DNA of 64,000 nt from Acidobacteriota bacterium (GCA_965205505.1 CBDBHB010000008.1:1024001-1088000), one strand, 5' to 3'. Shown: positions 1 to 64,000, counted from the first letter of the stretch. The notes: generated from the letters alone by a model not told the origin. Translations and numbers: made by a program.

Positions 1-654
1 CCGGGTATCAAGGGCGAGCGCTTTCGGCGCGTGACGCTCGACGATGGCGTGCGCGGCGGTCTTCTAGGCCAAGGGAGCATCCTTATGGTGACTTCCTATC
101 CGGATCGCACGGCGCCGGTCGTGCGTGGGCGCTGGATGCTCGAGAACATCCTCGGCATGCCACCCCCCCCACCACCAGAGAGCGTGCCGGATTTGGAGCC
201 GACGGCCAGTGATGGCCGCGTCCTTTCGATGCGAGAGCAAATGGAGCAACATCGGAGGAATCCGGAGTGCGCCACCTGTCACGTGCGCATGGACCCGCTG
301 GGCTTCGCACTAGAGAACTTCGACGCGGTGGGCCGTTGGCGTACGATGAGCAACGGAATTCCGATCGATGCATCATCCGTATTCGCCGACGGCACGCCCA
401 TCGATGGTATTGCGGGCATCCGGAAGCTATTGTCGGACCACCGTGAGAACTTGGTCCGCACGTTTACGGCAAAGCTACTGACCTACGCCCTCGGGCGAGG
501 GGTCGAGTACTACGACAATCCCGCCATTCGCAAGATTCTGCGCCGCGCCGCCGCCACCAATTACCGGTGGTCATCCATCATCCAGGGAATCGTCGACAGC
601 GAGCCATTCCAGATGGGGAAAGCGCCGCTTCAGATGGAGAGCACCGCGTCATGA
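1..654 (+). CDS. DUF1592/DUF1588/DUF1585 cytochrome-c-like protein, C-terminal part (5' end outside window)
   Basis: Frame open from position 1; motifs RGGLLGQGSIL, TAPVVRGRWMLENILG, haem motif CATCH, DPLGFALENFDAVGRWR, LLTYALGRG; precedes a DUF1552 gene as is typical. Confidence 0.9.
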   Translation, partial: PGIKGERFRRVTLDDGVRGGLLGQGSILMVTSYPDRTAPVVRGRWMLENILGMPPPPPPESVPDLEPTASDGRVLSMREQMEQHRRNPECATCHVRMDPLGFALENFDAVGRWRTMSNGIPIDASSVFADGTPIDGIAGIRKLLSDHRENLVRTFTAKLLTYALGRGVEYYDNPAIRKILRRAAATNYRWSSIIQGIVDSEPFQMGKAPLQMESTAS

Positions 655-1988
655 TCATCGCCAAGAAGGCCATTCCCCGGCGCACGGTGCTACGAGGGTT
701 GGGCGCCGCCGTCGCACTTCCGCTGCTGGACGCAATGGTGCCGGCAGCGACCGCTCTCAGTCAGACGCCGGCCAAAGCAATAAAACGCTTCGGCGCCGTC
801 TACGTACCGAACGGGGTGATTCCGGATCGGTGGTTCCCTGCCGCGGTGGGCTCCGATTTCGAGTTTTCGTACGCGTTGAAACCACTGGAGCCGTTTCGCG
901 ATCGACTGAAGGTGTTGGGCGGCCTCGACAGCGACCCGGTCAGGCCACCCGGCGCGCCCTCCGCGGTTCACGCGCGGGCGAGCACGAAGTTCCTGACCAA
1001 CGTGCACCCCAGCCGTGCGCTCAAAGCCGGCATCTCGATGGACCAGCTGGCCGCCCGAGAGCTGGGTCGAACAACGCAGCTGCCATCGCTCGAGCTCGCC
1101 CTGGATACGGTGGATGCCGCGGCGACTTGCGACGATGGAAGCTGTATCTACACGGGAACGATTTCCTGGGCCGGACCGACTTCGCCGCTACCTATGGAGA
1201 CCGATCCTGCGGCCGTCTTCGAGCGCTTGTTCGGCGAAGACACCACCGATCCGGCGGCGCGCCGCGCCAGCGCACTGCGCAAGACCAGCATTCTCGATTC
1301 GGTGCTCGCAGAGGTCTCGCTGCTCAAGAACAAGGTCGGTCCGAGCGACCAATCCCGACTGGCTGGATACCTGGAGAGCGTGCGCGCGGTGGAGCAGCGT
1401 ATACAGAGAGCGGTCGAGCAGAACGTCGAGCTGCCGGCATTCGACCGGCCAGCCGGCGTTCCAGGCGACTACGCTGAGCATGCGAAGCTGATGTTCGACT
1501 TGCAGGTAATTGCCTACCAGGCCGACATCACTCGCGTCTGCACGTTCATGATGGGAAGGGAGTTCAACGGCCGCACCTACCCCGAGATCGGCGTACCCGA
1601 CTCGCACCACCCGATCTCGCATCACCGGAATGACCCCGAGAAGGTCGACAAGTGTGCCCAGATCAACCGCTACCATACGAAGCTGTTCAGCCATCTGCTG
1701 GAGAAACTGGCCGCGACGCCGGACGGCGACGGGTCGTTGCTGGACCAGGTGGTCATCAAGTTCGGCGCCGGCATGAACGACGGCAACAGCCACATCGTCA
1801 ACGATCTACCGATCGTGCTAGCGGGTGGCGGCGCTGGCCAGCTCGAAGGTGGACAGTACATTCGCTACGGGGAGGGCACGCCGCTCGCAAACCTGCATGT
1901 CGCGCTGCTCGACAAACTGGGGGTACCGGTAGAGAGCTTCGGCAATAGTACGGCCCGTCTCAAGCTCGACTACCTCGGCGGAATCTGA
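651..1988 (+). CDS. DUF1552 domain protein
   Basis: ATG at 651 overlaps the upstream stop (ATGA); RRTVLRGLGAAVALPLLDAM N-terminus, YVPNGV, SMDQLAA, P..VFERLFG, SILD, HH.ISHH motifs. Confidence 0.9.
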   Translation: MIIAKKAIPRRTVLRGLGAAVALPLLDAMVPAATALSQTPAKAIKRFGAVYVPNGVIPDRWFPAAVGSDFEFSYALKPLEPFRDRLKVLGGLDSDPVRPPGAPSAVHARASTKFLTNVHPSRALKAGISMDQLAARELGRTTQLPSLELALDTVDAAATCDDGSCIYTGTISWAGPTSPLPMETDPAAVFERLFGEDTTDPAARRASALRKTSILDSVLAEVSLLKNKVGPSDQSRLAGYLESVRAVEQRIQRAVEQNVELPAFDRPAGVPGDYAEHAKLMFDLQVIAYQADITRVCTFMMGREFNGRTYPEIGVPDSHHPISHHRNDPEKVDKCAQINRYHTKLFSHLLEKLAATPDGDGSLLDQVVIKFGAGMNDGNSHIVNDLPIVLAGGGAGQLEGGQYIRYGEGTPLANLHVALLDKLGVPVESFGNSTARLKLDYLGGI

Positions 1989-2002
1989 GCGCGGGCCGGC
2001 GA

Positions 2003-3496
2003 ATGTCTGTCAACCGCCGGACCGCAGCAGCGTGGATGGTAGCGGCGTTGCTCGCCACCGACGGCGTCGCCGCGAGCGGCCAGCTGCACCTCGCCGACGC
2101 CGTCAAAGAGAAGAACGCGGCGGCCATCCAGGCCCTACTGCAGCAGGACGTCGACGTGAGCTCGCCCCAGGCCGACGGGGCGACGGCGCTGCACTGGGCC
2201 GCCTACCAGGACGATCTGGAGCTGGTCGACCAGCTGATCAGCGCCGGCGCCAACGTCAACGCGGCCAATGATCTGGGGGTCACGCCCCTCGCACTGACAA
2301 GCACCAACGGCAACACGGCGATCGTGAGGCGCCTGCTCGAGGCAGGAGCTGATCCCAACGTAGGCGGCGAGACCGGCGTCACGCCGCTGATGCAAGCCGC
2401 GCGGATCGGCGGCGTGGGCGCTGTACAGGCGTTGCTCGAGTTCGAGGCGGACGTGAACGCGCACACCAGTGACCGGCTGCAAACGGCCCTGATGTGGGCC
2501 GCGGCGCAGCGCCACCCGGAGGTGGTCGACGTACTGCTAGACCACGACGCCGACATCCACGCCCGCACCCGCACGCGCCGTGAGGTCGTCATGCTCGACC
2601 TGGGACGGCGGCGAGCTGCCAGGACGGCGGCCGAGGACGCGGCGGAGATCGAGCGCGGAGGAATCACGGCGCTGTTGTTCGCGGCCCAGTCCGGCGACTT
2701 GGATTCAGCGAGACTTCTCCTGGACGCCGGGTCGGACGTGAACGACGCCGGAGCGGACGGCAACTCGGCGCTGGTCGCGGCGGCGTTCTCCGGTCAGGGA
2801 GCCGTTGCCAGGATGCTGCTGGACGCCGGAGCGAATCCGCACAGCGCCGGTGGCGGTTACACGGCGATGCATGCGGCGGTCCTCCGAAGCGATCTCGACA
2901 CCATCGCGGCGCTCCTGGCACACGGCGCAGACATCAACGCGCCGCTCACGAAGGGCAGCCCGATCCGGCGGTACACCTCACACTGGGCTCTCTCGAGTGC
3001 CTGGGCCGGGGCAACGCCGTTGATGCTCGCGTGCCACTACCTGGAAAATCAGATCATGCGGCTGCTGCTCCGCAGCGGTGCCGCCATGACGGCTCTTCCC
3101 AACGAGACTACACCGCTCCTGGTGGCAGCAGGAACCTACGTCGAACGACGCGTCAACCGTCCGCTGGACCACTCCGACACCCCGACAGTCCTCGGTGACA
3201 TTTTCTTTGAGCGCTCAGCAGAGGCTTCGCTCGAGGCTGTCGAGATCCTGCTCGGCGCCGGCGCCGACGTGGACGAAGCGAACCCGGCCGGCGACACTCC
3301 GATGCACGCCGCGGCGGCCAACGGGTTCACGGCTGTGATCGAGTTGCTCGCCGACCGGGGCGCGAAGCTGAACGCAAAGAACCAGCGCGACCAAACGCCG
3401 CTGGCGCTGACATCCGGAAGAGGCGCCCCGGGAAGCACGGCGACCAACCGCGAGAAAGCCGCGACGCTGTTGAGAGAGCTCGGCGCCACGGAGTAA
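2003..3496 (+). CDS. Exported ankyrin-repeat protein
   Basis: Signal-peptide-like start; many G.T(A/P)L(H/M).AA...LL..GADVN repeats. Confidence 0.92.
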   Translation: MSVNRRTAAAWMVAALLATDGVAASGQLHLADAVKEKNAAAIQALLQQDVDVSSPQADGATALHWAAYQDDLELVDQLISAGANVNAANDLGVTPLALTSTNGNTAIVRRLLEAGADPNVGGETGVTPLMQAARIGGVGAVQALLEFEADVNAHTSDRLQTALMWAAAQRHPEVVDVLLDHDADIHARTRTRREVVMLDLGRRRAARTAAEDAAEIERGGITALLFAAQSGDLDSARLLLDAGSDVNDAGADGNSALVAAAFSGQGAVARMLLDAGANPHSAGGGYTAMHAAVLRSDLDTIAALLAHGADINAPLTKGSPIRRYTSHWALSSAWAGATPLMLACHYLENQIMRLLLRSGAAMTALPNETTPLLVAAGTYVERRVNRPLDHSDTPTVLGDIFFERSAEASLEAVEILLGAGADVDEANPAGDTPMHAAAANGFTAVIELLADRGAKLNAKNQRDQTPLALTSGRGAPGSTATNREKAATLLRELGATE

Positions 3497-3515
3497 GAGC
3501 GAACAGGCTGCGACG

Positions 3516-3974
3516 ATGGTGATCAAAGTTCTTCGTTTGCTGGCGCTGGTGCTGCTGCTGAATATCGCCCGTTACCTCGTCGCACCGGTTCTCGAGGTGC
3601 CGCTGATTTTCGAAGGGCTGTTCGGTGCCATGGCTGCGAACCCGCAACACTTCAACAGCGACTTCACGAGTTGGGACTTCCTGACCTCGTACGCGTACAA
3701 CGGCGCGATGTGGCTCACGATGACGCTGTTGTTCCATCTGCTGCGTCCGGCGCTTCGGGGGTCGGATATGGTTGCTAGCCTCAAGATATACGCTCTAGGC
3801 TGGCTGTTCTTTGCGAGCGTCAGCGGCATCTACATGAACCACTACAGCCATCCTGGCGACTTCTACGCTTGGAACGTGGCCGACGCGGTGATCGCTTTCG
3901 GCGTGGTCGCCCTGGTCAATGGAGTCGCCTATCGTCGCGTGATGGGACCATCCGCCGCCGATGCCCGGGCCTGA
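3516..3974 (+). CDS. Hypothetical membrane protein (about 4 TM helices)
   Basis: Four hydrophobic stretches; co-oriented 19 nt after the ankyrin gene. Confidence 0.7.
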   Translation: MVIKVLRLLALVLLLNIARYLVAPVLEVPLIFEGLFGAMAANPQHFNSDFTSWDFLTSYAYNGAMWLTMTLLFHLLRPALRGSDMVASLKIYALGWLFFASVSGIYMNHYSHPGDFYAWNVADAVIAFGVVALVNGVAYRRVMGPSAADARA

Positions 3975-4025
3975 TCCGCTGCCATTGAGCGAGATCGGCC
4001 GTCGCGTCAATCCGTCGACCGGGTT

Positions 4026-4342
4026 TCAACGTGGTGTCGTCTCACGCGCGACGAGCGCCTCGACCGCCAGATGCGCCGCGCCGATTGCACCCGCGGTCAT
4101 CGCGTCGGCCATCGCATCCGAGTTGGCTATCGCGATACGTCCGAAGGGCTGGCGGGCCGCCCGGGCGGCAGCTCATTGAGCAGCCAATCAACCTCGCCGG
4201 TCTCGGGATCGTGACCGTAGGCATAACCGTGGGGCCAGCGATTCACCGTGATCGCCTCGATGTCACGTGCCGGATCGAACCCCCCGGTAGACAGGATGCA
4301 GTCTAGCTGATCCCTGATGTTGCGCTCGAACGTCTCGAATGT
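4026..4342 (-). pseudogene. C-terminal remnant of a spermidine-dehydrogenase-like (SpdH-type) flavoprotein
   Basis: FETFERNIRDQL..ILSTGGFDPARDIEAITVNRWPHGYAY, then after a frameshift PFGRIAIANSDAMADAMTAGAIGAAHLAVEAL; no N-terminal FAD domain. Confidence 0.7.
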
Positions 4343-4437
4343 CCCTCCTCCCTTCGTTCGCCGTGAATATGGCACGCACGCGGCACGGAGTGCTAGGGTG
4401 CTGGTTCGATCGTCCTTGGAGAGACTGTGGGGAGCGG

Positions 4438-5715
4438 ATGAGACACGGGAAGCACTTACGGCACCTCGGCTGGCTTTTGGCGCTCAGCTGGCTGGCTGCT
4501 GAGCCGACAACGGCGCTTGGCCAGGAGTGGACGCAGTGGCGCGGGTCACAGCGGGACGGCAAAGCTGCGGCAGAGCTCCTACCATCAGCCCTGCCGAGTG
4601 AGCTCGAGCGCCGCTGGCGCATCGAAGTGGGGCGTGGCTATTCCAGCCCGGTGGTGACGGGTGATCGCATCTTCCTGCTGACGCGGGAAGCCGATGAAGA
4701 GGTCGTTCGATCGCTTGATCTGAGCAGCGGCGCCACCATCTGGCGACAAGCCTACGCCGCTCCCTACGAAGTGAACGTGTCCGCAACCCGCCATGGCGAC
4801 GGGCCCAAGTCCACTCCCGTGCTCTCCGGCGGCAAGCTCTATGTGTTCGGCATCGACGGCATCTTGTCTTGTTTCGATGCCGAGTCGGGCGACCTCGTTT
4901 GGCGTCGCGAGTTTGCCGGCGAGTACCCGACTACCTCACCAATCTACGGTGCCTCAGCATCGCCGTTGGTCGATGGCGGCAGCGTCTTCATTCACGTTGG
5001 CGGTTATCACGATGGCGGGATTGCCGCATTCGATGTGGACACCGGCGAACCGATTTGGACCACCCGCGGCGATGGTCCCGGACACTCTTCCCCGATTCTG
5101 TTGCAGCTACACGGGCAGCGTCAGCTCATCACCCAAACCGATGCCCACATCGTAGGGGTGACCCCGGAGAGCGGCCGTATCCTCTGGAAGATCCCGTTCA
5201 CGACCGACTACGACCAGAGCATCGTCACGCCTGTGGTCGATGGTGAGCATTTGATCTTCTCCGGGCTGGACAAGGGGGTCTTCGCTGTCGAGATCCTCCG
5301 CGATGGCGACTCATGGACATCGGTGGAGCTCTGGCGTAATGACGACCTGCCCATGTATATGAGCTCGCCAGTGCTCGTCGGCACGCGGCTGTTCGGGTTC
5401 ACCCACAAGCGGAGCGGACAGTTCTTCGCCGTCGACGTCGCTAGCGGCCAAACCCTCTGGACCAGCCTCGGCAGGGAGGGCGATAACGCGGCGCTGGTGG
5501 GAATCGGGGATCGCCTCCTCGCCCTTACCGATGGCGGCGAGCTGATCGTGCTTGCAGCTGATGCGACCGAATTTCGGCCGCTGGCGCGCTACGAGGTAGC
5601 CCAGAGTGGTACCTACGCGCATCCAGTGCCAACCCGACAAGGAGTGCTCATCAAGGACGCCTCGTCGCTGTCGCTGTGGCAGATACCGGACGCCGGAGCG
5701 GAAGACGGGCAGTGA
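4438..5715 (+). CDS. PQQ-binding-like beta-propeller (BamB-like) exported protein
   Basis: Signal peptide, WTQWRG..RDG, GYSSPVV, STPV, ASPLV, YMSSPV repeats; ATG 4438 preferred over 4339. Confidence 0.85.
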   Translation: MRHGKHLRHLGWLLALSWLAAEPTTALGQEWTQWRGSQRDGKAAAELLPSALPSELERRWRIEVGRGYSSPVVTGDRIFLLTREADEEVVRSLDLSSGATIWRQAYAAPYEVNVSATRHGDGPKSTPVLSGGKLYVFGIDGILSCFDAESGDLVWRREFAGEYPTTSPIYGASASPLVDGGSVFIHVGGYHDGGIAAFDVDTGEPIWTTRGDGPGHSSPILLQLHGQRQLITQTDAHIVGVTPESGRILWKIPFTTDYDQSIVTPVVDGEHLIFSGLDKGVFAVEILRDGDSWTSVELWRNDDLPMYMSSPVLVGTRLFGFTHKRSGQFFAVDVASGQTLWTSLGREGDNAALVGIGDRLLALTDGGELIVLAADATEFRPLARYEVAQSGTYAHPVPTRQGVLIKDASSLSLWQIPDAGAEDGQ

Positions 5716-5717
5716 AC

Positions 5718-6569
5718 ATGGCCCAGGGGAAGCCTCACTCGGCGCGGCCGCGATGGGCGATCTGGGTTGCGAGCCTCGCTCTGGCCAACTGCGCCGGGGA
5801 TAGCGAGCCGGCAGAAGCTCTCCGGGATGCAGACCAGACCGCGCCCGTCGAGTCGAAGAAGCTTCCCTATGACCCGACAATCCTGGATGATCCGTCGCGC
5901 ACCGCCGACGACCGCTACCGCGATGAAGGCATGAGGCCGCTCGACGTCTACGCTTTCTTTGGCATTGAACCAGGTATGGACGTTGCCGATCTGGGCACGG
6001 CGATCATGTACAACGCCCACATCCTCAACCACATCGTCGGCTCCGAGGGCAAAGTCTACGCCATCATGGACTGGGGCCCGACGCTGGCCGACTGGCGGGC
6101 CGATCGGACTTTGCCGGCCTATGAGCAGCGCAACGCCAACGGCGCTCTGAGCAACGTCGAGGTGATCGGCACGCTCGAGGAGCTACCCGACAGGAGCCTC
6201 GACGCACTGATCATCGTTCGCCACTACCATGATTTCGGTGAACGGGACGCGCGTATGGCCCAGCTTCCCCGGTTTCTGCGGGCGCTGAAGCCGGGTGGAA
6301 TTCTGGGGGTAATCGATGCGCACACCAACAAGTCCGACGAGCGTGACGAGTCGGTACACCGGATGAACGAAGCGCTGGCACACGAGGAGATCTCGGGCGG
6401 TGGCTTCGAATTCGTGGCGTCGTCCGATCTGCTCCACAACAGCAACGACACCTTCGATTTCGACGGCCGCGAGGGAGCGCGAACACCCGACGATCCATCC
6501 GACGATGCTCCGATCCATCGCTACTTCATCCATCGATGGACGATGAAATTCCGCAAGCCACTGGGCTAG
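5718..6569 (+). CDS. Class I SAM-methyltransferase-like lipoprotein
   Basis: Lipobox-like LALANC; R..DD.YRD..RP....FFGIEPGM.VADL, RHYHD, ALKPGGILGVID, GFEFVASSDLL.N motifs. Confidence 0.75.
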   Translation: MAQGKPHSARPRWAIWVASLALANCAGDSEPAEALRDADQTAPVESKKLPYDPTILDDPSRTADDRYRDEGMRPLDVYAFFGIEPGMDVADLGTAIMYNAHILNHIVGSEGKVYAIMDWGPTLADWRADRTLPAYEQRNANGALSNVEVIGTLEELPDRSLDALIIVRHYHDFGERDARMAQLPRFLRALKPGGILGVIDAHTNKSDERDESVHRMNEALAHEEISGGGFEFVASSDLLHNSNDTFDFDGREGARTPDDPSDDAPIHRYFIHRWTMKFRKPLG

Positions 6570-6623
6570 AAGCAGGGACAACGTCGCGCGGTTGCGCCCG
6601 GCCTCCCGTTGACTTCAAATCCA

Positions 6624-7583
6624 CTACCTCAGAATGCGCTGATCGCTGAGGTCTTTGCCGCCAACCGCCGTGGAGATCCGCGCTCCCCGGAACTCCTTGA
6701 TCTCGAGATCGGCGAGCGCGTTGACGATGTTGTATTGGGTCGGCATGTCCTCCCAGCGTGCCCGGTGGAACTGCAACGTCCCCTCGCCTCGCCAGGCTCC
6801 CTTGGGGACCTCGTTCGTATTGCCAGAGGGACTAAGAACGGCGTAATGCACGTCGGCGGTGCCCCACTCGCCGGTCTTCGGGATGTACTTGTAGTGAAGC
6901 GTTCCACTTAGCTCGCCATCTGTTCGGTCGGCCGCGGTCGACCCGCCGTCGGCAACCGGCACCTCCTGCAATTCCTTCACGCTCATGTCGAGGAACTTGA
7001 AGCCCATCCAGCTGGCGGTAACGTGGGTCTCTCCTTCGTACACCCTGGGCTCGGGAAGGTCGGCGTAGATCTTCGAGAACCCAAGCTCGTCGCGTCCAGT
7101 GAGAATTGGGTCCGTTAGGTTCTCCCAGAGCACCAGCAAGATGCTGCCGCTGGCGCGGTCTTCCCTGCCCTCGAACCTGGCGGGAAAGCTGACGCCGAGG
7201 ATGTTGTAGCCGCGCCCGGCGAGCCACGGGATCTCGGTGATGTAGGTGGCCGCGACGGTGACCACCGGCTCGCCGTTGAGCGAGAACCCTTCGGGGAGCA
7301 GCGCGGCCAGCTGTTCTGCATTGGTGAGGAAGCTCACCGCAATGGTCTTCTTCTGTGGCGCGCCGACGTTGTCGAACGTCTCGCCGTTCGGCCCCCGCCG
7401 CGGACCAGTACGGGGACCGAAATGCGTCGGCATTCGGTACATCGCATCGGGATCGAACGTGTAACTCATGGACGCTGCACCCTCTGCTGCAGGGACTCGG
7501 CCCGCGCTCGCGCCGGCACTCCACGCCGCAAGCGCCACCAACGAAACGACAACTGCAAACAACCAGCGGCTTCTCGTATTCAT
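6624..7583 (-). CDS. Acetoacetate decarboxylase family protein with signal peptide
   Basis: AAGGAG RBS before ATG 7583; YRMPTHFGP, WLAGRGYN, LWENLTDPILTGRDELGFSK (candidate Schiff-base Lys). Confidence 0.8.
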   Translation of the reverse strand: MNTRSRWLFAVVVSLVALAAWSAGASAGRVPAAEGAASMSYTFDPDAMYRMPTHFGPRTGPRRGPNGETFDNVGAPQKKTIAVSFLTNAEQLAALLPEGFSLNGEPVVTVAATYITEIPWLAGRGYNILGVSFPARFEGREDRASGSILLVLWENLTDPILTGRDELGFSKIYADLPEPRVYEGETHVTASWMGFKFLDMSVKELQEVPVADGGSTAADRTDGELSGTLHYKYIPKTGEWGTADVHYAVLSPSGNTNEVPKGAWRGEGTLQFHRARWEDMPTQYNIVNALADLEIKEFRGARISTAVGGKDLSDQRILR

Positions 7584-7756
7584 GACCTTACTCCTTCGCT
7601 GCCACGCAGCCCGGGCTATCCATGGAGGGGCGGAGCTTAGCCGCGACCCGCAAAGAACGCCAAGTAGGCCAAGGCCCACCCACTTGACAGCAAGGGTGCG
7701 CGGGAGCAGCGTTCGGCACGAAGTCGAGCCCCGTCCACCCTGCGAAGAGTCCTGCA

Positions 7757-9445
7757 ATGCTCCGAACGTCGCTCATCGAGAAAACGGTGGTCGCTCTTTG
7801 CGTCTGCCTTCCTGTGTTGGCCCAAGATTCAGGACCCGAGCCCTCGCCGGTGGAAAGGGTCGACGAGGTGTTCTCCCGATGGGACACGACCACGGGTCCA
7901 GGCTGCGCCGTTTCCGTCGTCGAAAACGGCGAGATCGTCTACAAGCAAGCCTACGGGATGGCGAACCTCGATCACGACGTTCCCATCCGCGCCGACACGA
8001 TCTTCCACGTGGCGAGCGTGTCGAAGGAGTTCACCGCCGCCGCGATCGCGCTCCTGGCCATGGAGGGTCGGCTGTCGCTGGACGATCCGGTTCGAAAGCA
8101 CCTGCCATGGGTCCCTGACTTCGGACATACGATCACCATTCGAAACCTGATCCACCACAATAGTGGCATCCGCGATCAATGGGCCCTGCTGGAAATGACC
8201 GGCTGGAGATACTCCCGCGACCGGATCACCGACGACGATGTCATCTATCTCATCAAGCGACAGCGAGATCTCAACTTCCTGCCCGGAGAACGATACCTCT
8301 ACTCCAATAGCGGCTACACGTTGATGAGCCAGATCGTTCAGGCGGTCAGCGGACAATCGCTACGGGAGTTCACGACCGGCCGGATCTTCGAGCCGCTGGG
8401 CATGACGCGCACCCACTTCCGCGACGATTTCTCCGAGATCGTCAAGGGCCAAGCGTTCGGCTACCGCTGGGACGATGAAGCATCCGCCTTCCGTCTGAGC
8501 GTCACCAACTTCGACACCGTGGGCGCGACCAGCTTGCTGACCACGGTCGAGGACATGGCCCGGTGGGACCGGAACTTCATCGACGCCGCGGTCGGGGGAA
8601 AGGAGCTCCTCGATTTGATCCATGAGCCTGGGCGACTCAACAGCGGAAAGGAGCAGGACTACGCGTTCGGGCTCGTTCACGGAGCCTATCGTGGGCTCCG
8701 AACAGTAGGCCACGGAGGCTCGGACGCCGGCTACCGCGTACACTTCGTTCGATTCCCGGATCAGGGTTACAGCTTCGTGGTGCTGTGCAACCTGGCACAG
8801 ACGAACCCGGCGCGACTGACACGGGAGCTCGCCGACATCTACCTCGAGGGGCATCTGGATCCGGCCGACAGCGAAGAACCCGCCACGATGAACCCCGTCG
8901 CCCTGACGGACGAGGAGGTGTCCCACATCGAAGGTGTCTACTGGTCCGACGGCTTCGCGTCGGTCCTGCGAGTCGATCGTCGGGAGAATTCCGTCCAGCT
9001 CAGTTTCGCCGGGCAGGAATTCGAGATGATCCACACCGGCAACGGCCTGTTCTCCGTGCCCACGGTGGATCTCCTGTTGCGGTTCGAACCCGCGGCGCAA
9101 GGTGCCCAGCGGGCGCTCTTTTGGTTTGCCGACGATCCATCGAGCATCGAGGAGGCGGACAGGGTCCCTCCCATCGAGCTGTCCGAAGGCAGTCTCGGTG
9201 AGTTCGCCGGCGAGTACCAGAGTCCCGAGCTGGCGGTGACCTATCACATCGATCTGAACCAAGGGCAGCTGATCATCCACTGGCTCAAGCGGGATCCGTC
9301 GAAGTTGACCCCGCTGGCGGAGGACCTGTTGACGGCAGACGGCGTCGGAGCGCTCCGTTTCCAACGCGACGCGAGCGGTCAGGTCACCGGATTCACCCTC
9401 GACTCCGGACGTGTGAGGAACTTCCGATTCGAGCGCGCCAGATGA
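7757..9445 (+). CDS. Serine hydrolase, beta-lactamase/D-aminopeptidase family
   Basis: SxxK (SVSK), YSN and HGG motifs; signal peptide; C-terminal extension. Confidence 0.9.
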   Translation: MLRTSLIEKTVVALCVCLPVLAQDSGPEPSPVERVDEVFSRWDTTTGPGCAVSVVENGEIVYKQAYGMANLDHDVPIRADTIFHVASVSKEFTAAAIALLAMEGRLSLDDPVRKHLPWVPDFGHTITIRNLIHHNSGIRDQWALLEMTGWRYSRDRITDDDVIYLIKRQRDLNFLPGERYLYSNSGYTLMSQIVQAVSGQSLREFTTGRIFEPLGMTRTHFRDDFSEIVKGQAFGYRWDDEASAFRLSVTNFDTVGATSLLTTVEDMARWDRNFIDAAVGGKELLDLIHEPGRLNSGKEQDYAFGLVHGAYRGLRTVGHGGSDAGYRVHFVRFPDQGYSFVVLCNLAQTNPARLTRELADIYLEGHLDPADSEEPATMNPVALTDEEVSHIEGVYWSDGFASVLRVDRRENSVQLSFAGQEFEMIHTGNGLFSVPTVDLLLRFEPAAQGAQRALFWFADDPSSIEEADRVPPIELSEGSLGEFAGEYQSPELAVTYHIDLNQGQLIIHWLKRDPSKLTPLAEDLLTADGVGALRFQRDASGQVTGFTLDSGRVRNFRFERAR

Positions 9446-11580
9446 AGATTCCGCGGGGCGCGCCCCTGCGTCGCAAGAGCCAGCGCCGGTGGTTGTTCGC
9501 CGAGTTGATCGTGTTGTGCGCTTGCGCCGCACAGCTGTCGGATGCCGCCCAAACGTCCCGCGAGGTGGACGACATCGCGCTGGCGGACGAATCCCGCGGC
9601 GAGGACTGGCTGGCGTTCGGCCGCACCTACAGCGAGCAACGCTTCAGCCCACTGACCCAGATCAACACCTCCAACGTCGCCGAACTGTCGGTCGACTGGT
9701 ATCTCGATCTACCCAACGACCGGGGCCTGGTGTCGACTCCGCTGGTCGTCGACGGAGTGCTGTATTTCAACGGCAGCATGAACATCGTGCGGGCCGTCGA
9801 CGCCGCCACCGGTGCGCTCCTCTGGGAGTACGACCCGAAGGTCATGGAGCGTGTCGGCAGCCGCCGCTCACGCGTCGGCTGGGACCATAACCGCGGTATC
9901 GGCTTCTGGAAGGGCAAGGTCTACCTCGCCACCTGGGACGGCATTCTCGTTGCGCTCGATGCCGCCACCGGGGGCGAGCTGTGGAGCACGGCGACGATCG
10001 ATCCGGACCTTCACTACTTCATCACCGGCGCCCCCAAGATCTTCAAGGGGAAGGTGCTGGTGGGCAACGGCGGCACCGAGCTCGGCGCGTCGCGCGGCTA
10101 CGTCACCGCCTACGACGCCGAGACCGGCGAGCAGGCCTGGCGTTTCTGGATCGTGCCCGGCAACCCCGCCGACGGCTTCGAGAACGAGGCCATGGAGATG
10201 GCCGCCGAGACCTGGACCGGTGAGTGGTGGAAGTATGGCGGTGGCGGCAACGCCTGGCACGGGTTCACCTACGACGCCGACCTCGACGTGCTCTATGTCG
10301 GCACCGGCAACGGCTCGCCCTGGAATCAGAAGATCCGCAGCCCCGGCGGCGGCGATAACCTGTTCCTGTCGTCCATCGTCGCCCTCGATCCCGACACCGG
10401 CGAGTACCTCTGGCACTACCAGACGAACCCGGGAGAGACCTGGGACTACAACTCCAACATGGATATCGTCCTGGCCGATCTAACGATCGACGGGCGCACC
10501 GTGAAGGCGATCCTCCACGCGCCCAAGAATGGCTTCTTCTACGTCATTGATCGCGAAACCGGAAAGCTGATCTCCGCGGAATCCTTCACCGAGGTCACCT
10601 GGGCGACAGGAATCGATCTCGCGACCGGCCGCCCGATCGAGGTTCCGGGAGCCCGGTTCGAAGATCGACCGGCGAGCGTCGCACCAGGACCGAACGGAGG
10701 CCACAGCTGGCACGCCATGTCGTACAGCCCGATGACCGGGTTAACGTACATGCCGGTGCTCCACCAGTCGGTCACCTACAGCGACGAGGGCATTGACCTG
10801 GCGGGCTGGCGATCGCCGCTGCGGCAGGAGTTCAGCACCGGCGTCTCGACGATCGCCTCGAGCCCTTCCCGTGCCGACGGCGTTCGCGGATCGTTGCAGG
10901 CATGGGACCCGGTGCGTCAGGAGCTCGCCTGGGAGATTCCACTGCACGGCTACTGGAACCCCGGAACCATGACGACGGCCGGAAACCTGGTCTTCCAGGG
11001 ACGCGCCGACGGCAACTTCGTGGCCTACGACGCGAACAGCGGCGAGGAGCTCTGGATGTTCGACCTCGGCCTGGGCATCTCCGCCCCCCCAATCACCTAT
11101 GCGATCAACGGGCGCCAGTACGTCGCGCTGCTCGTCGGCTGGGGTGGATCGCTGGCCGCGTTCGGGGGCGAGCTCGGCGCATCCCACGGTTGGGCCTACG
11201 GGGTTCATGAGCGACGCCTGGTCGCGTTCTCCCTCGACGGCGAGGTCGCCCTTCCGGTCTTGCCTCCACCGGAGGTTCCGGTGCCGATCCGGGCGGCGGA
11301 CTTCGATGTCGACGTTGCGATGGCCCGGCAAGGGGCTGGCGGCTATCGCATGTGCGTCTACTGCCACGGTGGCGGCGCGCTGGCTTCAGGAATGGCGCCC
11401 GATCTCAGAGCCTCGCGCGTCGTGCTCTCGGACATCGCCTTCGCCACCGTGGTACGCGACGGCTCCCGCCTGGCGCGCGGAATGCCAGCCTACCCGGAGC
11501 TCACCGACGAGGAGCTTCTGACGCTGCGCCACTACATTCGGCAGCAGGCCGAGCGCGCCGCGAACGGCGGCTCGAGATAG
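9442..11580 (+). CDS. PQQ-dependent quinohaemoprotein dehydrogenase (type II ADH-like), paralogue 1
   Basis: FSPL.QIN..NV, ITGAP, GTGNGSPWN, WHYQT.PGETWDY, APKNGFFYVIDR; C-terminal cytochrome c CVYCH...APDLR...GMP. Confidence 0.92.
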   Translation: MKIPRGAPLRRKSQRRWLFAELIVLCACAAQLSDAAQTSREVDDIALADESRGEDWLAFGRTYSEQRFSPLTQINTSNVAELSVDWYLDLPNDRGLVSTPLVVDGVLYFNGSMNIVRAVDAATGALLWEYDPKVMERVGSRRSRVGWDHNRGIGFWKGKVYLATWDGILVALDAATGGELWSTATIDPDLHYFITGAPKIFKGKVLVGNGGTELGASRGYVTAYDAETGEQAWRFWIVPGNPADGFENEAMEMAAETWTGEWWKYGGGGNAWHGFTYDADLDVLYVGTGNGSPWNQKIRSPGGGDNLFLSSIVALDPDTGEYLWHYQTNPGETWDYNSNMDIVLADLTIDGRTVKAILHAPKNGFFYVIDRETGKLISAESFTEVTWATGIDLATGRPIEVPGARFEDRPASVAPGPNGGHSWHAMSYSPMTGLTYMPVLHQSVTYSDEGIDLAGWRSPLRQEFSTGVSTIASSPSRADGVRGSLQAWDPVRQELAWEIPLHGYWNPGTMTTAGNLVFQGRADGNFVAYDANSGEELWMFDLGLGISAPPITYAINGRQYVALLVGWGGSLAAFGGELGASHGWAYGVHERRLVAFSLDGEVALPVLPPPEVPVPIRAADFDVDVAMARQGAGGYRMCVYCHGGGALASGMAPDLRASRVVLSDIAFATVVRDGSRLARGMPAYPELTDEELLTLRHYIRQQAERAANGGSR

Positions 11581-11738
11581 CACGGCCCGCGCCCCACCGG
11601 TTGCTGCATATGTACCCGATCAGCCGCTCGAGATTCCGGCAGACGGGTTCGTTGTCCGAGCTGCTGTGTGCTACTAGAGTCCTGAGACTCGGTCGGCCGA
11701 AGATCTCGCCGCACGACCCGCACCGTAAGCGAGAGCCC

Positions 11739-13484
11739 ATGACACCGCGCTGGCGCATCCTCTTCAGCACTCTGCCTTTGCTCGCCTGCTTCTCGGCCGC
11801 TTGCGCCATCGGCGTCGATGAAGACTTCGACATTCTGATCGAGAATGGAATGGTCATTGATGGAACCGGGACTCCCTGGTTCCAAGCGGACGTCGGGATC
11901 AGCGGCGGTTCGATTGTCGCGGTGGGCGATCTCACCTCCAAGACTGCCCGAAAGACCATCGACGCTGCGGGACTGGTCGTTTCTCCGGGGTTCATCGACC
12001 TGCACGCTCACCCAGAGCGTGGCTTCAGCCAACCGGGTTCCAGCGCAAATCTCAATTATCTGGTCCAGGGTGTGACCACAGTCGTCACGGGAAACGACGG
12101 CGGGGGCACCTTCAGGGTTGCCGAGACCAAGGCGAATTGGGAAGGGCTCGGTATTGGAACCAACGCGGTCCACCTGGTCGGATTCGGTGCGGTCCGAGAG
12201 GAAGTCATGGGGGTGGAAACGCGTGCGCCTGTGCCGGACGAACTGGCGAAGATGCGATCGTTGGTTCGACAGGCGATGGAGGAGGGTGCCTGGGGAATGA
12301 GCTCGGGCTTGGAGTACGTTCCTGGCCGCTATGCCACTACCGAGGAGATCATCGCGGTGGCGAAAGTCGTCGGTGAGTTCAGTGGGATCTACTCGAGCCA
12401 CCAGCGCAACGAGTTCGACGGCGTGCTGGAGGCTACCAGGGAGACGATCAGAATCGCCGAAGAAGCCGGGGTGCGCGGCAACTCGACTCATCTCAAGATC
12501 GCGCGAAAAAACAACTGGGGGATGATGCAGGAGCTCATCGAGCTCATCAACGCGGCTCGGGCTCGAGGCGTGGAAGTGGGTGCCGACATGTACCCGTATC
12601 ACTTCGCATCGGGCGGTCCGATTCTGCCGATAGCGAGCAACCGTGGCTGGGCCCCCTTCCATCTTCCCAGCGACCTGGAGCCGTTTGCAGAGCTCAGACG
12701 AAGACTGAGCGACCGGAGCTTGCCGGATTCCGAGAGACAGGCGCTGAGGGCTCGCTACGTCGATGAGCTGGCGGACGCCCTGTCCGACGAGTCAAAGCGG
12801 GAGCAGATAAGAGAGTCGGTGCTCGTGGGCACGCCCGACAGACCGAGCTCTGTGGCTCTGGCGGGCTGGGATAGCTATCTGGTCGTGGTGGCCGACAAGA
12901 ACGCGGATCTGATAGGGCAGATCCTCTCCGACGTGGCGGAAGAACAGAACAGAGATCCTTTCGATGTTGCTGCAGAGCTCGTCATCGACGAGCCGGACCT
13001 GTACGTCGCTTGTGGGGTCATGTCGGAGGACGACATGAAGCTGGCGATGGCGCAGGATTGGCTGATGTTCTCCAGTGACGGAAACGCATCGCCCCTTGTG
13101 GAGGAGTCCGATGCGCCCAGCATCAGTCATCCGCGCTCTTTTGGTAGTCAAGCCAGAGTGCTCCGCAGGTACGTCAGGGATCAGGCAGTCCTGACATTAG
13201 AGGATGCCATCCGGAAGATGACCTCCCTTCCGGCCGGGTTTCTTCGAATGACCGATCGAGGGCTGCTCGTGAGCGGATACAAGGCGGATGTCGTCATATT
13301 CGACCCTGAGAACATCCGGGAGAACGCCACTCACGCTGATGCCCACCAGTACAGCACGGGGGTGCATTTCGTCCTCGTAGATGGAATCCTCGCGATAGAA
13401 GAGGGCGAGCACACCGGTGCGCTGCCGGGGAAGCTACTGACGCCCCATCGGGAGGGACCCGGGACGAACGTCGGGTTCCCCTGA
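11739..13484 (+). CDS. N-acyl-D-amino-acid deacylase family amidohydrolase
   Basis: DILIENGMVIDGTG, PGFIDLHAH, QGVTTVVTGNDG, SSGLEYVPG, HLK, SSDG, HPRSFG, LEDAIRKMTSLPA; ATG 11739 gives a signal/lipoprotein-like start. Confidence 0.9.
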   Translation: MTPRWRILFSTLPLLACFSAACAIGVDEDFDILIENGMVIDGTGTPWFQADVGISGGSIVAVGDLTSKTARKTIDAAGLVVSPGFIDLHAHPERGFSQPGSSANLNYLVQGVTTVVTGNDGGGTFRVAETKANWEGLGIGTNAVHLVGFGAVREEVMGVETRAPVPDELAKMRSLVRQAMEEGAWGMSSGLEYVPGRYATTEEIIAVAKVVGEFSGIYSSHQRNEFDGVLEATRETIRIAEEAGVRGNSTHLKIARKNNWGMMQELIELINAARARGVEVGADMYPYHFASGGPILPIASNRGWAPFHLPSDLEPFAELRRRLSDRSLPDSERQALRARYVDELADALSDESKREQIRESVLVGTPDRPSSVALAGWDSYLVVVADKNADLIGQILSDVAEEQNRDPFDVAAELVIDEPDLYVACGVMSEDDMKLAMAQDWLMFSSDGNASPLVEESDAPSISHPRSFGSQARVLRRYVRDQAVLTLEDAIRKMTSLPAGFLRMTDRGLLVSGYKADVVIFDPENIRENATHADAHQYSTGVHFVLVDGILAIEEGEHTGALPGKLLTPHREGPGTNVGFP

Positions 13485-13526
13485 TTCACACGGAGCCCTA
13501 CCCCGCGCATCGGAGGGCTTCGTACG

Positions 13527-15230
13527 TCAGGCGATCGTCGCCCAGTTCTCGACGAGATGGTCGGCGGTTCGCCAGGCGAGCGCCTGCGCCGTGAGCGTCG
13601 GATTGTGCGCACCGCTGGTGCCCATCACCGATGCTCCGAGGACGCCGAGGTTGGGCGCCTCGTGCGAGAACCCCCAACAGTCGACGACGTTGGTGTCGGG
13701 ATCGTCGCCCATGCGGGTGCCGCCGTATGCGTGAGTCGTCGGGCCCATCGTGCCAATGCCGTTCTTCACGGTGTCCACCGCGCCGGCCTCCGTGAACCAC
13801 TGCACCATCTTGTCCTGCACGAAAGCGGAGAGCTTCCTCTCGTTGTCCTTGTAGCCGGCAGTGATGCGGCACACGGGGTACCCGAGCGGATCGGTCACGG
13901 TGGGGTGTAGGTCGAGATAGTTGCCTTCGTACGGCAGCGTCGTCGTCTGGATGTACGCCCAGGTCCAGCGGTCGGCGTTGTCGGCAATGAACGCCTTCCA
14001 GTCGGAGCCCCACCGAGGCGCCCGCCCGAACGTGTTCATGCTCGCGGCGCTGATCGCGCGTCTCTCGGTGTAGATCCACAGGTTTGCCCCACCGATGAAA
14101 TCGAGCCCCGCGTGGTCGAAGTTGTCGTCCGCCCAGTCGTCGATCGCCACGCCCTGCCCGGGGGTGCCATACCAGTTGTTCAGATCGTGCGGGAAGAGCG
14201 CCAACACCCCGCCGTTCTGACTGTGGCTGAGATAGTGCCCACCGACCTGCCCGTGGTTGTTCGACAGCCCGTTCGGGAACGCGGCCGACCTCGAAAGCAG
14301 CATGAGTCGGACGTTCTCGTACGTGTAGCTGGCGAGAAGCACTACGGAGGCCGGCTGGAAGTACGTCTCGTCGCCCTTGAAGTAACGGACGCCGCTAACG
14401 CGGCCGTGGGCGTCCACCTCGATGCTGGTGACGTGGGCTCGCGTGACGACGTCCAGGCGGCCCGTTTCCTGGGCCTTCGGGATCGTCGTGACCGCGGTCG
14501 AGCTCTTGGCGCTGACGTGACAGCCGCCGCGACCGCAGAAACCGTGGTAGACGCAGGCCGATCGGTCGCCGTAGGGCCTCGAGTTGATCGCCGCCGGCCC
14601 CGGGAACGGATGCCACCCGAGCCGTCGCGCCGCCCCGGTCATGAGCTCGGTGAACCCGGTGCCCCGCAGCGGCGGCATGGGGTAATCGCGACGTCGCGGC
14701 CCCTCGAAGATGTTGCCGCGCGGGTCGATCTCACCGCCGATGTTCCCCGCCTGGCCCGACACGCCGATCTCGTGTTCCACCCTGTCGTAGTACGGCTCGA
14801 GCTCCTCGAGACCGAGAGGCCAGTCCTGCACGGTAGAATCGGCCGGAATTCTCTCGGCGCCATACCTGCGCGTCGTCTCGCTGACGACCTTGCAATCCCA
14901 CGGGTTGAGGCGCCAGCTCTGCGCCCAGTAGTGCAGCGTGGTACCTCCGACCGCGTTCATCATCGGGTGGACGGTTGCGCGGGGCGAGTCGGGCGACGCC
15001 GCGTCGGGCCGGTGCACGGGTATCTCCCGGTTCGCCTTCTGCACCGCCCGCGGCCAGCCGCGCACGTTGTTCTGCAGCTCGTCGGGAGCGAAGTCAGACG
15101 GCGAATGCCACTCTCCGGCCTCCAGACCGATCACCTCGAGACCGGCTTCAACGAGCGGCAGGGCCGCGACGCCACCGGCGGCGCCCAGGCCGACGATGAC
15201 GACGTCAGTCTTCCTCAGCTCAACTGCCAC
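13527..15230 (-). CDS. GMC oxidoreductase (gluconate 2-dehydrogenase flavoprotein-subunit-like)
   Basis: DVVIVGLGAAGG FAD motif, NAVGGTTLHY, C.YHGFCGRGGC, THAYGGTRMG, NPTLTAQALA; GTG start at 15230 inferred. Confidence 0.9.
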   Translation of the reverse strand: MAVELRKTDVVIVGLGAAGGVAALPLVEAGLEVIGLEAGEWHSPSDFAPDELQNNVRGWPRAVQKANREIPVHRPDAASPDSPRATVHPMMNAVGGTTLHYWAQSWRLNPWDCKVVSETTRRYGAERIPADSTVQDWPLGLEELEPYYDRVEHEIGVSGQAGNIGGEIDPRGNIFEGPRRRDYPMPPLRGTGFTELMTGAARRLGWHPFPGPAAINSRPYGDRSACVYHGFCGRGGCHVSAKSSTAVTTIPKAQETGRLDVVTRAHVTSIEVDAHGRVSGVRYFKGDETYFQPASVVLLASYTYENVRLMLLSRSAAFPNGLSNNHGQVGGHYLSHSQNGGVLALFPHDLNNWYGTPGQGVAIDDWADDNFDHAGLDFIGGANLWIYTERRAISAASMNTFGRAPRWGSDWKAFIADNADRWTWAYIQTTTLPYEGNYLDLHPTVTDPLGYPVCRITAGYKDNERKLSAFVQDKMVQWFTEAGAVDTVKNGIGTMGPTTHAYGGTRMGDDPDTNVVDCWGFSHEAPNLGVLGASVMGTSGAHNPTLTAQALAWRTADHLVENWATIA

Positions 15231-15411
15231 GGCACGTCCCCGGTGTGGAGAATCCGTCCCACTCATATCACGGTTCACGAGGAAGCCAAAGGGCGGCAAC
15301 CCCCATGCGCCCTACCGGTTACGGCGTCGTCTTTCGGAGCTTCGACAGCGTCGTTCCGTTGCCGGCTTCGACTCCCATCGCTAGAGTCTGGGCGGCGCGC
15401 TCCCCTTTGGG

Positions 15412-17598
15412 ATGGCCGACATCGGCAAGAACACAGAGGCTTGTCCATTGAACCGCCCGGGAATGCTGACTCGAGGAAGCTGCTACTCGCTACTTCTCAC
15501 GACGATGGCGTTGTTCGTCGGCGCCGCGCAATCCTCGCGCGCGGCGCAATCCGCTGGCACGACACAAGCCTCCGACGCGGTGGACGACCGGGCGCTGGCC
15601 GACGAGTCGCGCGGTGATGACTGGCTGGCCTTCGGCAAGACATACAGCGAGCAACGTTTCAGCCCGCTCGCCCAGATCAACGCGTCGAACGTGGCCGACC
15701 TGACGGTCGACTGGTATTTGGACTTGCCGAACGACCGGGGTCTAACGTCCACCCCGCTCGTCGTCGACGGGGTCCTCTACTTCATCGGCAGCATGAACGT
15801 CGTGCGCGCCGTCGACGGGGCCACCGGCGAGATGCTCTGGGAGTACGACCCGGACATCGTCGGACACGCCGCATACCGCATGCGGGCGGGCTGGGACCAC
15901 AACCGGGGCATCGGCTTCTGGCAGGGCAAGGTCTACGTCGCCACCTGGGACGGTCGACTCAACGCCGTCGACGCCACCACCGGCGAGGAGCTTTGGAGCG
16001 TGATGACGGTCGACCCGGCTGTTCACTACTACATCACCGGTGCCCCCAAGATCTTCAAGGGCAAGGTGCTGATCGGCAATGGCGGCACCGAGCACGGCGC
16101 GGCGCGCGGCTACGTCACCGCCTACGACGCGGAGACCGGTGAGCAGGCGTGGCGCTTTTGGATCGTGCCCGGGAACCCCGCCGACGGGTTCGAGAACGAC
16201 GCCATGGCGATGGCCGCCGAGACCTGGACTGGCGAGTGGTGGAAGTACGGCGGCGGCGGCAACGCCTGGCACGCGTTCACCTATGACGCCGAGCTCGACG
16301 TTCTCTACATCGGCACTGGCAACGGATCGCCGTGGAACCGGAAGATCCGCAGCCCCGGCGGCGGCGACAACCTCTTCCTGTGCTCCATCGTTGCCCTCGA
16401 TCCCGATACCGGCGAGTACCTGTGGCACTACCAGACGACGCCAGGCGAGACCTGGGACTACAACTCCAACATGGACATCGTCCTCGCCGATCTCACCATC
16501 GACGGACGCGAGGTCAAGGCGATCCTCCACGCCCCCAAGAACGGCTTCTTCTACGTGATCGACCGAGAGACCGGGAAGCTGATCTCGGCCGAACCCTACG
16601 CCGAGGTCAGCTGGGCGACGGAGATCGATCTGCAGACCGGGCGGCCGGTGGAGGTCGAGGGCGCGAGATACGAGGATCGACCGGCGCGGGTCACGCCTTC
16701 GTTCGCCGGCGCGCACAACTGGCACGCCATGTCGTACAGCCCGCTGACCGGATTGGCATACATACCTGCAATCCACCTCGCCATGATGTTCAGCGACGAG
16801 GGTATCGACCTCGAAGCCTGGGAGTCGCCCGTGGGACGAGGAGGCACGGGGGTATCAACCACGACGGTCGGCTCTTCAAGGTCGGACGGAGTCCTGGGTT
16901 CCCTGCGGGCGTGGGACCCCCTACGGCAGGAGCTCGCATGGGAGATTCCGCTGCCCGGTCTGTGGAACGCCGGAACGATGACGACAGCCGGCAACCTGGT
17001 GTTCCAAGGCCGCACCGACGGAACCTTCGCGGCCCATGGCGCCAGGACCGGCGAGACGCTGTGGACATTCGACATGGGTTCGGGGATCTCGGCGCCTCCG
17101 ATCACCTACGCGATCGACGGACGCCAGTACGTGGCCCTGCTCGTGGGCTGGGGCGGCGTGTGGGCGGGGATCGGCGGCACTGAGGCGGCCGCACATGGAT
17201 GGGCGTATGGAGTTCATCCGCGCCGACTGGTGGCCTTCTCCCTCGATGGCAGCACCGAGCTACCACCCTCGCCGCCGCCCGTGGTCCCGGTCCCGATCCG
17301 CGCTCCCGACTTCGTCGTCGACGGAGACCTGGCGCGGCAAGGCGCCGGCGAGCACGGCGGCCGGTGCGGCGGCTGTCACGGTGGAGGCCTGGTGGCGGGA
17401 GGTCAGGCACCCGACCTGCGAGCATCCGGCGTCGTGCTCTCGGGCATCGCGTTCGCGACCGTCGTACGCGACGGCTCGCGCCAAGCTCGCGGTATGCCAG
17501 CCTATCCGGAATTCACCGCCGAGCAGTTGCTGGCAATGCGTCATTACATCCGCCACGCGGCCGAGCAGGCGCTGGCCGGCACGGACCAGGAACGATAG
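15412..17598 (+). CDS. PQQ-dependent quinohaemoprotein dehydrogenase, paralogue 2
   Basis: Long stretches identical to 9442..11580; haem motif CGGCH; real start may be ATG 15463. Confidence 0.92.
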   Translation: MADIGKNTEACPLNRPGMLTRGSCYSLLLTTMALFVGAAQSSRAAQSAGTTQASDAVDDRALADESRGDDWLAFGKTYSEQRFSPLAQINASNVADLTVDWYLDLPNDRGLTSTPLVVDGVLYFIGSMNVVRAVDGATGEMLWEYDPDIVGHAAYRMRAGWDHNRGIGFWQGKVYVATWDGRLNAVDATTGEELWSVMTVDPAVHYYITGAPKIFKGKVLIGNGGTEHGAARGYVTAYDAETGEQAWRFWIVPGNPADGFENDAMAMAAETWTGEWWKYGGGGNAWHAFTYDAELDVLYIGTGNGSPWNRKIRSPGGGDNLFLCSIVALDPDTGEYLWHYQTTPGETWDYNSNMDIVLADLTIDGREVKAILHAPKNGFFYVIDRETGKLISAEPYAEVSWATEIDLQTGRPVEVEGARYEDRPARVTPSFAGAHNWHAMSYSPLTGLAYIPAIHLAMMFSDEGIDLEAWESPVGRGGTGVSTTTVGSSRSDGVLGSLRAWDPLRQELAWEIPLPGLWNAGTMTTAGNLVFQGRTDGTFAAHGARTGETLWTFDMGSGISAPPITYAIDGRQYVALLVGWGGVWAGIGGTEAAAHGWAYGVHPRRLVAFSLDGSTELPPSPPPVVPVPIRAPDFVVDGDLARQGAGEHGGRCGGCHGGGLVAGGQAPDLRASGVVLSGIAFATVVRDGSRQARGMPAYPEFTAEQLLAMRHYIRHAAEQALAGTDQER

Positions 17599-17648
17599 CC
17601 GCCTTTGCCGAGCCGCCTGATTGACCGCTCCCCCGATCGGAGAACGGA

Positions 17649-19298
17649 ATGAACGTAGCCCGTACGGTAGTCGAGATCCTCAAGCGCGAGGGCGTGGAGT
17701 TCATCGTCGGCTATCCCGTCAACCCGATCCTGGAGGCAGCAGCAGAGGCAGACATCCGGCCGATCATCGTGCGTCAGGAGCGCACCGGGCTGCACATGGC
17801 CGACGCTTTCAGCCGCCTCAATTGCGGCGACCGCATCGGGGTCTTTGCCATGCAGTTCGGGCCCGGCACGGAGAACGCCTTCGGCGGTGTGGCACAAGCC
17901 TATGGTGAGTCGGTGCCGATTCTGGTGCTGCCGGGCGGATATCCGCGACACCTCGCGAACGTGACTCCCAACTTCAGCGCCCATCTCAACTTCCGTGGGA
18001 TCACCAAGCTGTGCGAGCGGCTTCCGTCCGCAGCCCTGCTGTCGGAGACGATGCGCCGCGCCTTTTCGCAGCTCCGCAACGGCCGCCCTCGGCCAGTGCT
18101 GATCGAGATTCCCTACGACGTATTCGAAGAGGAAGTGCCAGAGCCACTCGACTACGAGGCCGTCGTGACGACGCGCAGCGGCCCCGATCCCGACGCCGTT
18201 GCCGAGATTGCACGCGTGCTCAGCGAGGCGCGGCGACCGGTCCTCTACGCCGGTCAGGGCGTCCACTACGCGCGCGCCTGGAACGAGTTGCGCGAGTTGG
18301 CCGAGCTACTGAGCATCCCGGTGGCCACCAGCCTACAGGGAAAAAGCGCGTTCCCCGAAAACCACCCGCTGTCGCTCGGCTCCGGCGGGCGCGCAATGCC
18401 GCGACCGGTGCATCGATTCTTGCACGACGCCGACGTGATCTTCGGCATCGGGTGCAGCTTCACGCGCACATCGTACGGCGTCACGATCCCCACCGACGCC
18501 GTGATCGTCCACGCCACGCTCGACCCGGCCGACCTGAACAAAGACGTGCCCGTGCAGCACGCTCTCGTCGGCGACGCCCAGCTCACGCTGCGTGCGTTGC
18601 TCGCCGAGTTGCGGGCCGGAGCCCACCCCCGGGCCATTGAGCGTGCCGGCACCGTGCACGGCGACATTGCCGACATGAAACAGGCCTGGCTCGAGGCGTG
18701 GAAGCCCAAGCTCACGTCCGACCAGGTGCCGCTCTCGCCGTACCGTGTCATCTGGGAGCTCTCGAACGCTGTCGACCGTGAGCACACGATCATCACTCAC
18801 GACGCCGGCAGCCCGCGTGACCAGCTGTCGCCGTTCTGGGAGTGCATCGCGCCGCTTACCTATATCGGCTGGGGAAAGACCACGCAGCTCGGTTACGGCC
18901 TCGGCCTGGCGATGGGGGCCAAGCTCGCCGAGCCCGACAAGCTCTGCATCAACGTCTGGGGCGACGCCGCCATCGGTTTCACGGGTATGGACATCGAGAC
19001 CGCAGTGCGCGAACGCATTCCGATCCTGTCGATTCTGCTCAACAACTCCTCGATGGCAATCGAGATTCCGGTCATGCGCGTCGCCACCGAGAAATACCGC
19101 AGCACCGATATCTCGGGCAACTATGCTGATCTTGCGCGCGCGCTGGGGGCTTACGGCGAGCGTGTCACCGAGCCCGGGCAGATCGGCGAGGCGATCCTAC
19201 GAGGCATCCGAAAGACCCGAAAGGGAACCCCCGCTTTACTGGAGTTCATCACCGCCAAGGAGATCGAGATCTCCGCCTTCGACGAGGAAGGGAGTTGA
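17649..19298 (+). CDS. Thiamine-diphosphate-requiring enzyme (acetolactate-synthase-like superfamily)
   Basis: RQERTG..MAD, GPG.EN, GRP.PVLIEIP.D, ThDP motif GDAAIGF...LLNN; GGAG RBS. Confidence 0.9.
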   Translation: MNVARTVVEILKREGVEFIVGYPVNPILEAAAEADIRPIIVRQERTGLHMADAFSRLNCGDRIGVFAMQFGPGTENAFGGVAQAYGESVPILVLPGGYPRHLANVTPNFSAHLNFRGITKLCERLPSAALLSETMRRAFSQLRNGRPRPVLIEIPYDVFEEEVPEPLDYEAVVTTRSGPDPDAVAEIARVLSEARRPVLYAGQGVHYARAWNELRELAELLSIPVATSLQGKSAFPENHPLSLGSGGRAMPRPVHRFLHDADVIFGIGCSFTRTSYGVTIPTDAVIVHATLDPADLNKDVPVQHALVGDAQLTLRALLAELRAGAHPRAIERAGTVHGDIADMKQAWLEAWKPKLTSDQVPLSPYRVIWELSNAVDREHTIITHDAGSPRDQLSPFWECIAPLTYIGWGKTTQLGYGLGLAMGAKLAEPDKLCINVWGDAAIGFTGMDIETAVRERIPILSILLNNSSMAIEIPVMRVATEKYRSTDISGNYADLARALGAYGERVTEPGQIGEAILRGIRKTRKGTPALLEFITAKEIEISAFDEEGS

Positions 19299-19480
19299 TG
19301 TCGAGGCGCTTCAAAGTCGTGGTCGAGGCCGAAAACCCCGATCGGGATCGGGTCGGCGCTGCGGCGTTCAACTGGCCGGCCGACGACTACGCGATGGAGC
19401 GTGGAGTGTCGCGATACGGCGTTCGATTGTCCGATCACATAGCCCGAGGTCAGACATGGCGAACAACCGCAGTATCGTGA
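19295..19480 (+). pseudogene. Short ORF coupled to the ThDP gene; probably a collapsed remnant
   Basis: GGGAG RBS and start overlapping the upstream stop; only 61 codons, no complete domain recognised. Confidence 0.3.
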
Positions 19481-19613
19481 GATGACGCGGTACGACGCTG
19501 GGGACACCGGCTTCTAGACGCTCGAGAGTGGCGAGCGCCTCGGCGGCACGACCCAGGTAGCAGTGTTGGTGGGCCCGGAAGCTGCGCCCCGGGACTCCTG
19601 ATTCGTTCACGCT

Positions 19614-21575
19614 TTGCCCCCGTCGCTCTCCGTCAGCGTACCGTCCGCTTGCCGCAGACTCTACAATTCCACAGCCACACGACAGGATCCCCGGGTGCCG
19701 TGTATTGTGCGGCCGGTATCGAGGAGTAGGCCTCTGGCCAGCGTGCGCAGCAGACGACGGTTGGGTTCGACGATCCTGCTGATCGCCCTGGTGGTGGGCG
19801 CGCAGCCCGGACAAAGCTCTGCCGCCCGTGGCGTTCAGCAGGGCACCACGCAGACGTTCTTCCGCACCGAGACGCCCGGCGCGCTGCCACCTCTGCTTCG
19901 CAATCTGTCGCCGGTGACGGACGAGGACCTCGAGAACCCGCCCGACGGCGAGTGGCTGAGCCATAGGCGCGGCTACGCGCTCTTGGGTTACTCGCCGTTG
20001 GGCCAGATCAACCGCGACAACGTCACCGAGCTCGAGCTCGTGTGGGCGTGGGCGATGAACGGCCGCCGGACCCAGGTGCAGCCGCTGGTCCACGACGGCG
20101 TGATGTTCCTCAACCAGTCGGCGGACATCATCCAGGCACTCGACGCCGCCTCCGGCGATCTGCTCTGGAGCTACGATCGTGAGCTCCCGGACGGTTTGTT
20201 CCGGTTCGCCTACGCGAACCGCAATATCGCGATCTACGAGGACATGATCATCCTGGCCACCGGCGACGCACACCTAGTGGCCCTCGACGCCCGCACCGGC
20301 CAGGTGCGATGGGACGCAGAGGTCGCGGACCACTTCGAGGGCTACGGGTACTCGGCCGGGCCTATCGTTGCCGACGGCAGAATCATCGCGCCGATGTCGG
20401 GCTGCTACATGATCAACGAGGGCGGCTGCTGGGTCTCCGCCCACGACCCGGACGACGGCTCGGAGATCTGGCGGCGCATCACGATTGCCGCGCCCGACGA
20501 ACCGGGTGGGAAGAGCTGGGGCGGTATTCCGAGCACGGAACGATACGGAGGCTCCGTCTGGATGCCGCCGTCCTATGACCCCGAGACGCGCACGCTGTTC
20601 GTCGGCACGGCGGTTCCCATCCCGTGGGGCCGGGCCCAGCGGGCGGCGGGCGGTGATCTCCTCCACACCAACTCGACGCTGGCGTTGGACACCGTGACCG
20701 GTGAGATCAAGTGGGCGCAGCAGCACATTCCGGCTGGCAACTTCGACATGGATACCGTGTTCGAGCGGCACGTGGTCGTCGCCGAGGCGCGACCCGACCC
20801 CGCAGAGGTCCGGTGGATCACCGACGAACTACCTCAGCAGCCGCTGAAGATGCTGTTCGGCATGTTCGGAAAATCGGGAATCGTTCGCGCCATGGACGCC
20901 GAAACCGGGCGGCTGCTCTGGGCCCGCGAGACCTACTACCAGAACGTCGTGTCGGACATCGACGTGACGACCGGCCGCGCCGATCTGAACGAGAGCCTGA
21001 TGGGCGGCATCGGTGAGACAACGTTCATTTGCCCCAGCCTCGCCGGCGGCCGCAACTGGCCCGGGACTGCGATCGATCCCGACGCAGGGGTCTTCTTCGT
21101 CGGCTTCAACAACACCTGCATGGACTACACGCTCAAGGACGTATCTCCCGAGGCCGGCGCCTACCACGACAGCGCTAGCCTGAGATTGCGCCATCCGCCG
21201 AACTCGGACGGCAACGTCAGCGCGGTGATGGCGATCGAAATCGCGACCGGGCGCCAGCTGTGGCGTCACGACGGGCGCGGGTCCTCGCACAGTGGGGTCG
21301 TCGCCACCGGCGGCGGCCTAGTGTTTCACGGTGATATCAACCGCGACTTGCGGGCCCTGGACTCGCGAAACGGAGAGGAGTTGTGGGCGACGCGCCTACC
21401 GACCCCGGTTCTCGGGAGCGTCGTGACGTACGCCGTCGACGGTGTTCAATACCTGGCGGTGCCAACCGGCAGCACCAGCGGCTTCTACGGGCTCACTCCG
21501 GAGATACCACGGCCGGCGAGCAACTCGGCCTTGTTCGTGTTCCGACTGCGTGGCGCTCGCACGCCGACCGATTAG
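19614..21575 (+). CDS. PQQ-dependent dehydrogenase-like beta-propeller (no haem domain)
   Basis: PVTDEDLENPPDGEWL..R, YSPLGQINRDNV, GGSVW..PSYDP, CPSLAGGRNW, TYAVDGVQYLAV; true start probably about 19743. Confidence 0.85.
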   Translation: MPPSLSVSVPSACRRLYNSTATRQDPRVPCIVRPVSRSRPLASVRSRRRLGSTILLIALVVGAQPGQSSAARGVQQGTTQTFFRTETPGALPPLLRNLSPVTDEDLENPPDGEWLSHRRGYALLGYSPLGQINRDNVTELELVWAWAMNGRRTQVQPLVHDGVMFLNQSADIIQALDAASGDLLWSYDRELPDGLFRFAYANRNIAIYEDMIILATGDAHLVALDARTGQVRWDAEVADHFEGYGYSAGPIVADGRIIAPMSGCYMINEGGCWVSAHDPDDGSEIWRRITIAAPDEPGGKSWGGIPSTERYGGSVWMPPSYDPETRTLFVGTAVPIPWGRAQRAAGGDLLHTNSTLALDTVTGEIKWAQQHIPAGNFDMDTVFERHVVVAEARPDPAEVRWITDELPQQPLKMLFGMFGKSGIVRAMDAETGRLLWARETYYQNVVSDIDVTTGRADLNESLMGGIGETTFICPSLAGGRNWPGTAIDPDAGVFFVGFNNTCMDYTLKDVSPEAGAYHDSASLRLRHPPNSDGNVSAVMAIEIATGRQLWRHDGRGSSHSGVVATGGGLVFHGDINRDLRALDSRNGEELWATRLPTPVLGSVVTYAVDGVQYLAVPTGSTSGFYGLTPEIPRPASNSALFVFRLRGARTPTD

Positions 21576-21648
21576 CGCGAATCCGGCCTCCGGTGACCGC
21601 CGTGACGCACACCACCGGTACAGGAGACCATCGCGATCAGGCGTGACC

Positions 21649-23055
21649 CTACGAGCCTGCCTCCGTGATGCGATAAAGGCGGGATGCCGTGCGCAGGAAC
21701 AGGCTGCCGCGCGCCAACGCCGGCGTCGCCATGATCATCTCGTCGAGGCTGTTGATCCCGAGCACCTCGAACTCCGCCCCGGCCCGGACCACATAAGTGT
21801 CGCCATCCTCGCTGGCGGCGAAGATGCGATCCTTGTACGCCCAGGGTGACGCGGTATAGGCGGTGGCCGCCGAGATACGCCGCTTGTCGTAGATCTCCTC
21901 ACCGGTGCGCGCATCGTGGGCGGTCATGAATCCGCGATCGTAAAGCGTATAGTACTGGTCGCCATAGACGAGCGGTGACGGATTGTAGGGACTCCCTTGC
22001 GGTAGCGACCAGGCGACGTGGTCGTTCGACGTCTCTCCCTTGAGGATCGAGATATCGCCACCGGCACCGGGCCGGATCGCGAAGACGGGTCGATGTTCAT
22101 CGCCTACGTAACCGGAAGCAAGGTATAGGAGGCCGAACTCCGTGAACGGGGTCGGGATCGTAATCGACGACATGCCACCCAACTCCCAGAGCGGCTTGCC
22201 GTCGAGATCGTAGGACCGCACCCGATCGGTGCCCGAAGTAACCACCTCGGTGCGCACCTCGTTTTCCCAGATGAACGGCGTCGCCCAATTGGTCCCCTCG
22301 TCGCGTAGCACCGTCCAGAAGTCCTCGCCGGTGACGGCGTCCACGGAGGCTATGAACGACTGGTCGTCGTTGTCGTTGACGATGTACAGGCGTCCCTCGT
22401 GCAGCGCCGGCGAGGCGGCCGTTCCCCAGCCGTTACGAGTCTGCACCATGGGCCAGCGCCGCTCCCACACCACGCTGCCCTCGAGATCGAGCGCGAACAG
22501 ACCGATGTTGCCGAAGTAGACGTAGATCCGCTTGCCGTCGGTCACCGGCGTCTCGGAAGCGTAGCTGTTCTTGAGATGGCGGGGTGTATCGGGAACACCA
22601 CGGTGCAGCTCCGTTTCCCAGCGCAGCTTACCGGTCTCGACGTCGTAGGCGTACACCACCCAGCGATGGGGGTCCGTGGGGGTCGGTCGCTCGCCGCCGA
22701 AGTAGAGCCCCGGAGTGGGCTCCTCCCCCGGAGCGGAGCTGATCACCGACGTCACCACGATGAGCTCGCCGGTGACGATCGGCGAGCTCCAGCCCATACC
22801 CGGAACCGGGGCATTCCAGACGACGTTGTCGGTTGTGCTCCAGTTGCTCGGAAGGGCGGAGTCGTCCGCGATGCCGCGTCCCCCCGGGCCGCGGAACTGG
22901 CGCCATTCCTGCCCGTCGGATGGCTGGGATGGCAGTCCGGACAGCGCCTGCGAGGTTACCGCCAGCCCCAGCGCCAACATGCCGAGCAGACAGATGAGGA
23001 CGTCGCGTCGATCTGCAGCCCGTCGCGACGAGCTTGGCATGGCAGGTAAGTACAT
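21649..23055 (-). CDS. PQQ-binding-like beta-propeller exported protein
   Basis: WRQFRGP, GWSSPIV, NSYASETPVTDG, GTAASP, YNPSPL, MATPAL..G.LFLRT; start uncertain (23040-23055). Confidence 0.85.
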   Translation of the reverse strand: MYLPAMPSSSRRAADRRDVLICLLGMLALGLAVTSQALSGLPSQPSDGQEWRQFRGPGGRGIADDSALPSNWSTTDNVVWNAPVPGMGWSSPIVTGELIVVTSVISSAPGEEPTPGLYFGGERPTPTDPHRWVVYAYDVETGKLRWETELHRGVPDTPRHLKNSYASETPVTDGKRIYVYFGNIGLFALDLEGSVVWERRWPMVQTRNGWGTAASPALHEGRLYIVNDNDDQSFIASVDAVTGEDFWTVLRDEGTNWATPFIWENEVRTEVVTSGTDRVRSYDLDGKPLWELGGMSSITIPTPFTEFGLLYLASGYVGDEHRPVFAIRPGAGGDISILKGETSNDHVAWSLPQGSPYNPSPLVYGDQYYTLYDRGFMTAHDARTGEEIYDKRRISAATAYTASPWAYKDRIFAASEDGDTYVVRAGAEFEVLGINSLDEMIMATPALARGSLFLRTASRLYRITEAGS

Positions 23056-23155
23056 CGGCTCCCCTGGCTTCCTACGATCCAATAGCGCAATCTTGCCGAC
23101 GAATTCGGCCCGCGTGAAAGGGTGCCGTCTGTCGGACAGCAGGTAAAGGGAAATC

Positions 23156-25186
23156 GTGCACCGCCTGAAGCCACTGCGCGCGAGGTTGATGGGGATCACA
23201 TCCATCCTTCTGGTCGTGTCGTGCACTGCCCCGGCCGGCATCCAGCCTGCGAGCTCCGAGGGCGAGTGGCTCCATCACGGAGGCGATCCAGGGAGCCGCA
23301 AGTACTCTTCGCTCAATCAGATCGACAAGAGCAACGTCAGCGATCTGCGCATCGCGTGGCGATGGGAATCACCGGATGCGGCGATACGCGCCGCGAACCC
23401 CGCGCTACGACCGCCTTTTCTGCACGAGGCCACCCCGATCATGGCAGGTGGCGTCCTGTACACGACCACCTCTTACCATCTGGTCGTAGCGATCGACGCG
23501 GCCACCGGGCAGTCGTTGTGGACCTACGATCCCGGCGTGTGGAAACACAACGCCCGTCGTGGGTCATCCGAAAACCCCGCAAGCAACGCACCACCGAACT
23601 GGGCGTTCGCTCACCGCGGCGTCGCCTACTGGTCGGACGGCCGCACCCAGCGAGTCTACATGGGAACGGGCGATGGACGCTTGATCTCACTGGACGCCGA
23701 GACCGGACGTCCGGACCCGGATTTCGGGGACGCCGGCATTGTCGATCTGACCCAGGGCCTCTCGCGCCCGCTGGTGCGCGGCACGGTCGGTAGAGACAAC
23801 CGGCTCGCCTATGGAGTCAGCTCACCGCCCATGGTTTGCGGGGATGTGCTGGTGGTCGGCTCCAACCTCGTCGACGCGCTCATCGCGTTCGATGGCCCGC
23901 CCGGCGATGTCCTGGGCTACGACGCGCGGACCGGCGAGCAGCTGTGGCGATTCAACACGGTGCCGCAGCCGGCCGGACATGGTGCCGACACCTGGCCGCT
24001 GGACGCCCTCGACACTCATGGAAACGCCAACGTATGGACGCTGATGAGCTATGACCCCGAGCTCAACTACGTCTATCTCCCGGTCAGCGGAACGACCAAC
24101 GACTATTACGGCGGCCACCGCCCGGGCGACAACCTGTTTTCCCAATCGTTGGTCGCCGTGGATGTGGCAACGGGCCGCAGGGTCTGGCACTACCAGCTGA
24201 CTCATCACGGCCTGTGGGACTATGACCTCCCTGCGGCTCCGGTGCTGGCGGACATCGAGGTAAACGGCCGACAGATCAAGGCGGTCGCTCAGGGCTTCAC
24301 CTTCGTGTTCGATCGGGAAACGGGCGAGCCCGTCTGGCCGATAGAGGAACACGAGGTCCCCACCGCGCCGACCGTCGAAGGGGAGATGCTGTCACCGACG
24401 CAACCCTTTCCGACCGTCCCGGAAGCCTTCGAGCGTCAAGGCGTGACGCCCAGCAGCGTCATCGACTTCACGCCGGAGCTCAGACAGGAGGCCTTGACGA
24501 TTCTGCAGCAGTACAACCATGGCCCGCTGTACTCACCGCCGTCAGTGGAGGGCACGTTGATCATGCCGGGAAGAATCGGGGGAGCCAACTGGGGTGGCGC
24601 AGCATTCGACCCCGAAACCGGCGTTCTCTACGTCCCTTCCCTGTCCAAAGTCGACATTTACCGACTCGGCGCGGCGGATTCATCGACCGATTTTCGATTC
24701 GTTCGGGAAGAGTACGCCTGGGGCTCGGGCCCGCAGGGGTTGCCCTTGACCAAGCCGCCCTATGGCCGACTGACAGCCATAGGACTCAACGATCAGGGGC
24801 GGCATCTGTGGATGGTTCCGGTGGGCGAAGGACCGCGGCATCATCCGACGCTTCAGCCACTGGGGTTGCCCGATCTCGGTAGCCCGAGGTTCAGGTTCCC
24901 TCTCGTTACCGAGAACGGTCTGCTCTTCCTGAGCGAGGGGCGCGCCCCGGGCCGCGAGTCGGCATGGTGGGATTACGGCTCCGAAGCATCAACGGAGGAG
25001 TTGGAGGACACGCGTCTTCGCGCCCTGGACAAGGAGAACGGCACGTTGCTGTGGGAGTTCGAGCTGCCGGGTCCTGCGTCCGCACAACCCATGACGTACC
25101 TACACAACGGCCGGCAGTACCTTGTCATCGCCGTTGGAGGAATGGGGCTCTGGAAGCAGGAGCTCCTTGCTTTCGCGCTCCCATGA
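23156..25186 (+). CDS. PQQ-dependent glucose/quinate dehydrogenase-like lipoprotein
   Basis: LVVSC lipobox; YSSLNQIDKSNV, PPGDV.GYD.RTG, GNANVW, HHGLWDYDLPAAP, SPTQPFPT, GGANWGGAAFDP, KPPYGRLTAI. Confidence 0.88.
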   Translation: MHRLKPLRARLMGITSILLVVSCTAPAGIQPASSEGEWLHHGGDPGSRKYSSLNQIDKSNVSDLRIAWRWESPDAAIRAANPALRPPFLHEATPIMAGGVLYTTTSYHLVVAIDAATGQSLWTYDPGVWKHNARRGSSENPASNAPPNWAFAHRGVAYWSDGRTQRVYMGTGDGRLISLDAETGRPDPDFGDAGIVDLTQGLSRPLVRGTVGRDNRLAYGVSSPPMVCGDVLVVGSNLVDALIAFDGPPGDVLGYDARTGEQLWRFNTVPQPAGHGADTWPLDALDTHGNANVWTLMSYDPELNYVYLPVSGTTNDYYGGHRPGDNLFSQSLVAVDVATGRRVWHYQLTHHGLWDYDLPAAPVLADIEVNGRQIKAVAQGFTFVFDRETGEPVWPIEEHEVPTAPTVEGEMLSPTQPFPTVPEAFERQGVTPSSVIDFTPELRQEALTILQQYNHGPLYSPPSVEGTLIMPGRIGGANWGGAAFDPETGVLYVPSLSKVDIYRLGAADSSTDFRFVREEYAWGSGPQGLPLTKPPYGRLTAIGLNDQGRHLWMVPVGEGPRHHPTLQPLGLPDLGSPRFRFPLVTENGLLFLSEGRAPGRESAWWDYGSEASTEELEDTRLRALDKENGTLLWEFELPGPASAQPMTYLHNGRQYLVIAVGGMGLWKQELLAFALP

Positions 25187-25278
25187 TCCCGTCGGCTGGG
25201 AACTGATCTCCGAACACCGGATCAGGCCCGGCCCAAACGAAGTCCGGTTCAGCGTCCGGGCATTCGAGGAGAGGCTAA

Positions 25279-26136
25279 ATGTCCGCGAGAAGAGTCGCCC
25301 TATGGATCCTGGCGGTCGCCGTGGTCTGTTCGTTGGCTGTTTCCAGCACCCAAGCGCAGGAGTCGCCCGTGCGCATCTACAACACCGTGAAGCAGAAACT
25401 GATGGAAGGAAAGTCGGTGGTCGGCGGAACCGTCTCGTCGCCGGATCCGAACATCTACTGTGCGATGGCCAACGCCGGGTTCAATTTCCTCTGGATCGAG
25501 ATGCAGCACAGTCCGCTCGGCTTTCAGGACGTCGCCCGCATGATCTGGGCCTGCAGAGGGGCGCCGGCCATTCCTTTCATCCGCGTGCCCGACGCCACGG
25601 AGGGCGACATCCAGAAAGCGGTGGACATTGGCGCACTGGGAATCATCGTGCCGATGGTCGCCTCGGCGGAGAAGATGGAGCGAGCGGTTCGGTTCGCGAA
25701 GTACCCACCCGTGGGCGAGCGCAGCCAGGGCGGCGGCCAGTACCGAGCGCTTTGGGGCGACGACTACCGTGCGACCGCCAACGACAACATCATGGTGGTT
25801 GCCATGATCGAGCAGACAACCGGTGTAGCCGTTGCGGATGCGATCGCCGCCGTTCCCGGCGTCGACGCGATCTTTGCCGCAGCCACCGACCTCGGGAGCT
25901 TCTCGGGCAAGCGCCAGGGCGATCCGGAGTTCGAAGCAATCGTGACGACGATTCGCGACGCCACTTTGGGGGCGGGGCTGACGCTGGGGGGTCCCCTGGG
26001 CTGGGCGAACCGCGATGGGTTCAGCTTCTTTCAGGCCCCCGACGACACCCGCCTGATCTACTTGGGAGCGCAGGCAACGCTGAACAGCGCCGCTTCGGGA
26101 ATCGCGCGGATCGAGGGCACCGAGCAACAGCGATAA
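25279..26136 (+). CDS. HpcH/HpaI aldolase family protein with signal peptide
   Basis: GGAGAGG RBS; WIEMQHSP, RVP, D.GALGIIVPM, YPP.G.RS.G, MIE, PGVDAIF...DL. Confidence 0.85.
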   Translation: MSARRVALWILAVAVVCSLAVSSTQAQESPVRIYNTVKQKLMEGKSVVGGTVSSPDPNIYCAMANAGFNFLWIEMQHSPLGFQDVARMIWACRGAPAIPFIRVPDATEGDIQKAVDIGALGIIVPMVASAEKMERAVRFAKYPPVGERSQGGGQYRALWGDDYRATANDNIMVVAMIEQTTGVAVADAIAAVPGVDAIFAAATDLGSFSGKRQGDPEFEAIVTTIRDATLGAGLTLGGPLGWANRDGFSFFQAPDDTRLIYLGAQATLNSAASGIARIEGTEQQR

Positions 26137-26147
26137 ACATCAGCCTG

Positions 26148-27221
26148 CTACTGTCCCTCGCTTGTCTCCTCATAGCGCGCGCCGCTCAACACGTTGTAGA
26201 GGGAGTAGTTGCCTTCGTGACAGGCGTACTCGTAGAGCGGTTCGTCGAAACGCTCGAACGGAATCTGGCCTCCCCAGACGCTCGCATACATCGTCGGATC
26301 GTCGATGGTGAACTCGTAGAGAATGGTCTCCTCATCGACTCGGGTGAAGCGCTCGATCACCTTCCCGTCTTCCGAGCGGGGGACACCGCGGAACAAGTGA
26401 TCGGGATTCAAGTTGGTGGTCTCGACCACCAGCGTGTCCCCCTCCCAACGACCCCATGAGTCACCGAACCAGGGACGCATGTCGTTCGGAAGCGATGCGG
26501 GCTCACCGAGCCGGATGATCCGGGCGTCGTGCACCATCTCCGTCATGATCATCACGTGATCGGCGTTCTGCACGATCGTGTAGTTGTTGTTGTACCAGTA
26601 GTTGGGGAGCATCGGCGGACCGGCGTTGGAGCCGAACGACACGAGGCAGCGTTGCGCCAGAGGCAGGAGCTCGGGATGATCGTGCGGGCCGAACTGGCTC
26701 CTGAGCGTGGCACGTTCCTCGACCCGCCGACGTCCCTCGGGCGTCAGCTCCGGCACGACGCCATCCTCTGGGGTCGTGACCAGCGAGCTCCTGGGCACGC
26801 CATTCACTACCGCCACGCGCTCACCGGGCTCCCGGTAGACCTCGTTGTAGCAGCCAGTAGCCGTATCGATGCAGACGGGGTAGGTACCGCCCGTCGTCGG
26901 CGGCGGGCGGTTCGGGTCGCTCGGCGCGGAGCCCTTGGCGACGGTGGCCGCCTGACCCGCCTCGATCTCGGTAACCTGTTCGCGGCTGAGAACGGGCCCC
27001 AGGCCTGGCAGGCGCTCGACCGGGGTAAGCGTAGCGTTGGTCCAGTTCCCTTGAAGATCCGGGTGACCATGCGGCGTCCTGGGCACCTGCCACTGTACGG
27101 CATCGGAAACAGCGCTCTGCGCCGCCGCGGGCGACAACATCGTCGCCACCGACAACGAGATCACTGCGGTAGCCATGGCGCATCGCCTGAGCGACAACGA
27201 GGTCCAGAGATTCACGTTCAT
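26148..27221 (-). CDS. Conserved exported hypothetical protein
   Basis: Signal peptide; PRTP.G.PDLQG.W, GDSWGRWEGDTLVVET, ERFTR, YEYACHEGNY motifs of a common uncharacterised family; GGAG RBS. Confidence 0.8.
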   Translation of the reverse strand: MNVNLWTSLSLRRCAMATAVISLSVATMLSPAAAQSAVSDAVQWQVPRTPHGHPDLQGNWTNATLTPVERLPGLGPVLSREQVTEIEAGQAATVAKGSAPSDPNRPPPTTGGTYPVCIDTATGCYNEVYREPGERVAVVNGVPRSSLVTTPEDGVVPELTPEGRRRVEERATLRSQFGPHDHPELLPLAQRCLVSFGSNAGPPMLPNYWYNNNYTIVQNADHVMIMTEMVHDARIIRLGEPASLPNDMRPWFGDSWGRWEGDTLVVETTNLNPDHLFRGVPRSEDGKVIERFTRVDEETILYEFTIDDPTMYASVWGGQIPFERFDEPLYEYACHEGNYSLYNVLSGARYEETSEGQ

Positions 27222-27530
27222 CTTTGCTCCTCCGAACGGACTGGCGCTCTACGAAGGTTTCCGCACATCGTCGGTCCTTTCACGAGCGCGACGCGCCCAA
27301 GACTGCCCGAGTGGGACACGCGCGCAAGTGTAACCGCAAGCGACGGTTATCATCCAGGCTGCCGCCCGGGTGTCTCCGAACCGACGCCGCCCACCAGGAT
27401 GGCGGATCACTCCCGGGCGCTACCCGGAACGCGCTCATCCCGGTTAGCCTAGAGGGTGCGAGCGAGGTGCCGGAGCGCCAGCAAGCGTTGGTGGAAGTGA
27501 GGCGGGCGTGGCAAGGAGGCGGCTAAGAAG

Positions 27531-28766
27531 ATGAAGATGCATCTCATCGAGCAGCGAACAACAGCGACGGCGGTCATCGCTCTGAGCGTCGTGCTTGCCT
27601 GCGCGCCGCAGGAGCCTGGATCCTCAGAGGAGACGAATCCGGCTCCGGAGTCAGCACCGTTGCGTGCCGCGCACGAAACGGTGAGCGACCCGAGTAACAC
27701 GTTCGTGGACGAGCTCGGGCTAAAGGCTGGTGTGTCGATCGACCATCCCGGCGTGGTGCATCCCGGTTCGGCTGATTTCCCGACCGGGCCGGCGATCGGT
27801 GAGCGACTCCCCGATTTCACCCTGCCGAACCAGCACGGTGAGGCAATCGACTTCCAGCAACACCATGCAGGACAAAAAGCTGTGCTCGTCTTTTATCGGT
27901 CCGCGGTCTGGTGACCGTACTGCATGACGCAGCTGGTCGAGCTGCAAAAGCAGATCACGGAATTCGACACGGCAGGAATCCATGTCTATGGCATCAGCTA
28001 CGATCCACAAGAGGCGCTCAAGAGCTTTTCGGACCGCTACGGGATCACCTACGACCTGCTCTCGGATGTCGGCTCGGTGGTGATCCGACGCTTCGGCATT
28101 CTCAACACCCTCATCGACCCAGAAGATCCCCGAGCCGGCGACTTCTACGGGGTCCCGTTCCCGGGTACGTATGTTGCGGACGAGTTCGGCGTCGTCACCG
28201 AGAAGTTCTTCAGCCGCCACTACGCAACCCGCGAGTCGGCTGGCACGATCCTCGACAAGGCCCTCGGAAAGGTCTTGCTACACGAGGAGTCGCCCCAAGC
28301 CAACGAGCAGGGCGACCGAGTCAGGGTCACCGCCTTCCTATCGGATGCGGATCTGAAACTGGAGGTCATCAACACACTCCATGTTCGCTTGGAGCTGGCC
28401 GAAGGATTTCACCTCTACGGTGAGCCACTCCCCGACGGTTTCTATCCGACCAGAATCAACGTTCGACCGGCTCGTGGCCTGAGAATCGGCGAGCCGGCCT
28501 ACCCGCCGACCACGCCGAAAGAGTTCGAGATTCTCGGTGTAACGCTGAACGTCTACCAGGAGGTCGCTGATATCGCCGTTCCGATCACCGGAACCACCGA
28601 GCTATGGGGGTCTTCTGAATCCGGTGGAGCCGACGGCCAACCGCCGGTCGAGCTGAGTATCTTCGTCGATTATCAGGTTTGCAGCGAAACGATCTGTTAC
28701 CGGCCGCAAAGCGCGCGTCTGATGATCGAGACGACGCTTGCGCCGCTGATTGAGCCGGCGGAATAG
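27531..28766 (+). CDS. Selenoprotein: AhpC/TSA-type redoxin (UxxC) plus DsbD_N-like domain, lipoprotein; Sec TGA at 27912-27914
   Basis: ORFs 27531..27914 and 27924..28766 are in one frame and read FYRSAVW-(TGA)-PYCMTQLVELQ; hairpin GCAGCT-GGTCG-AGCTGC at 27929-27945; AGGAGG RBS, VVLAC lipobox, C-terminal GFHLYG...YQVCSETICY. Confidence 0.88.
27915..27952 (+). promoter_or_regulatory. Candidate bacterial SECIS element
   Basis: 6-bp stem 27929-27934/27940-27945 with a G-initiated 5-nt loop 20 nt after UGA; possible lower TGC/GCA pairing. Confidence 0.65.
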
Positions 28767-28949
28767 GTACCAAACGATGGGGTGTGCCGAAAGCGGCGTA
28801 GGGCGCCGCTCCGGCCGCGTTATCGTTGCCGGAGTCGCGCATGTCACTTTCGGAACGCTTCTATCCCCGACGAAGGTCACGTGGTCCGGGGCTGCGGACG
28901 CGAGCCATGCCCTAGCCGCAAGCGATTCTCATTCATCGCCACTGCCGGA

Positions 28950-29288
28950 AGCCTGTGGCCGGAATTCCGAGCTCATCCGCTACAAGGCCCGACCGCTGCA
29001 CGGCATCTGGGCTACGGCACCGTTCCTGCACAACGGATCGGTGATGAATCTCTACGAGCTGTTGTTGCCGGCCAAGGATCGCCGCCGCGTATTCTACGTT
29101 GGCGGCCGAGAGTTCGATGCCGTCCGGATCGGTCTTGACACGCGGCGCGGGCCAGGGCGCACTCGCGTTGATACATCGCTACCGGGCAACTCGCGCATCG
29201 GCCACGAGTACGCCACGCAGCGACTCAGCAGGACGCAGCGCTGGCGACGCAGCGCTGGCAGCTGATCGAATACCTGAAGACGCTGTAG
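28950..29288 (+). pseudogene. C-terminal remnant of a di-haem cytochrome c peroxidase / RoxA-like protein
   Basis: YKARPLHGIWATAPFLHNGSV..LYELL, FYVG.REFD, DT...GNS..GHE; 14-bp tandem duplication (29232-29259) frameshifts away the terminal QLIEYLKTL*. Confidence 0.75.
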
Positions 29289-29297
29289 TCGGCCGCC

Positions 29298-29666
29298 CTA
29301 GCCTCGTAGAAAACGGCTCCTGAGGCTACCGATGCTCTCGAGCTCACCTTCTTCATCCCGATACTGCCAGAACGCCCAACCGTTGCTCGAGAGCCGATGC
29401 GACCCGGCTCCCAACAACTCGCTGCAAGTGCTGCGGGCATGGCTGGCGGCCGACGAAAGCGTGTCAAAGCACCGACCCATGCAGGTCACCGTTCCGTCCA
29501 GCTCGATCTGAGCCTCGAGCTGCCTGTCGAGGTACATCCTCTCCAACGGCAGCGGCGGAACAATCACACCGGCGTCGATCAGGCCGCTCACTAGCACGCC
29601 CAGCCTCTTGGACGCCGCTGCTGCCTCAGGCTTCTGGGGTCGATCGCGGTCGTGAGCGGGCCGCAT
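29298..29666 (-). pseudogene. Isolated RAMA-like (modified-DNA reader) domain, probably a remnant
   Basis: LIDAGVI.PP..L....L.A.I..DG.V...G..F.TLS.AA....S.NGWAFW pattern, similar to the C-terminus of 62457..63380. Confidence 0.55.
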
Positions 29667-29783
29667 GCGTAAGCCTCCATGGATGCGCGCTGACAGCTCG
29701 GGTGAGCTGCGGCACGCCGCCGGAGAGTCAAGTGTACAACGGCTGGCAAACGTGACCTGCCGCGGGTCGTATGTGAGCGAGTT

Positions 29784-29828
29784 CTAGCAGGCCGTGGTGA
29801 AGAGATTCTGCTAGCAGGCCGTGGTGAA
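29784..29828. repeat. 18-bp direct repeat CTAGCAGGCCGTGGTGAA, two copies
   Basis: Exact copies at 29784-29801 and 29811-29828 separated by 9 nt. Confidence 0.85.
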
Positions 29829-29995
29829 AGTGTGGTGGGTCTGGCGACAGGGTCTGGCGAAGTGCAGGCAAGGAGAGAGGAGGAGGCGATGGGTACCCCA
29901 TCGTTGACGAGGAACGACGCAGCATACGCGCGCAACCCCCTGTCGCCCGAAGGGTTACGGCGATACCAGGGACGGGCCGTCGCGTCGCGTCGCGG

Positions 29996-31312
29996 TCAAC
30001 GTTGACGTCGCCGTAGCCGCGCCGAGCCGCGCCGACGGCGTCTGTGTCCCTGCGACCGCGCGGCGTCGCCGGATCGTGAGGGCGTGGTTCCGCCCCGCCC
30101 GCCGGCCCGGCGAGAAGGTCCGTGTCGATCGCCCGTGTCGAGGCGCTCTGCCTCGAAGCCCTCCACCGTGCGCCGTGGGATCGGGTTGCCGAGCTTACGC
30201 TCGGTGGCTCGAAGCCACGCCGTGTCATCGCGCGTTACGAAGGTCAGCGCCCGGCCCTCACGCTCCGCGCGCCCAGTACGACCGACGCGGTGCGTGTAGG
30301 CATCTGGCGTGTTCGGCACGTCGAAGTTGATGACGTACGAGACACCCTGCACGTCGATCCCGCGCGCCGCGATGTCGGTTGCAACCAGCACGTCGAAGGT
30401 TCGCTTCCTGAAGCCCTGCATGGCGCGCGATCGCTGCGACTGTGACATGTTGCCCTGTAGGCCTACGGCACGATGACCAGCCCGGTCGAGTTGCTGCGCC
30501 AGGCGGCGTGCCCGGTGCTTGGTGCGCGTGAAGACGATGGCCGACTCGCAGCCGTCTTCCTTCAGGATGCGCTCGAGTAGATCGCGCTTACGATCCTCGC
30601 GAACAGCCACCAAAGCGTGATCGACGGTCGTTGCCGGGCCCGAATGCGTCAGCTCGACGACGTGCGGATCCCGTAGCAGCACGTCGGCGAGCGCTCGAAT
30701 CTCTGCAGGCATGGTGGCAGAGAAAAGTAGGTTCTGTCGCTTCGGCGGCAACGCCGCCAGGATGCGTCGCAGGTCGGGCAGGAAGCCCATGTCGAACATG
30801 TGGTCGGCTTCGTCTAGCACGACGCTCTCGACCTCCCCGAGGTGGAGCACACCGCGCCCCATGAGATCGAGGATGCGGCCCGGACAGCCAACCACGAACT
30901 CTGGATGCCGACGCAGAGCCTGGATCTGACCATGAGCAGATACGCCGCCAAAGACGGTAACAACCCGCATCTGGGTAAAGCGCGCCAGCGCGCGAATCTC
31001 ATCGCCGATCTGTGTCGCCAGCTCGCGCGTTGGCGCCAGCACAAGCGCGCGCGGTCCGCGGCGTCGATCGCGGCCGAGGCGGTGCAGCAAGGGCAGCGCG
31101 AAGGCCGCCGTCTTGCCGGTACCAGTTTGGGCGAGGCCCAGCACATCGCGCCCCGCGAGGGCCGCGGGGATGGTGTCGGCCTGGATGGGTCGGGGCTCGA
31201 CAAAGCCCTCGGCGAGCACCCCTCGGAGGATGGAAGAATCGAAGCCGAACCGGTCGAAGCCGGCCGGAGAATCGGTCAGGTGTGAAGCCATAGTAATGAA
31301 CTGGGTCTCCAC
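29996..31312 (-). CDS. DEAD-box RNA helicase (RhlE-like)
   Basis: Q motif, AQTGTGKT, PTRELA, DEAD, SAT, ATDIAARGID, HRVGRTGRA, basic Arg/Gly tail. Confidence 0.95.
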   Translation of the reverse strand: METQFITMASHLTDSPAGFDRFGFDSSILRGVLAEGFVEPRPIQADTIPAALAGRDVLGLAQTGTGKTAAFALPLLHRLGRDRRRGPRALVLAPTRELATQIGDEIRALARFTQMRVVTVFGGVSAHGQIQALRRHPEFVVGCPGRILDLMGRGVLHLGEVESVVLDEADHMFDMGFLPDLRRILAALPPKRQNLLFSATMPAEIRALADVLLRDPHVVELTHSGPATTVDHALVAVREDRKRDLLERILKEDGCESAIVFTRTKHRARRLAQQLDRAGHRAVGLQGNMSQSQRSRAMQGFRKRTFDVLVATDIAARGIDVQGVSYVINFDVPNTPDAYTHRVGRTGRAEREGRALTFVTRDDTAWLRATERKLGNPIPRRTVEGFEAERLDTGDRHGPSRRAGGRGGTTPSRSGDAARSQGHRRRRRGSARLRRRQR

Positions 31313-31629
31313 CGTATCGGCGCACGTTTCGTGCGCACCAAGCGGTCGTTACGTTCCTGCCCGCACAACAGACGGGGGGGCAGATCGAACGATGGGCAGC
31401 GTGACCTCGGGAGGTAGTGGATGAGGTCCTGTTGTCGCCGCGAGTGGGTCAATGGACCCGCGTCACATCCAGGTGGCGCGACGCCGCCCCGCCCGCCACT
31501 CCGGGCTCCGGGCCGCCGAGCAGAGCCGCTGCAGCTGAAAGCCGACAGCGGATCTTAATAGGCGTTGAAGGCCATTCTAGCATCAACCTGTTCGGGCGGT
31601 CTCCGCATCGTAAGACCCGTCACACTTTC

Positions 31630-32313
31630 CTAGCAGCACCCTGGATCGTGCGAATCAGCGCGGCGGAGATCGCTCTTCTCCATCCGCTCTTCGGCCCATC
31701 GCTTCCAGCTCGACGATATCTGGGGTACCGAGAGGAGCCGCCCCGCATCGTCTCGGTCGCTTGTATAGATACGGAAGACATCGCCAACGGTCAGGTCATG
31801 GTCAGGCCGTTCGACGACTCGGATTTCGTCTCCGGCGCCCACGTCGCCCTCGACAGCGATCCGCAGGTAAGCACCCGGCCTACCGGCCTGAGAGAAGCGG
31901 CGGGGGAAACGCCTGTCCTCCATTCGCACACCGAGTCGCCAGCATGGGATACGTAGCTCCGTGACCTGCAGGACAGCATCCCCGATTTCCCAACGTTCTC
32001 CGACGAGCGCGCCGTTGACGTCGATACCTTCCGTCGTGAGGTTCTCGCCGAACTCGCCATACTCGAGCGAGCGCCCGAGATCCTCCTTCCACCACCGCAT
32101 GTCCTCGATAGCGTAGGCGTAGACTGCCTTGTCGGGCCCACCGTGCGCGGCGCGATCGGCCTGGTCGTCGCCCTCGAGATTTACCCCGCGAGCGGCTACA
32201 CGACCCGCGACCGGCGCCTTCCAGATCGCGCTGACGGCAGGGCGGCCATTGAAGTCGAACTCGCGGACACCACCGACGTTCACCGATAGAAGAGCACCTC
32301 GAGCGAGTACCAT
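31630..32313 (-). CDS. MOSC domain protein (YiiM-like)
   Basis: GDDQADRAAHGGPDKAVYAY, FGENLT, RIPCW, G.YLRI...G.V.AGD; GGAGG RBS. Confidence 0.9.
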   Translation of the reverse strand: MVLARGALLSVNVGGVREFDFNGRPAVSAIWKAPVAGRVAARGVNLEGDDQADRAAHGGPDKAVYAYAIEDMRWWKEDLGRSLEYGEFGENLTTEGIDVNGALVGERWEIGDAVLQVTELRIPCWRLGVRMEDRRFPRRFSQAGRPGAYLRIAVEGDVGAGDEIRVVERPDHDLTVGDVFRIYTSDRDDAGRLLSVPQISSSWKRWAEERMEKSDLRRADSHDPGCC

Positions 32314-32415
32314 TTCTTCCTCCGATCATGGTCGTCCAAACGACGCTACCTGGCTGGCCGGAAGGTTAGTCTGTGGACATCATTGCCGACAGATCGCTGC
32401 TCAGAAGCTTTCGCA

Positions 32416-33189
32416 TCAGACTCGCGCGTCAACGTAGTGAGTGGCCCAGGCGGCGAGCAGCTCGGCCGCATATCGGGCGTCCCGTTCCTTCGAAAGCAGA
32501 TGGTCAGCACCATCCAAGGAGATAAGGCTCTTGGGATGTCGAGCCACGTCGTAGATCCTGGCGGCGTGATCGATACTGACAACGGCGTCCGTCGGGGCGT
32601 GCATCACCAACAGCGCTCGATCCAGGGTGGCGATCGCTTCGTGAAGCTTGTGCGCCTTCAGGTCGTCCAGTAGCTGCTTCTTGATAGTAAAGGGCCTGCC
32701 GCCGAGCTCGACCTCGGCCTCATCGCTCTCCTCGAGGGCAGGCGCGATGCGCACCAGTGTCTCGCTCAGATGCCTTGTCTCGCTGGGTGCACCCACGGTG
32801 GCAACAGCGAGCACCTCCGGAACACGATGCGCAACGGCCAGCGCCGCCGCACCGCCGAGGCTGTGTTCGATCAGAATCTGCGGCGCGCGGTACCGCTGGC
32901 GCATGAAGTTGGCGGCCGCTACCAGGTCTTCGAGGTTGGAAGAGAAGTTTGTATCGGCGAAATCTCCTTCACTCTCACCCAGGCCTGTGAAGTCGAAACG
33001 CAGCACGCCGATACCGCGACACGCCAGCGTCTGACTGATCCAGCGAGCACCCTTGAGATCCTTTGAGCACGTGAAGCAGTGGGCAAACAGGGCATACGCC
33101 CGGGGCTCGTCGACGGAGCTGTCGAGGCGGGCAGCAAGCTGGACGCCGGAGGCCCCAGGAAACCTCAATAGCTCGTGCCGGGTACTCAA
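32416..33189 (-). CDS. Alpha/beta hydrolase (OsmC-associated N-terminal type)
   Basis: FAHCFTCSKD, RFDFTGLGESEG, HSLGG, HAPTD.VV, LDGADHLL; TTG start at 33189 with AAGGAG RBS; nucleophile elbow reads EHSLG. Confidence 0.85.
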   Translation of the reverse strand: MSTRHELLRFPGASGVQLAARLDSSVDEPRAYALFAHCFTCSKDLKGARWISQTLACRGIGVLRFDFTGLGESEGDFADTNFSSNLEDLVAAANFMRQRYRAPQILIEHSLGGAAALAVAHRVPEVLAVATVGAPSETRHLSETLVRIAPALEESDEAEVELGGRPFTIKKQLLDDLKAHKLHEAIATLDRALLVMHAPTDAVVSIDHAARIYDVARHPKSLISLDGADHLLSKERDARYAAELLAAWATHYVDARV

Positions 33190-33366
33190 ATCTGACGCTC
33201 CTTGCTTGATGCTCGGCCCGCGGCGATCCTCGCGGAGCTCCCGCACCCGTCGAGGTGCGACCTCCGCCGTAGAATCGCACCAACGGAGCCCACCGCGACC
33301 ATGATCAACTACCCTGGCGGAACAGATCCCGTAATCGGATCGATCTTTGCCATAGGACATTAGCGA

Positions 33367-34824
33367 ATGAGCGCCCTGATTTGTTCCAACAGAACTGTTC
33401 TCTCTCCCGGCCATCCGGTTCGCTGCTGGGCAACAGCAGTTTTGGCGGTTGTCCTGGCTGTGTCCTTGGGGGCGTGCTCGCGAGTCAGGCCCCACACCCA
33501 GCCTGACGCTTCGTCCCATCTGGAGACCATCTCCTTCGGCTCCTGCTGGCACGACGACACCGGGACCACCGGGCCGACAATCAGTCGCCTGGCCTCCCAG
33601 GATCCCGACCTGTTCTTGTGGCTCGGGGACAACGTCTACGCCGACACGACGGACATGGCCGAGATGCGCGACACCTACGACGCCAAGAAGAACGGCGCCA
33701 CCTATCGGCCTTTTCTTCAGGCGCGTATACCCGTGATGGCCACCTGGGACGATCACGATTTCGGTGAGAACAACGCCGGAGACAACTATTCCAGCCGCGC
33801 CGAAAGCCAATTGGAGTTCCTGCGCCATTTCGACGTGCCGACCGACGATGTCCGCTATGGCGTGCAAGACGGGGTCTACAACGCCACGTTGTTCGGGTCT
33901 GCAGCGCAGAGCAACCGGGTGAACGTGATCATGCTGGACGCCCGCTACCATCGCTCCCCGACCTTCCTCGAATACGGCGCCTGCCAGGGGGCCGTCTCCA
34001 CCATGCTGGGGAACGATCAGTGGTCGTGGCTAGAGCGACAGATGAGTGCGACCTCGGAGATCACTCTGATCGCCTCCGGCACGCAAGTGCTGCCGCCGCT
34101 CAACCGGGACAGAGCCCTGACGGACTATTGTGCGTACGGGGACGGTACGGAGTTCAACGCCGCCATCGCCAACCTCGACGAGACCAACGATTCGGGGACG
34201 GAGTACGAATCGTGGGCCGAGATGCCGGCAGAGCGGGAACGGTTGCTACGCCTGGCCCAGAAAGCCGTCAACACCGGCAAGACCAAGCTGGTGATTTTCG
34301 TCTCCGGGGATCAGCACTGGGGCGAGCTGCTGCAGAAGACGACGCCGCCCTCCGCCGCGGAGGGGCCGGCGGTGACTTTCTATGAAGTGACGGCGTCCGG
34401 GTTCGATCAGAACTTCCCAGAAGATGTGCCCAGCCCGAACCGCCTTCCGGTTTGGGCCGACACGCAGGGCAACGGAACGTACGACAACCGGTGCAAACTT
34501 CCGTTCAGCCATACGGGCACGACCTATGAAGGCTGCACCAGGGCAGACCGCACGGCGCCATGGTGCTACACGCAGTTGGACGCGAACGGGAACGGCGTCC
34601 CCGCCGCATGGGGCCATTGCGCGCCCGCCGGAGCGACGATTCCGACTGGTCAGGCAGGGGTGATCAGCAGCAACATTTCTGCCTACACAACGCAGGACCG
34701 ACACATCATCAACAAACCGGAATCGAAGTACGGCACCATCGAGATCGACTGGGTCACCAAGAAGGTGACCCTCAAGCTCGAAACCCCGACGGAGGTCGCC
34801 GTCTCGACGATCATTCCCTTCTAG
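33367..34824 (+). CDS. PhoD-family alkaline phosphatase lipoprotein with fibronectin type II insert
   Basis: LGAC lipobox; FGSC, WLGDNVYAD, TWDDHDFG.N, LDARYHR, LGNDQW.WL, ESW, SGDQH, YEVTASG; four-Cys insert at 34492-34620. Confidence 0.9.
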   Translation: MSALICSNRTVLSPGHPVRCWATAVLAVVLAVSLGACSRVRPHTQPDASSHLETISFGSCWHDDTGTTGPTISRLASQDPDLFLWLGDNVYADTTDMAEMRDTYDAKKNGATYRPFLQARIPVMATWDDHDFGENNAGDNYSSRAESQLEFLRHFDVPTDDVRYGVQDGVYNATLFGSAAQSNRVNVIMLDARYHRSPTFLEYGACQGAVSTMLGNDQWSWLERQMSATSEITLIASGTQVLPPLNRDRALTDYCAYGDGTEFNAAIANLDETNDSGTEYESWAEMPAERERLLRLAQKAVNTGKTKLVIFVSGDQHWGELLQKTTPPSAAEGPAVTFYEVTASGFDQNFPEDVPSPNRLPVWADTQGNGTYDNRCKLPFSHTGTTYEGCTRADRTAPWCYTQLDANGNGVPAAWGHCAPAGATIPTGQAGVISSNISAYTTQDRHIINKPESKYGTIEIDWVTKKVTLKLETPTEVAVSTIIPF

Positions 34825-34906
34825 CAGGCTCTAGCAGGCCGCGCCGACCAGATGATGTAGACGCTGTACTATCGTCGCAACGCCAACCACAACTCGGGGA
34901 CACATC

Positions 34907-35041
34907 GTGCTCGTACCGATGATGATCGCGCTGGTCACCGTCATCCTGGCCTTGGGGCTCGCCTTCGTGCTGGCTAAACGGGCGCGCCGGCAAGCCAGGG
35001 CCGTGCTCTCTGGTGAGCACGGCCCGTCGGAAGGCACCTGA
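34907..35041 (+). CDS. Small single-pass membrane protein (44 aa), not in ORF track
   Basis: GGGGA then GTG; MLVPMMIALVTVILALGLAFVLAKRARRQAR... = one TM helix followed by a basic patch; overlaps the next gene start. Confidence 0.5.
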   Translation: MLVPMMIALVTVILALGLAFVLAKRARRQARAVLSGEHGPSEGT

Positions 35042-36659
35042 GGTGCGCGCCGTGGGAGATCTAGCTCCGAGCTTTGCGTTGTCGCGAGCCGGAGGAGAAC
35101 GCTGGAGCTCGGACAGCGAGACCGCTAGGGGCCCGGTACTGCTGGCGATTCTCGAGACCGACTGCCCGACCTGCAGGCTGGTCGTGCCGTACTTGAAGCG
35201 CCTCGACGAGACACTCGGCTCGAACCCCGGACGCGTCATCGCGATCTCCCAGGATCCGGAAGACGACACCCGGCAGATGGTCGAGAGTCTGCACATCGAG
35301 CTGCCGACGTTGCTCGATCGTGACCTCGAGGTGTCGCGTCTCTTCGAACTATCCAGCGTGCCCGCACTAATCCTCATAGGCACTGACGGACGTATCGAGT
35401 TCACCGGCATGGGATTCCACAAAGGCGACCTCAACGAGATCGCCGCCCGCATGCTCGTGGCGCTGAACCTCGAGCCCCAGACGATCGCCGAGCCGAACGA
35501 CGGCGCGCCGGAAAGCAAGCCCGGTTGCGCTTCACGGCATCTCGAGCCCCCGGTGGACATCACACTCGACCGTGCGGCTCCCATCGATCTACGCCCAGAG
35601 ACGGGAGCTCGCGCCACGCGCATCGCCGTCGACGACGATACCGATTTGTACGACTATTGCATGGAGGCTGGGTTCTCTCCGTGCCTTCCGGTTGTTCCGC
35701 CAACGGCCGCTCGGGTCGATCGCCTACTGGCAGCAACACCGCTGTCCCCCGACCAGGTGGTCGGCTTGATTCCGCCGTGCTACGGAGCGGCCACCGTCGA
35801 GAAGATCGCCGCCAACGCGGTGATGGCCGGTTGCCGGCCAGCGTACATGGAGGTACTGGTGCCGCTAGTACGCGCCGCCTGTGACGAGCGCTTCAACCTT
35901 CACGGCTTGCAGGCGACGACGCATTCGGCAACGCCGCTGACGATCATCAGTGGAGAAATCGTCAAGCGCCTCGGGTTCGGCAGCGGAGCGGGGCTGTTCG
36001 GCAATACCGCCCGAGCGAACAGTTCTGTCGGCCGCGCGTTTCAGCTGCTGATCGCAAATCTCGGAGGCGCGCTGCCGGGCGAGATCGATATGTCGACGCT
36101 CGGGAATCCGGGACAGTTCTCCTATTGCATCGCCGAAGATGAGGCCGCGAACCCGTGGGAGCCCCTGCACGTCGAGCTCGGGTTCGGACCGCAGGACAGC
36201 ACGATCACGCTGTTCGGAGCGGCCGGGATTCAAGAGGTCAGCGAGCATACGGCGCGGGCGGGCGCCTCGCTCCTGCGGACAATTGCCGCGGCGCTCGCGG
36301 TGGTCTGGAGCTGGCGTGTATGCGGACGGGTCGATGCGGTGCTGATCGTCTCTCCGGAACACGCCGCAACACTGGCGACCAATGGCTTCTCGAAAGCGAG
36401 CGCGCGCGAGTTCTTGTTCGAGCATACCGGTGTGCCGCTGCGGGCATTCGATCACGATGGCACGGAGGGAACGCAGATTCGCCACACCTACGAAGAGATC
36501 GTGATCGACGGCGAGCCGCACTACCGCAAGTTCAGCGACCCGAGCCAGATTCGAATCGTCGTCGCCGGCGGCACCGCCGGTAAGTTCTCCGCGGTGATCG
36601 GCGGCTGGCCGTCGGGCCCCGGCGGCACTCAGATCGTTACTTACCCGGTCGCGTGGTGA
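35013..36659 (+). CDS. Redoxin (CPTC) fused to a UGSC-partner-type domain
   Basis: N-terminal AhpC/TSA fold with CPTC and VP; KPGCAS linker; LPVVPPT..RV, ATVEKIAANAVMAGC, RAN..VGRA..L, PG..D.STLG.PG. Confidence 0.8.
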   Translation: MSTARRKAPEVRAVGDLAPSFALSRAGGERWSSDSETARGPVLLAILETDCPTCRLVVPYLKRLDETLGSNPGRVIAISQDPEDDTRQMVESLHIELPTLLDRDLEVSRLFELSSVPALILIGTDGRIEFTGMGFHKGDLNEIAARMLVALNLEPQTIAEPNDGAPESKPGCASRHLEPPVDITLDRAAPIDLRPETGARATRIAVDDDTDLYDYCMEAGFSPCLPVVPPTAARVDRLLAATPLSPDQVVGLIPPCYGAATVEKIAANAVMAGCRPAYMEVLVPLVRAACDERFNLHGLQATTHSATPLTIISGEIVKRLGFGSGAGLFGNTARANSSVGRAFQLLIANLGGALPGEIDMSTLGNPGQFSYCIAEDEAANPWEPLHVELGFGPQDSTITLFGAAGIQEVSEHTARAGASLLRTIAAALAVVWSWRVCGRVDAVLIVSPEHAATLATNGFSKASAREFLFEHTGVPLRAFDHDGTEGTQIRHTYEEIVIDGEPHYRKFSDPSQIRIVVAGGTAGKFSAVIGGWPSGPGGTQIVTYPVAW

Positions 36660-36693
36660 GACCATTCCCCGGCCATTTCATTGGAGCCCTGTC

Positions 36694-37230
36694 ATGTCAG
36701 AGATCCTGGTAAGTCCACTCGACGAGGCGGCACAAAGCCCTCAGGCGGCGGCGCCGCGTCTCGACCAGCTGAAGGGCAAGACGATCGCGCTCTTCGACAT
36801 CAGCAAGCGCGGCGGCAGCGTGCTTCTGGAGCGGTTGGAGCAGCTGCTGCGCGAACGCCACGGCGTGGTGGATTTCGTACGAGAGACCAAGCCAACCTAC
36901 ACGAAGCCCGCCCCGGAGGAGCTCCTGGAGCGACTCGGCCTTGCCGACGGAGTCATCGAGGCACTGGCCGACTGAGGGTCGTGCACAACGTGCAGTTTGC
37001 ACGACAGCGTCGCGCTCGAGAGCCGAGGTGTTCCCACGGTTCCCATCGTCACAGACGAGTTCCGAGTGGCCGCCCGCATCCAGGCGAGCCGGCTGGGGCG
37101 CCCCGATCTCGATGCGGTATTCGTACCCCATCCGATCCAGGATCAAACTGCAGAAGAGATCCAGGCACGGGCAGAAGCGGTGGTCGACGAGATCGTGGCT
37201 CGACTCACCGCCCCGGGCGTCGAGACCTGA
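36694..37230 (+). CDS. UGSC-family selenoprotein; Sec TGA at 36973-36975
   Basis: ORFs 36694..36975 and 36997..37230 are in one frame and read VIEALAD-(TGA)-GSCTTCSLHD..LESRGVPTV; stem-loop immediately after the TGA; GGAG RBS. Confidence 0.9.
36976..37005 (+). promoter_or_regulatory. Candidate bacterial SECIS element
   Basis: GTCGTGCA (36978-36985) pairs with TGCACGAC (36998-37005); bulged C, AAC/GTT upper stem, G-initiated loop. Confidence 0.65.
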
Positions 37231-38208
37231 TCACAAGCCCAGCAGCCGCCGCGCGTTGCCCCCGAGAAGCGCAGCACGGTCGGACTCCGAGACCTGCAGC
37301 GCAGCAATCGACGTTTTCATCTTCTCCAGGCTGCCGATCATGTGGGGATAGTCACTGCCGGCAACGACCTGGCCGGGTCCGGAGAATTCGATGGTCAGCT
37401 GCAGGCACGCCGGATCGAAGTTGACCGTGTCGTAGTAGAAGTCTTTCAGATACTCGCTTGGGAGCTTGCGCAGGTTCTCCCGGCAGCGGCGGAAGGCCTC
37501 GTAGCCGCGGTCGAGTCGTTCGGCAAGAAACGGGATTGCCCCGCCGTTGTGGCACAGCACCCAGCGGATGTTCGGGAACCTCTCCGGTACCCCGGCGAAG
37601 ACCAAATGCGCTGCCGCCAACGTGGTGTCGAAGAGGAATCCCACCAACGGCATGAGCATGAACTCTTCCATCGCCTCGACGCCGAGCGGGTATGTGGGGT
37701 GGATGTAAACGACGGCACCGCTGTCGTTGGCGCGCTCGTACAACGGCCAGAAGCGCTCATCCAACAACGCTACTCCGCTGGCGTTGCTGTAGAGCATCAC
37801 GCCCGGGAGCTCGAGTTGCTCGAGGAGGCGCTCGAGCTCTCGTGCGGCAGCATCAGGGTTGTTGAGCGGCAGGTGCCCCAGCGCTGCGAAACGATCGGGC
37901 TGCGCCGCCACGGCTTCGGCCAGTCCGTCGTTGATCACCGCCGCCAGCTCGGCGGCTCGCTGCGGCGACTCGATGCTGGTTCCGGGGGCAGTGAAGCTGA
38001 GCACCTGCTTGTCGACGCCGGCGTCATCGAGGACACGACGGCGATAGTCGATGTCGCGGTGGCCGAGCACGAGTACGTTGTAGTCGCCAGGCGAGTGCAA
38101 CACAGGGTTGCCGTGGTCGTCGGTGGTGATGCGGAAACTGCTGGGCCCGGCCTTGATCGCCTCGACATAGTCGGGTGGGAAGTAATGGTTGTGGAAGTCG
38201 ATGATCAT
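37231..38208 (-). CDS. Amidohydrolase_2 family protein (ACMSD-like decarboxylase/hydrolase)
   Basis: IDFHNH, YIHP, H.GGAIPFL..R, FYYDT, GSDYPH; ATGA overlap with the permease stop. Confidence 0.9.
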   Translation of the reverse strand: MIIDFHNHYFPPDYVEAIKAGPSSFRITTDDHGNPVLHSPGDYNVLVLGHRDIDYRRRVLDDAGVDKQVLSFTAPGTSIESPQRAAELAAVINDGLAEAVAAQPDRFAALGHLPLNNPDAAARELERLLEQLELPGVMLYSNASGVALLDERFWPLYERANDSGAVVYIHPTYPLGVEAMEEFMLMPLVGFLFDTTLAAAHLVFAGVPERFPNIRWVLCHNGGAIPFLAERLDRGYEAFRRCRENLRKLPSEYLKDFYYDTVNFDPACLQLTIEFSGPGQVVAGSDYPHMIGSLEKMKTSIAALQVSESDRAALLGGNARRLLGL

Positions 38209-39581
38209 GCGGATCTCGCTGAAGAAGACAGAGTTGTCCAGACCATATACACAGGCAGACCGGCCACGACGATGCCGAGCCCCGACAGGCTTCCGGCAGT
38301 ATCGTTGACGATGTGGTTGATGACGATGGCGAACGCGGCGAGCGCGAAGGCGATCGGTGTGAACGGATACCCGACGAGGCGATACGCGGGTAACGGCGCC
38401 GCAGATACTCGCAGCTTGATCAAGCCCAGCGCCATGACACCGAAGAATATCCACTCCGTGTAAACAACGCGCGTGAACAATGCTCGATACGTTCCCGTAA
38501 GCACCAGTGCCGACGACCACAACGCCTGCACGATGATGGCTCGATGAGGCGTGCGGAATCGCGAGTGCACCTTCCCGACCCAACCGAACAAGAGACCGTC
38601 CCGCGCCATCGCGTAGTAGACCCGCGGACCCGAAAGAACGATTCCAGAAAGGGCTCCGAAGGTCGAGAACAGCACCAGTGCGGTCATCGCCTTGCCGCCC
38701 CGGTCGCCGAGCACGGTGGCGGCTGCATCGGCTGCGATTCGCTGCGACTGGATCACCGTGTCGAGGGGTAGCAGGTAGAAATACATACCGTTGAGAGCGA
38801 TGTAGCAGGTAGTAACGACAGCCACGCCCCAGAAGAGAGCACGGGGAATCGTGGTGTGTGGCTCGATCGTCTCCTCGGCGTTGTAGCTCACCATGTGCCA
38901 GCCGCCGAAGGCGAACAGCGCCGCCGATACGGCGAGGGCAAAATCGGACAGACTGCCGCCGCCCAGGATCGCGAAGCCCTGAGCAGCAACTCCGCTCACG
39001 CCGGAATCGATCGCCGCGCCGGCGTCGACCGCGTCCTGCGATGCTGGTTGCCCCAACGCCAGCCCGACGATGACGATCAAGACGATCGCAGCCACTTTGA
39101 CCAGGGTAAACGCGGCCTGGAGATTGCTACCGTGCCGCACGCCGCGGTAGTTGACAGCCGACAACACCAGGATGGTCGCTACCGCCACCATCCGCGTCGA
39201 GGTGTCGTCGAGCGGCACGACGAAGCCCGCGTAGGAAGCGAACACCATGGCCAGGGCAGCAATGATCCCGGAGTGCATGACCCAGAACATCGCCCAGCCC
39301 CAGAGAAAGCCGAGCCAGTCACCAAATTGCCTGCGCAGGTAGACGTAGACTCCCCCGCTCGCCGGCATCGAAGATGCCAACTCGGCGATGACCAAAGCGC
39401 CGAACATGGTGAGCACGCCGGCGGTCAGCCAGACCAGCGCCGCGCCGGCCATCGACGGCACCTGCCCGATGACCTCGGATGGCTGTACGAAGATCGAGGC
39501 ACCGATGATCGTGCCGACAACCATGGCAATGGCGTGTCGCAGCCCGATGGCGCGATGGAGCCCTGTCCCTGGCGCGCTCAT
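38205..39581 (-). CDS. APC-family amino acid permease
   Basis: VGTIIGASIF, AEL.S..P..GG.Y.Y, FAFGGW, PRVYYAMARDG, TP; about 12 TM helices. Confidence 0.93.
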   Translation of the reverse strand: MSAPGTGLHRAIGLRHAIAMVVGTIIGASIFVQPSEVIGQVPSMAGAALVWLTAGVLTMFGALVIAELASSMPASGGVYVYLRRQFGDWLGFLWGWAMFWVMHSGIIAALAMVFASYAGFVVPLDDTSTRMVAVATILVLSAVNYRGVRHGSNLQAAFTLVKVAAIVLIVIVGLALGQPASQDAVDAGAAIDSGVSGVAAQGFAILGGGSLSDFALAVSAALFAFGGWHMVSYNAEETIEPHTTIPRALFWGVAVVTTCYIALNGMYFYLLPLDTVIQSQRIAADAAATVLGDRGGKAMTALVLFSTFGALSGIVLSGPRVYYAMARDGLLFGWVGKVHSRFRTPHRAIIVQALWSSALVLTGTYRALFTRVVYTEWIFFGVMALGLIKLRVSAAPLPAYRLVGYPFTPIAFALAAFAIVINHIVNDTAGSLSGLGIVVAGLPVYMVWTTLSSSARSA

Positions 39582-39932
39582 CCCAACTCTCGTAGCGTAT
39601 CCATCAGTCGGTCTCGTCGGAAAAGCCAATGCGGGCGTTGTTGAGGAACGCGATGCGTGTTCCGATCGCGAACACTATTCTGAATTGGCCCGAAGGCGCT
39701 AGCTGACCTCGCGCTTCACCCTGATTCGACAGCTCCGGCAGGCGCGACGCGTTTGGCTCCGACGACTGGCTGAGTAATCAGCACTACAGGTACTCGCGCT
39801 TCGGAGGTCACGCGTTTGTTGCCGATTTCGAGTTAACTTGACAGTATCTCGATCGGGATTGAACGTCGGGCGAGCGCTTGATGCTGCCCGACAAGACCGC
39901 ACTCACAACAACTCTCAAGAGAGGCTCGCATC

Positions 39933-40886
39933 ATGCAGATCATCAGTGCCGACCAGGTACATGCCGCACTCAGCTATCCCGAATTGGTCGACGCTTTGCA
40001 CGACGCTTTCGGCAAGGACTACAACCAGCCGCCGCGCCAGGTGTTCTTGCTCGATGACGCCGACGACAACTTCGACGCCTTTGCGCTGCTGCCCGCCTGG
40101 AACGACAAGATCATTGCCGTCAAGGCGTTCACCTATTTCCCGAGCAACTCACCGCCGCACGATCTTCTCTACTCCAAGATCATGATCTTCGACCGGCCCC
40201 ACGGCGTGCCCTTGGCGCTCGTGGACGGCGCTACGTGCACCTTCTGGCGCACAGGCGGCGTTTCGGGCTTGGCCACACGTCTGCTGAGCCGCGAGGACTC
40301 GTCCACCATGTTGCTGTTGGGCACGGGCAACCTGTCCACTTACATGATCCGAGCCAATGCCGCGGTGCGCCCCCTCGCGAAAATCATGGTCTGGGGAAAC
40401 CCCGATGGCATGCCCCCAGTGGCCGACGCCGAAGCTCTCGTCTCACGAGCGTCGGAAGAACTACCCGACATCGAATTCTCGGTAGTTACAGACCTCGAGA
40501 CCGCCTGCGGCGAAGCCGATATCATCGTTAGCGCCACCTCTTCTCCCGACATCTTGGTCAGAGGTGCCTGGATCAAAGAGGGCACGCACCTCGACTTCAT
40601 CGGCAACCACCACGCCGACAAGCGGGAATGTGACACCGAAACGATCACCAAGAGCCGCGTCTACGTGGACAGCTACGTCAACGCCTTCAAGGAAGCCGGT
40701 GAGATTCTGGTGCCTATCCAAGAGGGAGTGTTCACGAAGGAAGACGTTGTCGCCGAGCTGTCCGAGATGTGTTCGGGCACGGCCACGTTACGAACCGATG
40801 ACAAAGAGATCACCGTGTTCAAAGCCATTGGCCAGGCATTGACCGACCTGGTGGCTGCGAGCATGGCGCACTCGGCGTCGGAGTAG
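39933..40886 (+). CDS. Ornithine cyclodeaminase/mu-crystallin family (pyrroline-2-carboxylate-reductase-like)
   Basis: LLPAW, KAFTYFP.N, DG...T.WRT, LLGTG, ADIIVSATSS, HLDFIG, REC, EAGE, ITVFKAIG. Confidence 0.9.
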   Translation: MQIISADQVHAALSYPELVDALHDAFGKDYNQPPRQVFLLDDADDNFDAFALLPAWNDKIIAVKAFTYFPSNSPPHDLLYSKIMIFDRPHGVPLALVDGATCTFWRTGGVSGLATRLLSREDSSTMLLLGTGNLSTYMIRANAAVRPLAKIMVWGNPDGMPPVADAEALVSRASEELPDIEFSVVTDLETACGEADIIVSATSSPDILVRGAWIKEGTHLDFIGNHHADKRECDTETITKSRVYVDSYVNAFKEAGEILVPIQEGVFTKEDVVAELSEMCSGTATLRTDDKEITVFKAIGQALTDLVAASMAHSASE

Positions 40887-40977
40887 AGTCCGAAGCAGAC
40901 TCGAGCGTGCGCGTCTGACACTCGCTCCGTTGGGTCGGCTCGTGTGAAACCTCTGCTCGGTTGTTCCTGAAGCGCTC

Positions 40978-41055
40978 CTCGGCGCAGACGGGATGGGCCA
41001 GGTGTACCGAGCCCGCGATACGACGCTGGATCGTGATGTCGCCATCAAGGGGCTC
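40978..41055 (+). pseudogene. Hanks-type Ser/Thr kinase remnant (subdomains I-II only)
   Basis: Translates LGADGMGQVYRARDTTLDRDVAIKGL; rest of the kinase absent. Confidence 0.75.
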
Positions 41056-41077
41056 CGACGTCTTGCCGGGGCCACGG

Positions 41078-42877
41078 TCAGGGGTGAATGACGCTTCCCT
41101 CCTCAGCACCCATGTAGTTGGCCGCCGGAGTGTGCAGCATGTACGAATAAACGATTTCTCCGGCCGGGATGTGTGGCCGCTGGTCCGCCTGCCACGGCAG
41201 AACGGTGCGTAGGCCGGCCAGGGCGTCCTCCGCGGCCCGACCGAACGAACGGGCCGGGTTCTCCGCTTTGCGGACCTCGACCCAGTAGCTCGCCGAGAGC
41301 ATCTCCTCCGCGGTGATTCGGAGGGCGATATCCACGGCCTGTCGAGCCCGCGCTACACGTTGGCGAGTGTACGACTCCATGTCCTCGACATTTCGGACGA
41401 GGCTGAGGCCTTGCGCCGGTATTGGGTTCGTAAGAGTTTGGATCTCGGCCATCAGGTCCGAGATCGACCAGCTCGAGCCCCGCGAAGGTGCCTTGGCGCG
41501 CACTTCCGCGGAGAGCACATCGGCGGGCGCAATCACAGTGAAAAACGTGTCCGGGAAGCGCATGACACGCTGCACCGAGCTGGCCATACTCTCCGCCAGG
41601 GCCATCGAGAACGCCTGCAAGTCGTTAGCCATGGGCTGGGCCACGAAGTTCGCGTTCGAGAGGATGTAGCCGCCTTTGTCCGAGTACGGCCCGGGCTCCA
41701 CGTAGTAGCGTCTTAGCCAGGGGGTGTCGAGCTCCCACGAGTCGCTCGGTGCGGCGCCGGGCACCACGGCCGGGTTGTGGTCGGACGAGTTGATTTGGAT
41801 CAGGACGGTGCGCTTGAGCCGATCGTAGGCCTCCCATAGCGCGCCGCTTCGCTGGCTGTAGTCGCGAAAACTGAGCGGGTCCTGGATGATCCGGCCGCCG
41901 TCTTCCTCGTAGTCGAACAGGTAACTGCCGCGTATGAGATTCAGCAGGCGACGTGCCTGCATGTTCTGGAACGGGAAAGGCCTTGCCTTCTGTGGCACGG
42001 CGGTCAGCGGCGTGATGCTCGAGTTGAGGCCGAGCATGCTGGTTGCGAAGGTCAGCTCCGACCAGTCGAGCATGCGCTTGGCCTCATGGAGTAGGAGCGC
42101 GGCCTGGCCGGCCGAATAGGCGTTCGAGCTGGTGAGGGCCGCATTGTCGGCGGCGAAGGGCTCGAGCTCGTCCAGACCGGCCCTCTCCAGGGCCTCTGCC
42201 GCCGTCATGGGCTCACCCTTCCAGTACGCGTCGCCGACGCCAACCATCGTCCCGCCGACGTTGGACATCATCGGCAGGTCACCCTCGCCCGGCGAGCCAC
42301 GCGACCAGACGACAGGCGTGACCCGCTCATTGATCAGGTCGATGAGCATCTGCGTGAGACCTGGCGAGGCCGACTCGTAAACCATGGTGTTGGCGCGAAC
42401 GACCATCATCGCCCGCACGATTTCCTCTTCCCCGACCACCGGGCCGACCCCCGACCGCGCACCACGCCGGAAGCTGGCGAGCTGCCGATCTTTGAGCAGC
42501 TGCTCATTGTCGGGCCGGAGCGCGTCCCCCTCGAAGATGACCGTTTCGCGCCCTGAACCAGCGCCACGATTGAAGAAGTAGATGGGGATGTTTTGGCGCG
42601 TGCCCTCGAGCAGGAGGTTGTAGGCGTCGAGCGAGCGCTGACGTGCCGCCGTGCCGTACTCCACCTTCGCCCCGCGGCGCGCTACCGCAACGACCTCGTC
42701 GATCGTGAGGTCCTTGCCGGTGAGGATGATCGTCGTACCTGTGTCGGACGGGTTGATTGGGCTCATCGCCGCCGCTCGAGTGGCGACGGTCGGGGGCGCG
42801 GACGCTTGAGTGGCGACGGCCGCGGTCGCGATCGCCAGCGTCGCTACGAGCCCGCCCAACAGACTGTGTGGCTTCAT
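41078..42877 (-). CDS. Aromatic amino acid lyase superfamily protein, MIO-less (ergothionase-like), with signal peptide
   Basis: LTG..LTIDEV..VAR, VRAMM.VRAN, VTP.V.SRGSPGEGDL, QDPLSFR, NSSDHNP, SNANF, VED; GAGGA RBS before ATG 42877. Confidence 0.85.
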   Translation of the reverse strand: MKPHSLLGGLVATLAIATAAVATQASAPPTVATRAAAMSPINPSDTGTTIILTGKDLTIDEVVAVARRGAKVEYGTAARQRSLDAYNLLLEGTRQNIPIYFFNRGAGSGRETVIFEGDALRPDNEQLLKDRQLASFRRGARSGVGPVVGEEEIVRAMMVVRANTMVYESASPGLTQMLIDLINERVTPVVWSRGSPGEGDLPMMSNVGGTMVGVGDAYWKGEPMTAAEALERAGLDELEPFAADNAALTSSNAYSAGQAALLLHEAKRMLDWSELTFATSMLGLNSSITPLTAVPQKARPFPFQNMQARRLLNLIRGSYLFDYEEDGGRIIQDPLSFRDYSQRSGALWEAYDRLKRTVLIQINSSDHNPAVVPGAAPSDSWELDTPWLRRYYVEPGPYSDKGGYILSNANFVAQPMANDLQAFSMALAESMASSVQRVMRFPDTFFTVIAPADVLSAEVRAKAPSRGSSWSISDLMAEIQTLTNPIPAQGLSLVRNVEDMESYTRQRVARARQAVDIALRITAEEMLSASYWVEVRKAENPARSFGRAAEDALAGLRTVLPWQADQRPHIPAGEIVYSYMLHTPAANYMGAEEGSVIHP

Positions 42878-43197
42878 CGCACGTATCCTCGCCTGGTGAA
42901 GTTGCAGAGCCTGACAGCTGACGCCGCGGCTTTTTCGGTGGCGGTCAGCGGCGGACCGTCGCAACGTTGACCCAGCTCGACCACGGGCCGGAGAGGCATG
43001 GGTGGCCTCAGCTTCTACCTGGCGGAGAGGCGTTGCTGTTTACCGCCGAGCAGGAGGGCGATGATACCAGCACTGGGGTACTTGATCCAAAGAATGGGAA
43101 TCGGAAGGTGGTGATGCGGGGCGCATCTCACGGACGCTAGAATACGGCACCTCGTCAGCCATCTCGCGGCGACGAGGAGACCCACGAGGAGACTGGC

Positions 43198-44514
43198 ATG
43201 ATCAAATCGGGGACTGCAATAGTCGGCGTTCTTCTGCTGGTGGCGGCTACTCCCCAGGGGCAAGAAGCCCCGGGCGGCCAGTTCTGGGCGCGCTGGCGCG
43301 GCCCCCTCAACACCGGCGTGTCGCCGACCGCCAACCCGCCCCTCGCATGGAGCGAATCTGAGAACATCCGCTGGAAAGTGGAGATTCCCGGCCGAGGTTT
43401 CGCCTCACCGGTCGTGTGGGATGATCGTATCTTCGTGACGACGGCGGTCCCGGCGGACCTTGCGGGGGATGCCCAACACGACCCGCGGGGAGGCGAGGCA
43501 TCACGCGGTGTGCATCGATTCGTCGTCATGGCGATCGATCGAGAAACAGGTCGCACAATCTGGGAACGGATCGCGCGCGAGCAGGAACCGCACGAGGCGG
43601 GACACCCGGCCAACAGCACCTGGGCATCAAGCTCGCCTGTGACGGATGGGGAACGCGTCTACGCCTACTTCGAGTCGTTCGGTCTTTACGCCTACGACAT
43701 GGACGGCGCGCTGATTTGGGAGACGGACTTCGGCGACAAGGGGATGCGGAATGAGTTCGGCGAGGGATCGACGCCGGCGCTGTTCGGCAACACGCTCGTC
43801 ATCGTCTGGGACCACCTGCACGGGAACTCTTCTGTCATCGCCGTGGACGCCCGCACGGGCGAAGAGCTGTGGCGCGTGCCGCGAGATGAAATCGACACGT
43901 GGGCGACCCCGATCATTCTGGACGTCAACGGACACCCGCAGGTAATCGTGCCCGCCATGGAGCGCGTTCGGAGCTACGACCTCGAGAACGGGAGCGTCGT
44001 CTGGGAAAGCGACGGTCTGACGATGAACGCCATTCCCTCTCCGGTGTACGAGAACGGTCTGGTGTTCCTCATGAGCGGCTTCAGGGGAAACGACCTCAAG
44101 GCCATCCGCGTGGCCGGCGCGCGCGGCGACGTCGATGGGACGGATGCCATCGTCTGGACGCTGGACCGTGACACGCCGTACGTACCGTCGCCGGTGCTCA
44201 TCGATGGCATTCTGTATTTCCTGAAGAGCAACTCAGGTGTCCTGTCGGCGCTCGACGCCGCGACAGGCGTGCCGCACTATCGGAACCAGCGGCTTGACGG
44301 TCTCTCGAGCGTCTTTTCCTCGCCCGTGGCGGCCGAGGGACGCGTGTACTTTACTGGGCACGACGGGACCACGGTGGTGGTCCGTTCTGGGGCGGAGTTC
44401 GAGGTGTTGGCCACAAACACGCTGGATGACGGCTTCGACGCCTCGCCCGCCCTCGTGAACAACAACATCTACCTGCGCGGATACCAGTACCTCTACGCGA
44501 TCAGCGAACAGTGA
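43198..44514 (+). CDS. PQQ-binding-like beta-propeller exported protein
   Basis: WARWRGP..TG, GFASPVVW, ASSSPVTDG, GEGSTP, PYVPSP, FDASPA. Confidence 0.88.
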   Translation: MIKSGTAIVGVLLLVAATPQGQEAPGGQFWARWRGPLNTGVSPTANPPLAWSESENIRWKVEIPGRGFASPVVWDDRIFVTTAVPADLAGDAQHDPRGGEASRGVHRFVVMAIDRETGRTIWERIAREQEPHEAGHPANSTWASSSPVTDGERVYAYFESFGLYAYDMDGALIWETDFGDKGMRNEFGEGSTPALFGNTLVIVWDHLHGNSSVIAVDARTGEELWRVPRDEIDTWATPIILDVNGHPQVIVPAMERVRSYDLENGSVVWESDGLTMNAIPSPVYENGLVFLMSGFRGNDLKAIRVAGARGDVDGTDAIVWTLDRDTPYVPSPVLIDGILYFLKSNSGVLSALDAATGVPHYRNQRLDGLSSVFSSPVAAEGRVYFTGHDGTTVVVRSGAEFEVLATNTLDDGFDASPALVNNNIYLRGYQYLYAISEQ

Positions 44515-44533
44515 GCACGCCGGTACGTCCAAG

Positions 44534-44850
44534 TTGACGGCGTGGCTGCTCAGACCCGATCCTGTGGAACGTCGGCGCGAGATGGCACCGGGCAGCCCGT
44601 GGCTGACTGCGGGCCTGCTCGCCGTCAGCCTACTGCTCGGCATCGCAGTCCTCGAGGTGGGGGTGCGTCTTCTGATCCCGGTCCGAAACGTCGGGCTCTC
44701 GTTCACCGTCTACGACCCCGTCTATGGACGACGGCTCAAGCAAGACGCCTCGATCCGGCGGATCACGCCCGGGTTCACGATGCAGCTGACAACGAACTCT
44801 CTCGGCCATCGTGGGCCCGAGCCACGCGAACCGCTCGACGTTCCCATCCT
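44534..44850 (+). pseudogene. N-terminal remnant of an SGNH/GDSL-type membrane-anchored protein
   Basis: TM ending LEVGVRL, YDPVYG..LK, TNSLGHRGPE, then similarity stops just before the expected GDS motif. Confidence 0.5.
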
Positions 44851-44999
44851 CTGGACGCCCGCGTCGCCCTGGGCCGAGTGTTGCTCGCCGGCCTCGCTTC
44901 TCCCTTGGATCCACGTAAGCTCCAGCGATAGGCTTCAGGCGCTTACCCACCCTGGCTCGGGAGCGCCATCGTGACCGCCGTCCACCGGAGAACAGCGAG

Positions 45000-46823
45000 A
45001 TGGCTATGAAGACGATTCGGATCCTAACCCTGATACTTCTTGTCCCGGTCTCTGCAGCTGTGGCGCAGCAGTCCCGCCTGCCCGCGACAGCCGTGCAGGT
45101 CGCCCGGCCCGGAGGGAAGTTGCCGGGCAACGTCCAGATCTCGCTCGTCAAGATCGCGGACGGCTTTCAGGACCCGACCAATGTTGCCAGCGCCGGGGAC
45201 GGCACGGGCCGGATCTTCGTGGTCGAGCGCGCCGGCCGGGTGCGGATCGTCCACTGGGACGGGCGAGTACAGAAGGAGCCGTTTCTCGATCTCACCAACA
45301 TCAATCCCCTGGGGAGCGACGTGCAAACGGGCTTCGTCGAGCAGGGGCTTTACGCGATCGCGTTCCATCCCAGTTTCAGGGAGAACGGGTATTTCTATGC
45401 GCACTACGCGTCGCTGCCGTTCAACGGAGACGGGGTGATCGTGCGTTTCCAGGTCGACCCCGAGAGCCCGAACATCGTGACGGCGGAGCGCACACGCCAG
45501 ACCGCGAAGGTCCTGATGCGGATCGAGCAGCCGTACTACAACCACAACGGCGGGCAGATCGAGTTCGGTCCCGACGGCTATCTCTACATCGGGTCCGGGG
45601 ACGGCGGTTGGGAAGGTGATCCACTGGAGGCTGGGCAGGATCTCTCGACGCTGCTCGGCAAGATGATCAGGATCGACGTCGACACCTCCGACAACGATCG
45701 CATCCCCTACAGAATTCCCGAGACGAACCCCCTAGCCAGCGCCAGTGACGAGCGGCTGATGCAGCTTTTCGGAATCTCGGAGCTCGAATTCTCGAAAATC
45801 AAGACGAGGGGACGCCCGGAAATCTGGGCTTACGGGGTGCGCAACCCATACGAGTTCTCCTTCGACCTGAAGACGGGCGATCTGTACATCGCCGACGTCG
45901 GACAGAACCACTGGGAGGAGATCATCTTCCAGCCCTCGGCGAGCCGTGGAGGAGAAAACTATGGCTGGCCGAGGATGAACGGAACGAAGTGCTACCCCAT
46001 GACGGGCGCTTCCGACCAGTGCCCGCAGGTGGGATTGCTGCCGGCAGCGGAGTATCCGCACGAAGTCCCTTACCCGGGCGCAGCGCCGCTCACGGGAGGC
46101 TTTGGCTGCTCGGTGCAGGGACTGGGGGTGGCGAATTACGGCGGAATGAACGGGGTTTATCTCGTGGGGGACTGGTGCTCGGGGCGTGTCTTCGGTCTCG
46201 GATGGGACGGCGAGCGCTGGCAGCTCGAGGAGCTCCTGCAGACGAACCTGCAGTTCACAGCCGGCGGCTATGACGAAGACGGGTTCGTCCTCGCCGTCAA
46301 CTGCAACTGCTTCTACACGTCGGACCGCGGTCCCGCCGCGAATCCGCCGGGCTCGCTCTGGCGCATCGTCCCGTCGAGGGAAGTCGGGCCCGGCACCGAG
46401 GTCGCAAGAGTGGTCACCGCGGATTCGACGGGCGCAGTGGAGGGCGGCGGTCCCCTGGTGTTTCGGAACGCCTTGGATGACACGCCGCTGGATTTCAACA
46501 GCGAGCCGGAGGCAAGCCTGTCCGCGACGATCCGGCAATTCCGGGATTCCGGGCTGAATCCCTACAACGGGAATGCGACGGCCGTCGGCGAGGGAAGGAC
46601 GACCTATCTCCAGGAGTGCGCCTCCTGTCACCTGGAGGACGGTACCGGCCGCATCGGGTCGAGCCTCGTCGACGATCAATACACTCACGCGCGCGTCTCC
46701 ACGGACGTCGGGATGTTCGAGGTGATCTACGCCGGCGGGGTGGGCGCGATGCAGCCCGCCGCCGGCCGCATCACCCTCGACGAGATGCTGAAGATCATGG
46801 CGTTTCTCGACTCGTTGAAGTGA
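45000..46823 (+). CDS. PQQ-dependent sugar (sorbosone/GSDH-type) dehydrogenase fused to cytochrome c
   Basis: EQGLYAIAFHP, NHNGGQIEFGPDGYLYI.SGDGG, LLGKMIRIDVD, YGVRNPY..SFD, ADVGQ..WEE, NYGW; C-terminal CASCH...GGVGAM. Confidence 0.9.
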   Translation: MAMKTIRILTLILLVPVSAAVAQQSRLPATAVQVARPGGKLPGNVQISLVKIADGFQDPTNVASAGDGTGRIFVVERAGRVRIVHWDGRVQKEPFLDLTNINPLGSDVQTGFVEQGLYAIAFHPSFRENGYFYAHYASLPFNGDGVIVRFQVDPESPNIVTAERTRQTAKVLMRIEQPYYNHNGGQIEFGPDGYLYIGSGDGGWEGDPLEAGQDLSTLLGKMIRIDVDTSDNDRIPYRIPETNPLASASDERLMQLFGISELEFSKIKTRGRPEIWAYGVRNPYEFSFDLKTGDLYIADVGQNHWEEIIFQPSASRGGENYGWPRMNGTKCYPMTGASDQCPQVGLLPAAEYPHEVPYPGAAPLTGGFGCSVQGLGVANYGGMNGVYLVGDWCSGRVFGLGWDGERWQLEELLQTNLQFTAGGYDEDGFVLAVNCNCFYTSDRGPAANPPGSLWRIVPSREVGPGTEVARVVTADSTGAVEGGGPLVFRNALDDTPLDFNSEPEASLSATIRQFRDSGLNPYNGNATAVGEGRTTYLQECASCHLEDGTGRIGSSLVDDQYTHARVSTDVGMFEVIYAGGVGAMQPAAGRITLDEMLKIMAFLDSLK

Positions 46824-46942
46824 TGACAAACGAGCGTGCCGCCTCTGTGCGGACGCGTCGGCGTGCAGCGATCTGGTAAGAATACCGCTTCGGGGGATCT
46901 GCTTACCGAAAGCGATGTGGATCTCCAGAGATTGGAGCGCCC

Positions 46943-49249
46943 GTGACAACAAGCTCCTTGAACCATGGCGGTGCTGTGCCTACGCGCCTCGCGCGCCTGT
47001 TGGTGGTGACCTGTGCGTTGCTTCCGGCAGCGTGGATCCCAATGGCCGAGGCAGCCGTTGGAGGGATCACGGCGGGGGCACAGGTGCCGGGCGCCGTCGA
47101 CGCGGAGAAGTCCGTCGCTGCAACCCGGGTGACCGTCGCGCCGACGCTCGACGGTCGCCTCGACGACCAGGTCTGGACGGAAGCGGTCGTGGCCTCTGAA
47201 TTCCGCCAGCGGGAGCCGATCGAGGGAGCGCCGGCATCCGAGAGAACCGAGGTTCGCATCCTCTACGACGACGACAACCTCTACTTGGGGTTCGTTCTCT
47301 TCGATAGCGACCCGAGCGGGATTCGCGCCACCCAGCTGCGACGCGACAGCCTCCGGCTTCGCACCCAGCGGCCGGGCAGAGGTACTGGTGGAGACGGCGC
47401 CGGAGCCGCAGCGGCCGGACGATCCGACGACACCGTGAGCGTGATCCTGGACACCTTTCACGATCATCGCAACGCCTTCGTGTTCACCGTCAACGCGTTG
47501 GGCACGCGCAGCGATGCGACGGTGCGAAACGAGCGCGAGGTCAATCAGGATTGGGATGAGCGCTGGGAGGCGGCGGCCCAGATCACCGACCGGGGATGGG
47601 AGGCCGAGATGAGCATTCCCTGGGCCAGCTTGCGTTATGCGCAGGGCAATCCGATATGGGGGATCGACTTTCGGCGCCAGATTCGTCGCAAGAACGAGGA
47701 GGTTGTTTGGAGCAACTACGTCCAGGACTACGAGTTCACGACGATTTCCCAGGCGGGCCAGTTGCGGGGCCTTATGGACCTGCGACTGACGGGGCGTTTT
47801 CGCCTCAAGCCCTATGTGCTCGGTGGATACGATTCCTTCCAGCAGCGGGAGGCCCCGATCTCGGAGAGCTCTGCCGCGTTCGGCATCGAGGACTTCAAGA
47901 TCAAGCTGACCTCAAACCTCACCTCGCAGCTGACGTTCAACACCGATTTCGCCCAGGTGGAGGTCGACGAGCAGAGGGTTAACCTGACGCGATTCTCGCT
48001 TTTCTTCCCGGAGAAGCGCGAGTTCTTCCTGGAGGCGGCCAACAGCTTCAGCTTCGGCAACACGGAAGGCGGGCTCGGAAGCCCGCCCCCATCGCGACTG
48101 TTTTTCTCGCGACGCATCGGCCTGGATGAGGATGGCAACTCGCTGCCGATCGATTTCGGCGCCAAGCTGACGGGCAAGATCGGTCGCGGAAACCTCGGCT
48201 TCTTGAACGTCCAGACGGGAGACTCGCAGTTCGGCGAGGGCCGCAACTACAGCGCCTTGCGATGGCGTCAGGATCTGCTGGCTCGATCGAGCGTCGGTGC
48301 CTTCGTCTCCAACGTTCAGGGGCCCGGAGGGGACACCAACCGGGTCGCTGGTCTCGATGCCAACTTCACCTTTCTCGACCACCTCAATATCTCCGGCTTC
48401 GCCGCCACGGCGCGCGACAACGAGGTCGAGGGTGACTCCTGGATCGGACACTTCCAAACGCGCTGGGAGAGCGATCTATGGGAGGCGAACGCCGAGATCA
48501 TGGTGATCGAGGAGGACTTTCGCACCGACCTCGGCTTCATCCCTCGCACCGATATCATCAAACAGAGGCTCACCGGCAGCTACAAGCCGCGGCCGGGGTT
48601 GTCGTGGTTGCGTCAAGTGGAGATCAATCCGGTCTTCGATCGCAACACCACGACTGACGGGCAGCTAGTGACGCGCACCAGCATGTTGCTGACCCGTGTC
48701 ATCTTCGAGTCTGGCGACTCGTTCTTCGCGACCATTCGCAATCGTTTCGAGTTGCTCGATGTTCCCTTCGACGTTCATCCGACCGTCACGATTCCCGCTG
48801 GCGGATACGACTTCAACCAATGGTCGATCACCTTCAGCAGCTATCCGGGTCGGCGAGTCAGCGGTGGCTTGTCGATCCGGACCGGTGAGTTCTTCGACGG
48901 CGACAGGCTTTTCCTAACCCCGCGGTTGAGCCTGAGGATGAACGAGAACTTCAGCCTGCGCGCCGACTACAGCCGCAACTGGGTCAATCTTCCCGGCGGG
49001 TCGTTCGTCGTTCATCTGGCGCGACTGCGCGCCGACGTTTCGTTCTCAGATCGATGGCTCACCGACGCGTTGGTGCAATACGACAGCGTGACCGACGAGA
49101 TCTCGGTGTTCGGTCGTCTCCGCTACATCTATCGCATCGGCGACAGCTTCTATCTGGTGTATCGGCAGACACGCCGTGTCAGCGGCGAGTTCTCTGGACT
49201 CGAAGACCGGTCCTTGACCACAAAGATGACCTACGCGTTTCAATGGTAG
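46943..49249 (+). CDS. DUF5916 / CBM9-like outer-membrane protein, paralogue 1
   Basis: LDG.LDD.VW, FRQREP.EG.PASERTEVRILYD, TDFAQVE.D, NLTRFSLFFPEKREFFLE, LFFSRRIG; C-terminal aromatic YAFQW. Confidence 0.88.
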   Translation: MTTSSLNHGGAVPTRLARLLVVTCALLPAAWIPMAEAAVGGITAGAQVPGAVDAEKSVAATRVTVAPTLDGRLDDQVWTEAVVASEFRQREPIEGAPASERTEVRILYDDDNLYLGFVLFDSDPSGIRATQLRRDSLRLRTQRPGRGTGGDGAGAAAAGRSDDTVSVILDTFHDHRNAFVFTVNALGTRSDATVRNEREVNQDWDERWEAAAQITDRGWEAEMSIPWASLRYAQGNPIWGIDFRRQIRRKNEEVVWSNYVQDYEFTTISQAGQLRGLMDLRLTGRFRLKPYVLGGYDSFQQREAPISESSAAFGIEDFKIKLTSNLTSQLTFNTDFAQVEVDEQRVNLTRFSLFFPEKREFFLEAANSFSFGNTEGGLGSPPPSRLFFSRRIGLDEDGNSLPIDFGAKLTGKIGRGNLGFLNVQTGDSQFGEGRNYSALRWRQDLLARSSVGAFVSNVQGPGGDTNRVAGLDANFTFLDHLNISGFAATARDNEVEGDSWIGHFQTRWESDLWEANAEIMVIEEDFRTDLGFIPRTDIIKQRLTGSYKPRPGLSWLRQVEINPVFDRNTTTDGQLVTRTSMLLTRVIFESGDSFFATIRNRFELLDVPFDVHPTVTIPAGGYDFNQWSITFSSYPGRRVSGGLSIRTGEFFDGDRLFLTPRLSLRMNENFSLRADYSRNWVNLPGGSFVVHLARLRADVSFSDRWLTDALVQYDSVTDEISVFGRLRYIYRIGDSFYLVYRQTRRVSGEFSGLEDRSLTTKMTYAFQW

Positions 49250-49325
49250 TTTGGCCCTTCGCAGCCGCTGAGCTGCCCGGCGCTGTCTGGCACGCCGTGG
49301 ACCGACCTCACCAAGGATCCGTAGC

Positions 49326-50600
49326 GTGTTGAGTACCGAGCCCTTCTGGCGCAGCCAATTTCCGCGGCCCGACGACTTGCCGGTCTCGGCCACCCTGCCG
49401 GAACGGGTTGACGTTGCGATTGTCGGTGGCGGCTATACGGGTCTCAACGCGGCGCGCGTGCTCGCGATGAGTGGGGCCACCGTCTCCGTCCTCGAGCGGG
49501 AGACCATAGGGTGGGGAGCGAGCTCTCGTAACGGCGGCCTGGCAACTCCTGGCATCAAGCGCCCCATCAAATCCATCCTCGCTAAGTACGGCGAGGCTCT
49601 AGGCCGGACGTTTTGGCAGGCGTCGCTGGATGCCATCGACCTCGTGGAAGAGATTGTCACGACCGAAGGCATCGACTGCGGTTGGCAGCGTCACGGCCAT
49701 GTTTACCTCGCCTGCAAACGAGCGCACTTTGCCGCCATGCAGAAAAGCGTCGCGTGGTACCGGAACACGCTCGGACACGAGGTCACGGTGGTGGCTCCCT
49801 CCGACCTCTACACCGAGATCGGAAGCCGCGTCTTCCACGGCGGTTTGACCGATGCTTTCAGCGGAGGGCTCCAGCCCGCGAAGTACGTCTACGGCCTGGC
49901 GAAGGCGGCCGCACATCATGGCGCCCATCTTCATGAAAAGGCGGACGTGCAGCGTATTACACGTCGAGGCAAAGGCTTCGATCTCCAAACGCGCCTGGGT
50001 ATGCTCGAAGCGCAGGATGTGCTCATCGCCACGAACGGCTATACGGATCGGCTCGTGCCGGCTCTCAAGCCGAGAGTCTTTCCAGTCGGGAGCTACATCA
50101 TCGTCACCGAGCCTTTGCCACGGGAACTGCAAGAGGAGCTGAGCCCCAAGGGCCGCATGTTCTACGACTCCAAGAACTTCCTCAACTACTTCCGCCTGAC
50201 ACCGGACGGGCGCATGCTTTGGGGTGGCCGTAACGACCTCAGCACGGACCTCGACCTGCAGCGAAGTGCGGACGCGCTGAAGGCGCAATTGCTTCACACG
50301 TTCCCGCAGCTCGAGGGCGTTGCTTTGACCCACAGCTGGACGGGTAGGCTCGGCATCACCTTCGATCTAATGCCGCATATCGGCCGCGTCAATGGTGTGC
50401 ACTATGCCTTCGGCTATGGTGGACACGGCCTAACGATCGCGACCTATCTCGGTACGGAAGTGGGCAAGTTGCTAACGGCACAAATAACGACGAGTCCTTT
50501 CGCGGAAATACCCCACGAAACGAAGTTCTACTATCGTGACGAGCCCTGGTTCATCCCGCTCGCGGCGCGTTACTACCGTTTGCTCGACTGGGTCAGCTAG
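49326..50600 (+). CDS. FAD-dependent oxidoreductase (DAO/PuuB-like)
   Basis: DVAIVGGGYTGL, GASSRNGG, ATNGY, YFRLTPDGR, WTG.LG.T.D..PHIG, GYGGHG. Confidence 0.9.
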   Translation: MLSTEPFWRSQFPRPDDLPVSATLPERVDVAIVGGGYTGLNAARVLAMSGATVSVLERETIGWGASSRNGGLATPGIKRPIKSILAKYGEALGRTFWQASLDAIDLVEEIVTTEGIDCGWQRHGHVYLACKRAHFAAMQKSVAWYRNTLGHEVTVVAPSDLYTEIGSRVFHGGLTDAFSGGLQPAKYVYGLAKAAAHHGAHLHEKADVQRITRRGKGFDLQTRLGMLEAQDVLIATNGYTDRLVPALKPRVFPVGSYIIVTEPLPRELQEELSPKGRMFYDSKNFLNYFRLTPDGRMLWGGRNDLSTDLDLQRSADALKAQLLHTFPQLEGVALTHSWTGRLGITFDLMPHIGRVNGVHYAFGYGGHGLTIATYLGTEVGKLLTAQITTSPFAEIPHETKFYYRDEPWFIPLAARYYRLLDWVS

Positions 50601-50629
50601 CGAGTTGCTCGACTGGGTCAGTTAGCGAG
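50580..50629. repeat. 25-bp tandem duplication spanning the oxidoreductase stop codon
   Basis: TTGCTCGACTGGGTCAG(C/T)TAGCGAG at 50580-50604 and 50605-50629, one mismatch. Confidence 0.9.
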
Positions 50630-50773
50630 CCACTCGCCATCCCCGCTATCGCGGTCATCTCCCAGCACGTCAGGACGCGGTTGCCAAGCTCCGGCCACGC
50701 GCGACCCGTAGTGCTCTCCGGCTCGAAATCGACTGTCGAGCCCGCGGGCCTGAAAACTGTAACGTAACGAGTA

Positions 50774-53410
50774 ATGCTGTCGCCGGTCTCTCCAGCTTCG
50801 TGGAACGGCCTCGCCGTGCGCGCGTGCGCGCGTCCACTACTCGTGTGCACGACGCTCGTGCTGACGATCGCCCCACCCTCAGCGGCGGAGCCAACCCCCA
50901 CGGGCAGCGCCCCTACTGACTCCGCGAGCCAGAGCCAGGGCACGCGGGAGCAGGAACGACGAACCGACCGGCCACCGCGCTCGCGCCGCGTCATCCCGGT
51001 GCGCATGGTGAGCGACCGGCCCGGAACGGGCATCCTCGTCAACGTTCAAGCGCCGAGCGAGCTTGCACCGCTGCAGCAGAGGCTGCCGACGCCCCCACCG
51101 CCAGCGCGGCGTGTCATCCCCGTGCGCATGGTGACACCTTCGAGACCTGGTTCCTCGGGCGGTGTGCAGATCGTCGTCGTGCCGGTCGCGCCGCCGGAGC
51201 GGTTCGGAACGGCCAACCCGCCGCCGAGAACGCCTGGTGCCGCCGCTATGACCGAGGTACCGGCAGCAGCGCGCACCATACGAGCCCCCGGCGTTGCACC
51301 CAGCATGGTGGTCGGGCGCGCGCCGGAAGTACCGGTGCTCGACGGGCTGGTGAACGAGGCCATCTGGGACGGCGCCGACGTCGCCAGCGACTTTCTTCAG
51401 CGCGAGCCCAACGAGGGACAGCCAGCATCGGAGCGCACCGAGGTGCGCATTCTCTACGACGACGAGAACGTCTACGTCGGCGTCATCGCCTACGACAGCG
51501 CCCCGAGCTCCATTCTCGCGGCCGAGTTGCGACGCGACGCGCTCGGTGGACGCAGCGGCGGGGGGAGAGGGGGGTCCGACGACACCTTCACCGTCCTGTT
51601 CGACACCTTCCACGACGGCCGCAGCGCCTTTCAGTTCACCGTCAACGCACTGGGCACCCGACACGACGCGCTGATCAGGAACGAGAGCGAGCTCAATAGC
51701 GACTGGGACGAGGCGTGGCAGGCGGCGGCACAGATCACCGCGCGCGGCTGGGAGGCCGAGCTCGTGATCCCGCTATCGATCCTGAGGTTCTCCTCCGGCG
51801 CTGCCGACTGGGGAGTCGACTTCGAACGCCAGATCCGGCGCAAGAACGAACAGGCGATATGGAGCAACTACCGACGCGATTACGAGTTCATCGCCGTCTC
51901 CCAGGCCGGTGACCTGCGCGGATTCGAGGACCTCTCGGTCACGCAGCGCTTCCGCCTCAAGCCGTATTTCCTGGGCGGCGCCACGTCGGTGTTCCAGGAC
52001 CCCGGACGGCAATCCGACGTCACCAATCAGCTCGGCATCGACGTGCTCAAGGTGAAACTGACCTCGAACCTCACGGCCGATCTCACCTACAAGACCGATT
52101 TCGCCCAGGTCGAGCTCGACCAGCAGCGCGTCAACCTGACGCGCTTCTCGCTGTTCTTTCCGGAAAAGCGCGACTTCTTCCTCGAGGGGGCCAACAACTT
52201 CAGCTTCGGCCAGCTTCAGCGCGACCGCTTCGACAGTTCCGACCCGCCCATCATCCGTCTCTTCCACTCGCGCAACATCGGGCTGTCGGATGACGGCGCG
52301 CCGATTCCGATCGACTTCGGCGGTCGGGTGACCGGCAAGGTCGGCGCCAGCAACCTCGGCTTGTTGCATGTGCAGACCGGCGACCCTACGGTCGGCGGCG
52401 GGCACAACTACAGCGCCTTCCGCTGGCGACAGGACATACTAGCCCGTTCCAACGTCGGAGCCATAGTGACCAACGTCCAGAGGCCCGACGGCGCCATCAA
52501 CACGGTCGTCGGAGCCGACGCCAGCTTCACCTTCTTCGACAACCTCAACATCTCGGCGTTCGGCGCGCGTACCACCGACGACGAGCTCGACGAAGGTAAG
52601 CTCGCCGGCCAGATCAGGGTCTCGTGGCAAAGCGACCTGTGGGGCGCCAGCTTCGACGTCATGCGCATCGACCCCGGCTTCCGAAGCGATCTGGGATTCG
52701 TTCTTCGGGAGGACATCATTCGTCGAGCCTACCGGGGCTCGTGGATCCCTCGACCGAGCGTTCCATGGCTCCGGTCGGTGAACTTCAACGTCGCCGACAC
52801 GACCTTCCACGACACATCCGGCACGTTGATCAGCGCGCGACGGTGGGTGGCGTCGGTCATCAATCTCGAGTCTGGGGACAGCCTCGGTGCCTTCTTCGTC
52901 GATAACTTCGATCGACTGGACCTCCCCTTCCAGATCCATCCAGACGTGATCATCCCGCCCGGGGATTACGACTTCCGCTACGTGTTCCTCTTCCTGTCCA
53001 CGTATGGTGGCCGCCCATTCAGCGCTAGCGTCAGTGCACGCATTGGCGAGCTCTACGACGGCGATGTCGTCACCATCGAGCCGCGCGTATCGTTCAGGCT
53101 CAACGAGCGCTTCCGCATCTCGCCGAGCTTCAGCTACAACCGGATCGAGCTGCCCGGGGGGAGCTTCACGACCAACGTGCTCAACGCCAACGCCAACTAC
53201 AGCTTTTCTGACCGGTGGCTCACCGACGCCTTGGTCCAGTACAACAGTCAGTCGGACTCGCTGTCGATCTTCGCACGGCTGCGCTACATCTATCGCGTCG
53301 GCGACGACATCTATCTCGTCTACCGTCAGGCGGGCGACTACGACGGCCTCCGCTTCGGGCGCCACGACCGTTCGGTGACTCTGAAGGTGACACGCTCTTT
53401 CAACTGGTAG
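50774..53410 (+). CDS. DUF5916 / CBM9-like outer-membrane protein, paralogue 2, with Pro-rich N-terminal extension
   Basis: Same motifs as 46943..49249; ends RSFNW; start uncertain. Confidence 0.87.
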   Translation: MLSPVSPASWNGLAVRACARPLLVCTTLVLTIAPPSAAEPTPTGSAPTDSASQSQGTREQERRTDRPPRSRRVIPVRMVSDRPGTGILVNVQAPSELAPLQQRLPTPPPPARRVIPVRMVTPSRPGSSGGVQIVVVPVAPPERFGTANPPPRTPGAAAMTEVPAAARTIRAPGVAPSMVVGRAPEVPVLDGLVNEAIWDGADVASDFLQREPNEGQPASERTEVRILYDDENVYVGVIAYDSAPSSILAAELRRDALGGRSGGGRGGSDDTFTVLFDTFHDGRSAFQFTVNALGTRHDALIRNESELNSDWDEAWQAAAQITARGWEAELVIPLSILRFSSGAADWGVDFERQIRRKNEQAIWSNYRRDYEFIAVSQAGDLRGFEDLSVTQRFRLKPYFLGGATSVFQDPGRQSDVTNQLGIDVLKVKLTSNLTADLTYKTDFAQVELDQQRVNLTRFSLFFPEKRDFFLEGANNFSFGQLQRDRFDSSDPPIIRLFHSRNIGLSDDGAPIPIDFGGRVTGKVGASNLGLLHVQTGDPTVGGGHNYSAFRWRQDILARSNVGAIVTNVQRPDGAINTVVGADASFTFFDNLNISAFGARTTDDELDEGKLAGQIRVSWQSDLWGASFDVMRIDPGFRSDLGFVLREDIIRRAYRGSWIPRPSVPWLRSVNFNVADTTFHDTSGTLISARRWVASVINLESGDSLGAFFVDNFDRLDLPFQIHPDVIIPPGDYDFRYVFLFLSTYGGRPFSASVSARIGELYDGDVVTIEPRVSFRLNERFRISPSFSYNRIELPGGSFTTNVLNANANYSFSDRWLTDALVQYNSQSDSLSIFARLRYIYRVGDDIYLVYRQAGDYDGLRFGRHDRSVTLKVTRSFNW

Positions 53411-53571
53411 GTTTCGTCAGCCGGCGCGGAAGCTGGCTCGAAGGGACGCCTACGGCCAGCTAGAGGCAGGCCACGGAAACGAGGCGCGATACGGTAAAGC
53501 AGCGACGGCGTGCGGAGGTCGCTACCAGACAGCCCGCCTGAAACCCATCGAGAGATCCAGGAGGATTTGGA

Positions 53572-54735
53572 ATGGCTTCGCGAGGATCACGGTTTTCCTT
53601 TCGGCACGGCAGCATCGTTCTCACGTCGATCATCACGATTCTGTTGTCGGCAGCCAGTCCCACCCGAGGCCAGTCCCGGATAAGGCGTTATCTCTACGTG
53701 GGGACACCGGACGGGGCTCAGGCGTATATGCAGGCGCCGGACCGCCGATCCGCTCCCGGCATCCTCATCTTCGACATCGACAACGGCCACGAGCTCGTCC
53801 GACGGATCGACATGCCGCGCTTCGCGGAGGGTCTACGCGGCTATTACGGTGGTCTGCGCGGCTTTACCGGCAACCTTTTGACACACAGTGTCTATTACTC
53901 CATCGCCGAGGGCGGCCTGGGGGCGTTCGATCTGGAGACGGAGGAGATCGTCTGGGAGCAGAGCTACCACGACGGGGGTTGCTGCGATCGATCGTCGATC
54001 ACGATGGATGGCAAGAAGATCTATGCTCCCACCGGATGGTGGTATCCAGGGGAAGATAGCGGCCTTGTAGTCGTCGACGCGAAAAACGGCGAGCTGATCA
54101 AACGCATCCCTGTCGGCCCTGAGGCCCACAACAGCATCGTCAGCCTCGATGGCCGGCGCGCGTACCTCGGTACGATAATGATGCTGACGGTCATCGATAC
54201 GAGTACCGACCGCATCATCCGGCAGATCAAGGACGTGGGCGAAGACCGCGTGTTCCCCTTCACCATGGATCGCCAGAATCGCATCGGTTACGTGTGTCTC
54301 GGCGAGCACGTCGGGTTCCACGTAGTCGACTTGGAAACCGGAAAGATCATGCATCGGGTTCTGGCCGGGGACGAACCGATCCCCCATCAATCGCACGGAG
54401 TGGCGCTCACGCCCGATGAAACCGAGCTCTGGGTCAGCGATCAAACGAATCGCAAGTTCTACGTTTTCGACGCCACCAAGATGCCGCCGGAGCCGAAGGA
54501 TCAGGTGGAGGTGTCCGAGGACGGACACGGGTGGTTAACGTTCAGCATCGACGGTCAGTACGCGTGGACCCATACGTCCGATGTCTTTGATGCGAAGACG
54601 AAAAAGCGCGTCGCCACTTTGAAGGATGAAGCAGGCAAGCCGATCGCCAGCTCGAAGTTCCTCGAAGTGCACTTTCGCGACGGCAAAGTCGTAGCGGTAG
54701 GCAACGAGTTCGGTCTGGGACGCAAGAGAGATTGA
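53572..54735 (+). CDS. YncE/YVTN-like beta-propeller exported protein
   Basis: AGGAGG RBS; signal peptide; AHN.IVS.DG, HGVALTPDE.ELWVSD, GWLTFSIDG.YAW. Confidence 0.8.
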   Translation: MASRGSRFSFRHGSIVLTSIITILLSAASPTRGQSRIRRYLYVGTPDGAQAYMQAPDRRSAPGILIFDIDNGHELVRRIDMPRFAEGLRGYYGGLRGFTGNLLTHSVYYSIAEGGLGAFDLETEEIVWEQSYHDGGCCDRSSITMDGKKIYAPTGWWYPGEDSGLVVVDAKNGELIKRIPVGPEAHNSIVSLDGRRAYLGTIMMLTVIDTSTDRIIRQIKDVGEDRVFPFTMDRQNRIGYVCLGEHVGFHVVDLETGKIMHRVLAGDEPIPHQSHGVALTPDETELWVSDQTNRKFYVFDATKMPPEPKDQVEVSEDGHGWLTFSIDGQYAWTHTSDVFDAKTKKRVATLKDEAGKPIASSKFLEVHFRDGKVVAVGNEFGLGRKRD

Positions 54736-54951
54736 CCCACGTTACCGGTATCACATGGACACTACTGTTAGCGCCTATGCAAAACTGCTCCATTGGTGAC
54801 GATCGAAAACTGACTGTGAGACTCAGGCCTAGCCGCGAAGGGTCCGCCCCGGCACGGTTCCCCAGGGGCTCATTCCCCGGTCCAGTCCTTCCGTTGTTGC
54901 TCGCCCAACGAGTCGGTAGAGTCGCGGTAGTCCTCCTGGCTGGGAGATCAC

Positions 54952-57010
54952 GTGGAGATAGGCGACAAGCGGGGTCACTACGAGGTGGTGGGCCGCCTAG
55001 GCAAAGGCGGCATGGGAGAGGTGTATCGGGCGCGCAGCTTTTGCTACTTCCGGTGTGCAGCTCTGTTGCTTGCCATCCTGCTGGCCCCGAGCTGCTCGGG
55101 CCTTGACTCAGGCCAGCCGCCGCTCACCGCCGAGGTTCCCCTACACCTTGAGGAACATCTCGACGCCGCCACCATCGCGGGCTCTGAGGTGCCCACAGAC
55201 GCTCCGACCGTATTGGAATGGCGCTTCGACAAACTCCAGGAGGATTGGAAGCCGGTAGTCCCGTGGAACCCGACGATAGATCCAGTCGAGGTCACGCAGC
55301 TCGACGACGCGCTGCGAGTCACACTGACGGACGGCACGAGGGGTCCGAACGGCAGGCCTGGGGGCGGCCTCGTTCTCGAGGCGCCTGATTGGGACTACGA
55401 GGATCTGGCGCACCTCGTGGTGCGTGCTCGCAACTCCGATGATGTCAGGGACTTCTGGATCGGCTTCAATCGACGCGAAGGGGCCGGTACGGATACAGAC
55501 TTCCCCAATCCGTTCGAGCACGGAGGCGATGGGGCCCCTGTTGTAAGTGACGGTACGGTGCAAACCTACCGGCTGCGGCTGGATTACTTCGAGGGGCGTC
55601 CGCCGCCTGAGGAATCGATTCGGCAGATCGCCTTGTGGTTCAATCCCCGCAATCTGGCCAGCATCGATATCCTTTCCATCACGCTGATCCCGAAGGTCGC
55701 CAACTACGCTGAGGCGGGTGCAGCCGCGCGCACGGAAATCCGCAACCGGATCTATCGGCAGGCTCTGTATACGCACAAGCCGGGGCGCGTGGAGTATCGG
55801 GTGAGAGTTCCCGAAGCCGGCCGGCTCGACTTCGCCATGGGGGTTCTGCGCGACGACGTGCCCGTGACTTTTCGGGTCACGGCGATCCCTGATGGTGCCG
55901 GGGATGGTGAACCGACCACGGTGTTCGAGGAGTACTACGCGGACAAGGAGGCGTGGGGCCAACGTTCGGTGGATCTGGCTGACCTTGCTGGCCAGACGGT
56001 GACGCTCGGCCTGGAGGCCGACTCCGAGGATGGAGGGCGGGTCGCTTTGTGGGAGCACCGACCGTGACGGGCGACGGGCAGTCGCCTCTTCCCAACGTCG
56101 TCTTCTACGTCTTCGACGGCGGTGCGGCGGACTACATGAGCGTTTACGGCTACAACCGTCGCACGACCCCGACCCTGGAGCGACTGGCCGAGGAGGGCGT
56201 CGTGTTCGAGCGAGCGTACAGCAATTCTGGCTGGACCCTGCAATCGACGGCCTCGTTCATGACTTCCCTGCAGACGAGTGTGACGGGGGGCTTGACCGGC
56301 GGCAACACCTACCCTGTGCCTGCTGAGGCCGTGACCATGGCCGAGCACATGCACCGGGCCGGCTACCAGACCGCGGTGTTCACGGGGAACCCCAACGCCG
56401 GGACGTTGAGCGATCTCCAGCGTGGGGTCGATCTGTTCCGGGAGGACTGGGAGGACTTCTCATACTTCGGTAGGAGTAATCGCAAGGAGTCCTCGAAGTA
56501 CCTCCATGAGGGGTTCTGGATCTGGCGGGAGGACTATCCCAGCCAGCCGTTCTGGGCCTTCCAGACCACGGACACGCATGGGGACTTTCCGGCGCCGCCA
56601 CCTTTTGGCGGGCTCTTTGTCACAGCGGATGCGTGGGAGAGCTGGAATGAGTCGTTTGAGCGCCTGAGTAAGGTTGGCGGGCCTGGTCGCTATGGCGGGC
56701 GTGATCCCTATTCGCCCGCCTGGGATTCCACGGGGATCAGCCGGACGGCATTCTACTCTGTGGCGAAGGGCCTGTACGACGAAGCAATGGCCCACAACGA
56801 CTATCGGCTCGGGCAGCTCATCGACCGGCTGAAGGCTGAAGGCTGAAGGGGAGTGGGAAAACACGCTGTTGATCATCGGGGGCGATCACAGCATCCGGGC
56901 GGCCGCCGGCGACATGGGCCTCCTGCTCAACGACTCGCTGCCTCCCCCATGGAGCCAGCCGATCCTCCGGCCCACGATCTCTAGGGTGCCCCTCATGTTC
57001 GTATGGGCCG
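54952..57010 (+). pseudogene. Sulfatase-family gene, doubly frameshifted and truncated by IS; kinase fragment at the 5' end
   Basis: PNVVFYVFD, YGY.R.TTP.L..LA.EGV.FERAYS.SGWT..S.AS, LYDE...ND...GQL, NTLLIIGGDH; frameshift at about 56051 (missing G), 7-bp expansion at 56827-56847, IS at 57011. Confidence 0.8.
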
Positions 57011-57044
57011 TGACCTGCCCCAAGTGTTGAGGCCACTTCGTAAC

Positions 57045-57783
57045 TCATAGAATCGGTGCTGGCAAGAGGTTGTTGCAGCTGGCGGAGCGGAGCGTAGCCG
57101 GCTTTAACAACGTCGCTTTCGGTGCAGGCGGCCGATAGCCCAACGAGCTGTGTGGCCGCACCTGGTTGTATTTGCGGCGCCAGGCTTGCACCAAGCTCTG
57201 CGCCTCCTTGAGCGTGTAGAAGATCTCCCCGTTCAGCAGCTCGTCGCGTAGCTTGCCGTTGAAGCTCTCCACATAGCCGTTTTCCCACGGCGAGCCGGGC
57301 TCGATGAACAGCGTCCCCACGCCGAGCCTACCGAGCCAGTCGCGAACCGCCTGGGCAGTGAACTCCGGTCCGTTATCCGACCGGATGTGCTCAGGTATGC
57401 CTCGGTGCACGAACAACCACCCGAGCCGCTCTAGCACGTCCTCACAGTTGAGCTTCCGCGCCACGTCGATCGCCAGGCTTTCTCGCGTGTACTCATCGAC
57501 GATCGTCAGCAGCCTCATAGCTCGACCGTCGTGCCTCCGGTGGTGGACGAAGTCATACGCCCAGACGTGATCTTTGCGCTGTGATCGCAGGCGGATGCAC
57601 GAGCCATCGTTGAGCCATAGTCGGCTCCGTCAGCATCTGCTCTTGTTGCGGCCCTCTTGGCACGTACCTCTGCGTCGTGCGTGGTTGTTTCAGTACCCGA
57701 CACGCCCGCCTCTCCGAGACGCCCAGTCGCCCCCGTACATGCGCCACCGCCTCGCGCCGCCGAGCTGGGCTCAGAAGTTTCCC
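57045..57783 (-). pseudogene. IS3-family transposase OrfB with internal deletion and frameshift
   Basis: VSERRACRVL...RY jumps near 57628 to another frame ([20 protein letters not shown]); rve core [24 protein letters not shown] intact; the YGYRR/NHKRV segment is missing. Confidence 0.85.
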
Positions 57784-58049
57784 TCCGCCACTTCCTTCAG
57801 GATCGACAGGTCGAGCTCTTTTTCCGCCACCAGCTTCTTGAGCCGGACATTCTCCTTCTCCAGCTGCTTGAGCTTCCTGGCCTGGTTGAGCTTCAGTCCC
57901 CCGTATTCCCGTCGCCACCGATAGTAAGTGTGCTCGGTGATCGCTAGCTTGCGGCAGGCATCCTTGACCGTCGCACCTCGAGCCAGCTCCACTTCAGCCT
58001 CCCGGAGCTTCCGGACGATCTGCTCGGCACTGTGCCTCTTCGTCGGCAT
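57771..58049 (-). CDS. IS3-family transposase OrfA
   Basis: HTH ACRKLAITEHTYYRWRREYGG and leucine zipper LKQLEKENVRLKKLVAE; GGAGG RBS. Confidence 0.92.
   Translation of the reverse strand: MPTKRHSAEQIVRKLREAEVELARGATVKDACRKLAITEHTYYRWRREYGGLKLNQARKLKQLEKENVRLKKLVAEKELDLSILKEVAEGNF
57777..57783 (-). promoter_or_regulatory. -1 programmed frameshift heptamer G_GGA_AAC
   Basis: X_XXY_YYZ in the OrfA frame just before its stop; downstream GCCCAG...CTGGGC stem. Confidence 0.75.
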
Positions 58050-58128
58050 TCTGACCTCCCCTTTTCGACCCAGATCGTGAGATTACTTCTGGATCCGATT
58101 TGGGGGGTCAGGTCATCACGGACAGGAG

Positions 58129-58512
58129 GTGCTGCGTTCACTGGAAGCCGCCGTGAGAGCCATGAAAGAGGCGACGCTACAGCACCCGGGCACGTCGGCC
58201 AAGGCGACGTTGCCCGCGAAGAAGAAGGCGCCGACCGGGAAGAAGGCACGCAAGAGGCGCCAGCAACCGAACCGGAGACGGAGCTACGAGCTTGCGCTGG
58301 AGTTGCTAAGCGGCAGCAGCGAGTCGATGACGGCACCCGAAATCCAGCGTAGCCTCAGCAAACAGGGCCAGGGGTTCGCCCACCAGGCGATCGTGTACGG
58401 GCTGGAGAAGCTCGTAGATACACATAAGGCCAAGAGGCGCAAGACGAAGGGGCGCGTGAGGTACCGGGCGATCCCTGAGGAGCCGGCGGCGGAGGAATCT
58501 GCAACCCTCTGA
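58129..58512 (+). CDS. Basic putative winged-helix DNA-binding protein, probably 5'-truncated by the IS
   Basis: Lys/Arg-rich linker, MTAPEIQRSL...AIVYGLEKLV...GRVRY wHTH-like pattern. Confidence 0.5.
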   Translation: MLRSLEAAVRAMKEATLQHPGTSAKATLPAKKKAPTGKKARKRRQQPNRRRSYELALELLSGSSESMTAPEIQRSLSKQGQGFAHQAIVYGLEKLVDTHKAKRRKTKGRVRYRAIPEEPAAEESATL

Positions 58513-58587
58513 AAGCCCGCATAATTTCCCCTGTTAACAGACCAGTTGGCTTCGTGTGGACGGCTCGGGACAAGGAGGGTGTAGGTC

Positions 58588-59667
58588 GTGAGTCTATGGG
58601 AGTTCCGAGAGAAGACCATATTGCCCCTTGAACCGACCGTCTTCGCCGACGAGGGGGTTCTCGAACAGGCGCATCTGCAAAAAGTCCTCGCCAGGAACAT
58701 ATCCGCTATCGATCCGGATCTGCTCGTCATCGCGGAGGAGTACTCCGCCTGGGAAGATAGTCGACGCCGGATCGACATCTTGGCCCTGGACCGGGAAGCG
58801 AATCTGGTTGTCATCGAGCTGAAACGCACGGAAGACGGAGGGCACATGGACCTCCAAGCCATCCGTTATGCGGCAATGGTCTCGACGATGACGTTCGCGA
58901 AGGCGGTTGAAGCGTTCGAGCATTACCTTCGCAGGTCGGGCGTCGATGATGACGCCGAGGTCAAGATGCTCGAGTTCCTCGAATGGGACGAGCCAGTCGA
59001 GGAAGACTTCGCCAACGATGTGTCCATCATACTGGCGTCCGCAGAGTTTTCGCGGGAGATCACAACGGCGGTCCTGTGGCTGAACAGCAAGTACGCGATC
59101 GATATCCGCTGTGTCCGACTGAAGCCATACAAGCTGGATGAGCGCCTCGTGCTGGACATTCAGCAGATTGTCCCGCTCAGAGAGGCGACCGAGTATCAGG
59201 TGCAGCTGCGTGAGAAGGCTGTCGAGCAGCGAACCGCAAGGCAAGGGAGCCGGACGTGCTACGACCTAACGGTGGCGGGCCGCACGTACTCAAAATTGCC
59301 CAAGAACGGGCTCATGCTGCACATCGCGCGAGCCGCGGTGAACTCTGGCGTGCGACCGGAGGAACTCGCGGTGTTCCTCCCCCATCGGGACCGGAGCTGG
59401 GTCTCGGTGGAGGGCGAGTGCTCCAACGAGGAATTCCTCCAAAGGCTGAGCGATGTACGCAGCGTGCGCGGTAGGCCGATCGACCCAAAGCGTTACTTCA
59501 CAGGCCCAGATGAGCTCATCCTCTTTGACGGTCGAACCTACGCATTCACAACCCAGTGGGGAAAGGGCACCGTGGAGGTGGCCAAGCGGGTGGCTGCCAG
59601 CTTTGGAGATCTGGCGATCGAGGTACAGCCGTTCGGCGGGGAAGACCCAGGCGAGGGCCCGCTGTGA
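58588..59667 (+). CDS. NucS-like PD-(D/E)xK endonuclease with extra C-terminal domain
   Basis: GGAGG RBS and GTG; E..LQ, IAEEY, RIDILALDREANLVVIELKR, LQAIRYAAM; C-terminal PKRYF....YAFTTQWG. Confidence 0.82.
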   Translation: MSLWEFREKTILPLEPTVFADEGVLEQAHLQKVLARNISAIDPDLLVIAEEYSAWEDSRRRIDILALDREANLVVIELKRTEDGGHMDLQAIRYAAMVSTMTFAKAVEAFEHYLRRSGVDDDAEVKMLEFLEWDEPVEEDFANDVSIILASAEFSREITTAVLWLNSKYAIDIRCVRLKPYKLDERLVLDIQQIVPLREATEYQVQLREKAVEQRTARQGSRTCYDLTVAGRTYSKLPKNGLMLHIARAAVNSGVRPEELAVFLPHRDRSWVSVEGECSNEEFLQRLSDVRSVRGRPIDPKRYFTGPDELILFDGRTYAFTTQWGKGTVEVAKRVAASFGDLAIEVQPFGGEDPGEGPL

Positions 59668-59828
59668 TCTGCCGGGCAGGCCCAACACGTCCAGAAGAAT
59701 AGCGGCCCAGAGCGTTGCAGAACTCCTCGTATTGCCGAGGCTCCCAGAAGCATACCTGCATCTGAACGCGGCCCCAGCCTCGACCCTGAAAGATCGTCTC
59801 ATCCTCTCGGTGTTGGGTGCCGCGTCGC

Positions 59829-59865
59829 GCAGCTCCCGGCCTACGGGCCGGGAGAGGATTGAGGG
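59829..59865 (+). CRISPR. Solitary type I-C-like CRISPR repeat unit (not an array)
   Basis: GCAGCTCCCGGCCTACGGGCCGGGAGAGGATTGAGGG: 37 nt, 9-bp stem with TACG loop, GAGGATTGA tail resembling the I-C ...GGATTGAAAC end. Confidence 0.55.
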
Positions 59866-59871
59866 GTTGTG

Positions 59872-59900
59872 CGCTTCCCCCGCACGCGCGGGGATGGACC
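59872..59900 (+). CRISPR. Solitary type I-E-like CRISPR repeat unit (not an array)
   Basis: CGCTTCCCCCGCACGCGCGGGGATGGACC: 29 nt, CCCCGC-ACGC-GCGGGG stem and ATGGACC handle, the typical I-E pattern. Confidence 0.75.
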
Positions 59901-60120
59901 TGGTGTGTGACCACAGTCCCCCTGACCTGCCCCTCGTCAAGCTGTGAGCCCTTGATCTGTTCCGCGGCGGGATATCGCCAAATCGCTTTCAGCGAATCGA
60001 ATCGTTCCAACAGCCCATCGTGGCACTCGCTGGGAATCACGATCGCCCCGACAAAGGAGAGCGCGTTGCGACTGGCCGAGAGGATTCGCAAAACACCTGA
60101 TTCGTCCGGGATACGTGCAT
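59901..60120 (-). pseudogene. DUF3800-like N-terminal remnant
   Basis: ATG CAC GTA, 1-nt frameshift, then DESG...SFVGAIVIP...QIKGSQL; breaks off at the repeat pair. Confidence 0.5.
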
Positions 60121-60534
60121 CGTACAAATACTGGAGCACCCGCTCGGGGGGTCGCGCGGGATCAGCTGCGGCCGCCGCGGCCCGCGGGTGAATCTGGCTG
60201 AAGCTCCACCGATGACGCCCTGGTTTGGCCGCCTTGCTTCACAAGGTACTCACTACCGGCGGTGGTGATTTCCAGGCAGCGCTCTTTGTGGATGTACCTG
60301 ATGAGCCCCTGCGTGATGGACATCCCCGGACCAACCCGGCGGGATACTTGCTCGATGAATGCGCGGCTCCCGCACCTTGGCATATCGTAAGTTCAGCCAA
60401 CGCATCGTGTCCCTGTCCTGATCGCGTCTCGTCCTATACCCTTCGCGTCTGCAAAACGTCCGTGGGATCCGTGGGCTTGCTACGACACGCCACGAAGACC
60501 GGCCTGCTTCGCGCGTGGTGCGCTTTTCGCTTGT

Positions 60535-61041
60535 TTATTGATCTTGTTCGGCGGTTCGAGGCATCCGCATCACTGGAGCGACGAATTGGGGCAATTGAGC
60601 TCGGTTCGTGATGCTCGTAAGAAACTCACGCCAGTAGGGCCAAGCATTGAACAGAGCATTCCAGTGTGCGAACTGGTTCGCGTCCTCCGAACTCAACGGA
60701 TCGTCACCCTTGACTTCGTAGAGAACTCGGAAGCCTGCTCCGACGCGATAAGGAGGGTCTTCTTCGTCATCAAACAGAGTCACGAACGATAGGATGCATC
60801 CCAGCAGTGTTGTGTCTTCGGCGACGTTCCATTCCACGTTAACTCCGATCTCCGGGGTGGCTTCGGGTAGGGCTACCTCAGCGATCACGGCGTTATCGCT
60901 ACGATCGAAAAAAGCGCCGAGCAACTCGACGTTGAGAATCTCCACGCGGGCAGCTACGCGCCCCACCGCTTCAGCGTCGTACTCGGGCACTTCGGGCACG
61001 TCTGTGCCGTTCTCAACGGTCTTGTTCGACTGCGCGCTCAT
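60535..61041 (-). CDS. SecB-like chaperone (TAC system)
   Basis: Acidic 168 aa; F.VLY.V, F...NA..NAWPYWREFL.S.T.R..LP...P SecB-like motif; ATGA overlap with the antitoxin stop. Confidence 0.8.
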   Translation of the reverse strand: MSAQSNKTVENGTDVPEVPEYDAEAVGRVAARVEILNVELLGAFFDRSDNAVIAEVALPEATPEIGVNVEWNVAEDTTLLGCILSFVTLFDDEEDPPYRVGAGFRVLYEVKGDDPLSSEDANQFAHWNALFNAWPYWREFLTSITNRAQLPQFVAPVMRMPRTAEQDQ

Positions 61042-61484
61042 GCTGCTCTCGAGATCGGCGTCCCATCGACAACACGAAGGGCGGGTGTGGTCCGCCACCT
61101 CGGCGCTGTCCTTGGCATCTTGAACTCGTGGAATCGATAGCCTGGCCGGGGGCGGAGTCGCGAGAGCCAAGCTGGAGCCGGAGGATCGTTGAGTGCAGGT
61201 GTTCCCGTACGATCCCGCACTGGAACCGGGTCCAGTTCGAACCGCAGACCCATCGCCCAACCCAAGGCGGCCAACGACCGCAGCGTCAGGTTTTCGCTAC
61301 CGCTCAGGATCTGACTGACTCGGCTCTCGGACACATCCAAGCGCTTGGCGAGTTCGCGTTGCGACAATCCGAGGGAGTCGCGTAGCGCGATCAAGGTGTC
61401 GATTGCCTCGTTGACGACGACCTGCTCTTCATAGGCTCGTCGGACCACTGGGTTTGTTAGCGCACTGCTCGGCAGGTTGGTCAA
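61038..61484 (-). CDS. XRE/HigA-like HTH antitoxin with C-terminal ChAD-like tail
   Basis: LGLSQRELAKRLDVSESRVSQILSG.ENLTLRSL; about 55-aa disordered tail ending RAA; TTGA overlap with the toxin stop. Confidence 0.85.
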   Translation of the reverse strand: MTNLPSSALTNPVVRRAYEEQVVVNEAIDTLIALRDSLGLSQRELAKRLDVSESRVSQILSGSENLTLRSLAALGWAMGLRFELDPVPVRDRTGTPALNDPPAPAWLSRLRPRPGYRFHEFKMPRTAPRWRTTPALRVVDGTPISRAA

Positions 61485-61918
61485 CGCTTCTCCTCCGCTG
61501 TGGCTTCGCGCCAGGCGCTCGTGATCGAGTCGCCCTGTTCAATCTCTTGCTTCTTCAGTTTGTTCTTGGTCTTCGTGAACCCGCACGCCAACCACACCGT
61601 CTGGTGATCTCGAAAGCCCAGCGCCCGGAGGTGGGGAGGCGTGGAGCCCGGTTTGGTCACCTTCAGTTCGTGCAAGCGATGTTTGGATGTCGGTATGGTC
61701 TCCCAACGACCGGCAGGCGGACGTGCGGACCGGAAAGAGGTCTCTAGCACCTTGCAGGCGGCCAAGAACTGCCCGGTACCTTTCTCGCCCAGTTCGGTGT
61801 CATGCCAGTCTTTCGCAGGCATCGAACCGTTTGGCAAGCGCATCGCTCTCACGGTGAGCCAGTCCCCATCGAAGAGAACATCGTCGTCTGGCTCTCCGAT
61901 CCCGGATACTTTAGCCAT
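61481..61918 (-). CDS. RelE/HigB (Gp49-like) toxin
   Basis: NGSMPAKDW, LHELKV....LRALGF....WLACGFTKTKNK...EIE pattern; first gene of a toxin-HTH-SecB operon. Confidence 0.8.
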   Translation of the reverse strand: MAKVSGIGEPDDDVLFDGDWLTVRAMRLPNGSMPAKDWHDTELGEKGTGQFLAACKVLETSFRSARPPAGRWETIPTSKHRLHELKVTKPGSTPPHLRALGFRDHQTVWLACGFTKTKNKLKKQEIEQGDSITSAWREATAEEKR

Positions 61919-62012
61919 AGATTAAGTCCCAAATCAAGGCGAGAATACCATTCCCCTCGTGCTGCTAGCGCAATCGGACGACCCCTTAGGCGACATCGGA
62001 CGTTACCTCGGC

Positions 62013-62132
62013 GACATGGAAGACGATGAGGAATCGGGGGTCTCCGAACCGTACTCGTTGCAGCAGTGTGCCGAGGCCCTTTCTATGCCGTTGGAGCGCC
62101 TGCAGTAATGGGTGGCGGCGATTCACCGGAAG
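62013..62132 (+). pseudogene. Possible McrB-like pre-AAA linker remnant
   Basis: EPYSLQQCAEALSMPLERLQ*WVAAIHRK with an internal TAA; resembles the segment just before the McrB Walker A. Confidence 0.35.
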
Positions 62133-62456
62133 CCAGGGGCCGCGCCCCCCGTGTCATTCACGCTTGCCCTCTCCTGTGGTTGACTTCGCTAGCAAAAAGA
62201 AATCGTTCCTCGCTCTAGCAACGGTGACGTGCTGGTGCGGTTGCGGATGCGATACAGGGAACCGGTCGCTCCTCTTGCCAGCCCACTTCCAAGCACCAGC
62301 GACTCTTCTGTACGACATGAGGAATGCTCTCCCTCCGGGTTGCCGGTCAATGACTTGCTCCGACCTCTGATCCCTGTAACGGCCCGACGGATTCCTTGCC
62401 ACGGGCGATGCCTCAGGGCTCTATCTCTTGAGCTTCGCGGCAGGTTCGATGGTTTG

Positions 62457-63380
62457 CTAATCGTCAGCGGGCGAAGCCATCGCCGAGCTCTCCCGCAGCT
62501 GGATCCATTCGTTGCGGAGCTCTCGGAGCGGCGTCCCGTCGAGCCGAGGGACACGCCACGCCTGCCAGCCGTCGCAGGCTACGACGTTCGCAGCTTCCTT
62601 CGCAGCACGGGACGGCGATGAGAAGCTTCTGCCGGCCTCCAGCTCGATGGAACCGTTTCTTAGAACGGTGGCGGTGTAGGACTCGCCCAGTCGTGGGCGG
62701 TCCCATCGAAGCTGCTCTCCCACTTCGATGAGAACTGCATCCAGTAGATCCGCCATCCGGACGCGTCTTCCTCTAATCTTTAAGTGTGCAACACCCTGCT
62801 CCGCAGCGGCGGCCCCGAGTTCGGGCTCGTAATCACTGCCCACGTCAAGGAAGCGTCTGCCCGCCCGGTCCTCGTAGATCGCGACGGTAATCACCTCAAC
62901 GGGCACGCCGTTCTCGCGCAGGAAATCCAGCGCCGATTCTGTGCGTCCATGAAAGTCCCCGGCCACAAGGACAAGGCTGGGAGTCTTACTCAGCGTCAAT
63001 GGGGTAGCGGACTCAGTGAATTCCTGCCAGTCCGTGAAGAAAGCTTTCGGGCCACCCTGATATAGGTCCGACAACTCGTCGAGACTCGTGGTCCGCGCCC
63101 AGCCTGCGTACTCCAGACATTGGGCGAGTTGTCGTCGATCGAGATCCCGCTTGACCTCGATCACGACTACGTCTGCCTTCTGGTTGAGCGCAACGACGTC
63201 CGGGCGACCGCCGTTCGTGAGACTGGCCTGTCGAGCCACCGGAAACAGTGTGTCGCCGGTGAACTCATCGAGGTTCGCCCAGAGAAGGTCCTCGATCAGG
63301 CTCTCGTACAGTTCACGCCCGCCGCGCAGCTGCCGGAACGGCACGAGCTCCTTGTTATTGTCGATCTCAAACAGCGGCAT
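62457..63380 (-). CDS. NucS-like endonuclease fused to a RAMA modified-DNA reader domain
   Basis: E..IEDL, RPDVVAL....VVVIEVKR, Q.LEYAGW; C-terminal DLLDA.LI..GE.L.W....YTATV..NG.I....SFSSPS.AA......DGW..W. Confidence 0.82.
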   Translation of the reverse strand: MPLFEIDNNKELVPFRQLRGGRELYESLIEDLLWANLDEFTGDTLFPVARQASLTNGGRPDVVALNQKADVVVIEVKRDLDRRQLAQCLEYAGWARTTSLDELSDLYQGGPKAFFTDWQEFTESATPLTLSKTPSLVLVAGDFHGRTESALDFLRENGVPVEVITVAIYEDRAGRRFLDVGSDYEPELGAAAAEQGVAHLKIRGRRVRMADLLDAVLIEVGEQLRWDRPRLGESYTATVLRNGSIELEAGRSFSSPSRAAKEAANVVACDGWQAWRVPRLDGTPLRELRNEWIQLRESSAMASPADD

Positions 63381-63894
63381 GGCGAACCTGTTGTTCGGAG
63401 TGGCTGGGCACGCAATGATCTGTACCGGGGGTTTCGAGAGGCCATCTTAGTTGACTCGGGTGGTGAGGTTCGGACCTGTGTCACGGCCCTCCACGTAAGT
63501 TCTCGGCGATCCTGAGGCCTCCGTTGCCGCACGTCGTCACTCGTGAGCTGACACGGGCATCGTTCGCCAGCCCGGAGCATACGTCTCGCTGGGGGCAGCG
63601 CGGCGCCGACCCTAGAGCACCCCACGGAGGGGCTGCAACGCGATCCACCCGGCGCGAGGCCCCGCCATCGTGCTGATTGAACTGGCTCAGCGACCGGCGG
63701 GCACCCACGAGGCTCCGTAGAGCGTTTCTAACGGCCGGCAAGGGCAGTGCCTGGGCCATCCATGCAGAGAACGCACAGGCCCGACGTTGAGCACCGGTCT
63801 GGCACCGGAGGTGGCCGGTGAGCCCACGGCAGAGACAGTTTCTAGCGGCAGGTCCGATGCGCTGGGAGCAACCTCCGCCCGGCGGCGCCGCTCT

Positions 63895-63913
63895 TGTTAC
63901 CTCAGTGTTACCT
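63895..63913. repeat. Direct repeat TGTTACCT, two copies with 11-bp period
   Basis: Copies at 63895-63902 and 63906-63913. Confidence 0.7.
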
Positions 63914-63945
63914 AACGAGCCATTCGGCCTCCGAACAAACGGACA

Positions 63946-63977
63946 GGGGATTCGGCTTCGTTCGCCAAATCCCCTTT
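63946..63977 (+). terminator. Terminator-like hairpin
   Basis: GGGGATTCGGC / GCCAAATCCCC stem with one mismatch, followed by a short T run. Confidence 0.45.
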
Positions 63978-64000
63978 CATATCAACGGCTTGCGGAAAGT

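Follow-up and report, generated by a model that had tools for sequence, protein, structure and literature searches.

Why should a bacterial chromosome without a detectable cas gene carry two lone CRISPR repeats, of two different subtypes, almost end to end? The pair lies in a 64,000-nt stretch of an Acidobacteriota genome (the window, throughout), and the reading favored here, with a probability of roughly 0.55, is that the segment is CRISPR-array debris, one type I-C and one type I-E repeat left in an IS-eroded, strain-specific defence island. The strength of that reading depends on what the two units are, on what surrounds them, and on how the same lineage treats its other CRISPR arrays.

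The first unit consists of GCAGC, a perfect 9-bp stem (CTCCCGGCC/GGCCGGGAG) closed by the 4-nt loop TACG, and the tail AGGATTGAGGG, also given as AGGATTGA, the last three nucleotides of which are GGG and not AAC. The second runs GCTT, CCCCCGC-ACGC-GCGGGG, ATGGACC, with the stem CCCCGC/GCGGGG. These sequences are as the preliminary description of this DNA had them, a 9-bp hairpin followed on the same strand by a CCCCGC-N4-GCGGGG-ATGGACC element, and its claim of adjacency also stands; the 6-nt gap and the 29-nt length given there for unit 2 do not, as comparison with arrays sets unit 2 at 28 nt from 59873 and the gap at 7 nt, a trivial correction (Table 1). Both units are on the plus strand, 161 nt 3' of the stop codon of the PDC-S11 gene and between convergently oriented genes, and both are intact, intergenic, full-length repeat mimics with whole stem-loops. 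The open reading frames that overlap them have neither family nor homologue support. One such candidate, a truncated minus-strand DUF3800 gene (59546–60139), was rejected after it gave no Pfam match even at E ≤ 10 and no homologue among candidate proteins of 108–345 aa. A match to the DUF3800-XI RNA was weak (9.1 bits, E 5 to 9).

Table 1. Positions of the features in and around the repeat pair, counted from the first nucleotide of the window
Feature	Position	Strand	Basis
Degenerate multi-copy IS3-family element (rve transposase and orfA fragments)	57006–58121	-	Pfam rve/rve_3
Upstream gene, full-length PDC-S11 phage-defence-candidate protein (PD-(D/E)xK / NucS_C-like)	58588–59667	+	PADLOC PDLC04909, E 6e-126
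Breakpoint at which related-strain contigs leave the window and continue with one shared unrelated sequence	59800–59801	.	X4 record 18, X3 record 14
Unit 1, solitary 37-nt type I-C-family CRISPR repeat	59829–59865	+	Sequence, Rfam CRISPR-DR9, genome-collection arrays
Linker GTTGTGC (7 nt) separating units 1 and 2	59866–59872	+	Boundaries from real repeats
Unit 2, solitary 28-nt type I-E CRISPR repeat	59873–59900	+	Identity to array repeats
22-nt stretch from unit 2 to the IS end, with an imperfect hairpin inside	59901–59922	+	Sequence
Solo 12-nt terminal inverted repeat TGACCTGCCCCT of the genome's IS3-family elements	59923–59934	+	17/17 IS ends
HTH gene (Xre-type, PDC-M64-like) overlapping an upstream 145-aa gene of unknown family	61038–61918	-	Pfam/PADLOC
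Second PDC-S11/S14-like nuclease gene, with RAMA domain	62457–63380	-	Pfam RAMA, E 1.9e-23

Each unit is present as a single copy, in the 64-kb window and in the 5.98-Mb genome alike. Between 59300 and 60500 no decayed extra copy of either was found, the best local matches (19 of 37 nt for unit 1 and 16 of 28 nt for unit 2) lying at about the 99.9th percentile of the window. The earlier observation that neither unit has a second copy at array spacing therefore holds genome-wide.

The locus itself does not appear to be an artefact. Two contigs, one of 1661 nt (X1) spanning 59500–60300 and one of 2420 nt (X3) spanning 59767–60300, match the window with 0 differences and have even depth on either side, though both come from one sample that is possibly the window's own source and offer no independent replication. 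Because these contigs bridge both units in the possible source sample, an error of binning or scaffolding is ruled out, as is, given the absence of differences and the equal depth, an assembly chimera formed through the high-copy I-E repeat. Similarly, the single copy of each unit in the genome excludes membership in a REP or MITE family. The preliminary description had named a REP/MITE family and a chimera among the ways in which it might be overturned, and neither holds.

The first unit belongs to the type I-C repeat family. Its match to the Rfam family CRISPR-DR9 scored 30.5 bits (with an E value of 2e-5 when 171 nt were searched and of 1.2e-4 when 1001 nt were), under the gathering threshold of 45 bits, and a scan of the whole window at the Rfam gathering thresholds returned no matches. 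The cmscan alignment extends over model positions 1–34 of 37 with standard pairs at 9/9 positions of the stem, and the stem-loop of unit 1 (9 bp and 4-nt loop) falls on model positions 5–26. Of the 3' tail GAGGATTGAAAC that the family conserves, and that later forms the 5' handle, the unit has kept GAGGATTGA, with GGG in the last three positions. An AAC 3' end was present in 24 of the 27 distinct repeats collected for the family, and array-terminal repeats may deviate at this end, for example GACAC in an array from a Chloroflexota MAG (L044). The same array holds the repeat nearest to unit 1 (31–32 of 37 nt identical) and shares with it a T-A first stem pair, where the remaining 26 of the 27 distinct repeats have G-C or A-T.

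A core pattern of unit 1 searched against a collection of 185,579 species genomes identified 35 loci. Eighteen of these contain 2–62 exact copies with a period of ~70–75 nt, while the others comprise seven single matches beside variant repeats, one match at the edge of its locus, and nine that are apparently solitary. An array of 57 repeats of this family (L046) is preceded by genes for Cas8c/Csd1, Cas7/Csd2, Cas4, and Cas1c. By tblastn, I-C Cas homologues were detected at 12 of the 35 loci and I-E Cas homologues at none (0/35).

The second unit is a type I-E repeat. It had no match in Rfam, and its 25-nt core (TCCCCCGCACGCGCGGGGATGGACC) is the exact repeat core at 21 loci of the same genome collection, 16 of which carry 3–51 exact copies with a period of ~61 nt. 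All 28 nucleotides of the unit are identical to the first repeat of one of these arrays (L068). Another array with the unit-2 core (L085) is preceded by a complement of genes for Cas3, Cse1, Cse2, Cas7e, Cas5e, Cas6e, and Cas1e, and tblastn detected I-E Cas homologues at 7/21 loci with I-C Cas homologues at 0/21. The two subtypes assigned in the preliminary description are thus borne out, unit 1 through the CRISPR-DR9 match and the I-C Cas homologues at a third of its loci (12/35), and unit 2 through its exact core at 21 loci, the I-E operon of L085, and the I-E Cas homologues at seven of them. Additionally, each of the four public sequencing runs examined contains the unit-2 repeat at depths of thousands and joined to spacers in repeat-spacer-repeat order; two of these runs derive from the genome's own sample and the other two contain relatives' contigs of the upstream gene.

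These identities bear directly on the proposal that the units are GC-rich hairpins with a chance likeness to CRISPR repeats. Such a proposal could draw on the composition of the genome (64% G+C), on the frequency of CCCCGC-N4-GCGGGG hairpins as REP-like elements in other bacteria, and on the Rfam score of unit 1 below the gathering threshold. It is, however, effectively refuted by the exact identity over 25–28 nt to the repeats of working arrays, beside which stands a structural match at E 2e-5, and it has to contend further with the adjacency of the units and with 100 shuffles of the window that produced 0 matches to them. The two adjacent units are not the product of chance, and the probability left for that reading is negligible.

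The machinery that would process either repeat was not detected. Profiles for Cas1 (PF01867), Cas7e (PF09344), and Cas5 (PF09704) gave 0 matches on the genome, which is assembled in 9 contigs (96% complete), and TIGR01869 gave none in the genome and four congeners (0/5); sensitivity is limited for the two Cas7e models, whose positive control succeeded only in Thermus thermophilus. A tblastn search of the genome with seven I-E and four I-C Cas proteins gave no match at E ≤ 1e-3, where the same 11 proteins detected cas genes at 19 of 56 array loci used as a positive control. The absence of cas genes claimed in the preliminary description for the 64 kb is therefore confirmed by profiles and tblastn and extends to the rest of the genome, and its suggestion to look for I-C and I-E cas operons elsewhere in the genome led to none. 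It should be noted that the host has no detectable cas gene, and that an assembly 96% complete does not strictly exclude a locus on missing DNA. Together with a further relic described below, the genome holds repeats from three CRISPR families (I-C, I-E, and CRISPR-DR16).

The surroundings of the pair were described earlier as a cas-less defence island, and the label is fair in view of two PDC-S11-like nuclease genes and an HTH gene, with the qualification that the systems are candidates. The upstream PDC-S11 gene has patchy homologues across many phyla and a weak nuclease signature, its match to Pfam NucS_C (E 2e-4) being under the cut-off. The second nuclease gene matches PDC-S11 (E 1.8e-23) and PDC-S14 (E 1.2e-15) in PADLOC. 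From their arrangement, the HTH gene and the 145-aa gene look like a toxin-antitoxin pair. A sulfatase fragment and a FAD oxidoreductase gene form the edges of the island, the G+C content of which is slightly under the 64% of the genome, and none of the open reading frames at 59.7–65 kb pass a GC3 filter that the flanking genes do pass. Between 53 and 72 kb, Pfam and PADLOC recognised no phage, plasmid, acr-like, or mobility genes except IS remnants. The island is specific to the strain, as neither the PDC-S11 gene nor the DNA from 59700 to 60150 was found in the four congeners and six further members of the family that were searched.

The pair of repeats, for which the preliminary description had proposed a check of conservation in other islands, was not found in relatives, in sequence collections, or at 137 loci that encode upstream-gene homologues. 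Among 40 relatives, none carried the composite of both units (0/40) and none carried an I-C-type repeat. The pattern GAGGATTGA-N8-24-CCCCGC-N4-GCGGGGAT matched 22 loci in the genome collection, and none was a composite, all being either I-E arrays with the 9-mer in a spacer or REP-like hairpins past a stop codon. The same pattern gave 0 matches in viral contigs and a stricter version gave 0 in metagenome contigs; these scans for the composite used exact motifs, which diverged versions could escape. At the 137 homologue loci no such repeats were present beside the gene. A pair of words (GAGGATTGAGGG / GGGTTGTG) does recur in four close-kin loci (L108, L109, L168, and L169), where it lies on the opposite strand ~750 nt upstream of the gene (~1.5 kb in L109), and was judged coincidental. 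No similar DNA was found in a phage collection, and a plasmid collection contained ordinary I-E arrays only. A plasmid match covering part of both units at 79% identity was such an array, from Streptomyces, with a chance likeness in a spacer.

Part of the evidence for the favored reading lies on either side of the units, which sit in a ~120-nt patch with marks of rearrangement at both ends. On the left, contigs of related strains are ~94–96% identical to the window up to 59800 and leave it there, and the same loose end occurs in runs from two studies. On the right, a solo IS end starts 22 nt past unit 2. Its sequence (11–12 nt of 59923–59934) begins all of the IS3-family ends inspected (17/17), with short exact matches falling on IS boundaries, and no IS body follows it. 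By our own estimate, the chance of finding an IS terminal repeat within 100 nt is about 1e-4. The possibility of a MITE with a right-hand IS end was considered and rejected, as no such end was located within 59000–62500. Elements of this IS3 family are abundant, and the degenerate copy upstream of the PDC-S11 gene has dozens of BLAST matches across the genome at 82–92% identity.

The same IS family has damaged CRISPR arrays elsewhere in the genus. A congener (G002) has kept six I-E repeats (TGTTCCCCGCACGCGCGGGGATGAACC) and a degenerate terminal one as an orphan array; Cas7e was not found in this genome. The first repeat of the array is cut by the end of an IS3-family element of the same kind, and the far side of the IS is DNA that does not belong to the array. 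A further orphan relic occurs in the genome of the window itself (C9:64051–64229), composed of three CRISPR-DR16 repeats with a period of 72–73 nt and scores of 37.8, 27.2, and 37.8 bits against a gathering score of 35. A truncated recombinase-like frame lies next to it and an IS left end ~160 nt downstream. The two spacers of this mini-array had only short matches to the genome that carries them, none with E < 0.02.

Combined, these observations suggest how the segment may have formed. IS-associated deletions and rearrangements would have removed the spacers, the remaining repeats, and any cas genes. From left to right, the region would then comprise PDC-S11 3' flanking DNA as far as 59800, a junction followed by 28 nt of unknown origin, an I-C repeat with its last three nucleotides lost or degenerate, 7–10 nt, the I-E repeat, a 22-nt stump, and the solo IS3-family end at 59923. 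The stretch of 22 nt is possibly the stump of a spacer that once followed the I-E repeat. We infer, along with the order of events, that both repeats derive from arrays formerly present here or in a donor. The segment would most likely be without a specific role in this genome, and the transcript of the upstream gene may passively include it as a 3' tail.

This account of array debris makes sense of the missing Cas proteins and the scars, of the failure of the pair to be conserved, and of the similar relics in C9 and G002, and the abundance of IS elements and the lack of a promoter-like site support it as well. Its weak point is that two whole, undecayed repeats remain 7 nt apart, which random deletions would rarely leave. 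No trace of further repeats or spacers at array spacing accompanies them, and the completeness of the assembly, at 96%, leaves room for a cas locus on missing DNA; both count against the account. Since none of the 40 relatives has an I-C repeat and no record is shared between the loci recovered with the two exact patterns (35 and 21), a donor carrying I-C and I-E arrays side by side is not known. The preliminary description had reasoned that a single array would not easily decay into two repeat types 6 nt apart. This argument is sound for one array, but it does not apply to successive IS-associated deletions of the kind that G002 and C9 illustrate. The putative spacer stumps flanking the repeats, a 28-mer and a 22-mer, had no exact match in viral contigs, exact matching being the only form applied. 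Neither does the DNA from 59783 to 59872 resemble the leaders or trailers of five I-E arrays or the flanks of one solitary unit.

Spacing at the pair allows for a different arrangement, in which unit 1 would begin a one-spacer I-C mini-array and the 35 nt that follow it (59866–59900), acquired from an I-E array, would serve as a guide against I-E repeats. The length of this 'spacer' is that implied by the period of I-C arrays of the unit-1 family, and its last nucleotide is also the last of the I-E repeat. A mini-array should, however, have a second I-C repeat at 59901, where none is present (the best local match of 19/37 is at the null level), and the 22 nt that precede the IS end are unlike the repeat. 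The 3' end of unit 1, from which the 5' handle of such a guide would be made, is altered, and the genome offers neither I-C cas genes nor a target. A mini-array is very improbable on this evidence.

The hairpins might also matter for reasons that have nothing to do with Cas proteins. In this case they would, for example, stabilise the 3' end of the PDC-S11 transcript, form a terminator-like barrier to it, or provide a preferred IS target, and their CRISPR ancestry would be incidental. The position 161 nt past a stop codon and between convergent genes speaks for such a use, as does the succession of three hairpins (unit 1, unit 2, and the imperfect one at 59901–59922), and IS ends abut CRISPR repeats both in the window and in G002. 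Conversely, neither a U-tract nor a terminator-like site was called at the units or before them, the fold of 59801–59935 was not significantly more stable than shuffled sequences (z = -1.26), and comparable hairpins were found at 0 of the 137 homologous loci. A Cas-independent role is accordingly an improbable explanation for the pair.

The alternative with the most to recommend it is that the units act as RNA. Because they face the same way as the gene upstream and no terminator-like site precedes them, they could be transcribed, possibly by read-through from that gene. A search of 59400–60600 for sigma-70-like promoters found none, by a rule that may not fit the promoter type of the host and that recovers a site at only one of 11 solitary units in other genomes. 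A transcript would probably be the 3' part of the PDC-S11 mRNA, and its hairpins could bind Cas5c (I-C) and Cas6e (I-E) and sequester Cas proteins in the manner of RNA anti-CRISPRs (Racrs), serving the island when it enters hosts with those two systems. Both stems are intact, and the stem is the part that the text of PMC10651486 describes as essential for the activity of RacrIF1. The same text reports that RacrIF1 tolerates changes of its 5' handle and requires its stem-loop; as the handle is dispensable there, the altered end of unit 1 (GGG) need be no handicap. It also places RacrIC1 11 nt downstream of acrIC5, with which it is co-transcribed, a precedent for a position in the 3' flank of a gene. 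The units are intergenic and solitary, and the island is strain-specific. Furthermore, I-E arrays with an identical repeat are abundant in all four runs, including the two from this genome's sample, so a decoy could help DNA that moves between hosts.

Several observations weigh against such an RNA. No Cas protein was detected in the host, whereas, according to the text of PMC10651486, ~90% of the prophages that bear solitary repeat units (SRUs) reside in CRISPR-Cas hosts, with 83% of those matching the subtype of the host. Racr action is described there as dose-dependent and reliant on a strong promoter, and here no promoter-like site was found, although only one in 11 solitary units elsewhere has one by the same rule. 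The context consists of chromosomal defence genes and not of a phage, a plasmid, or an acr locus. Finally, the arrangement recurs nowhere among the sequences searched, and an IS scar and a breakpoint flank the units. A functional solitary-repeat RNA is therefore an unlikely reading, though one with appreciable weight, and its specific version of a two-headed decoy on the 3' end of the PDC-S11 mRNA, blunting both I-C and I-E immunity in new hosts, is somewhat less likely again. The proposal of the preliminary description, a single small RNA decoying or programming two different Cascade complexes, is possible and no longer the leading explanation, given the lack of detectable Cas proteins, of a sigma-70-like promoter, and of recurrence among the sequences searched, and the flanking scars.

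The distinction has consequences in either direction. If the segment is array debris, it represents a clear and datable case of CRISPR-Cas loss, in which an IS-rich lineage has ground its arrays down to single repeats, and one genome retains three repeat types (I-C, I-E, and CRISPR-DR16) with no cas genes. It would also serve as a warning to surveys of SRUs and Racrs that lone perfect repeats can be relics, and that those on chromosomes need checks of their context for IS ends, breakpoints, and Cas content. Should the pair instead prove to be a decoy, it would be the first tandem RNA anti-CRISPR against multiple subtypes, and the first on a defence island rather than on a phage or plasmid.

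Four known kinds of element invite comparison. Virus-borne mini-arrays are exemplified by an IMG/VR contig (L244) with a three-repeat I-E mini-array, the repeat of which is nearly identical to unit 2; they are of one subtype and have spacers at a 61-nt period, unlike the window, where spacers and a viral context are lacking. The crRNA-like RNAs and CreA mini-arrays, as outlined in two preprints (bioRxiv 10.1101/2024.12.27.630466 and 10.1101/2024.10.29.618823), combine a repeat with a pseudo-spacer of partial match and a degenerate second repeat, and act with resident Cas effectors. The window shares with them a repeat-derived element outside a normal array and near defence genes, and differs in having no second repeat, no resident Cas, and no match to a target in the genome.

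A third kind is that of the Racrs and SRUs (Camara-Wilpert et al. 2023, PMC10651486). As described in the text of that study, they too are single, complete, intergenic repeat mimics with intact stem-loops, and Racrs of both the I-C and I-E types have been validated. The window differs in its chromosomal location, its lack of a promoter-like site and of acr neighbours, and its host without detectable cas genes. It differs also in holding two subtypes in tandem, of which no example was found in passages of PMC10651486, and the supplementary SRU tables may list one.

The fourth kind comprises orphan and degenerating arrays, an orphan array being one that has no cas genes near it (Shmakov et al. 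2020, cited in PMC8616872). The window departs from them in retaining one repeat per type, in placing two subtypes 7 nt apart, and in having no recognisable spacer. What it has in common with them is a set of repeats identical or nearly identical to those of working arrays, a genome without detectable cas genes, damage by mobile elements directly adjacent, and the company of other relics (C9 and G002).

Arrays of type I-E, the type of the second of the two lone CRISPR repeats in the window (unit 2), were found elsewhere (see table). The first repeat of the array in a Gemmatimonadetes MAG is identical to unit 2 at 28/28 positions, and an insertion of about 270 nt splits the second repeat of that array. 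The mini-array of a viral contig has a repeat nearly identical to unit 2, and its last repeat is degenerate. In the congener G002, an orphan array is cut within its first repeat by an IS3-family end, from the same IS family as in the window's genome, with non-array DNA on the far side of the IS; Cas7e was looked for in the G002 genome and was not found.

The window's genome carries dozens of copies of the IS3-family element, in several subfamilies and all starting with TGACCTG(C/A)CCC, and the copy in the window has an internal deletion near 57620. The left end of an IS3-family element also lies ~160 nt downstream of an orphan mini-array of a third repeat family in the same genome, which is followed by a truncated, serine-recombinase-like N-terminus. 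The repeats of this mini-array, with a period of 72-73 nt, score 37.8, 27.2, and 37.8 bits against the Rfam family (gathering score 35), and a search of its two spacers against its own genome returned no significant match.

CRISPR arrays, solitary repeat and IS copy
Feature	Location	Strand	Source or remark
Orphan mini-array, three repeats, third family	C9:64051-64229 (L248:8051-8229)		own genome; Rfam CRISPR-DR16
Degenerate IS3-family copy	window 57006-58121		about 87-92% identity to other copies
Orphan I-E array, 6 repeats and one degenerate	G002 C30:289619-289990 (L098 / L246:10620-11000)		congener
I-E array	L068:1576-1940		Gemmatimonadetes MAG
I-E mini-array, three repeats	L244:3040-3200	-	IMG/VR viral contig, 97.8 kb
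Solitary I-C-family repeat, tail ATTGAGAC	L055:3714-3750	-	Chthonomonadaceae MAG

Part of the phage-defence candidate gene directly upstream of both units, PDC-S11 (window 58985-59531), has a fragmentary paralogue of about 88% DNA identity close to the end of contig C7 of the same genome (706117-706670), and window 58131-58469 has an 84% paralogue at C8:456772-457092. Four loci with PDC-S11 homologues, L108, L109, L168, and L169, share a conserved minus-strand word, GGATTGAG-CAC-GGGTTGTG-GGAGGATTGAGGG, about 750 nt upstream of the homologue (about 1.5 kb in L109). Window 59854-59871 contains both GAGGATTGAGGG and GGGTTGTG, two words that also occur in this sequence; the four loci are close relatives of one another, and we judge the likeness to be coincidental.

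The solitary repeat in the Chthonomonadaceae MAG has a perfect TTGACA-17-TATAAT promoter 30 nt upstream, no cas gene was found in its 8-kb locus, and the same MAG holds a second solitary copy (L063). As a candidate for an expressed solitary-repeat RNA, this repeat is far stronger than the units of the window.
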